Origin: Promethearchaeia archaeon | GTDB taxonomy: Archaea; Asgardarchaeota; Lokiarchaeia; Sigyniarchaeales; SOKP01 | Length of the DNA: 32,000 nucleotides | Direction: 5' to 3' | Assembly: GCA_046497275.1 (NCBI GenBank) | Contig: JAWOFX010000079.1 | Location: 1,842 to 33,841 of the forward strand | Part shown: one piece after another, positions 1 to 32,000 of the stretch | How positions within the stretch are numbered: position 1 is the first letter of the stretch | Layout of the letters: every line of letters starts with the position of its first letter | Position numbers and translations under genes: made by a program | Notes under the pieces: model-generated | The model's input: the letters and a program-made list of their open reading frames with translations, nothing else | Databases searched by the model: none | Told to the model about the DNA's origin: nothing

Positions 1-2130
1 AAAACAGCGGGAATTGCAGTTGCTAGTCCTATGGATAAAGAAACGCAAATAATTCGATTAGACGGGATTATGAGATTGAATAGCGGAGCAACGATTGGTG
101 AATTTGTGGAAGTACAACCTGCAAAAGTATATGATGCAGACGAGATCATTTTAACTCCCACCAGACCAAATATCGATTTAAAAAGGCAAGCTGAAGCAAT
201 AAAAGGAAAGCTTATTGATAAACCTGTTGTTTTAGGTGATATTGTTGATGTTTATGGGAGTTTTATTAAAGAAAATGATTCAGAAAATCCTATGAATGAA
301 TTAATGAAGATGTTTCCATTTAAAATGGGAGGTAAAAAAAGACCTACCATTGGAAATTTAAGATTAATAGTGGAAAATACAAAACCTTCTGGAGAGATAG
401 TCAAGATCAGCAGAGACACTCAGATTAAAATTAATAAAAGAGTTGCAGTATTAAATGTTTCTGGCGGGGTAGTGACTTATGATGATGTTGGAGGATTGAC
501 AGAACAGATTCAGAGGATAAGAGAGATGGTAGAATTGCCATTGAAACATCCAGAATTATTCCACAGATTAAACATTGATCCTCCGAAGGGAGTATTATTT
601 CATGGAACTTCCGGAACTGGAAAAACATTAATGGCTAAAGCAGTATCTCAAGAATCTAATGCTCATTTTATAACGATTAATGGTCCGGAAATTATGTCAA
701 AATTTTATGGGGCTAGTGAAGAAAGATTACGGGATATATTCAGAGAAGCAGAAGCTAAATCTCCATCAATTATTTTCATTGATGAAATTGATTCAATTGC
801 TCCAAAAAGAGTTGATACTTCTGGAGAGGTTGAAAGACGAGTGGTTTCTCAATTACTTTCATTACTTGATGGGCTTAGAGGCAGAGGAGAAGTTATAGTA
901 ATCGGTGCAACTAATCGATTGAATGCTTTAGATGAAGCGTTAAGAAGACCCGGCAGATTTGATAGAGAAATTGAATTTAGAGTCCCTAATTCAAAGGGTA
1001 GAAAAGAGATTTTTCAAATTCACACAAGAGGCATGCCATTAGAGTTAGATGTTGATTTAGAGAGATATTCTGAAATTACTCATGGATTTGTTGGAGCAGA
1101 TATAATGGCTGTGTGCAGAGAGGCCGCTATGTTTGCTCTGAGAAGAATCTTACCCAAAATTAACTTAGATGAGCCAATTCCAAGTGATATAATTCAAAAA
1201 TTGAAAATTAAAAATCAAGATTTCATGCAAGCAATTAATATGGTTGAACCATCAGCTATGCGAGAAGTTTTGGTTGATGTACCCGATGTCGGTTGGGATG
1301 ATATTGGTGGATTAAATGAAGTCAAACAAGAACTAAAAGAGGCTGTTGAATGGCCCTTAACGTATCCGAAGTTATTTGAACGTGCTGGAATTAGACAATT
1401 AAATGGGATCCTTCTTTTTGGTCCTCCTGGATGTGGGAAAACATTGTTAGCAAAAGCTATCGCTAATGAGAGTGAATGCAATTTTATATCTGTAAAAGGA
1501 CCAGAAATTTACTCTAAATGGGTTGGAGAAAGCGAAAAAGCAGTGAGAGATATTTTCAGGAAGGCACGTCAAGCAGCACCTTCTATTATTTATTTTGATG
1601 AAATTGACGCGATTACTTCTGGAAGAGGTGAAACTGAAAGCACACGTACTTTTGCATCAATAGTAAACCAAATACTTGTAGAAATGGACGGAATTGAAAA
1701 TAGGAAAGGAATTATTACCATCGCTAGTACAAATCGTCCTGATATAGTAGACCCCGCATTTTTAAGACCAGGAAGATTCGACCGATTAATTTATGTTGAA
1801 GCACCTGATAAAGATGGAAGATTGAAGATTTTAGAAGTCCATACTAAAAACATGCCTTTAGCTGAGGATATATCATTAGAACGCATTGCGAATTTAACTG
1901 ACGGATATAGTGGAGCAGATATAGAAAATCTATGTCGAGAAGCAGGTATGGAAGCAATTAGAGAAAAAATGGATGATTTAGATCAAATTGAATTCAAACA
2001 CTTTGAAAAAGCTCTCTCCAAAATAAAATCGACCTTACCAATAGAGATCATTGATAAATATGAAAAAATGGCGAAGAAAATTACAGAATCTAGAAATATA
2101 CGTGAGCCCTCCGCAGATTTATATAAATAA
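1..2130 (+). CDS. cdc48: CDC48/VCP/p97-family AAA+ ATPase (5' end lies outside the window)
   Basis: The frame is open from base 1 ([10 protein letters not shown] then MDKE...), so the ATG at 31 is not the true start. Two AAA modules: D1 GTSGTGKT / IIFIDEID / RRPGRFDRE and D2 GPPGCGKT / IIYFDEID / LRPGRFDR. C-terminal LYK fits the HbYX proteasome-docking motif. Confidence 0.97.
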
Positions 2131-2222
2131 AAATTCGTTTCTATTTCCTTATTTACAATCATTTTCATTAAAATTTTTGTCTTTTCACTATTTTTCTAAC
2201 AATCTATCTATTAGTTAAAGTT

Positions 2223-3554
2223 TTAACCAATAAATCTACCTCTATCATCTCTTTTTCTCTTTTCTACTATAATTTTCATTGCCTTTGAATTTTTCTCTCT
2301 TCCGCATATTGGACACCATGTTCCTTCAGGTTTTGAAGGTTTGCCTCTAATGTCATTTGGGGCAGCACACCAATAATATTCATGTTTATTGCAGTACCAT
2401 TTTAAAGGGACAGTTTCTCCAAAATAATTCTCTGACAATAATTTACCGTTCCTTTTGATTGCTAAATTTCTCAATTCATTTAACTTATCTGGTTCCGAAA
2501 GTTTAAATCTTCGCCAATCAATCTTTTCATCTTGTTCAGGAGGAAATATTCCTTTTTCTTTACATTTATCTCTAATATATTGTTCCATTTCATTAATTTT
2601 TATTTTATATAATTTTCCATCTTTAAATTCATATCCAACTTCTATTAAAATTATACCTTCTTTTTTACAATTAGATCTTTTATAATTATCTATTTTTTTG
2701 CGTTTTTCAAATATTTCAGGATCATTATTATGAAAAAACTTATGAAATTTGTAATGCTGGATTCCATGTCTTTCAAAAGCTATTTTTAAATCTTTATTAT
2801 AACCATCAAGATGTAAATCATGATTTCTAAGCCAAGGGAGATTATGTTCTTTTGGAAATTCGACACCGAATATTGCTTCAAAAAAAGTACGGCATATTTT
2901 TTCCTGTCTTCCTTCAGCACATTCGGGACACCATGTTCCGTTAGGGCGAGAAGGTTTGCCCATTATATCGTAAGGTCTTGCTTTCCAAATATGTCCACAT
3001 GATCCGCACTTCCATGTATGAATTTTGAGAACTCCTTTGAACGCCTTGGATAAAAATTCTCCTCCTCCAGGTTTAGAATTTGCTAATTCTTGCATATAAC
3101 TAACATCATATTTCCTAAGATTTTTTCGCATTGATTTATTTCCACATTCTGGGCACCACGAACCTTTTTTAGAGGGATAATCTTTAATATTACTTGGTTT
3201 CGCTTCCCATTCACATCCACATAAATCACATTTCCATCTATGTCGTTTTGTCATGCCATAAAATTCATCAGATAATAATTCTCCTCCTCTTTCTTTTGCC
3301 AATTCTTTGAAGTAATTAAACAAAACGCTATTTTGCTTCATATTACAATAAGGACAATTAAAAGTACCTCTCTTGATTTTTTGCATTATATTGGCTCTGT
3401 AATCTTTCCATTTTTTACCGCACGAATTACATTGAAATTCTAAATTAGACAAATTATTGATGTATTTATTTGAAATAAGAGATATATTCCTTTTCTCGGC
3501 AAGATTTCTAAGCTGGTTTAAATAATAATTTTTATCCTTAATCTGAGATTTCAT
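2223..3554 (-). CDS. Zinc-ribbon repeat protein with a central Vsr/PD-(D/E)xK-like endonuclease domain
   Basis: Four repeats of about 55 aa (LAxxR/xGGxxLSxxF...WxCxxCG..W.A.P.xI...GxWCPxC). Between repeats 3 and 4 lies EKICRTFFE...LHLDGYNKDLKIAFERHGIQHY...DNYKRSNCKKEGIILIEV, the pattern of Vsr/DUF559-like nucleases. Confidence 0.75.
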   Translation of the reverse strand: MKSQIKDKNYYLNQLRNLAEKRNISLISNKYINNLSNLEFQCNSCGKKWKDYRANIMQKIKRGTFNCPYCNMKQNSVLFNYFKELAKERGGELLSDEFYGMTKRHRWKCDLCGCEWEAKPSNIKDYPSKKGSWCPECGNKSMRKNLRKYDVSYMQELANSKPGGGEFLSKAFKGVLKIHTWKCGSCGHIWKARPYDIMGKPSRPNGTWCPECAEGRQEKICRTFFEAIFGVEFPKEHNLPWLRNHDLHLDGYNKDLKIAFERHGIQHYKFHKFFHNNDPEIFEKRKKIDNYKRSNCKKEGIILIEVGYEFKDGKLYKIKINEMEQYIRDKCKEKGIFPPEQDEKIDWRRFKLSEPDKLNELRNLAIKRNGKLLSENYFGETVPLKWYCNKHEYYWCAAPNDIRGKPSKPEGTWCPICGREKNSKAMKIIVEKRKRDDRGRFIG

Positions 3555-3757
3555 AATTTCGATTAATGGATTTTAGCTATATTTTATCTTAAAAAATAAT
3601 ATTATATTTCTAAACGTAAAGAGGTTGAGGATTTAATGAATTTTTTTAACTAGTATAGTATGAAAATTCATTTAATATTCCAATATGGATGATAAATAAT
3701 GCTATAGAATCCCCTTTAATGGGTTTCAAAAAATCAAATACTCTTGTTATATTCTAA

Positions 3758-4921
3758 CTATAGATTAGACACAAAATCCTCGATTCTATCCATTGCTTCC
3801 TTTAATTTTTCCATCTCAGTCGCATAGGAAATTCTTAATTTATCTTCCGAATATGAGCCAAAAATGTTTCCAGGAACGATTGCCACTCCTTTTTCCCTCA
3901 TGATTCGTTCTGAAAATTCCTGACTCGTCATATTGAATTTCTTTATAGAAGGCATTATATAAAAAGCACCTCGTGGTTTTATCACGTCAAAACCAATCTC
4001 TTTTAATCGCCTAAAACTCAAATCTCTTCGAGCTTTAAAAGTTTCCAATATATCATCGAAAAATTTGTTGTCCATTTTTAATGCCTCAATAAATCCATAT
4101 TGAGCAGCATGATTAGTTCCTGCCACTGTATATTGATGATACTTTTCCATAAGCTCGATTATATCTGCTCTTGCAACCGCATAACCCAAACGAAACCCAG
4201 TTGCAGAATATAATTTTGACATTGCATTTAATGTAATTGTACGTTCAAACATCTCGTCTATAGATGCTGGACTGAGAAATTGCATTCCATCATAGAGATA
4301 ATTTTCATAAACCTCATCTGAAATAAGATACAGATCATTTTCTAGAACAATTTGTACTAATTCTTCGATTTCATCCCTCGTCATTGCATAGCCTGTTGGA
4401 TTATTAGGAGAATTAATTAAGATTGCTTTTGTTTTTTGGTTTATTGCATTTCTAATAGCTGGAAAGTCGGGGCTGAAATCATCCTTCCGCTTTATCTCAC
4501 GGACCTTTACCCCATAAAATGGACCAAGATAATAATACGAAATGAAATTCGGTGAATGCAATATAAACTCATCTCCAGGATTAAATATCGAGGCGAAGGT
4601 CAGAGCGAGTGCTTGACTGCCACCATTTGATACAATTATATTTTCTTTCCAATCTACATTAATATGATTAAAATCACGCAATTTCTTCTCTATTTGCTGT
4701 AATAATTCTGGCACTCCTCTTGTAGGAGCATAATGTGTGATATTTTTGTCTAATGCATCTTTATTAGCCTTTATGATTGGTTCGGGAGTATCAAAATCTG
4801 GTTGCCCGATACCGAGACTGATTACATCAGAACGACCAGCCGCTAGATCGAATAACTCTCGTATCTTCGACTTCGGGGTTTTTTCTTTAAGAATTCTTGA
4901 TAATTCTTTCATATTAAGCAC
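3758..4921 (-). CDS. PLP-dependent aminotransferase class I/II (aspartate aminotransferase-like)
   Basis: Motifs LGIGQPDF, YAPTRG, NSPNNPTG, SDEVY, and SKLYSATGFRLGY (PLP lysine). The start is GTG 4921 or ATG 4912. Confidence 0.95.
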   Translation of the reverse strand: MLNMKELSRILKEKTPKSKIRELFDLAAGRSDVISLGIGQPDFDTPEPIIKANKDALDKNITHYAPTRGVPELLQQIEKKLRDFNHINVDWKENIIVSNGGSQALALTFASIFNPGDEFILHSPNFISYYYLGPFYGVKVREIKRKDDFSPDFPAIRNAINQKTKAILINSPNNPTGYAMTRDEIEELVQIVLENDLYLISDEVYENYLYDGMQFLSPASIDEMFERTITLNAMSKLYSATGFRLGYAVARADIIELMEKYHQYTVAGTNHAAQYGFIEALKMDNKFFDDILETFKARRDLSFRRLKEIGFDVIKPRGAFYIMPSIKKFNMTSQEFSERIMREKGVAIVPGNIFGSYSEDKLRISYATEMEKLKEAMDRIEDFVSNL

Positions 4922-5111
4922 TAAAACCTTACTGATTATGGTTATTCTTTATTATGATAGATTCAATATAAGGAATCGCATAATACTATATGTTTAGATA
5001 ATCCTAAAATTAAGAGACTGAAACTTATAAATTACACTTATTTCATTAAATAATCTTCAAAAATACAATCAATACATCTAAAAAGAGAATTATAATAAAA
5101 TTTAGAGGAGT

Positions 5112-5663
5112 TTAAATAATCTCCCCATAATTTCTGAGAATTTGTCGCACAAGGTTCTGAAAAGCTTGCTCAACATTATCACCATATTTTGCACTTGTTT
5201 CGATGTAATCACACGCATTTATTTCATTGGCAAGATGTTGCCCCTCCTCAGTTGGAACGATTCGCTGATCCTCTAAATCAATCTTATTCGCAATTAAGAT
5301 GTATGCTCCTTCATCTTTTACATATTTTTTAAAATCTGATAACCATTTATTAGTGATTTCAGAAAAAGTATTATGACGGGTTACATCATAGACTAATAAT
5401 GCCCCAACACAACCTTGAAAATACATACTTCGAATTACATTATATTTTTCCTGACCAGCAAGGTCCCAGACAATCAATCGAATTTTTGCGTTTATATCCT
5501 TTAAGGTAACATCCTTTCGTATAATGTTACTTCCAAGTGTGGGCTTATAATCCTCAGAAAATGAGCCTTCTGCATATCGGTTAATCAGACTTGTTTTTCC
5601 GACCGCTGCTTCTCCTAACAGTACTAATTTAAACACATATTCTTTTAAATCCTCTGGCGCCAT
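5112..5663 (-). CDS. Rab-like small GTPase (Ras superfamily, Asgard type)
   Basis: G1 GEAAVGKT, switch I YKPTLG, G3 WDLAGQEKY, RabF4/F5-like MYFQG and LVYDVT, G4 NKID, G5 ETSAK. No C-terminal Cys prenylation motif. Confidence 0.95.
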   Translation of the reverse strand: MAPEDLKEYVFKLVLLGEAAVGKTSLINRYAEGSFSEDYKPTLGSNIIRKDVTLKDINAKIRLIVWDLAGQEKYNVIRSMYFQGCVGALLVYDVTRHNTFSEITNKWLSDFKKYVKDEGAYILIANKIDLEDQRIVPTEEGQHLANEINACDYIETSAKYGDNVEQAFQNLVRQILRNYGEII

Positions 5664-5704
5664 ATTAAATAATCCTCAGATCAATATTTATATTTATTTT
5701 TATT

Positions 5705-6271
5705 TTATTTAATTCTTTTCTCAATATTTAAGGTTATAATAAAAGTATTATGATTGGGATTTTGGGTATTTTCCGGAGGCGTTTCGTAAACTACCCTTTC
5801 CCCTGAAGTTAGTGTTTTTTCGAGGGTATGCACTAAAAATCCTTTAAATAAATCGCAGGGAATGCCTATTTCAGAACAGAAAACACAATTTATGATTTGA
5901 ATTTTAAATAGAGTGTCAGAGTGTTCAATAATTCGCACGTTCCAATTTGTATCAATTAATTCAGTAATTTCTTCAACACTTTCTTGGAAACTTTTTCCAA
6001 AGGGAAAGAGATAAAAAGAAAATTTTCGACCAATTTCAAAGAGGAGGTCTTTAGATTCGAATAAGAGACAATTTTGAGCCGCAATAATTTTTTTAAAAGA
6101 AAAGAAATCAATCCTATGATCTGGATTTATATCTCTTTGATCTTTTAACTCAAGCAACCCAGCTTCTCGTAAGATGGATTTCATCCCATCATAATCGAGA
6201 GTATCGAGATATGCCTGCAAAAGTGCGGTTACCACTCTATTTTTAACGAAACCCTTGTAATCCCCTATCAT
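5705..6271 (-). CDS. V4R (4-vinyl reductase / H-NOX / Bet3-like fold) domain protein
   Basis: Helical N-half (ALLQAYLDTLDYDGMKSILREAGL...EIGRKF) followed by NCVFC...PCDLFKGFL, the V4R-type CxxC...C signature. Confidence 0.7.
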   Translation of the reverse strand: MIGDYKGFVKNRVVTALLQAYLDTLDYDGMKSILREAGLLELKDQRDINPDHRIDFFSFKKIIAAQNCLLFESKDLLFEIGRKFSFYLFPFGKSFQESVEEITELIDTNWNVRIIEHSDTLFKIQIINCVFCSEIGIPCDLFKGFLVHTLEKTLTSGERVVYETPPENTQNPNHNTFIITLNIEKRIK

Positions 6272-6305
6272 AAATAACTACTGCCTAATATTCTTTACAT
6301 ATAGT

Positions 6306-6734
6306 TTATAAATCAAGAAGAGACAGGTTGAATCTTGGATCGTGAATTCTTTTAATAGTTTCCTTTGTTTCGTAAATATATACCTCTCCTGTGACTGAAA
6401 CAATGCTAGGTTGCCCTAAATGACCTCCAATTATACTATAGTCTTGTCGTGCCACCATAAAATGCATATGAACGATAGGATCTCCATCTTTGTAAGCAAC
6501 ATTACCCATGCAACTAACTAATTCTACTGGTTCATCGATAGTTTTTAATTGATATTCATTTGTCTCAATGTTGAAATAGCCAACTGTGAATTTTTTAAGA
6601 GCCCCGATTGCATTTATTGACCCAGATTTGATCTTATATTTTTTCACTAGCTCTGTGATTGCGTCAATTAGATCTTCATCAGGCATAACTCGGCTAACGA
6701 TTACTCTCGTAGCTTTTGATTCAATGCTCTTCAT
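6306..6734 (-). CDS. PPC/DUF296 domain protein
   Basis: AIGAL, ELVSCMGN, VHMHF, GGHL and TGEV motifs typical of PPC domains. Confidence 0.9.
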   Translation of the reverse strand: MKSIESKATRVIVSRVMPDEDLIDAITELVKKYKIKSGSINAIGALKKFTVGYFNIETNEYQLKTIDEPVELVSCMGNVAYKDGDPIVHMHFMVARQDYSIIGGHLGQPSIVSVTGEVYIYETKETIKRIHDPRFNLSLLDL

Positions 6735-6908
6735 AGTTATATCATAATAGTTATATTATAAAAAATCTAGTTAATAAGAATTGAGGACTTCTTTAAAATT
6801 ATTGTATTATGAGCTAGAAAGTTCGAAAATATATTTACTAAAAAGCGAAGAAAAATTAAGATAATCAATTAATTAAAATTTTAAAAAGAGAAATAAGAAG
6901 AAAGAATA

Positions 6909-8978
6909 ATGTCGAAAGAAAGGATTAAAAGCCAAGTTTGGAGGGACTTTGGTGCATTAAATGAAGAGGAAATAGACCAGAAAGCTCGTGAATTATTGGG
7001 GATGATGTCATTGGAAGAGAAAGCACACCAGATGTCGGGCGATGATTCTTTATTACATGGAATTGGGATGGCAATTCATTATAATAAGTATCCAATTCCC
7101 GCCGGTGTTGATAAGAAATTAAATATTCCCGGAGTTTTATTCGCAGATGGTCCGCGCGGGGTAGTATTGAATAATTCTACTTGCTTTCCTGTTTCAATGG
7201 CAAGAGGTGCAACTTGGGATAAGGATTTAGAAGAGAGAATTGGAAATATAATAGGAATAGAAGCAAAAGCACAAGGAGCCAATTTCTTTGGAGGTGTATG
7301 TATTAATCTTTTGAGACATCCTGCATGGGGGAGAGCACAAGAAACATATGGAGAGGATTCATATCTTTTAGGTGAACTGGGATCTGCTTTAGTAAAAGGA
7401 ACTCAAAACCATATAATGGCATGTGCGAAACATTATGCGTGCAATAGCATGGAAAACGCAAGATTCAAGGTGAATGTAAAAATAGATGAAAGAACGCTTA
7501 GAGAAGTATATTTATCTCATTTTAAAAAGTGTGTAGATCAAGAGGTGGCGTCTATAATGAATGCGTATAATCGAGTAAATGGGAGATATTGTGGTCATAA
7601 TCCTCATTTAATTAGAGAGATTTTAAAGAAGGATTGGGGATTTAAAGGATTTGTTATAACAGATTTCCTTTTAGGTATACGTGATGGCAAAAAAGCAATT
7701 AAGGCAGGAATAGATATTGAAATGCCTTTCCACTGGAGAATGAAGGCGAAAAAGATAGTAGAATGGGTAAAAAATGGCGAGATCGCTGAGGAATTAGTTG
7801 ATGAAGCAGTATTACGCATTTTGAGACAAAAGATAAAATTCTCAAAAGAGCAAAATCCCCAATATTATAACATTGATAAAGTTGCATCAAAAGATCATAC
7901 TAATGTAGCCTTGGAAGCTGCGCGAAAGAGTATTGTGCTTTTAAAAAATGAGAAAAATATTCTCCCATTAGATAAAAGTAAAATTAAAAATATTGCGATA
8001 ATAGGAAAGTTAGCAAAGAAAGAAAATCTAGGAGATAAGGGCAGTAGTAGAGTGTATCCTTCCTATACCGTGACCCCATATGAAGCTCTTGAAAGAGTAG
8101 CAGAAAATTATTTTAACCTTTCATACTCATCAGGTAAAAAGAAGGAGAAAGCTCAAGAAATAGCTAGTAAGGCGGATGTTGCTATAATTTTTGTAGGATA
8201 TACTGATAAAAACGAAGGGGAATACGTCTTTTCTAAAGGTGGGGATAGAGATGTTTTAACTTTAAATCCTGAAGACGAGGAGTTAATTCTGTCAGTTGCT
8301 GAAGTGAATGAAAAATGTATTGTAGTAATGGAGGGAGGAAGTTCAATTATAACAGAATCTTGGAGGAGTCATATTCCAGCGATCTTGATGGCATGGTATT
8401 CTGGGATGGAAGGAGGGACTGCTATAACTGAAATATTATTTGGTAAAATTAATCCTTCTGGTAAGCTTCCAGTTGTTTTTCCAAAATCCCAAGATCAGCT
8501 GCCATTTTTTGATAAAAAAGCCAAAGAAATTGAATACGGATATTATCATGGATATAAATTGATGGATAAAGAAGGATACGAACCTGCGTTCGCATTCGGA
8601 TTTGGTTTAAGCTATAATACATATTCTTATTCAAATCTAAAGATCACTCCAGATAGAATTAAGAAAGGAGATTCTACAAATATCAGCATTGATGTAAAGA
8701 ATAATGGAGAATATGCAGGAGAGGAAATAGTTCAGGTGTATGTAGGATATAAGAATTCTATCGTGGATCGTCCTGTAAAGGAACTTAAAGGCTTTGAAAG
8801 AGTGAAACTAAATCCGAGAGAGAAAAAAACCATCAAAATAGATCTAGATTCAAATGATTTAGCCTATTATAGTATCGATAAAAGCAAATGGATAATTGAA
8901 GATTTAACGTATAATGTTTTTGTTGGACCTTCCTCTGAGGATCAAAAGCTAGTTAAAACTTCATTTGTAATTGAATAA
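6909..8978 (+). CDS. Glycoside hydrolase family 3 (beta-glucosidase-like), cytoplasmic
   Basis: DGPRG, FPVSMARGATWD, WGRAQETYGED, KHY, ITDF (nucleophile Asp), AWYSGMEGG, PSGKLP, FGFGLSY and a C-terminal Fn3-like domain (RPVKELKGF). No signal peptide. Confidence 0.95.
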   Translation: MSKERIKSQVWRDFGALNEEEIDQKARELLGMMSLEEKAHQMSGDDSLLHGIGMAIHYNKYPIPAGVDKKLNIPGVLFADGPRGVVLNNSTCFPVSMARGATWDKDLEERIGNIIGIEAKAQGANFFGGVCINLLRHPAWGRAQETYGEDSYLLGELGSALVKGTQNHIMACAKHYACNSMENARFKVNVKIDERTLREVYLSHFKKCVDQEVASIMNAYNRVNGRYCGHNPHLIREILKKDWGFKGFVITDFLLGIRDGKKAIKAGIDIEMPFHWRMKAKKIVEWVKNGEIAEELVDEAVLRILRQKIKFSKEQNPQYYNIDKVASKDHTNVALEAARKSIVLLKNEKNILPLDKSKIKNIAIIGKLAKKENLGDKGSSRVYPSYTVTPYEALERVAENYFNLSYSSGKKKEKAQEIASKADVAIIFVGYTDKNEGEYVFSKGGDRDVLTLNPEDEELILSVAEVNEKCIVVMEGGSSIITESWRSHIPAILMAWYSGMEGGTAITEILFGKINPSGKLPVVFPKSQDQLPFFDKKAKEIEYGYYHGYKLMDKEGYEPAFAFGFGLSYNTYSYSNLKITPDRIKKGDSTNISIDVKNNGEYAGEEIVQVYVGYKNSIVDRPVKELKGFERVKLNPREKKTIKIDLDSNDLAYYSIDKSKWIIEDLTYNVFVGPSSEDQKLVKTSFVIE

Positions 8979-9019
8979 AAAACCTTTGTTTTTTAATTCA
9001 AATTATATTATTCTCATTT

Positions 9020-9718
9020 TTATTTCTCTATTGAGTAATTTACTGCTGCTTCTGCATGAATAGTCATTGTATCAAATAAATATATATCAATATCACTTTG
9101 TTTAATTAATAAAGGTATTTCAGTACATCCAAGAATTATTCCTTCTGCTCCTCTCTTAATAAGATTTTCAATAACCTCTAAATATTTCTTTTTGGAAGAC
9201 TCTTTTATTTCTCCAACACATAATTCCTTGAAAATAACATCATTAATCATTTCTATATCTTCTTGAGATTCAGGGATGATTACATCTAAATCATATTTTC
9301 GTTTTAATCGCCCTTTATAGAAGTCTTGTTCCATAGTGTATTTAGTTCCTAACAACCCAACTTTTTTTAAATTCTTTTCTTTTATCTTTTCTGCTGTTGA
9401 ATCAGCTATATGGATTAGCGGGATATCTATGCTATTCTGTACATCTTCAGCCATTATATGCATTGTATTCGTACAGATTAAAATCATCTCTGCACCCGCT
9501 TTCTCAAGTGTTTGAGCACATTCTATCATTTTTTGAGTTAAATCATCCCAATTCCCTGCGCTTTGCATTTTCTCAATTTCTTCAAAATCCAGAGAATACA
9601 TTATAATCTTACCCGAATGGAGACCCCCTACTCTTTTTTTTATGCTTTCATTAATTATTCTATAATATTCAAGGGAGGATTCCCAACTCATACCTCCAAT
9701 CAAACCAATTATTTTCAT
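9020..9718 (-). CDS. Aspartate/glutamate racemase family protein
   Basis: IGLIGGMSWES, ICTNTMH and LGCTEIP give the two catalytic cysteines. SD-like GAGGAG upstream. Confidence 0.95.
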   Translation of the reverse strand: MKIIGLIGGMSWESSLEYYRIINESIKKRVGGLHSGKIIMYSLDFEEIEKMQSAGNWDDLTQKMIECAQTLEKAGAEMILICTNTMHIMAEDVQNSIDIPLIHIADSTAEKIKEKNLKKVGLLGTKYTMEQDFYKGRLKRKYDLDVIIPESQEDIEMINDVIFKELCVGEIKESSKKKYLEVIENLIKRGAEGIILGCTEIPLLIKQSDIDIYLFDTMTIHAEAAVNYSIEK

Positions 9719-9769
9719 TTTATCTTATCTCTCCTCTTTTACTTCAATTCTTTAAATTATGAAAGATCT

Positions 9770-10090
9770 TTATATTCCTTCGCACCATAGATCTTTTATC
9801 ACTTTATCTTTTAATATTGGTTCTACTTTAAAATCTTCTTCTACTTGTGTTAAACATGCTAAGCATGACTTATCATTGACCCTAACTAAACATCTCCTAC
9901 AAAACCCTAATCTGCAATTGATAAAAAAAGCGATACTAGGGTCCAGATTCTCTCTTACATACATTAGACAATCTTGTACACTCATAGCCCCATTTAAAGG
10001 AATTTCATAAGTTTCAAAATAAGGTTCCTTATCTTCATATGGATCATATCTAAAACATTTCATTTTTATTTTTTTTCTGTTAATTTCCAT
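9770..10090 (-). CDS. 2Fe-2S ferredoxin-type subunit (SdhB/FrdB N-terminal domain only)
   Basis: RYDP...FETYEIP, LMYVRENLDPSIAF..NCRLGFCRRC...CLAC, VEP...VIKDL. It stops before any 4Fe-4S/3Fe-4S domain. SD GGTGAT precedes the ATG. Confidence 0.88.
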   Translation of the reverse strand: MEINRKKIKMKCFRYDPYEDKEPYFETYEIPLNGAMSVQDCLMYVRENLDPSIAFFINCRLGFCRRCLVRVNDKSCLACLTQVEEDFKVEPILKDKVIKDLWCEGI

Positions 10091-10102
10091 TTTATGATCA
10101 CC

Positions 10103-11926
10103 TTAATCTTTCTTTAAGGAAGCTGTCGCAACTCCAATAGCTTCTTGATAAGTTAGTTTGCCACTTGGCAATGGGATTTTAGTCGTTATAGGATCTTCAA
10201 ATTTAATATCAATTTCTGCATCTTTCTTTTTTAAAACAATATTTTTTAGCCAATTATCATTATCTGTGAGGGTGATATCTTTTCGATAGAATTCTCCACG
10301 ACTCTCTTCTCTTAATAAAGAAGCTTTTGTTGATAAATATAAACATGTAATCATATTACGTAATTCAATCGATCTTACCCATTCAAAATTTAATTTTTTC
10401 GATTTTGAAGAGCTAACATAAACTCTTTCGATTTCGTTATCTAACAAGTCTTCTAAATCTTTGATCCCTTTTTCTAAATTTTTACCATCTTTTATAAGAC
10501 CAACCTTTTTTCCTGATATTTCATGTACTTTCTCTTGTAATTGATTAGGTGAAATCCCTTTTTCTCTTTTAAGCGGTCTATTTATTCTTTTTATTATATC
10601 CTCGACTTGGGCAAAATTGATATCTGTTTGATCATTAGATTTCACATATTTAGGAGCTATTTCACCCGCAATTTTTCCTTGAACTCCCGCTTCAGTACAC
10701 GCTGATGCAACTCTTACTGCCCCCCATAATCCTCCTGAGCATTCCCCTGCTGCATATAAACCCGAAATGTTAGTTTCTGTATTTTCATTTATTCTAATAC
10801 CTCCTCCCATATAATGAGCTCCATTGCCTACTTCAACATCTTCAGTTTTTAATTTTTCTAATAGTTCTGGTAAAAGCTGAGTAAATTCATAACGAGTGTC
10901 TTTCATTTCGTTTTTAATTCTGTGGTTCGCCATTTTAATTAACATATCAATAAAACGTTCTCTTGTATGTTTTATAGAAAAGAATATTCCTCCATGAGGT
11001 CCATCACGACCTTCTTCTATTTCTAATTGTGAGGCTATAGAAACAATTTCTTTAGTACTCTGCTCCAGGTTTTCAGGATCGTATTTCTCCATAAACCTTT
11101 CTTCTTTGTTGTTTAATAACTTAATCGTTTTATCAAAGGGTTCTATCTCGCTTATTATATACAAAATGATGCTCCCTCTATCTTTAGGGGGCCACACCAT
11201 TGTAATTGGGCAAAATTGTACCATTTCCATTGAGATTAATTCTGCTCCAGCTCTATATGCCATGGCAATTCCATCTCCAGTTAGATCTTCTGGTCCAGTA
11301 TTGAATGGATATGCTCTGTGCCAACCGCCCGTAGCCATTATCACTGCTTTGCATTTAATGAGTATAATCTCTCCTGTAGTAATTTTTAATGCGAGTGCGC
11401 CTGCTATCGTTCCATTACTCACTAATAAATCTATAACCATCGTATCCTCTAAAATTGGGATTTCGAGTTCCTTAATCTTTTTTCGAATCGCATTAACCCA
11501 TGAAATTCCCGAACTTAAAATTCCTCGTGCCATCTCTTCTGTATGAGCAGATTCATAACTATGTATTCTCATTCCCCAATTCATCAAATCTTCCATAGCT
11601 TTAGGGGCATATTCAACGTATTTTTCCATCATCTTTTGATTCCCCAGATATAAACCTTCTCTTATAAGGGTTTCAAAAAATAGATCAGGACTGTCCCGAT
11701 CATCTCCTTCAAATCCTAAAGCTTTAGCTGATAATCCGTCAACATTAAAATCCGCACCAGCCATCTGAGAAGCTCCACATTGCCCAATCTTTCCTTTGGT
11801 CACAATCAATATGTCTACATCAGACTTTGAAGCTTCTATAGCTGCGTGTCCACCAGCACCTTCACTTCCAATGATTAATAATTCAGTAGTTATAGTCTCA
11901 TCATATAAATTTTCATTTTTTCCCAT
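10103..11926 (-). CDS. FAD-dependent oxidoreductase, SdhA/FrdA/NadB/TfrA superfamily, divergent active site
   Basis: IIGSEGAG dinucleotide-binding motif, ATGG, TGDGIAMAYRAGA, MEMVQFCP, HYMGGG, GLYAAGE, GAVR, and a C-terminal REESRG helical domain. Confidence 0.9.
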   Translation of the reverse strand: MGKNENLYDETITTELLIIGSEGAGGHAAIEASKSDVDILIVTKGKIGQCGASQMAGADFNVDGLSAKALGFEGDDRDSPDLFFETLIREGLYLGNQKMMEKYVEYAPKAMEDLMNWGMRIHSYESAHTEEMARGILSSGISWVNAIRKKIKELEIPILEDTMVIDLLVSNGTIAGALALKITTGEIILIKCKAVIMATGGWHRAYPFNTGPEDLTGDGIAMAYRAGAELISMEMVQFCPITMVWPPKDRGSIILYIISEIEPFDKTIKLLNNKEERFMEKYDPENLEQSTKEIVSIASQLEIEEGRDGPHGGIFFSIKHTRERFIDMLIKMANHRIKNEMKDTRYEFTQLLPELLEKLKTEDVEVGNGAHYMGGGIRINENTETNISGLYAAGECSGGLWGAVRVASACTEAGVQGKIAGEIAPKYVKSNDQTDINFAQVEDIIKRINRPLKREKGISPNQLQEKVHEISGKKVGLIKDGKNLEKGIKDLEDLLDNEIERVYVSSSKSKKLNFEWVRSIELRNMITCLYLSTKASLLREESRGEFYRKDITLTDNDNWLKNIVLKKKDAEIDIKFEDPITTKIPLPSGKLTYQEAIGVATASLKKD

Positions 11927-11946
11927 TTCAATTCCACTATTAATAT

Positions 11947-12495
11947 TTACTCCTTTTTAGTTATATATCTAAAATGACATATCTTATCTCCTAACATCAT
12001 CCTCTCGGGAAGTTCGAGTGTAAGATCAGGATTATAACCATTTAAAATTGCTTGATCAACATATTGACAATAAATTTTGCCGTATTCTTCTAAATTCCAC
12101 TCTTTACATGCGTTACAAAATACACAATCTCTTATAATAAGTTCTAGGTTCCCATCAACTATTTTTGGTCTATATTTTAAAATACTTCGACTGTCCAAAT
12201 CACCATATATGAAAAAATTTTTGAGATTCAATTCTTTCCCTAAGGATTTTACTAAATCTGCTATTCTTCGACCTCGTTCTTCACCATATTTTTTAACTGC
12301 CGTTTCCATTACTTTCCTACCTTCCTCTCCAAATTTATTAATAGTCTCAAGAGCAATAATACTAAAAAACTGTGCAAACATCCCGAAGAAATGTGTTTTA
12401 TATGTATCTCCAACCTCACTTTGCCCTTTCAAAATGTCCATTAAATCTTCATTTGTAAATCCTTTAGAATTGTTTGAAATTTTAATCGCATCCAA
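11947..12495 (-). CDS. L-2-amino-thiazoline-4-carboxylate hydrolase-like (ATC hydrolase / V4R-related fold) protein
   Basis: FGEEGRKVMETAVKKYGEERG, CVFCNACKEW, YCQYVDQAILNGYNPD and GDKICHFRY. TTG start. Confidence 0.8.
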   Translation of the reverse strand: MDAIKISNNSKGFTNEDLMDILKGQSEVGDTYKTHFFGMFAQFFSIIALETINKFGEEGRKVMETAVKKYGEERGRRIADLVKSLGKELNLKNFFIYGDLDSRSILKYRPKIVDGNLELIIRDCVFCNACKEWNLEEYGKIYCQYVDQAILNGYNPDLTLELPERMMLGDKICHFRYITKKE

Positions 12496-12612
12496 AATTT
12501 AATTTAATTTTACAATCTAATGTAGGATTCTAAAATTTATAAATATAAAATAAACGTCTTTTTTTTTAAGGCAAAAAAATTTTTTATTAGAAATTATTAT
12601 AATTTATTAAGA

Positions 12613-13542
12613 ATGACAGAGATAGTGGAAATTTCTGGAGTCAAATTACATCTCTCTGATCCGACAGATGTTCAATTAGAGTGGGTTGGAAATGAAGATT
12701 TAATTAACCAAATGAAAGCAGCATGGTTAATAGTGGATGAAGAGGATTTATCACTGACTCCAAGAATTCTTGGGAAACCGGGAGTTGGTAAAACTACTTT
12801 AGGTTATGCAACCGGTAAAAGACTTGGAAAAGATGTATATATATTTCAATGTACTATGGACACTCGACCCGAAGATCTTCTTATAAGTCCTGTGATCGCA
12901 TCGGATAAGTCAATAAAATATGTTGCAAGTTCATTAGTTTCAGCGATGATAAAGGGAGGAGCATGTCTATTAGATGAGGGAAATAGAATGAGTGAAAAAA
13001 GCTGGGCATCTTTAGCACCTCTGATGGATAAAAGAAGATATATTGAAAGTATTATAGCAGGTATCAGAGTTTATGCTCATCCTGATTTTCGTCTATGCGT
13101 AACTATGAACAATGATGCCAGCACGTATGAAGTGCCAGAATATATCCAAAGTAGGTTGCAACCAAAAATAGTTGTAGATTTCCCAAATAGAACTGATGAG
13201 TTAAAAATACTAAAATACAATCTTCCATTTAGCTCGGAAGAAATCTTAAATTATTGTGTAGATTTTTTACAAAATGCGCACAATCATGAAGAGAGTTATG
13301 TCGTGAGAGATGGGATGCATATTGTTCAATATTACATGAAACAGAGAGTCTTAAAAGGATTTAATAAGAATGAATTAGATAAAAATCAATTTAAAATTGC
13401 TATTTCTAAAATTCTTGAAGCTCATGCCATTAGATACTGTCCAGAAAACTATGAAAAATTTCTTGAAGAAAGCCAAAATAAGCCAATAAAAGAATTTTTT
13501 GATGAGAGTGATTTTGATTCTGATATGTTTAGAATGGATTAA
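12613..13542 (+). CDS. MoxR-family AAA+ ATPase
   Basis: GKPGVGKTT, FQCTMDTRPEDL, LLDEGNR, HPDFRLCVTMN and SRLQP. Confidence 0.88.
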   Translation: MTEIVEISGVKLHLSDPTDVQLEWVGNEDLINQMKAAWLIVDEEDLSLTPRILGKPGVGKTTLGYATGKRLGKDVYIFQCTMDTRPEDLLISPVIASDKSIKYVASSLVSAMIKGGACLLDEGNRMSEKSWASLAPLMDKRRYIESIIAGIRVYAHPDFRLCVTMNNDASTYEVPEYIQSRLQPKIVVDFPNRTDELKILKYNLPFSSEEILNYCVDFLQNAHNHEESYVVRDGMHIVQYYMKQRVLKGFNKNELDKNQFKIAISKILEAHAIRYCPENYEKFLEESQNKPIKEFFDESDFDSDMFRMD

Positions 13543-13602
13543 AGAATTTTTTAAATTTTATTTAAAGTAAAAAAAGCTCGTTAAAAAAAATAAAGAATTA
13601 TT

Positions 13603-15588
13603 ATGGAAAACCTTCCATTTATTAAATTTAAAAATCTCTATGTTATTCCAACTTTTCATTTTAGAATAGAGTTTGCCAAGTTTGTCAAGGAAGCTTTCTA
13701 TAAAATTTATCCTGATATAATTGCTGTAGAATTACCCGGAAATATTAAAGAAGAAGTAATTGAAGCCGTTGACAGACTTCCTTATTTATCTTTAATTGGT
13801 TATGCGGATACTCTACAATCAAAAAAATTGAATTTTATTCCAATAGATCCGGGAGATTCTATTATCGAGGCAATACGTATTGGACATGAACATGATATAG
13901 AAGTTGAATTTATTGACTTTTCTGTTAAAGAATACCAACCTGAAAGTTTGATATTGCCAGATGATTATGCTCTAAATAAAGTTGACTTCCAAGAATTTTA
14001 TAATATTGTCTATCATAATTTTAAGCGAGAGATTAAAAAAAAGAAAGAAAAATTGAGAGAATCGATAAAATTCAAAGAGTATATCCTTAATGAAGAAGAA
14101 AGAGAATATGATAATATTGAAATTGACATTTTAAGAGAACAATATATGGCATCTTATCTCTTAGAAATAATGCCTATGTACCATAGAATTGTATTTATTT
14201 GTGGAATGGCACATTGGGAGGGAATTAAATTTTATTTAGAAAATCCTTTCCTTGTGAGTGATGTGGATATTAACATCATTCCCCAGAAATATGTCAAAAT
14301 ATATAATATTCGTGGCTCAGATGCTCGTTTTTTATTGAAAGAATTACCATATCACACGAATAAATGGTTAAGTTTTAGAAGCGACCTAGCAAAAACCATT
14401 TTTAATGGAATTAATACTCCGGAAGAATTGGATAATTTAATCGGGAATTTCGATAAAAACAAGCATATTGAAGAAATATTATTAAAATCAAAAGAAAGAT
14501 ATCAAAAAGAATTTAAAGAATTTATAGATTTACATAAGCTAAAAACTCTCTTTCAATACACGAGAAATTTAGCCATTATCGAGGATCGCTTATTACCTAA
14601 TCTTTTTCATCTAATTAGCGCTTCGAAAAATGTGGTTGATGATGATTATGCGTGGAAGGTTCTGGAAACTGCAACCTACTATCCTTATGATGATAAAAGC
14701 GAGAATTATGATAGTTTAAAATTAACAGGGGAAGCTGGATATGATCCTGATGGTCGATATATTAAATTAAGAAGATCGCAACCTTATTATAGTCAAGAGC
14801 ACAAAGAGATCCCATTAGATAAGAAACCAAAAGAAAAATATCCTGGAGAGTGGAGAGATGAATGGGAAGAAGGAAAATGGAATATTGTTTCCTATCCTCC
14901 AGAAGATAAATTAGAGGAGGAGTATTTTGCCTTCATTAGAAAAAAGGCTATTAAGAATTTACAAGATCAAAGAATTAATATTGAAGAATTCAAATCAAGT
15001 ATTAAGGATGGAATTGCAATTAAAGAAACGATACGGGAATGGGGGATCAAACAAAAAATATATGTGAAAAACGAACAGCAAATCCAAGGGAAGGTGGATA
15101 CATTAATTGTTATTTTTGATGAAGATGAAAATGATCCTGAGAAATATCCATATAAGTTAACATGGTGGGCAGAACATGACAAGGAGAGCAACATGGCATT
15201 TTATGCTACTAATCCTGGAGAATATCTAATCGGACCAGGTATATCTCACGTTGAAGTTGGTGGACTCTTATCTATATATCCACCGATCTATATCACCCAG
15301 GTATTTGAATCTTACAGTGATTATCTCTATAAAGATGTGAGAAATAAAGCAGAAAGGCTTCTCAAAACAGGAATCCTTTATTCACGAGAAAAACACATTG
15401 TTTATGTGGCTGAAAAACCTCCGCGAAAATATTTCTATTCTTTGGCGGGAGTTAAACATCGAAATCTAGTCTATATTCCCTTAGATCACTTCTCTCAAGA
15501 ATCCTTGAAAACAATAAAACATATACACATTCTCGCAGGGAAGAATAAAAGAAAAATAGCACCTAAATACATTTTCTTGGATAAATAG
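13603..15588 (+). CDS. MoxR-associated protein: TraB/Tiki-like (YehM/DUF5682-like) N-domain plus putative degenerate VWA C-domain
   Basis: N-terminal PTFHF..., PDIIAVELP, LREQYMA and CGMAHW resemble the TraB/Tiki/ChaN fold pattern. The C-part has DGIAIKETIRE followed by the strand TLIVIFD. Co-oriented 60 bp after the MoxR gene. Confidence 0.55.
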   Translation: MENLPFIKFKNLYVIPTFHFRIEFAKFVKEAFYKIYPDIIAVELPGNIKEEVIEAVDRLPYLSLIGYADTLQSKKLNFIPIDPGDSIIEAIRIGHEHDIEVEFIDFSVKEYQPESLILPDDYALNKVDFQEFYNIVYHNFKREIKKKKEKLRESIKFKEYILNEEEREYDNIEIDILREQYMASYLLEIMPMYHRIVFICGMAHWEGIKFYLENPFLVSDVDINIIPQKYVKIYNIRGSDARFLLKELPYHTNKWLSFRSDLAKTIFNGINTPEELDNLIGNFDKNKHIEEILLKSKERYQKEFKEFIDLHKLKTLFQYTRNLAIIEDRLLPNLFHLISASKNVVDDDYAWKVLETATYYPYDDKSENYDSLKLTGEAGYDPDGRYIKLRRSQPYYSQEHKEIPLDKKPKEKYPGEWRDEWEEGKWNIVSYPPEDKLEEEYFAFIRKKAIKNLQDQRINIEEFKSSIKDGIAIKETIREWGIKQKIYVKNEQQIQGKVDTLIVIFDEDENDPEKYPYKLTWWAEHDKESNMAFYATNPGEYLIGPGISHVEVGGLLSIYPPIYITQVFESYSDYLYKDVRNKAERLLKTGILYSREKHIVYVAEKPPRKYFYSLAGVKHRNLVYIPLDHFSQESLKTIKHIHILAGKNKRKIAPKYIFLDK

Positions 15589-15633
15589 CTATGAAATTCA
15601 AAAATGTAGTGAAAAAATGAAAGAAAAATAAAA

Positions 15634-17334
15634 TTATTCTTCAATTGAATCTAAATAAGATTCGATTTTACCTTGGATAACCTCTGGTTTTTCTGCTTCT
15701 TCATCTTGCAAAGCAAGTTTTCTTTCGATCCCTTCTCTATGAATTGTATTCATCGCACAGAAAGGTATTTCAAGAACCTTATCGGAATTGTCTGGATCTA
15801 TGACTCCGTAATGCACCAAACAACGTTGGACTCTGTCAAGGTCAAAATTATAGGCATCTTGGAAATGCATCGCTCCAATCATTAAATTCTTTGTATGAAG
15901 AAAATACCCCGCTGAGTCTAAACTTGGATTTAAGACTAATCGGGCAAAGGCTTGGTATGTTTTACTGGTGAATATTTTCTGAGGATTTTTCACGTATCGT
16001 GCGAGTCCAGCGAAGAAATAGGCTTTCATTGATTGACGATATCCTATATCGCTCATCTCATCTACAAAATTTCCTACCTTTTCGGCTACAATTCCATATT
16101 TAGATAAATCAAAACCCTTAAAGATACCAGTCGGTCTCGGAACATCCTTATCATGTACCATATCATAAACTTTATTCGCCCACTTGATTAACCCTTCTAC
16201 ATCGAAAAAGTTTTCTATCGGCTCGTATTCGTTCTTCTCATTTACGACACAAATAGTCGCAAATCCGCAATCCTTATGACTGAGCATCGCCCATTCTGGT
16301 TTATTATCAAACCACGCAAGGAGTTTTGTTAATTTTCCCGTCGTTGCAAGTGGATAAAAACGATTCACAGCTCCATTTGTATGCTCATTTATTGCCACTT
16401 TCAAATCAGAGGTGGTATATCGTAGATCCATTAATTCCTCAAAACTAATTCTCCCACAAAGAGAAACTGGTTGGAACACAATCCCAGATATAACATCCGC
16501 ATTATCTTTCCCATAATCTAAAATATTACCTATTTCATGATCATTCACACCATTCGCAATTACTGGAACAAGCATAACGCCATATTGTCCAACTTCACGA
16601 CAATTCTCTATAACTTTTTTCTTAAGAGGCCAAAGATTCACCCCTCTAATTTTTTTCCACGTCTCAGGGTCATCCGTGGCATCAAATTGTAAATAGACTG
16701 CATCCATGCCTGCATCATGAAGTTTTCTCGTATACTCCAATGATTTACCCATTCGTACTCCATTCGTGGAAACCATTACCTCAATAAAACCTAATTCTTT
16801 TGCTGTTCGAATAATTTCTGGAAGATCATCTCGTATAGTCGGCTCTCCTCCCGCTAATTGGAGCATAGGGGCAGGATGAGGTTTCATTGAGCGAAAATGC
16901 TTCATGATCTGGACTATCTGGTCAAAGGTTGGCTCTACTATGTATCCCTTAGCGCTGGCATTCGCGAAGCATATTGGACACGCTAAATTACACCGATTCG
17001 TCACATCGATTAAGCAGATACATGGAGCGGACTTATGATTCTCACAAACACCACAATCGTATGGACAACCATTTTTGGTTGGTTTGATCCCTGATGAAAC
17101 ATACACAGGTTTTGTCGTATTACGGTCAATTGAGCCCATCTTATCAGTAAACTCTTGAGCCCATTTATATTCATCTGGATCAATCGATATTTTATCTTTA
17201 AACTCGCCGTGGTCTTTACATTCCTTTCGCATCATTACCCAATTTGTTTTAGGATCTACATATATTTCTGCTTCTATTTGCTTTAAGCATTCTGGGCAAA
17301 TTGATGTAGTGCTTTTGATAATTTCCTCCGTCAT
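15634..17334 (-). CDS. tes: Radical SAM tetraether lipid synthase (Tes / GDGT-MAS, MJ0619 family)
   Basis: N-terminal CPEC...CKDH metal site, CPYDCGVCENH cluster motif, radical SAM CNLACPIC, GGEPT, YLQFD, FQPVS..GR, HKDCG, MHFQDAYNFD..RV.RCLVHY and IPFC. The architecture matches MJ0619 as I recall it. Confidence 0.88.
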   Translation of the reverse strand: MTEEIIKSTTSICPECLKQIEAEIYVDPKTNWVMMRKECKDHGEFKDKISIDPDEYKWAQEFTDKMGSIDRNTTKPVYVSSGIKPTKNGCPYDCGVCENHKSAPCICLIDVTNRCNLACPICFANASAKGYIVEPTFDQIVQIMKHFRSMKPHPAPMLQLAGGEPTIRDDLPEIIRTAKELGFIEVMVSTNGVRMGKSLEYTRKLHDAGMDAVYLQFDATDDPETWKKIRGVNLWPLKKKVIENCREVGQYGVMLVPVIANGVNDHEIGNILDYGKDNADVISGIVFQPVSLCGRISFEELMDLRYTTSDLKVAINEHTNGAVNRFYPLATTGKLTKLLAWFDNKPEWAMLSHKDCGFATICVVNEKNEYEPIENFFDVEGLIKWANKVYDMVHDKDVPRPTGIFKGFDLSKYGIVAEKVGNFVDEMSDIGYRQSMKAYFFAGLARYVKNPQKIFTSKTYQAFARLVLNPSLDSAGYFLHTKNLMIGAMHFQDAYNFDLDRVQRCLVHYGVIDPDNSDKVLEIPFCAMNTIHREGIERKLALQDEEAEKPEVIQGKIESYLDSIEE

Positions 17335-17788
17335 TCTTATAACTCCGTAATTTTTAATTTTAAAAATTATTGAAAATTATTGATTAGAATTCTTAATATT
17401 TTACGCTTGATCAAATAAGTTCCTATTTAACCAAGAAAGTATTTTAATTATTTAGATTCTTAGCAAATAAATATTTTTCAATACAATTAATAATATTAAT
17501 TAAATTAGAATTTTCTCTGAAATTATTTTAAAAATGATTTAAAATAATATAAATTTCTTCACATGAAAGATTAAAGATTTTTAAATAACAAGAATAGATA
17601 TAATGGAAATAAATTTTTTAGTTCGCCTCTCCCAACAGTATTTTTTCCTTTATCTTACCTCAAATAAAATAGTGTATTTTTATCAATACTTAACCCCAAT
17701 ATAATTGAATTGTTCTCGTATTCATAGAATTAAGAAAATTTAGTGAGTGTTATTTTTAAATTTCAAAATTATATTAATAATCATAGAA

Positions 17789-18892
17789 ATGACTGAATTT
17801 CGAGTAAATAAATTTATTACTCTTAGATTAGAGGGAAAAGAAACAGTCATATATGTTAAGAAAGAGCGTTTTCGACAGTGCAAATATTTATTCTTAATTG
17901 ATCCAAGAAACACGGTCGATAACGATATTAATTCTATTGATGAAGCGGCGGAATCTTTTGAAAAGAAAATGGAGGGAGAGAATTTTACCTTGGATGAATT
18001 AGGACTTACTTCTGAGGATGTGTTTTGGGGACATTGCTCCAACCTCCAAGCGTGGGCGGAGAATGGGTATGATACACGGCTTATTCACTCTAATTTAGCA
18101 TTCCCGCTGCTGAGGGTGCTGGCAGAGAAAGGGGACCCGCAAGCGAGAAAAGTTTTTAAAGAAGAAATCGCGCGACGCTTCTTAGAAGGGTCAATAACTA
18201 CGAAAATTTTTCTTATGAATGAGGGTTTTCTTGATATCCTAACTATAGAAGAACTAGAAAGCATCATTCCGTCTAATATCATTTCTAAAATAAAATCTCT
18301 TAAGAATTTAATCGGAAAACGATTAAAAATGAAGAGTGACATAAGGGGAGTGGGACGAGAGTTAAATGCATACTCCTATGAGGAGGGTTATATCACAGGG
18401 ATGAAATTTAGCTGTAAGACATTGGACAAATTCCCCGAAATTTTGAGAAAATTTTCTGAGCTTAAGATGCTTGAGATGGCATTGAAAAAAATAGAAGTGA
18501 TTCCTGAATGGATTAATGAACTAAAGAAATTGAAAACGCTGAATTTAAGCTCTAATGCGATTAGAAAAATACCCGACTTGAGCCTGCCAGAGTTGGAAAC
18601 GCTTAGATTATCCTACAACCAACTGGAAACCATAGACTTTAGTGGGAGCGATTTGCCCATACTAATGGAACTATATCTAAGTGATAATAGAATACACACA
18701 ATTAAAGGATTAAAAAACCTAAAAAAACTTAAGATGCTAAGTATATGGCGAAATCAAATCAATGATCTTCCCAATGATTTATTGAAATTACCTAAATTAT
18801 TTGAAATAAGAATTAATAATTTAAATCCTATTAAAATTGACGAAGATAGTGTAGCTAAAGAATTAAAAAAAAAAGGAGTAGAGATTTATTAG
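17789..18892 (+). CDS. Leucine-rich repeat protein with a Lokiarchaeia-type N-terminal domain
   Basis: ATG at 17789 (MTEFRVNKFITLRLEGKETVIYV) is more plausible than the ORF-track start at 17747. Motifs FWGHCSNLQAW and LAFPLLRVL. C-terminal LxxLxLxxNxI repeats (LKTLNLSSNAI, LETLRLSYNQL, LMELYLSDNRI, LKMLSIWRNQI). Confidence 0.85.
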   Translation: MTEFRVNKFITLRLEGKETVIYVKKERFRQCKYLFLIDPRNTVDNDINSIDEAAESFEKKMEGENFTLDELGLTSEDVFWGHCSNLQAWAENGYDTRLIHSNLAFPLLRVLAEKGDPQARKVFKEEIARRFLEGSITTKIFLMNEGFLDILTIEELESIIPSNIISKIKSLKNLIGKRLKMKSDIRGVGRELNAYSYEEGYITGMKFSCKTLDKFPEILRKFSELKMLEMALKKIEVIPEWINELKKLKTLNLSSNAIRKIPDLSLPELETLRLSYNQLETIDFSGSDLPILMELYLSDNRIHTIKGLKNLKKLKMLSIWRNQINDLPNDLLKLPKLFEIRINNLNPIKIDEDSVAKELKKKGVEIY

Positions 18893-19141
18893 AAAATTAT
18901 TATTACAACGAAACTGATAGGTATGGATTTCCATCTTGACCAAGAGAAATTAGATAATTAATTTTTTTACTTGAATCTAATTGCTTTTTCTAAGAAATTA
19001 TAAAGTCAGTCAAAATACCTTTTAAAGTGAGTTGTTTTTCACTATTAATTTAAAATTTTTTATTGATATTTTTTATAATTCGTGAATTTAAAAAGTACTA
19101 TTTTTGGAGCATATTTTTTGGAGTGTTATTATAATGAAAAG

Positions 19142-19300
19142 GTGGCTCTCAGCCACAGAGACCTAAAGACAAGGTCAAAAATGAAATAGGGGGAGAAGAC
19201 AAATCATCTCAGCGTTAAGCCGAGACACTAAGTGTATACTCTACACTAACCAAAAGACAAAAATCCAGGGTGTGAACTGAGAGCCGTTTATATACGCCCT
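19142..19300. ncRNA. Candidate structured non-coding RNA / DNA element (orphan, family unassigned)
   Basis: About 44% GC (71/160 hand count over 19141-19300) within very AT-rich flanks. Five hairpins plus a long-range stem (19144-19157 with 19271-19285) and three copies of AAGACAA. No ORF. Confidence 0.55.
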
Positions 19301-19463
19301 ATTTATTTTTTTAAATTGGTATATCTATTTTATTAATATATGAAAATTTTTGCCTATCACTATTTTTATTAATATAATTATAAACTTGTTAGATATTTAT
19401 ATTTATTGAAAGATTATCTGGATTACCCTTTTTATAGAAATATATTACCTATTGACTAATAAA

Positions 19464-19862
19464 ATGAACGAATCGAATACAAAAAAAGAAGAAAAAGAAT
19501 TAAAAATTGATATTGGATGTGGTGTATTTATTATAATTGGATTTATCGCATCTTGGATTAATATGGTAATAATATATGATGCGCAGGGCACCAGTATTCA
19601 TCCCCAATTGAAAATATTCACGTATTTTACGATTATTTTCACGACGATTTTACCTACTGTTGGTATTGGGTTGATAAATAGGTTCTGGGGATATGCTTAT
19701 ATCTTGGGATTTGCGATGGCCGGTATTCCTTTTATCTTCATAGTTGATTTATTTATTGGGGCCTATACATTTGCCACTACAATGTTTATTTTTATTATTT
19801 TATGGATAATTTTTTGGAAAGCCTGGAGGAGCCTTAAGTCAATTAAGACAGTCCAAAACTGA
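19464..19862 (+). CDS. Hypothetical integral membrane protein (about 4 TM helices)
   Basis: Four hydrophobic stretches. ATG at 19464; the track start at 19452 is TTG. Confidence 0.8.
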   Translation: MNESNTKKEEKELKIDIGCGVFIIIGFIASWINMVIIYDAQGTSIHPQLKIFTYFTIIFTTILPTVGIGLINRFWGYAYILGFAMAGIPFIFIVDLFIGAYTFATTMFIFIILWIIFWKAWRSLKSIKTVQN

Positions 19863-19932
19863 TTTTAGAAAATGAGAATTCATAACGTTAAAAACCTATC
19901 AAAGAGAATCTAAAAATAAGACAAAAAAATAA

Positions 19933-20388
19933 TTATGTTAATAATTCAACTTCTTCGAATATAACAGCATTAACTTTCTCAATAGATAAAAAGGCTCGTT
20001 TAATCTCCTCGATATCTTCCGTATCTAGATCATCGCCATTCACATAGGTTTCATAATAACAATCGCTTAATTCATAACATAATCCAGTAGTGTGAAGCAC
20101 TTCCTTACTCAAGTTTAATTCGCGCAACACGCTTGAAATTCCTTTGACTAAGTTTGGAGAAAATTCTTCCAATTTGATGAGGATTTTCTTAATGTTATTG
20201 GTCTTAGTTGGAAAGCAACTTATTTTTACAACATCTTCTCGAGAAATAAAAATGAGTAAGTAAAATGGGGCATCCATTACTTCATCTTTTATTTCATTCG
20301 AAAAGATCACATTCGACTGTAATTGGTCTTTGTCAATTATTAAACCAACAGAAATTTTATTTTTCGGTGTGTCTTTCTCAGAGTTCAT
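19933..20388 (-). CDS. Hypothetical protein, possible C-terminal ACT-like domain
   Basis: The C-half has beta-alpha-beta-beta-alpha-beta periodicity (KILIKL / PNLVKGISSVLREL / VLHTTG / YYETYV / IEEIKRAF / VNAVIFE). Confidence 0.5.
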   Translation of the reverse strand: MNSEKDTPKNKISVGLIIDKDQLQSNVIFSNEIKDEVMDAPFYLLIFISREDVVKISCFPTKTNNIKKILIKLEEFSPNLVKGISSVLRELNLSKEVLHTTGLCYELSDCYYETYVNGDDLDTEDIEEIKRAFLSIEKVNAVIFEEVELLT

Positions 20389-20644
20389 TTTTATCGAATA
20401 AAATATGATAATTAAGTAATATAAAGAAATCGATATAATTTTAATTTATTTTTTGATCTATTATTAATCTTTTCTTTTTCTTTTTGATTTTATTGGAAAT
20501 TGAAATCCTAAAGTTTTAGTAAATCTCGACTATAATATCACGGTAACATAAAAGTAATATTCATGTTTTTTATCAAATTTTCTTTTCATTATTTAAAAAA
20601 TAAGATTAATCTTTTCATCTCATTATAAGGGAGTTCAAATTAAG

Positions 20645-21163
20645 ATGGTATTTAAAAAAGAACCAATGGATCGATATCGTTCATACGGATTCGAAATGAA
20701 GGATTGGGATAATTTAGACTGGAATAAAAATCGATTTCATGCGATATATTTTATAGATTATTTAACGGGCTCATTATTATTAGGGAATAAGTATTCAAAT
20801 CAATCAAAAATATGTGAAGCAAACGAAGATTTAATAAGTAGTTTTTTAAATGCCATAAATCTTTTTATTAATGAATTAAACCAAAATGATGATGATGAGG
20901 AAGAGATAAGAGAAATCAATTTCAAGGATTCTCGAATTCTCTATGAACGAAGAGGTCGATTGATGGTAATAGGAATATCGAAAAAAACTAATCTTGTTAT
21001 TGAGAGGACAATTCTTCAGAATTTACTCAATGATTTTTACGAGCGTTTCGAGTATAAGATAACACATTTTAATGGTGTGATAGATCAAGAAATTCTAGGC
21101 TACAAAAAGTTCTTAAATAACCTGGATCACTATATTTTTAGTTACGATGAATTTAATCTATAG
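20645..21163 (+). CDS. Stand-alone longin-like domain protein
   Basis: AIYFID..GSLL / DLISSFLNAINLFINEL / IREINFKDSRILYE / LMVIGIS / ILQNLLNDFYERF gives the beta-beta-alpha-beta-beta-beta-alpha-alpha order of longin folds seen in Asgard proteins. Confidence 0.7.
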   Translation: MVFKKEPMDRYRSYGFEMKDWDNLDWNKNRFHAIYFIDYLTGSLLLGNKYSNQSKICEANEDLISSFLNAINLFINELNQNDDDEEEIREINFKDSRILYERRGRLMVIGISKKTNLVIERTILQNLLNDFYERFEYKITHFNGVIDQEILGYKKFLNNLDHYIFSYDEFNL

Positions 21164-21206
21164 TTTAATCTGCCCTGTTTATTTAAGTTAACAAAAAAAG
21201 CCCGAA

Positions 21207-21998
21207 TTATTTTATTCCAATAGGCTCCTCTTCGGGAATAGATTCCATCAAACTTAACACAGTCAATTTCAAATTTAACATTTCGTAAACTTCAGTCCAG
21301 AGTTTTTCACACTCATTAGGATCTCCATTTAGACCACACTGGGTAATAAGTGAATCGAATTTATTTTTCAAATCTTCTTTAAGAGTGTCTTGCCGATTTA
21401 AAGAAATATGTTGAGTTTCTAACCATCTGTCGATTGATTTTTTAATGTTAATTTCCTCCTCATTATTGAGCATATAAGTGACTTCAACTTCATCATATCC
21501 TTCTATCTTTTTGATGTACTCTTCATCTTGGTACATAGGTTTTATGAGCAAACCTAAATTTATGATAAGAGGTTGAAGCTGAAGTTTTCCCAGGGAATCC
21601 GTTAAAACATCTAAGACTCTTTCTTTTTGGGAAAGTTTTGAATAATTAATATACTCTTGGATAAACCGCATCAAGGTATTTTTGATAAGTAATTGTTCAA
21701 AATCGTGAATAGTCTCATTGTTATACTCAAAGGATTTTTTGAGGGTAATAAAAAGAGATTTCATAAAGGGTTTGATATCCTTAAACATTGCAAAATGATA
21801 TACAAAATTCAGAACTTTTTCAAGAGTTTTGAGCTTAAACTCTTCTGGTTTAGACCATTCACTTGTGATGGATTCCAAGTCTTTATTATTCTCCGGAATC
21901 GAGAGAAACCGTTTTATTTGATCAAATTTGAAAGTTAAATCTGCATCCATCATACTTTTAATGAATTTAAATATTATTAAATCTTTGTGAATTATCAC
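21207..21998 (-). CDS. Hypothetical all-helical protein
   Basis: 263-aa ORF filling the gap with normal codon usage and no recognised motif. The start is GTG 21998 or ATG 21953. Confidence 0.7.
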   Translation of the reverse strand: MIIHKDLIIFKFIKSMMDADLTFKFDQIKRFLSIPENNKDLESITSEWSKPEEFKLKTLEKVLNFVYHFAMFKDIKPFMKSLFITLKKSFEYNNETIHDFEQLLIKNTLMRFIQEYINYSKLSQKERVLDVLTDSLGKLQLQPLIINLGLLIKPMYQDEEYIKKIEGYDEVEVTYMLNNEEEINIKKSIDRWLETQHISLNRQDTLKEDLKNKFDSLITQCGLNGDPNECEKLWTEVYEMLNLKLTVLSLMESIPEEEPIGIK

Positions 21999-22095
21999 AA
22001 AATAATGTTTCGATTATGATAAAATTATGTCGGAGATGCGAGTTTTCAATAGAGAAATGAGTGAAAAATAGACATTTTATCTATAAAAAAAAGAG

Positions 22096-23433
22096 TTAAA
22101 ATACTGCTGGTGTAAGGGCTTTAGAACCATGTATTTTTGAGGATATTAAGAACCAAACTAATTTTAAGGATGATATGGGTACTAAATCCAGAGCAGAAAC
22201 ACCAGAAAGTTTAAATAGAGCTGTAGCAGTCTCTGCTAAATTATTGCAGTTATGAGAAAAATGAACCTTTTTCTTACCAAATGCGTCTCTTAATTTCTCT
22301 CCCACTTCGTCAATTGCACAAAATCCAGCAACTAATCCCTTTTCGTAGCCTTCTGATTTTAACTGCTCAATAATATTTGCATCATGTCCCTTACCCATAA
22401 TAATAAAGAATCCTCCTTTGAATTTTTTAGGAAAATCATAAGCAAGTACTTGAAGCAAAGCTAATGGGTTATTTTGACAACCTTCTCGACATAATAACTC
22501 TGTTCCTTTTACTATTTTTACATCTTTAGGAAATCTCTGCAGCAGGTCCCAGTCATATTTTTGATTATATTGATCTAAATCTTTTCCAATTACCTCAATT
22601 TGGTTTAAATCGCCCTCTCCAAGACCTCTTTTAGATGCGATTCTTAAATGGGAAACTTCATCAGTTGAAAGACCAAATATACGAGCACCTACTACATCGA
22701 CAGCTAATGTATCTGTACCTCCTATCAAAATATTAAAATCAATAACTAATTCGTCTTCGAAAACAGTTGGCGGATAATGCCCATGTATTGTGCCTTCAGT
22801 ACCATCAATTATTGTAGCATCTGGTTTAATATATTCATAAACATCAACGAGTTTTGAGTGGAGATTGTAATTATGATCCTTTCCTCTATCAGCATGTTGG
22901 GGAAACCCCCACTGATTCTTTATACCAAGAGTGACCACGGCCATTGAATGAGTTTTAAGTTTAGGTAAATCAATATAAGTAATAGAATCACGATTATCTA
23001 TAATATCAACCACCGTTTCTGGTAGGCGAAACTCTTTCAAGATATAGCCTTTAGGATCATTACCTACGGAATTCTTTCCTTTAAAGGTGAAAGTTTTTGT
23101 TTTCTCTTCATCAAGGTAAATTGGAGTAGCTCCCGTCGATTTACATACCTCTTTATAACCATTTATTTCGAAAACTATCCTTGTAGCATTTGACTGAGTG
23201 GAATTTTCCATCACATACACTTCAGCATCTTTTTCAATAAAATATTCAACTACAGCTTTCAATACATCTGGCGATGTATAACAATGAGGTTTGAAATCGA
23301 TACCATTAGGTTTAATATAGACTCTATTAGAACTTTTGAGAAGTGAACCACTTGATTTTTCAAGTTTTTCTAAAATCAAGAACACAGTATTTTTAATTCC
23401 ATCTTTTATATCTTCTATATAAACTTGTGTCAT
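22096..23433 (-). CDS. DUF362 domain protein with a Cys-containing C-terminal domain (putative Fe-S)
   Basis: VYIKPN, TSPDVL, LPKLKTH..AVVTLGIKN, IIDG, DTLAVD, HL.IA..RGLG. The C-terminal part carries CREGC, GFC and HNC. Confidence 0.8.
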   Translation of the reverse strand: MTQVYIEDIKDGIKNTVFLILEKLEKSSGSLLKSSNRVYIKPNGIDFKPHCYTSPDVLKAVVEYFIEKDAEVYVMENSTQSNATRIVFEINGYKEVCKSTGATPIYLDEEKTKTFTFKGKNSVGNDPKGYILKEFRLPETVVDIIDNRDSITYIDLPKLKTHSMAVVTLGIKNQWGFPQHADRGKDHNYNLHSKLVDVYEYIKPDATIIDGTEGTIHGHYPPTVFEDELVIDFNILIGGTDTLAVDVVGARIFGLSTDEVSHLRIASKRGLGEGDLNQIEVIGKDLDQYNQKYDWDLLQRFPKDVKIVKGTELLCREGCQNNPLALLQVLAYDFPKKFKGGFFIIMGKGHDANIIEQLKSEGYEKGLVAGFCAIDEVGEKLRDAFGKKKVHFSHNCNNLAETATALFKLSGVSALDLVPISSLKLVWFLISSKIHGSKALTPAVF

Positions 23434-23744
23434 TTAACTCACATTATAATTATCTTATATTGCAATATTATTTTTGGTTTTCTGGTATAAATAAGTTGTT
23501 AAGACTTATATTTCTCATCACTAATATTAATCGTTATTTCCATGAAAACAGTTCTGAATTTAAGATTAGTATTAAACGGATTAAACTGTTGAGATAATAT
23601 AATCGTTTTCACTGAATAGAATCATTAATAAAATCAGTTATTTTATGACTATAGTAGTAAATGTTTAAATATAACTTCAAACATTATTTAAAGAGAAAGA
23701 TAATCTTTCTGAAAAAATAACTCTTAATAAAAAAGGTGGATATT

Positions 23745-24023
23745 ATGGGAAAAACATTTGGCATCATATCGCTTATATTGGCATTAATAGCCTTAATTCT
23801 TGGATGGTTAATAATTTGGTTCGTACCCTATGGTGGGATAATAACCTATAGTTTATGTGGTGTCGCAGTCGTTTTGGGTATTGTTGGGATCGTTGTAGAT
23901 GATTCTAAAGGATTAGGCATAGCTGGGTTAATTTTAGGAATCATAGCTTTTATAGTTAATTTTCTGATGGTTTTCTTTTTGCTGGCGTTTATTTTAACTA
24001 TGCTCGGTATGTCGATGACATAA
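23745..24023 (+). CDS. Small membrane protein (DUF4190-like), paralogue 1
   Basis: Three hydrophobic helices and the motif DDSKGLGIAGLILG. ATG 23745 is preceded by SD-like AGGTGG. Confidence 0.75.
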   Translation: MGKTFGIISLILALIALILGWLIIWFVPYGGIITYSLCGVAVVLGIVGIVVDDSKGLGIAGLILGIIAFIVNFLMVFFLLAFILTMLGMSMT

Positions 24024-24045
24024 AATATAAAAATTAAATTTCTCC

Positions 24046-24053
24046 TTTTTTTT
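24046..24053 (+). terminator. Oligo-T archaeal terminator candidate
   Basis: T8 run about 22 nt after the stop of paralogue 1. Confidence 0.4.
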
Positions 24054-24293
24054 ATTTTATTGAATTCGTAACTTAGTATTTCACTAAGAACCATTCTTTT
24101 TTTCATCCTAATATGAGGGATAGCTATATTTAGAGATGATGATTTTCACAGAATATAACGTTTATTTCACGGATTATTTTCATTACTATTTAGATCATGA
24201 TTAAAAAGGAAAGTTTAAATTTGTTCATCCCTAATATCACTAAACTTATCTAAAAATTTAAAATAAGTTTAATTAAACTTAAAAGTGGAAATT

Positions 24294-24572
24294 ATGGGAA
24301 GAACTTTTGGAATCATTTCCTTTATAGCGGGATTAATCGCTTTTAGCGCTGGATGGGCATTAACTTGGTTTCTTAGCCCTTGGGGTAAATATTTTCCTTA
24401 TGTTTTTAGTATTCTTGCTATAGTGTTTGGAATTTTAGGAATTGTTAAAGAGGACTCAAAAGGATTAGCGATAGCAGGATTAGTATTAGGAACAATTGCA
24501 TTAGTTGTGGCTATTGTTCTTGCGCTTTTCGTAGAAGGTGTAATTGCTGGATTTATTGACGCTATTACATAA
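24294..24572 (+). CDS. Small membrane protein (DUF4190-like), paralogue 2
   Basis: MGRTFGIIS...EDSKGLAIAGLVLG is collinear with paralogue 1. ATG at 24294. Confidence 0.75.
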   Translation: MGRTFGIISFIAGLIAFSAGWALTWFLSPWGKYFPYVFSILAIVFGILGIVKEDSKGLAIAGLVLGTIALVVAIVLALFVEGVIAGFIDAIT

Positions 24573-24601
24573 TAAATTCTCTATTTATAATTTAGAAATT
24601 C

Positions 24602-24613
24602 TTTTTTTTTTTT
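24602..24613 (+). terminator. Oligo-T archaeal terminator candidate
   Basis: T12 run about 30 nt after the stop of paralogue 2. Confidence 0.45.
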
Positions 24614-24636
24614 AATATTTTCATAACTTTCTTATT

Positions 24637-24660
24637 TTATGTTATATTTCATAAACATAA
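24637..24660 (+). promoter_or_regulatory. Possible PadR operator (inverted repeat TTATGTT-N10-AACATAA)
   Basis: Perfect 7-bp inverted repeat about 70 nt upstream of the PadR gene. The AT-rich context makes a chance match possible. Confidence 0.25.
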
Positions 24661-24732
24661 TATATCTATATTGGGAATATTTTAAATACTTAATAAAGAA
24701 TTTTCATATCAATACGAGGAATAAAGCGTTTT

Positions 24733-25305
24733 ATGAAGGATGATGTAGAAAAGACGGCGCGGATTTTAGGGGAACAAATGAAAAATGGATATGTAAGTCA
24801 CCTTATATTGTTAATTTTAAAGAAAAACCCCTCTCACGGGTATAAAATTGTCCAAGAAATTGAAAAGAGATCATTTGGAATGTGGAACCCCTCCACTTCA
24901 ACTATTTACCGTGTTCTGGAGTCCTTGGAAAAGAAAAACCTCATTGAAGTGTTAAAAGAAGAGGAAGAAGGAAGACAGAAAAGAATTTACGAGATAACTG
25001 CAGAAGGAGAAAAAACTCTTGAAATATTAATCGAAACTTATGAAAAAATGCAAGAAGCGATGAAAAGAATGATTTTCTCAAGCGTGAAATTAACGGGGGA
25101 CATGGATTTGAGTAAATTAAAAGATTTTCTTCCATATAAGAATCCAATTTTCGGTATTGAATCTCTTGAAAATGAGAATGATAAAATTAAAACACTTGAA
25201 ATTAAAAAAAAAATGATGGAACTAAGGATAGAAGAAATAGAACGTGGAATGAAAAATATTGATATTGAAATTGATAGATTAAAAAATAGAGCAAAAAATA
25301 AATAG
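24733..25305 (+). CDS. PadR-family transcriptional regulator with a C-terminal coiled coil
   Basis: LILLILKKNPSHGYKIVQEI, PSTSTIYRVLESLE, RIYEITAEG. Confidence 0.92.
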   Translation: MKDDVEKTARILGEQMKNGYVSHLILLILKKNPSHGYKIVQEIEKRSFGMWNPSTSTIYRVLESLEKKNLIEVLKEEEEGRQKRIYEITAEGEKTLEILIETYEKMQEAMKRMIFSSVKLTGDMDLSKLKDFLPYKNPIFGIESLENENDKIKTLEIKKKMMELRIEEIERGMKNIDIEIDRLKNRAKNK

Positions 25306-25320
25306 AAGGTCTAAAAAATT

Positions 25321-26658
25321 TTGACTGAAAATGTAATTGAAGTTCGGAATCTGACTAAAGTTTATGAAGAAGGAGATGTGTTAGCTGTTGATGATATCAG
25401 CTTTAACATTAAAAAAGGAGAGATTTTTGCGCTACTTGGACCGAACGGAGCGGGTAAAACGACCACGATCTCAATGTTGGCTACATTATTGAGACCAACT
25501 GAGGGAGAAGCAATTGTCAACTCTCACAAGATCCAAGAGGAACCCGATATGATAAGAAAAAGTATTGGAGTTGTATTTCAAGAACCCTCTTTAGATGGAG
25601 ATATGACTGGGTGGGAAAATCTCGAACTACATGCGGTATTATATGGTATGCCGAAAAAAGAGAGGAGAGAAAAAATACGAGAAGTTTTAGAGCTAGTTAG
25701 TTTAAATGATAAAGCAGATATGTATGTTAAGAATTATTCCGGAGGAATGAAACGAAGATTAGAAATAGCTAGAGGATTAATACATACTCCCAGGGTTTTA
25801 TTTTTGGATGAACCAACATTAGGGTTAGACCCTCAAACACGTAGAAAAATCTGGGAGAAAATTATAGAGCTAAATTCAGGAGAACTGAATATGACTATCT
25901 TGATCACAACTCATTATATGGAGGAAGCTGATGAGCTTGCGGATAGGATCTGTATAATGGATCATGGGAAAATCATCGCCTTGGACACTTCTGAAAATCT
26001 AAAAAGACAATTATCAGGAGATATTATCGAGATTGTTTTTGAAGAGGTTGAAAATTTTTCAAAAATTCCAAAGATTATATCTGAATTAAAAAATATTGAA
26101 GGGGTAAAGGATATTACGATGGGAACAAAACATGAAAATACTCAAGGTTCTGAAATTCCATTGAAAATGCCACCGGGTATGAAAAATGTTAATCCAGAGA
26201 TTATACGAAAAAGAATGAATGACATTCTTTCCGACCCAGAAAAATTCCTAAAAGCAACTCAAAAATTTCCAATGGCGGTCCAAATGTTTGAGAAAGCGCC
26301 ATATGAAGCGAAAGAGAGAGTAGCAAATCAATTTAAAAATTCAGAGCTTATCGATGAATTACCTCCAGCAATTAAAGATGTTGTAAAAAAGATACTTTCT
26401 GGAGAATACAAAAAAGAAGAACAGATGAAAGAACCTGGCTTAACAATTTCATGTGAGAATGGAGGAAGATTAATTTCCGATATAGTTCAAAAGATAAACG
26501 AAATCAATTCTATTAAAATTAAAACAATCCATATGCATAATCCAACTTTAGAAGATGTATTCTTATTTTACACTGGAAAACAAATTCGAAAAGAATCTTC
26601 AGACAGAATGGAAGGTATTAAGAATCATATTAAAATGAGGCAGTTGAGACAAAAATGA
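25321..26658 (+). CDS. ABC-2 (DrrA-like) exporter ATP-binding subunit with an insertion of about 105 aa
   Basis: GPNGAGKTT, YSGGMKRR, LFLDEPTLGLD, TTHYMEEAD and a C-terminal PTLEDVF. TTG start. Confidence 0.95.
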   Translation: MTENVIEVRNLTKVYEEGDVLAVDDISFNIKKGEIFALLGPNGAGKTTTISMLATLLRPTEGEAIVNSHKIQEEPDMIRKSIGVVFQEPSLDGDMTGWENLELHAVLYGMPKKERREKIREVLELVSLNDKADMYVKNYSGGMKRRLEIARGLIHTPRVLFLDEPTLGLDPQTRRKIWEKIIELNSGELNMTILITTHYMEEADELADRICIMDHGKIIALDTSENLKRQLSGDIIEIVFEEVENFSKIPKIISELKNIEGVKDITMGTKHENTQGSEIPLKMPPGMKNVNPEIIRKRMNDILSDPEKFLKATQKFPMAVQMFEKAPYEAKERVANQFKNSELIDELPPAIKDVVKKILSGEYKKEEQMKEPGLTISCENGGRLISDIVQKINEINSIKIKTIHMHNPTLEDVFLFYTGKQIRKESSDRMEGIKNHIKMRQLRQK

Positions 26659-27461
26659 GTCGAAAAGTTTCAAATTATGTAAAAATTGAAGGAAGCTTAA
26701 GATGGGAGTCTATTTGGTATTTAGCAAAAAGAGAACTATTAGCGTATGTAAGAAATAAAACAAGAATAATTACATCTATAGCCCAGTCTGTATTATTTCT
26801 TTTTGTTTTTGGTTTAGGGGGTTTTAATACTCAAACCCCTATTATTAATGGTGTGGAAGTTAGCTCTTTAGCATTCACTGCTTCGGGTATTGCGGCAATG
26901 GCAGTATTATTTAGTGGAGTATTCGGCGGATTGGGAATAATTAGAGATAAGCTTTTTGGATTTATGAATGAACTTCTTGTTGCACCCGTAAGCCGTCGAA
27001 CTTTAATGATAGGAAAGACATTAGGAGTCGCATTGCAAACATTAGTTCAATTTATGTTAATTACGATATTGAGTGCCTCTCTCGGATTCTATGGATATGA
27101 TTTTAATGTAATATGGAGAGTTATAGCAACAATACCAGCAGGGCTTTTATTTTCATTAGGAGTGGTGGGGATTGGAATGACAGTTAGTACACGATTAACA
27201 GATTTTCAAGGTTTTGGTTTAATCCAAACCTTCTTGATCATGCCTATGTTTTGGTTGTCTGGTGCTTTAATTTTATTCCCCGAAGAATTTAGAATAATAA
27301 TGATGTTGAATCCCATCTCTTATGGCGTTGATATCTTTCGATTTATATTATTAGGAGTTTCTGTTTTTCCATTCTGGCTTGATTTATTAGTTTTGACTGG
27401 ATTTGGAGTGTTGTTAATTTCAATAGGAGCCTACTCTTTTTCAAGAATGGAAATAAATTAA
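26655..27461 (+). CDS. ABC-2 type transporter permease
   Basis: KRELLAYVRN, LLVAPVSR..LMIGK, PMFWLSGA, NPISYGVD and six hydrophobic segments. ATGA overlap with the ATPase gene. Confidence 0.93.
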   Translation: MSRKVSNYVKIEGSLRWESIWYLAKRELLAYVRNKTRIITSIAQSVLFLFVFGLGGFNTQTPIINGVEVSSLAFTASGIAAMAVLFSGVFGGLGIIRDKLFGFMNELLVAPVSRRTLMIGKTLGVALQTLVQFMLITILSASLGFYGYDFNVIWRVIATIPAGLLFSLGVVGIGMTVSTRLTDFQGFGLIQTFLIMPMFWLSGALILFPEEFRIIMMLNPISYGVDIFRFILLGVSVFPFWLDLLVLTGFGVLLISIGAYSFSRMEIN

Positions 27462-27565
27462 TTTTATAGAAAAAAATTTATTTTTATCCTTATTTTGTTT
27501 TTGAATTTTATCAGTAAATCTAAATTTAGTACTATCTATAAATACTTAAGAAAATTTTTATTTTT

Positions 27566-28351
27566 TTGGTGAGGACTTTTCCGTATTTTACATATTTAAA
27601 GAAAAAGATATATTATAAAATTAATAACTCGAAGAAAGATGGGGCAATTATTTTCATTCATGGGTCTGGTGAGCATTCTTTTGTATGGGACTATCAAATC
27701 AAGGATTTAGATGTTGATTTAAATCTTATCGCCATAGATCTCCCTTCTCACGGGAAATCAGATGAATACGATGACTTAAATCTTAATACATATGTGGAAG
27801 TAGTAAGACAACTTATAGATGTACTGCAATTAAAGGGAATAACTTTATGCGGACACTCTTTAGGTGGAGCAATCGCACAACAATATTATTTAAAGTATCG
27901 AGATAATGTAAAGGGTTTAATATTATGCTCAACAGGAGCTAAACTTCGCGTACTTCCCGTAATTCTTGAGAATACACTACATAATTTTGACACATTCCTT
28001 AATAATATACCCATTGGAGCATTCTATAGAAAAACTAAAGAAAAAATAAAAAAATCATATGTGGAAGAAGTTTCTAAAATTGAACCGAAAGTCGTTCACA
28101 CCGATTTTAAAATATGTGATAATTTCGATGTAATAGATAAAGTAGGATCTATAGATGTTCCGTGTTTAATAGTAGTTGGAGATGCTGATAAATTAACTCC
28201 AGTTAAATATTCCGAATTTTTCAATAAAAACATAGAAGATTCCACTCTAAAGATTATAGAGAAAGCGGGACATTCAGTAATGATTGAGAAACCAGATAAA
28301 GTAAATAATGCTATTAAAACTTTTATTAAGAATAAAATTAGCGATAACTAA
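27566..28351 (+). CDS. Alpha/beta hydrolase
   Basis: FIHGSG, IDLPSHGKS, GHSLGG nucleophile, GDADK acid and GHSV His. The exact start is uncertain (TTG 27566 or GTG 27569). Confidence 0.92.
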   Translation: MVRTFPYFTYLKKKIYYKINNSKKDGAIIFIHGSGEHSFVWDYQIKDLDVDLNLIAIDLPSHGKSDEYDDLNLNTYVEVVRQLIDVLQLKGITLCGHSLGGAIAQQYYLKYRDNVKGLILCSTGAKLRVLPVILENTLHNFDTFLNNIPIGAFYRKTKEKIKKSYVEEVSKIEPKVVHTDFKICDNFDVIDKVGSIDVPCLIVVGDADKLTPVKYSEFFNKNIEDSTLKIIEKAGHSVMIEKPDKVNNAIKTFIKNKISDN

Positions 28352-28354
28352 ATA

Positions 28355-29152
28355 ATGCCACGAATCTACACATATGGTCCTTTTAAATCCAGAAGATTAG
28401 GTTTATCTTTAGGAGTTGATATTTTACCTAAGTGTAAAAAATGTAGCTACAATTGTGTATATTGTGAACTTGGAATTACTAAACCTAATCAATTAGTATC
28501 TCCTGAATACAAGATGAATATAGAACCTAAGAATAGTTTCCAGAAAGAATTAAGCTCAATTTTAAAATATATTAAAAATTTAGATTCAATAACTTTTGGA
28601 TACACAGGAGAACCTACTCTAAATAAAAATTTAGATGAGTTTTTTAAAATCGCAAAAATTGTTAGAAATAGGATCAATTGGAAAAAAAGGATACCAAAAT
28701 TAACACTTTTCACAAATTCAAGTACTCTTTACCAAAAAGAAGTAAGAGATAAAGTGAAGGATTTCGATTTGATTTTAACCAAATTAGATGCGGCTAATCA
28801 AGAAGATTTTTTGAGTACTAACCGACCGCATAAAGAGGTCCCTTCAATAGATGAAATAATAAACTCAATTGCGAAACTAAAATCGGAATTATCCCATCAT
28901 CATAAACTCGCGATTCAATGTCTATTATACGAATCATATAACAAAGAATTTATATCAAATAAAAACAAAAGAAATTTGGAGAATTTAGCTGAAGCAATTA
29001 ACATAATAAATCCAGATATTGTCCAGTTATACTCTATTGCCCGAATACCAGCAGAATATTATGTATATGCTCTTGGTGAGGAAAAGCTTAAAGAAATTTC
29101 AAATATGTTAAAAAGGAAAATACCTAGTTCAGTAAAAATTGATTATTATTAA
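28355..29152 (+). CDS. Radical SAM protein (COG0731-like Fe-S oxidoreductase)
   Basis: YGPFKSRRLGLSLGVD, CSYNCVYCELG, GEPTL, TNSS and KLDA. Confidence 0.88.
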   Translation: MPRIYTYGPFKSRRLGLSLGVDILPKCKKCSYNCVYCELGITKPNQLVSPEYKMNIEPKNSFQKELSSILKYIKNLDSITFGYTGEPTLNKNLDEFFKIAKIVRNRINWKKRIPKLTLFTNSSTLYQKEVRDKVKDFDLILTKLDAANQEDFLSTNRPHKEVPSIDEIINSIAKLKSELSHHHKLAIQCLLYESYNKEFISNKNKRNLENLAEAINIINPDIVQLYSIARIPAEYYVYALGEEKLKEISNMLKRKIPSSVKIDYY

Positions 29153-29194
29153 ATAATTAAAAATTTTATTGATATACACAGAAAAGGTGAAAAA

Positions 29195-30211
29195 ATGGCT
29201 GAAAAATATATTGGGGGATGTGATATAGGAGGAACATGGGTTAGGGTGTCATTGACTACCATTGATTTGGAGAAGGAAAATTTTTTTATTAAAAAAGAAA
29301 AAACGATTAAAAAGAACAAAAACTCTATAAGCACCCAAGTATGCAGACTCTTACAAGATTTATTGAATAAAAAGGGTTTAGATAGAAGTGTGTTACTTGG
29401 AATTGGTTTAGCATCTGCGGGTCCGCTTGATATTAGAGAAGGAACGGTATTTAATAATGCTAATTTAGGATTTCGAGAAATTCCGTTAAAAAAACCAATA
29501 GAGAATAAATTTCCAGATATTCCCTTTTATTTAATCAATGATTGCAATGCTGCAGTCCTCGGAGTTCACTTTTTCGAAGCAAAAGAAATTGAAAAAGAGA
29601 ATCTGGTCTATATCACGATGTCAACAGGTATAGGAGGAGGTGTCATTTGTAATGGTCTTCTTCTATTGGGAAAAGATGGAAATGCTGCAGAAATTGGGCA
29701 TGCTAAAGTGGTACCAAATAGTAGATACCAATGTAATTGTGGAGCCTATGGCTGCTGGGAAGCATATAGTTCTGGAACAGCAGTAAAAAAGAGAGCTTTA
29801 GATTATCTAGAGCAAGAAAAATTAAACGGAGATGTGTTATTAAACCTTGTTAATGGAAAAAAATCTAAAATAACCGCTAAAGAAGTATTTGAAGCTGCAA
29901 GGAAAGGAGACGAATTGTCCATAAAGCTAGTAAATGATTGTGTCTTTTATTCCAAAATAGGAGTAGGCTTAATCAATAACTTTTATGACAGCCAGAGCAT
30001 ATATTTTGGTGGAGCAATGATGAATGACAAAGATCAAATAATCCCTCCTCTCAGAGAGGCATTTGAAAATGATGCTATAAAGTTTACAATAAATCATCCA
30101 CCCAAAATTAAAATTAGTAAATATAGAGATCAAATTGGCATACGAGGGGCTTTAGCATTGGTTAAATATAAATTAGAAGATAATCCAATTGTTAGATCTT
30201 ATCCTTTTTAA
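29195..30211 (+). CDS. ROK-family sugar kinase (glucokinase-like)
   Basis: DIGGT, NDCNAA, STGIGGG, EIGH and the Zn motif CNCGAYGCWE. SD GGTGA precedes the ATG. Confidence 0.93.
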   Translation: MAEKYIGGCDIGGTWVRVSLTTIDLEKENFFIKKEKTIKKNKNSISTQVCRLLQDLLNKKGLDRSVLLGIGLASAGPLDIREGTVFNNANLGFREIPLKKPIENKFPDIPFYLINDCNAAVLGVHFFEAKEIEKENLVYITMSTGIGGGVICNGLLLLGKDGNAAEIGHAKVVPNSRYQCNCGAYGCWEAYSSGTAVKKRALDYLEQEKLNGDVLLNLVNGKKSKITAKEVFEAARKGDELSIKLVNDCVFYSKIGVGLINNFYDSQSIYFGGAMMNDKDQIIPPLREAFENDAIKFTINHPPKIKISKYRDQIGIRGALALVKYKLEDNPIVRSYPF

Positions 30212-30296
30212 ACAAAATTAATCAATATTTTATTTAAACAAGAATTATTAAAAAACAATTTTTCCACAATTAAATCATTTCATTGGGTGGCAGCAA

Positions 30297-31730
30297 ATCA
30301 AAAATTTAATCTATTCATTCAGTGGTATAAGAGGAATTGCGGGAGAAGCTCTTAATGAGGAGATTGTAGAGAAAATTGCTATTTCCTATGGATTATGGCT
30401 TGAAGATTCCCGAAAAGAAGTGATTATTGGACGAGATACAAGGCCAAGTGGAAAATGGATAAAGGAAGCAGTCATTTCAGGACTAATAAAAACGGGTTGC
30501 AAAATAATAGATACAGATATTTGCCCGACCCCAACCGTAATTTATGAAAAGAATAAAGAGAATATTAGAGGGGGGATTATTATTTCAGGTTCCCATAATC
30601 CTCCTGAATGGAATGCGTTAAAGTTAATTTCTTATACTACATTTCTTAATCAATTAGAATTAAATCAAATTTGTTCAATTTTAAAAAGCATTGAATTGAA
30701 TGAATTCAATAAAAAAATTAAGAAAAACAAAAGAAAAATAACAAAAATATCTCCAATAAATGGGTATATTAAAGCAATTTACAATAATGTAGATTATCAG
30801 AGTATAAAAAAGAGTAATAATCTTAAGGTAATTGTTGATACTGGGGCTGGGGCGGGAAGGCTTGTGACTCCAAAGCTTCTGAAAGGATTAGGGTGTAAGG
30901 TGATAACAATAAATAATGATTTCGATAAACATGGAAATTTTCCAAGAAACATTGAACCTATTGAGAAAAATCTTGAAGATTTAATTATGAAGGTTTGGAA
31001 TGAAAAAGCAGATATCGGATTTGCTCATGATTGTGATGCGGATCGATTAAGTATAGTAGGAGATGATTTTAAATGTTATGCGGAAGACTTAGGATTAGCC
31101 CTTATCACGGATTATTTTTTGAGGGATTATTCTGGAAAAAACAAAACCCCAATTTTTATTACAAATGTTGCCTCATCTTTAAGATTTGATGCATTAGCAC
31201 GAAAATATAATGTAAAAGTTATAAGAACACCAATAGGTGAATGTTATCTGGCTCAGCGTATACAAAATATGCTAGATAATAGAAAAAATGTTGATGAAGA
31301 GATTGTTTTTGGAGGAGAGGGATCTTGCGGAGGTGTTATGGTCCCATCTTTCAATAATGCTAGAGATGGTATATTTGCTGCTGCTAAAATTATTGAAATT
31401 CTTTTAAAAACAGGAGAAAAAATTTCAAAATTAGTATCAAAAATACCAACATATTATAATTATAGAAAAAAAATAAATATCCAAGGAAGAGATGTGGAGT
31501 TATTAATTAATAATATCAAGGATGAATTGATATCTGAAGGTGAAAAGGTTTCTCAAATACATAATGACTTAAGATTTGGAGAGGGTATTGAATGGTTTGT
31601 TTTGATTCATCCTTCAAATACTGAACCTGTATTAAGAATAATTTCCGAAGCTAAGAGACCTTCTCTTGCAAGAATTTATGGTCAAACTGCAGAAGAATTG
31701 GTCAATATAACCTTAAAGAAATTTAAATGA
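30297..31730 (+). CDS. Phosphohexomutase (phosphomannomutase/phosphoglucosamine mutase family); start upstream of the ORF-track GTG
   Basis: SGIRG (in frame upstream of 30420), GRDTR, SGSHNP phosphoserine loop, DCDADR metal loop, GEGSCG and PSNTEP. The start at 30297 (ATC) is tentative. Confidence 0.9.
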   Translation: MKNLIYSFSGIRGIAGEALNEEIVEKIAISYGLWLEDSRKEVIIGRDTRPSGKWIKEAVISGLIKTGCKIIDTDICPTPTVIYEKNKENIRGGIIISGSHNPPEWNALKLISYTTFLNQLELNQICSILKSIELNEFNKKIKKNKRKITKISPINGYIKAIYNNVDYQSIKKSNNLKVIVDTGAGAGRLVTPKLLKGLGCKVITINNDFDKHGNFPRNIEPIEKNLEDLIMKVWNEKADIGFAHDCDADRLSIVGDDFKCYAEDLGLALITDYFLRDYSGKNKTPIFITNVASSLRFDALARKYNVKVIRTPIGECYLAQRIQNMLDNRKNVDEEIVFGGEGSCGGVMVPSFNNARDGIFAAAKIIEILLKTGEKISKLVSKIPTYYNYRKKINIQGRDVELLINNIKDELISEGEKVSQIHNDLRFGEGIEWFVLIHPSNTEPVLRIISEAKRPSLARIYGQTAEELVNITLKKFK

Positions 31731-31822
31731 AAAATACCTTAGAACAGCACAAATTTTATTTTATATAAAATATATGGTTAAGTAATTAAATTCGAAAATT
31801 TTATGGAAGAGTGAATATCAAT

Positions 31823-31999
31823 ATGGTAAAATGTGAATGTCCCGCTTGCTATTTTGTATTTGAATTAGATGATGGAACGATTGTGGGGGAAGTTATCCCT
31901 TGTCCCGATTGTGGTGTAGATTTAGAAATTACGGCAATTGAAAATGAAGAAGCATCTGCTGAAGTGGCAGAAATGGCAGAGGAAGATTGGGGAGAATAA
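31823..31999 (+). CDS. lysW: LysW amino-group carrier protein (lysine/arginine biosynthesis)
   Basis: CPAC...CPDCG zinc ribbon, acidic composition and the terminal EDWGE signature. ATG at 31823. Confidence 0.95.
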   Translation: MVKCECPACYFVFELDDGTIVGEVIPCPDCGVDLEITAIENEEASAEVAEMAEEDWGE

Positions 32000-32000
32000 A

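Follow-up and report, generated by a model that had tools for sequence, protein, structure and literature searches.

The window, i.e., the whole stretch of DNA analyzed here (32,000 nt of contig JAWOFX010000079.1 from a Promethearchaeia archaeon, assembly GCA_046497275.1), contains an island whose GC content is 0.37–0.43 over positions 19100–19299, vs. 0.12–0.27 in its flanks. Just one open reading frame, a GTG frame of 35 aa (19082–19189), extends into the island. Upstream, a 381-aa leucine-rich-repeat (LRR) protein is encoded at 17747–18892 on the plus strand, with a local GC peak (0.47–0.55, in a genome of 30% GC) at 18000–18200. A direct repeat (ATTTTTGGAG/ATTTTTTGGAG) occupies 19103–19126, just outside the RNA described below; as minus-strand sequence it is CUCCAAAAA, present two times on the downstream side of the candidate U-tail (Table 1), and it gives a chance-level match to SmY (11.4 bits, E 9.1).

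An earlier, sequence-only reading of this DNA had listed a set of stems within the island, and inspection of 18700–19800 found every one of them where it had been placed (Table 1). The island also folds better than its composition would predict on both strands, with minimum free energies of −44.7 kcal/mol on the plus strand (z −3.77) and −49.1 kcal/mol on the minus strand (z −3.29), each matched by 0/200 dinucleotide shuffles. Searches for known families returned little: with cmscan, no Rfam 15 model reached its gathering threshold anywhere in the window, and at E ≤ 10 within 18900–19500 there were only two chance matches, both of which fall outside the island; ARAGORN reported 0 tRNA or tmRNA genes in the window.

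Table 1. Features of the island in window coordinates, with the evidence for each from the family alignments.
Feature	Position	Strand	Sequence or pairing	Evidence or remark
H1	19142–19156		GTGGCT/AGCCAC	Peculiar to the window copy
H5	19267–19300			Peculiar to the window copy
Long-range stem (P1)	19144–19152 with 19277–19285; 19154–19157 with 19271–19274		GGCTCTCAG pairs with CTGAGAGCC; CACA pairs with TGTG	
P1, 5′ strand	19271–19285	−	GGCUCUCAG-uu-CACA, pairs with 19144–19157	13/13 pairs with double-sided changes, 90% of cells paired, 104 copies
P1, 3′ strand	19144–19157	−	UGUG-g-CUGAGAGCC	As for P1, 5′ strand
H2 (model helix 2)	19160–19176	−	GACCT/AGGTC	Family helix; 5/5 pairs with double-sided changes, 91% of cells paired
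H3 (optional inserted hairpin)	19207–19225	−	TCTCAGC/GCCGAGA; one A·C on the plus strand is G·U on the minus strand	In some copies only (G000, G002, G012, G020, G033, and G008 types)
H4 (model helix 3)	19231–19247	−	AGTGTA/TACACT; variant, e.g., AGCGUA/UACGCU	Family helix; 6/6 pairs with double-sided changes, 96% of cells paired
Invariant single-stranded linker	19249–19270	−	CCCUGGAUUUUUGUCUUUUGGU, contains GAUUUUUG (Pu-A-U5-G, Sm-site-like); plus strand ACCAAAAGACAAAAAUCCAGGG	
C/U-rich linker	19177–19206	−	GAUUUGUCUUCUCCCCCUAUUUCAUUUUUG; family consensus CGCCCUCCUCCCCCUAUUUUAUUUUU contains CCUCC	Alignments A2 and A3; purine-rich on the plus strand
A-rich outside box	19297–19312	−	AAAAAAAUAAAUAGGG, complementary to 19184–19191 and beyond	Upstream of P1 on the minus strand
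Candidate 3′ end/U-tail	19137–19143	−	ACC-UUUU	Directly after P1

The island had been called an orphan, a description that did not survive comparison with related genomes. In blastn searches against 60 relatives, homologues appeared in all 36 same-family relatives searched; some matches were full-length (70–93% identity), and many were confined to the 3′ 25–45 nt (90–100% identity), with inspection showing the short ones to be complete copies whose other parts have diverged. Covariance model R1 identified three copies in the host genome itself (the window, C137:3376–3508, and C25:8585–8696); the match in the window spans 19141–19288 and scores 65.8 bits with R1 and 74.8 bits with the broader model R2. 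Across 151 sampled genomes of the phylum, R1 was positive in 25/25 genomes of the window's own GTDB family (1–6 copies each) and had no match in the 125 phylum genomes outside it. R2 was positive in 21/21 family genomes and also in genus g20 of the sister family, such that divergent copies are present in one sister-family genus (R2 plus a sensitive search of five genomes), and a complete 6.0-Mb sister-family genome (G055) carries four of them, including copies at C1:3151870–3151995 and C1:2498073–2498201. Overall, the elements measure ~105–155 nt and occur in 1–7 copies per genome.

When the GTDB species representatives were scanned for exact occurrences of the 20-mer ACCAAAAGACAAAAATCCAG, at least 119 contigs were returned, nearly all labelled Promethearchaeota or Asgard. 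Some record titles in that scan name Thor-, Odin-, Hermod-, and Hodarchaeota, as if the family were spread across the phylum, a reading we rejected because the R1 matches all fall in one GTDB family; given that confinement, the NCBI phylum labels are the names chosen by submitters. A literature search did not find a description of this RNA. It is a real, well-supported, and previously undescribed RNA family that is restricted to one Lokiarchaeia lineage.

Two further observations concern individual members. One lies at the very start of a 224,826-bp contig filed as viral (L148:33–136; IMGVR_UViG_3300029288_000001) and is genuine but weak (33.2 bits); possibly the contig is Asgard DNA that was filed wrongly, or else the RNA is carried by a virus or an integrated element of Asgard archaea. 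At some loci, two family members sit within 8 kb of each other (G055, at L161:1415–1490, L029, L083, L059, and L101), and in G055 a partial second copy follows the first directly and repeats its UUUUGUCUUUUUG tract, an arrangement that suggests tandem duplication.

The strongest evidence that the family is a structured RNA comes from compensatory change. In an alignment of 104 copies (A5), 24/24 modelled pairs show double-sided changes, 91.9% of cells at paired positions form standard pairs, vs. 26–44% in controls with partners slid by 1–3 columns, and the covariation score is 0.475, vs. ≤0.067 for the slid controls, a value reached in 0/500 shuffles. This support is as strong as that of curated Rfam families. 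Because the same architecture recurs with compensatory base changes in >100 loci, the island lies beyond what chance would produce, and its designation as a candidate novel non-coding RNA is upheld by this very strong covariation among homologues together with the lack of any Rfam match (E ≤ 10) or tRNA within it.

The family fold is a closing helix, P1, around two or three hairpins that are linked by two long conserved single strands. Support extends to P1 (10–14 bp with a small bulge), H2, and H4, and within these helices the sequence varies with covariation (for P1, GACUCCUGCC/GGCAGGAGUC, GUGAUUUACUCCU/AGGAGUAAAUCAC, and GUGCCCCGUGC/GCAUGGGGCAU; for H2, GACCU/AGGUC, GACGC/GCGUC, GGUCU/AGACC, and AACCU/AGGUU), whereas the linkers stay fixed. 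The suggestion that the window's island adopts two alternative folds needs revision: the long-range stem is conserved across the family, H1 and H5 are not, and the real additional pairing is between 19184–19191 and 19297–19304.

The first linker (19249–19270) is invariant over 20–22 nt in alignments A1–A4 (20 nt, 19249–19268, at the least), an invariance that is partly a product of selection, as most copies were found with its exact 20-mer; the divergent G055 copies retain UUUUGUCUUUUUGG within it. The second, C/U-rich linker contains a segment, CCCUAUUU, that pairs with a box lying outside the core. Specifically, CCTAT occurs 28–42 nt after the core in 36/122 copies, vs. 6/122 upstream flanks, and ~30% of copies, including that of the window, have CC(C)TATTT 14–25 nt beyond P1, complementary to AAATAGG(G) of the second linker. 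The mean match of box to linker within a copy is 3.28, vs. 2.28 with permuted flanks (reached in 0/200 permutations), and subfamilies differ in compensatory fashion, CCTATTTTGTTT occurring with AAACAAAATAGG and CCCTATATTA with TAATATAGGG. In the window, this helix can be drawn as the 8-nt pairing given above or as 14 bp with one bulge. Either the box belongs to the promoter, or it is transcribed as a leader whose pairing makes a pseudoknot-type helix.

In G055 and in two further copies (L111 and L121), the C-run of the linker pairs with a local G-run instead of the outside box. The latter two (L111:5895–6047 and L121:6082–6233) carry a ~30-nt inserted hairpin in the G/C-rich linker (GGGGGA-UUCCCCAG...CUUGG-AGGGCG), and it is this insert that supplies the local partner for the C/G run. 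As the run is paired locally in G055 and in both hairpin-insert copies, the fold seems to want a helix at this place, whichever partner provides it.

The sequence-only reading implied a transcript from the plus strand, and the evidence favors the minus strand. When the helices are read as plus-strand RNA, A·C and C·A cells outnumber G·U and U·G cells by 95 to 38, with the excess in the same direction in P1, P2, and P4 and spread over many copies; since A·C cells on the plus strand are G·U wobbles on the minus strand, this asymmetry favors minus. The minus strand is also the more stable in 82/99 copies (by a mean of 3.95 kcal/mol), and H3 of the window is fully paired on the minus strand only. 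In both strong G055 copies, reading along the minus strand, a TATA box (TTTATATT or TTTATTAA) ends 21–22 nt short of the first base of P1; on the plus strand, neither copy has a promoter-like feature or a U-run. At the other end of the RNA, P1 is followed on the minus strand by a conserved ACC-UUU(U) (in 100 copies: A/U, C 72%, C 70%, Y, then U at ~75% in three positions), and terminator-like sites within 18900–19500 are found on the minus strand only, including 19156–19142 followed by CTTTTC. In the main family, no TATA box lies at a fixed distance from P1 on either strand; some copies have plausible TATA boxes 50–60 nt before the outside box, which must itself lie downstream of the transcription start if it pairs as RNA. 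Taken together, these data indicate that the RNA is most likely transcribed from the minus strand.

A plus-strand transcript of the same family would expose A/G-rich linkers (AAAUAGGGGGAGGAGGGCGAAAUCA and ACCAAAAGACAAAAAUCCAGGG), with a 3′ U-rich tail folding back on the A-rich linker, and could work by sponging up a protein, as an aptamer, or as a decoy that resembles a Shine-Dalgarno sequence. Folded RNAs typically have unpaired regions rich in purines and in A, AUGGUUUU or AUUUUUUU follows P1 and T5–T10 runs follow the outside box in this orientation, the box–linker helix gains or extends by G·U pairs, and the z-score of the island's fold is slightly better on this strand. Against these points stand the wobble asymmetry, the stability comparison, and the canonical TATA spacing on the minus strand of the G055 copies; moreover, TATA-like boxes lie immediately next to P1 on the plus side, such that a transcript from them would lose the 5′ strand of P1. 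We therefore regard transcription from the plus strand as unlikely.

Throughout the family, copies reside in intergenic DNA, and no ORF ≥100 aa overlaps any of 107 copies. Their neighbors, on either strand, are functionally unrelated and include LRR, cation efflux, CheB, radical SAM, PadR, and SIR2-TPR proteins; among 20 flanking proteins at 10 loci, there was no transposase, reverse transcriptase, or nuclease. The same radical-SAM neighbor stands beside the copies of two genera, g5 and g11, an arrangement that indicates vertical inheritance and speaks against mobility. Copies prefer divergent intergenic regions, and one third of them face a convergent gene on either strand reading, two features that favor independent transcription over a leader role. 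Like the window's copy, copy L021 adjoins an LRR protein gene. Small-ORF readings (GUG–UAA, and a 14-aa frame after the GGAGG tract) were rejected as not conserved between copies, and the same is true of the triple AAGACAA motif and the ACAGAGA-like string of the window, neither of which is conserved in the family.

Expression was examined in two salt-lake metatranscriptomes from one study, which contain parts of this DNA but are kept as contigs and hence show presence and not strand, ends, or level. Word depth is 310 in a 103-nt contig that comes from a relative's copy and differs in its P3 region; contigs from the window's flanks have depths of 2–20. One contig over 18916–19158 (depth 7.8) possibly reflects read-through, the neighbor's UTR, or DNA, and the variable part of the window's copy (19196–19229) is uncovered, which proves nothing. 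These data hint that family members are abundant RNAs and say nothing firm about the window's own copy. Separately, one contig of a G012-like copy in run X1 starts with an Illumina adapter fused just after the P1 strand (window 19156–19159); this junction, seen in a single contig of a relative, could correspond to a defined end of the RNA, located between P1 and the hairpin that follows.

The best explanation we can offer for these observations—one that we give about an even chance of being right—is a stand-alone small RNA gene on the minus strand, belonging to a lineage-restricted family, whose product acts as an Lsm/SmAP-bound trans-acting riboregulator or RNP scaffold. The RNA would measure ~145 nt from P1 to P1, and more if the A-rich leader is transcribed, and would run in the order P1, CCCUGGAUUUUUGUCUUUUGGU, hairpin, optional hairpin, C/U-rich linker, hairpin, P1, and ACC-UUUU. 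The paralogues of one genome might then be redundant “sibling” trans-acting riboregulators, or might together supply one RNP scaffold. An Lsm/SmAP ring could be bound via the U-rich linker and the U-tail, and the C-rich linker could pair with purine-rich sequences such as a Shine-Dalgarno-like GGAGG. The leader–linker helix, with its G-rich partner, would gate access to this C-rich arm, i.e., the second linker (CCUCC...CCCCC) would be either sequestered by a G-run (in a local hairpin or in the 5′ leader) or free.

In this proposal, we infer both the protein partner and the targets of the RNA. A U-rich tract between two helices, together with P1 followed by ACC-UUUU, has the layout of RNAs bound by Sm/Lsm/Hfq-type rings, and the genome encodes four LSM-domain proteins (C113:8322–8516, C85:6473–6688, C125:3020–3217, and C102:26133–26264). 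As for targets, the genes of the host genome show a G-rich, Shine-Dalgarno-like peak at −12 to −8 before their start codons. The C-run is paired in several lineages, however, and may for that reason be purely structural. The 20-nt invariant stretch, moreover, exceeds what an Lsm ring needs and counts against the Lsm reading.

A more specific possibility is that this is an abundant, multi-copy Lokiarchaeia RNA assembled on an Sm/Lsm ring via an internal AU5G Sm-type site, forming an snRNP-like particle that uses its C-rich arm on other RNAs. The Sm-site consensus is PuAU4–6GPu with stem-loops on either side, and U-rich RNA is what SmAPs bind (PMC3710371). The GAUUUUUG element fits the PuAU4–6G portion of this consensus and is predicted to be single-stranded between helices, though in the window the tract between P1 and the next hairpin, GAUUUUUGU, ends in U rather than in the consensus purine. 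The Sm-like tract of G055 reads UAUUUUGU, and the copies of that genome keep AU4G...CU5GG. Counting against an Sm-type site, U-rich tracts are common in a genome of 30% GC. We consider such a particle rather unlikely.

Ribosomal RNA was considered and rejected as a target of the invariant linker (23S and the 5′ part of 16S, in G030): 1/4 tests beat 30/30 shuffles, at −24.7 kcal/mol near 16S positions 702–731, and the duplex is rich in G·U pairs, contains a 7-nt bulge, and is not convincing. The archaeal SSU rRNA model matches over positions 4–828 only in two genomes (G000:C106:3345–4170, L150; G030:C2:450044–450885, L155), and such partial matches could reflect an intervening sequence or an assembly break; SSU rRNA is fragmented in G006, and LSU rRNA was not found in G000, G006, and G028.

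If the element were instead a cis-acting leader (a riboswitch or attenuator) or the 3′ terminator structure of an adjacent gene, a consistent relationship to a neighbor would be its mark. The next gene downstream runs in the direction of the RNA in 54/87 cases if the minus strand is read and in 60/88 if the plus strand is, the stem with its trailing U-run looks like a terminator, and the box–linker helix could act as a switch. Yet some of the convergent genes faced by one third of copies are only 34–90 nt away, co-directional genes usually lie 100–400 nt off and have unrelated functions, and the co-directional bias is equally explained by the preference for divergent intergenic regions, all of which makes a cis-acting role very unlikely. 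Still less probable, in our judgment, is a new self-cleaving, catalytic, or ligand-binding RNA with the invariant linkers as its core. While variable covarying helices around strictly conserved junctions, in multiple copies, are typical of small ribozymes and aptamers, and the adapter junction described above falls between P1 and the next hairpin, no Rfam ribozyme or riboswitch model matched at E ≤ 10, the linkers are long, low-complexity, and U- or C-rich, unlike known catalytic cores, and the junction comes from one relative's contig.

Conserved boxes of guide RNAs were sought by inspection of alignments A2–A4, and no C (RUGAUGA), D (CUGA), or ACA box is conserved on either strand; with the helices, and not guide segments, as the variable parts, a C/D-box or H/ACA guide RNA was rejected.

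A miniature inverted-repeat or other DNA-level mobile element, with the P1 arms as terminal inverted repeats, is hardly tenable. In its favor are the multiple copies, the inverted repeats that form the terminal arms, the position of some copies at contig ends, and the one copy on the IMG/VR contig (L148); but the arms vary by compensatory changes around a conserved interior, the reverse of what is expected of repeats recognized by a transposase, copies number only 1–7 per genome, orthologous positions are retained across genera, and the asymmetry between G·U and A·C indicates selection on an RNA strand. As to the idea that the island is a non-autonomous IS110-type bridge (seek) RNA or a remnant thereof, with loops guiding a recombinase encoded elsewhere, the resemblance is loose (multiple stem-loops and unpaired segments in a non-coding island, several copies per genome) and the probability negligible, as the 98.9%-complete genome has no match to PF01548 (DEDD_Tnp_IS110) or PF02371 (Transposase_20) in searches that detected the positive controls, no transposase lies beside any copy examined, the unpaired segments are the most conserved parts of the family and invariant across genera rather than matched to individual targets or donors, synteny is kept across genera, and Rfam gives no match. 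The IS110 link is thereby removed as a false lead.

To our knowledge, almost nothing is known of Asgard non-coding RNAs beyond the universal ones. The family described here is ready for RNA family databases at once, and, for the archaeal lineage nearest to eukaryotes, it offers a concrete candidate for the RNA that Lsm/SmAP proteins bind. Should the complete sister-family genome come from a cultured strain, its divergent copies could be open to experiment. Were the Sm/Lsm-ring reading true, the prokaryotes most closely related to eukaryotes would possess an snRNP-like particle.

Among known systems, the IS110/IS1111 bridge RNAs share with the family only the general format of a ~150-nt non-coding RNA with several stem-loops. 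The family RNA differs in that it is not at the end of an element, shows no evident insertion signatures, and has loops that are invariant and not programmable. The Hgc RNAs, reportedly described by Klein, Misulovin and Eddy in 2002 as non-coding RNAs in GC-rich islands of AT-rich archaea, are similar in how they come to notice, i.e., as a GC-rich structured island without an ORF in an AT-rich genome; the family RNA, however, matches no HgcC/E/F/G, H/ACA, or C/D model in Rfam. Sm-class snRNAs are a looser likeness: GAUUUUUG on the minus strand is single-stranded between two helices, in an Asgard host with its own LSM-domain proteins, but the family lacks the 3′ purine of the consensus and any similarity to Rfam snRNA models. 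With a range of a single Lokiarchaeia family and one additional genus, the family is not ancestral to eukaryotes.

Closer in layout are the bacterial Hfq/Lsm-dependent “sibling” small RNAs, e.g., Qrr1–5, and the Lsm/SmAP-associated archaeal small RNAs. Like these, the family has several paralogous stand-alone genes in one genome with an identical single-stranded stretch in common; each gene is intergenic with its own promoter region, and its RNA has a U-rich internal tract beside helices and a terminal stem that a U-run follows. The family differs from them in its closing 5′–3′ helix of 10–14 bp and in an invariant U-rich stretch of 20–22 nt, and it has no sequence homology to them, such that the likeness is one of layout alone. 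With that qualification, and with no homology implied in either case, the nearest analogues of the family would appear to be the Hfq/Lsm-dependent sibling small RNAs and, more loosely, the Sm-class snRNAs.

Follow-up and report, generated by a model that had tools for sequence, protein, structure and literature searches.

A previously undescribed structured RNA family with an invariant 21-nt strand in one family of Loki-type Asgard archaea

A short intergenic island in the genome of an Asgard archaeon raises the question of what an RNA made there might be, and which of its letters matter. In the window, the whole 32,000-nt stretch of DNA analyzed here, the heptamer AAGACAA occurs at 19166–19172, 19196–19202 and 19254–19260, and CAAAAAT, which reads AUUUUUG on the minus strand, at 19176–19182 and 19258–19264. 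Rereading the sequence confirmed all five positions, which an earlier note had given together with the proposal that the island is structured and might serve as a protein sponge with repeated sites or as an RNA bound by archaeal Sm proteins (SmAPs). The claim that every AAGACAA site lies in a predicted unpaired or loop position stands, save for the last A of copy 1, which falls within a stem: copy 1 forms the loop of hairpin P2, copy 2 lies in the unpaired tract M1, purine-rich on the plus and pyrimidine-rich on the minus strand, and copy 3 lies on the junction strand between P3 and P1 (coordinates of all elements are in the table). AAGACAA is found 340 times on one strand and 326 times on the other of the 3,853,201-base genome, and with lambda at 0.008 per 99 nt the Poisson probability of at least three copies in 99 nt is 8.6e-8, with ~0.01 windows expected; a genome-wide scan returned a single cluster of at least three copies within 99 nt in the 3.85-Mb genome, the one here. 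CAAAAAT is so common (1682 + 1714 occurrences in the genome, and 15 on the plus strand and 16 on the other within the 32-kb window) that its two copies alone carry no meaning.

The island is one of three copies in its genome of a ~135- to 160-nt structured RNA family that is previously undescribed. An exact 21-mer, M2, is present in three copies in this genome and occurs in 128 of the 154 genomes of the order, with 0 for a reversed-pattern control. By family, it is found in 126 of 134 genomes of the Loki-type Asgard family that carries the RNA (f1) and in 0 of 1, 1 of 14 and 0 of 4 genomes of the other families of its order (f2, f3 and f4, respectively), and the copies number 1 to 17 per genome. 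A covariance model (R1; 136 positions, 23 pairs) matched all 25 f1 genomes in a phylum sample, and a search of 125 genomes from other Asgard families gave no credible match. Matches outside f1 in two genomes (G238 and G192) lie inside protein-coding sequence and were rejected as false positives. In f3 the sole match, a full member, comes from G010, on a contig of 1.8 kb that is possibly mis-binned. The family is limited to, and near-universal in, one Loki-type Asgard family.

Searches for a known relative gave little. At gathering thresholds Rfam 15 had no match in the 32-kb window, and with E values up to 10 the best were sau-63 (13.4 bits, cut-off 100) and SmY (11.4 bits, cut-off 39), the latter at 19071–19126, outside the island. 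When 10 canonical members were run against Rfam (cmscan), no common family emerged and neither strand was matched; ARAGORN found nothing. A literature search for the motif, in DNA and RNA letters and on both strands, and for small RNAs of Asgard archaea and Lokiarchaeia returned nothing relevant, its scope excluding subscription journals and preprint supplements. The viral collection IMG/VR holds four exact motif matches. Three of these score weakly against the model (19–25 bits): L239 and L240 are apparent chance matches in coding sequence, and L242 is the third. The fourth, from a contig of 225 kb, is a full-length, if weak, member of the family.

The structured island of the earlier note is a real structured RNA, as covariation in 101 aligned members demonstrates. 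All 23 modelled pairs, including each of the 11 pairs of outer P1, show double compensatory changes; 88.8% of cells are paired, compared with 31–43% when the partners are slid, and the covariation score of 0.496 (0.04–0.09 slid) was reached by 0 of 500 shuffles. All of these are counts on a realigned alignment that is biased to the structure: from the plain MAFFT alignment RNAalifold returned P1 alone, and P2 and P3 emerged once a structure line had been set manually and the members had been realigned to the model. On the same alignment, P2 covaries at 5/5 pairs with 92.7% of cells paired, and P3 at 6/6 pairs with 91.9%. As modelled, the RNA is a closed three-way junction in which P1 joins the ends, P2 and P3 project, and the junction strands are predicted to be pyrimidine-rich and unpaired.

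Table. Elements of the small RNA gene and its syntenic neighbor (positions in the window)
Feature	Position	Strand	Basis or remark
Small RNA gene	19138..19295	minus	full-length covariance-model match (contig positions 20979–21136), 96 bits, E 7e-23, model positions 1–136
Conserved 3' flank N-CC-UUUU	19137..19143	minus	CC at +2/+3 conserved
Terminal helix P1, strand one, plus letters GGCTCTCAG	19144..19152	minus	pairs with 19277–19285
Hairpin P2, GACCT / AGGTC	19160..19176	minus	covariation; 7-nt loop with AAGACAA copy 1
U-rich linker (minus)	19177..19186	minus	with 19176 makes the unconserved AUUUUUG
Variable tract M1	19187..19206	minus	paralogue variation and unpaired probability; holds AAGACAA copy 2
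Optional extra hairpin	19207..19225	minus	minority of members: this lineage, L147, L063, L021–L023
Hairpin P3, AGTGTA / TACACT	19231..19247	minus	covariation
Invariant 21-mer M2, plus CCAAAAGACAAAAATCCAGGG, minus CCCUGGAUUUUUGUCUUUUGG	19250..19270	minus	AAGACAA copy 3 and the conserved AUUUUUG inside
Terminal helix P1, strand two, plus letters CTGAGAGCC	19277..19285	minus	pairs with 19144–19152
Clade-specific 4-TM protein, 132 aa, syntenic neighbor	19464..19862	plus	head-to-head with minus-strand RNA

Conservation separates the flagged motifs from one another. In the aligned columns of the 101 members, AAGACAA copy 3 and the CAAAAAT at 19258–19264 are each kept in all 101, so that for these two the earlier note's test of conservation in homologues came out in its favor; AAGACAA copy 1 is kept in 3 members, copy 2 in 1, which is this window, and the CAAAAAT at 19176–19182 is identical in 11. 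The conserved unit, as the aligned sequences have it, is the 21-mer M2, which encloses copy 3 and whose core reads CUGGAUUUUUGUCUUUUGG on the minus strand. M2 columns are invariant, and M1 varies among paralogues while remaining always pyrimidine-rich; copies within one genome diverge widely outside the 21-mer, with compensatory changes present. The P2 loop sequence of the window is common to 3/101 members. On the minus strand M1 here ends in ...UUUGUCUUCUCCCCCUA, which departs from the canonical form CGCCCUCCUCCCCCUA, and its mean unpaired probability is 0.86 (66 members). On the 3' side of the minus strand, the N-CC-UUUU flank is a possible oligo-U terminator or 3' tail: T-runs of at least three lie within 12 nt of the minus 3' end in 83/101 members, and the tRNA genes of the same genome have T4–T6 downstream. 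A minus-strand RNA would be expected to start near AUGACUCC and to finish in CCUUUU.

Several patterns indicate that the minus strand is probably the RNA strand, and the earlier note's minus-strand reading is thereby strengthened. In the 80 best members, A.C or C.A cells of outer P1, P2 and P3 (G.U when read on the minus strand) number 45 versus 6 for G.U (outer P1 28:5, P2 11:0, P3 6:1). The asymmetry shrinks to 103:44 over all 101 members, and that of inner P1 is 26:14; kinship among the members means that the cells do not count as independent events. By consensus-structure energy the minus strand is preferred in 71/101 members and the plus in 28, and RNAalifold gives -60.0 (fold term -29.0) for the minus compared with -52.7 (fold term -23.8) for the plus. 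In genus g6, P2 is GACCC/AGGCC, with two mismatches in 5 bp on the plus strand and two wobbles on the minus; in the optional hairpin of the window, a plus A.C mismatch likewise corresponds to a minus G.U wobble. No positional TATA-box peak was found on either side, and by-eye promoter candidates occur on both strands. Contigs of the family were present in two metatranscriptome runs, where a unitig over P3 and M2 reached a depth of 310 versus 2.4–2.9 for the other contigs examined in that run, which hints at expression, the RNA-library contigs being unstranded, mostly from relatives and open to DNA carry-over. In these contigs, uncovered parts and the ends at 19158/19159 are uninterpretable.

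The RNA is a stand-alone gene, independent of the genes around it. The neighborhood set comprised 105 copies, 93 with both flanks known; of the latter, 43 are divergent, 13 convergent and 18 + 19 tandem. Pfam annotation of the ORFs flanking 93/105 copies (173 ORFs) detected no transposase, recombinase or TnpB family, and the neighbors are functionally diverse. Diverse neighbors and all orientations among the 105 copies are what an independent transcription unit for a trans-acting sRNA would have. The distance to the next start codon is 170–590 nt, and the paralogues occupy synteny conserved across genera; their lineages adjoin tes and the 4-TM gene, HhH/NYN, Ldh_2, CN_hydrolase, SpoU, TFIIB and PadR. 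The best-scoring copy adjoins a Zn_ribbon_HMPTM + Radical_SAM gene in 12/29 plus-sense 5'-flank neighbors and also at L037, L056, L232 and L233; this radical-SAM gene (tes) lies downstream on the minus strand in most genera. At L036, L216, L228, L230 and L235 an HHH_5 protein is encoded on the 3' side, co-directional in the plus sense. In the window itself, the gene downstream on the minus strand, encoding an LRR protein, is convergent, and the RNA lies between this convergent gene and the divergent 4-TM gene. The 4-TM protein shows 45–61% identity to the neighbors at 8 other loci, is present in 24/25 f1 genomes and 0/125 genomes of other families, and matches only Promethearchaeota hypothetical proteins in the protein atlas. 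In 22 genomes its gene and the best RNA copy are 200–425 nt apart. The gene carries AT-rich boxes ~30 nt before the ATG, with no Shine-Dalgarno motif, which suggests its own promoter.

These data bear on several alternatives. Read from the plus strand, the RNA would have an invariant strand rich in A, ACCAAAAGACAAAAAUCCAGGG, and its other tract, GGGGGAGGAGGG, would be purine-rich and Shine-Dalgarno-like and could bind the 16S anti-Shine-Dalgarno end or a purine-binding protein. It might be a stand-alone molecule or a long 5' leader of the gene that follows in the same direction, the 4-TM gene here or an HhH/NYN gene at another paralogue. In its favor, runs of at least five T within 25 nt after P1 are commoner after the plus-sense end (53/101 members vs. 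27/101 minus-sense), and the downstream 40 nt are T-rich; runs of at least four T within 12 nt do not discriminate (47 plus-sense vs. 43 minus-sense among 101 members). Inspection by eye also shows a weak consensus resembling TTTTAATA on the plus strand, ~27 nt ahead of P1, and suggests that on that strand alone P1 could be extended by a U-A and a G.U pair from its conserved GG/AU flanks. The 3' gene is also co-directional at two conserved loci, those of the 4-TM protein (22 genomes) and of the HHH_5 protein. However, the 45:6 wobble asymmetry in well-aligned helices and both energy comparisons favor the minus strand, the paralogues have no orientation bias once the syntenic loci are excluded, and the promoter-like boxes of the 4-TM gene speak against a leader; we consider a plus-strand RNA unlikely. 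A cis-acting, riboswitch-like leader with a ligand-sensing three-way junction is improbable; the downstream gene under its control would be the minus-strand tes, as in most genera, or else the plus-strand 4-TM gene. In its favor, aptamers typically have such an architecture, with P1 closing a junction whose unpaired strands are highly conserved. There are several copies per genome, the best-scoring copy is syntenic with the radical-SAM gene (12/29 scanned neighbors), and an oligo-U run immediately follows P1. Nonetheless, the RNA is retained in the window, where the gene after it is convergent, and the gap to the next start codon is long. The 93 copies are divergent, convergent or tandem (37 in the last class), with the radical-SAM and 4-TM loci divergent by construction, and no constant co-directional position upstream of related genes was found. 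In addition, one junction strand varies between paralogues, making it an unlikely ligand pocket.

The remaining alternatives concern the repeats within the island and the copies across the genome. A multi-site sponge, in which the three UUGUCUU/AAGACAA and two AUUUUUG sites of this copy would act jointly, draws on the triple motif being the sole such cluster in the genome with its copies in predicted unpaired or loop positions. This proposal of the earlier note found no support: of the three AAGACAA copies one is conserved, as is one of the AUUUUUG pair, AAGACAA copy 2 is a divergence, in this genome alone, of a tract that is normally GGAGGGCG-type and that the close relative L147 keeps in canonical form, and the other two family copies in the same genome lack the triplication. 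The triplication is real and improbable by chance in this genome, yet lineage-specific, and a sponge is very improbable. A mobile element or its guide RNA (a MITE, an IS110 bridge RNA or a TnpB/IscB omega RNA) would fit the high copy number, up to 17 per genome, the resemblance of P1 to terminal inverted repeats and the common flanking sequence of some copies in G035 and G041. Against it stand the divergence of intragenomic copies outside the 21-mer, with compensatory changes where near-identical copies would be expected of such elements, the conserved synteny of paralogues, the absence of transposase, recombinase and TnpB matches from the 173 flanking ORFs, where an adjacent recombinase or nuclease would be expected, and the weakness of the IMG/VR matches, leaving this origin scarcely credible. 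A C/D-box guide sRNA (boxes RUGAUGA and CUGA) or an H/ACA one (ACA box with a pseudouridylation pocket and K-turn) was rejected, with no Rfam snoRNA or sRNA match and no conserved boxes visible by eye in the consensus of either strand.

The explanation that we favor, tentatively, is a trans-acting small RNA, most likely read from the minus strand, that combines a fixed protein-binding handle, possibly for SmAP, with a variable targeting tract. The invariant strand CCCUGGAUUUUUGUCUUUUGG together with P1 and P3 would form the fixed handle for a conserved RNA-binding protein, within which a SmAP/Lsm ring may clasp AUUUUUG. The variable C/U-rich M1 would pair with purine-rich, Shine-Dalgarno-like mRNA sites, and the RNA would regulate its target mRNAs as bacterial C-rich-seed sRNAs do. 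Canonical M1 resembles the anti-Shine-Dalgarno end of 16S rRNA, which in this genome is ...GGAUCACCUCCU; in front of 2192 long ORFs, positions -12 to -8 are enriched in G-rich, Shine-Dalgarno-like motifs, and M1 is complementary to these GGAGG-type sequences, a generic complementarity. For M2, a search of the genome for a complementary partner yielded only scattered, low-complexity 12-mers (13 same sense, 12 complementary).

As to the protein, the earlier note's AUUUUUG between stems is borne out for the complement of 19258–19264, which lies in an invariant, helix-flanked junction strand, and not for the other tract. On the minus strand GGAUUUUUGUC is situated between P1 and P3, is invariant in 101/101 members, and has the form of a single-stranded, helix-flanked RAU4-6GR-type site as in the Sm class. 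A weak local hairpin is predicted at this site (mean unpaired probability 0.50), and since AUUUUUG is common at this base composition the resemblance is a likeness and not statistical evidence. The genome has 4 matches to LSM-domain proteins, three of them strong, and LSM-domain genes are found in 150/151 genomes across the phylum, with at least four matches in 36/56 f1 genomes versus 2/95 others. Among these, no clade-specific SmAP paralogue was found: the extra match is a 137-aa LSM-like protein in 145/151 Asgard genomes and therefore no co-restricted partner. A SmAP/Lsm ring is possibly the partner of the invariant strand and the leading candidate for it.

Asgard archaea are the prokaryotes most closely related to eukaryotes. 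Their non-coding RNAs are very little known, and here one is kept in nearly every genome of a Loki-type family as several ancient paralogues. Its 21-nt strand is more strictly conserved than most genes for proteins, which makes a central role in these cells probable. Should the SmAP site be genuine, an archaeal Sm ring from the lineage ancestral to Sm snRNPs would have a defined RNA as its natural partner, and the role of Sm proteins before the spliceosome would become directly testable. A true Sm-class RNP in Loki-type Asgards, in which a SmAP ring would sit on the AUUUUUG strand and the variable pyrimidine tract would act as guide to purine-rich RNA, is a doubtful proposition at present; if it holds, Sm-site guide snRNPs such as U7 would have a counterpart in prokaryotes, one that might bear on the origin of Sm snRNPs in the archaeal ancestor of eukaryotes. 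Even with no Sm link, Lokiarchaeia genomes can be annotated with the covariance model of the family, and the RNA is a candidate regulator at the post-transcriptional level.

Comparison with known systems places the family near several of them. Like the eukaryotic Sm-class RNAs U1, U2, U4, U5 and U7, it has A-U5-G in a single strand between helices, and like U7 snRNA it combines this with a pyrimidine-rich, antisense-like tract in one small RNA. The variant Sm site of U7, AAUUUGUCUAG, has UUUGUCU in common with the invariant core described here. For the Sm site in general, the consensus is AAUUUUUGG (PMC5587771). Unlike Sm-class RNAs, to which it has no sequence or model similarity (Rfam cmscan, both strands), the family has its site in a closed three-way junction rather than ahead of a 3'-terminal hairpin, is multi-copy and confined to one archaeal family, and has no splicing or histone-processing context, Sm-ring binding being putative. 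An extended, sequence-specific archaeal Sm-protein site of ~19 nt is the Sulfolobus SmAP2 motif GGAUGGAUAUUAGGAAAUG, which shows that SmAPs can read beyond oligo-U (PMC5587771). The motif begins with GGAU, as does the core here, but it otherwise differs in sequence and is found in crenarchaeal mRNAs (coding regions and 3' UTRs) and not in a structured sRNA. Three-way-junction riboswitch aptamers share the P1-closed junction with conserved unpaired strands and the several copies per genome; the family differs in having no consistent downstream gene or orientation, in the variability of one strand and in being kept beside a convergent downstream gene. C-rich-seed trans-acting sRNAs include bacterial RsaE/RoxS. 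Mycobacterial 6C is another (PMC6486639). With these and with Hfq/SmAP-associated sRNAs the family shares a stand-alone intergenic gene, unpaired U-rich sites, a terminal oligo-U and an unpaired C-rich tract complementary to Shine-Dalgarno-like GGAGG, whereas its 21-nt invariant strand far exceeds a generic U-rich site and its ancient paralogues each have a C/U-rich variant of their own.

The island, a copy of a structured small RNA lying between two ORFs, has a G+C content of 0.33, compared with about 0.21-0.23 in its flanks, and folds better than shuffled sequence on both strands (z -3.0 for plus, the window's forward strand, and -3.5 for minus). Rfam gave no match in the 32-kb window at gathering thresholds and only noise at E up to 10, and a tRNA search found none at the island. 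One such sub-threshold cmscan match, to nematode SmY RNA (11.4 bits, cut-off 39, E 8.6), rests on ACUAUUUUUGGAG, an Sm-site-like plus-strand string immediately upstream of the island; this is most likely a chance resemblance in AT-rich spacer. Within the island's own genome, a DNA search found 22-28 nt of it repeated exactly on two other contigs. A line-up of loci revealed a shared plan, in plus letters: one strand of the terminal helix P1 (AAAGGnGACTCCTGCC), hairpin P2 (GACCT-loop-AGGTC), an A-rich linker, the variable tract M1, purine-rich with canonical form TAGGGGGAGGAGGGCGAAAT, hairpin P3 (AGTGTA-loop-TACACT), the invariant 21-mer M2 and the second P1 strand (GGCAGGAGTC), 3' of which lie AT and T-rich sequence. 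In some members, the window copy and loci L147, L063 and L021-L023 among them, M1 and P3 are separated by an extra hairpin.

The island belongs to a genuine structured RNA family, as the earlier note's prediction of structure implied. A covariance model built from 117 non-identical members, picked out of 141 on length and P1 score, detects the RNA at three places in the own genome. When 101 members were re-aligned to the model, an alignment that is fitted to the proposed structure and so biased in its favour, 23/23 pairs showed compensatory double changes, 88.8% of cells were paired (31-43% with slid partners), and the covariation score was 0.496 (0.04-0.09 slid), values attained by 0/500 shuffles. 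RNAalifold, run on a plain MAFFT alignment, had already recovered the nine pairs of outer P1, every one with compensatory changes.

Coordinates of the features discussed (window positions unless a locus or contig is named)
Feature	Position	Strand	Remarks
Island	19138-19295		Window copy, 96 bits
AAGACAA copy 1	19166-19172	+	P2 loop
CAAAAAT	19176-19182	+	AUUUUUG on minus
AAGACAA copy 2	19196-19202	+	M1
M2	19250-19270	+	21-mer CCAAAAGACAAAAATCCAGGG
AAGACAA copy 3	19254-19260	+	M2
CAAAAAT	19258-19264	+	AUUUUUG on minus
SmY-like match	19071-19126	+	Sub-threshold
LRR-protein ORF	17747-18892	+	381 aa; LRR_4, LRR_8; flanks island
Small ORF	19452-19862	+	Flanks island
Four-helix membrane protein	19464-19862	+	Within small ORF; 132 aa; single-copy; no Pfam family
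HHH_5 protein gene	L216:16-2364	-	Zc3h12a-like NYN ribonuclease domain added
137-aa LSM-like protein	L195:1477-1887 = G000:C102:26109-26519	+	Own genome

The family is concentrated in one clade. Three exact copies of the 21-mer are present in the own genome and, with at most two mismatches allowed, it turns up in 128/154 genomes of the order, at 1 to 17 copies per genome; the reversed pattern matched in none of the 154. By GTDB family the counts are 126/134 genomes in f1, the Loki-type family carrying the RNA, 0/1 in f2, 1/14 in f3 and 0/4 in f4. In a species collection the exact 21-mer lies in at least 120 stretches, and among the matches listed these are overwhelmingly Promethearchaeota/Promethearchaeia MAGs, with a few titles naming other Asgard or clearly mis-binned sources. 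Across a phylum-wide sample the covariance model finds the RNA in 25/25 f1 genomes and in 2/125 genomes of 26 other families; those two matches, both inside protein-coding sequence, are false positives. Rfam 15 is without a model for the family, and searches of the openly readable literature found nothing relevant on the motif in either strand or on small or non-coding RNAs of Asgard archaea or Lokiarchaeia. What the window contains is one member of a small RNA family that is clade-wide, multi-copy and strongly covarying; in its variable tract this copy has diverged somewhat.

That divergence bears on the motifs that had drawn attention to the island, three AAGACAA and two CAAAAAT, whose positions were confirmed by reading the sequence. 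AAGACAA is rare (340 + 326 occurrences in the 3.85-Mb genome), and the cluster of at least three in 99 nt is the only one genome-wide, with a Poisson expectation of about 0.01 windows; the triplication itself is real. CAAAAAT is common, so its two copies carry no weight. Conservation divides the motifs: the third AAGACAA and the CAAAAAT starting at 19258 lie in the invariant strand and are present in 101/101 members, and the remaining copies are not conserved. Copy 1 is a P2-loop variant common to 3/101, the CAAAAAT at 19176 occurs in 11/101, and copy 2 is unique to the window copy (1/101), standing where canonical GGAGGGCGAA belongs; L147, the closest relative, shares the unusual P1 and the extra hairpin of the window copy yet retains GGAGGGCGAA. 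Thus the triplication is a quirk of the window copy and no property of the RNA, and the proposal of a protein sponge with repeated sites fails on these counts.

Because the helices are identical in either strand reading, wobble asymmetry was used as the strand test. Over all 101 members, A.C or C.A on plus, which is G.U on minus, fills 103 cells, compared with 44 for G.U. In the 80 best-scoring members the respective counts are 28 and 5 in outer P1, 11 and 0 in P2, 6 and 1 in P3, and 26 and 14 in the poorly aligned inner P1. A telling single case is genus g6, with P2 = GACCC/AGGCC; at locus L050 two C.A in P1 give way to a continuous 14-bp helix when read on minus, and an A.C in the window's extra hairpin likewise becomes G.U. 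By consensus-structure energy, 71 members fold better on minus and 28 on plus, and RNAalifold gives -60.0 for minus versus -52.7 for plus, minus being better in both the folding and the covariation term. Whole-sequence MFE favors minus by 87 to 12, a measure biased by G+U content. Runs of at least five T within 25 nt speak against minus (plus-sense end 53/101, minus-sense 27/101); runs of at least four within 12 nt do not separate the strands (47 vs 43), and the 13 tRNA genes found in the own genome have only T4-T6 downstream. There is no positional TATA peak on either side of the RNA. Two RNA-library runs contain family sequence as unstranded contigs, which speak for presence only; one unitig across P3 and M2 has a depth of 310, compared with 2.4-2.9 for the other contigs examined in that run. 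Collectively, the RNA is probably the minus strand, as the earlier note had guessed, with the longer T-runs as the dissenting evidence.

None of 105 copies overlaps a long ORF. The 93 with both flanks known lie between 43 divergent, 13 convergent and 37 tandem gene pairs, the surplus of divergent cases being due to a single orthologous locus, at which the best-scoring copy is flanked by a Zn_ribbon_HMPTM + Radical_SAM (tes-like) gene and by the gene for a four-helix membrane protein of 125-140 aa. The tes-like gene is oriented as the minus strand, with its start 170-590 nt from the RNA; the membrane-protein gene and the minus-strand RNA stand head-to-head. In 22 genomes a distance of 200-425 nt separates the membrane-protein gene from an RNA copy, almost always the best-scoring one, and with this query the distribution of the protein matches that of the RNA (f1 24/25, other Asgard 0/125). 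AT-rich boxes precede the ATG of the gene by about 30 nt and a Shine-Dalgarno motif is absent, so the gene probably has its own promoter. Given the phyletic pattern common to both, the protein may be functionally linked to the RNA. In the own genome an LRR gene holds the tes-like slot of most other genera, indicating that the conserved locus is rearranged, and since this gene is convergent with the minus-strand RNA, the window RNA cannot be a leader. An LRR protein likewise adjoins an RNA copy at L234.

Other paralogue lineages keep different syntenic neighbors: an HHH_5 protein of 600-790 aa, Ldh_2, CN_hydrolase, a SpoU methylase, TFIIB, PadR and, on own contig C137, a cation-efflux gene. Such diverse neighbors are not what leaders of a single pathway would have. 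Nor are the copies mobile elements, since the paralogues are syntenic and a Pfam scan of the 173 ORFs flanking 93/105 copies matched no transposase, recombinase or TnpB family; the neighborhoods likewise give no support to an IS110 bridge-RNA-like reading of the window stretch. The copies are ancient, fixed paralogues of one stand-alone gene. In two genomes, G035 (L045-L048) and G041 (L031, L039, L041), groups of copies share tens of flanking bases, suggesting that some paralogues arose recently by segmental duplication, and L048 resembles a chimera of two paralogue types. The HHH_5 gene, 100-210 nt from an RNA copy, marks a second conserved locus (L216, L036, L206, L212, L228, L230, L235), with an 86-91-aa ORF on the other side in L036, L216, L228, L230 and L235 and none at L206 or L212. 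The HHH_5/NYN protein may be a nuclease that processes the RNA, or the association may be mere synteny.

Read on minus, the RNA reads 5' AU-GACUCCUGCC (P1) and continues through invariant CCCUGGAUUUUUGUCUUUUGG, the P3 hairpin, CUGAUUUCGCCCUCCUCCCCCUAUUUUAUUUU between P3 and P2, and the P2 hairpin to GGCAGGAGUC (P1), then N-CC-UUU(U). Its junction is pyrimidine-rich. Predicted mean unpaired probabilities over 66 members are 0.86 for the C/U-rich tract, 0.50 for the half-open invariant core and 0.04 for the closed P1. Mismatches in the 21-mer across genomes concentrate at the CCCUGG end, leaving CUGGAUUUUUGUCUUUU as the most conserved part. The C/U-rich tract varies among paralogue lineages (e.g., CCCUCCUCCCCC, CUUCUUUACUUCUCCC, UUACUCUUACCC), is always pyrimidine-rich and terminates in CCCU(A/U); CUUCUCC is present in all three copies of the own genome. 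The own 16S rRNA ends 3' in GGAUCACCUCCU, and GGAGG, GAGG and GGAG are enriched 8-16 nt upstream of the first ATG in 2192 long ORFs of that genome. Thus the tract is complementary to the organism's ribosome-binding sites, a generic fit that names no targets.

No partner for the invariant strand turned up elsewhere in the own genome, so that protein recognition or tertiary structure fits it better than RNA pairing. On minus it presents AUUUUUG flanked by two helices, in agreement with the Sm-site consensus AAUUUUUGG set out in PMC5587771, which also describes an archaeal SmAP able to read a specific 19-nt motif. Of the Sm-site idea in the earlier note, one Sm-like site survives, and the second AUUUUUG does not. 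Four LSM-domain genes occur in the own genome and LSM in 150/151 Asgard genomes, among which no LSM factor co-restricted with the RNA was found to point to SmAP. What looks like an additional LSM match in f1 proves to be a 137-aa protein of the whole phylum (145/151 Asgard genomes sampled), which scores above the Pfam cut-off for LSM mainly in f1; its N-terminal half-domain is LSM-like, its C-terminal extension is conserved, and it adjoins a roughly 220-aa ORF that by eye is P-loop NTPase-like. SmAP is the likeliest candidate for a handle protein, though less likely than not.

Where RNAs couple a constant protein handle with a variable recognition element, the layout is of this kind: an invariant strand next to helices, plus an unpaired tract that varies. 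The invariant strand and its adjoining helices would then be the protein-bound handle and the C/U-rich tract the variable targeting element, and we tentatively propose that the family is a trans-acting small RNA of this constant-handle, variable-recognition type.
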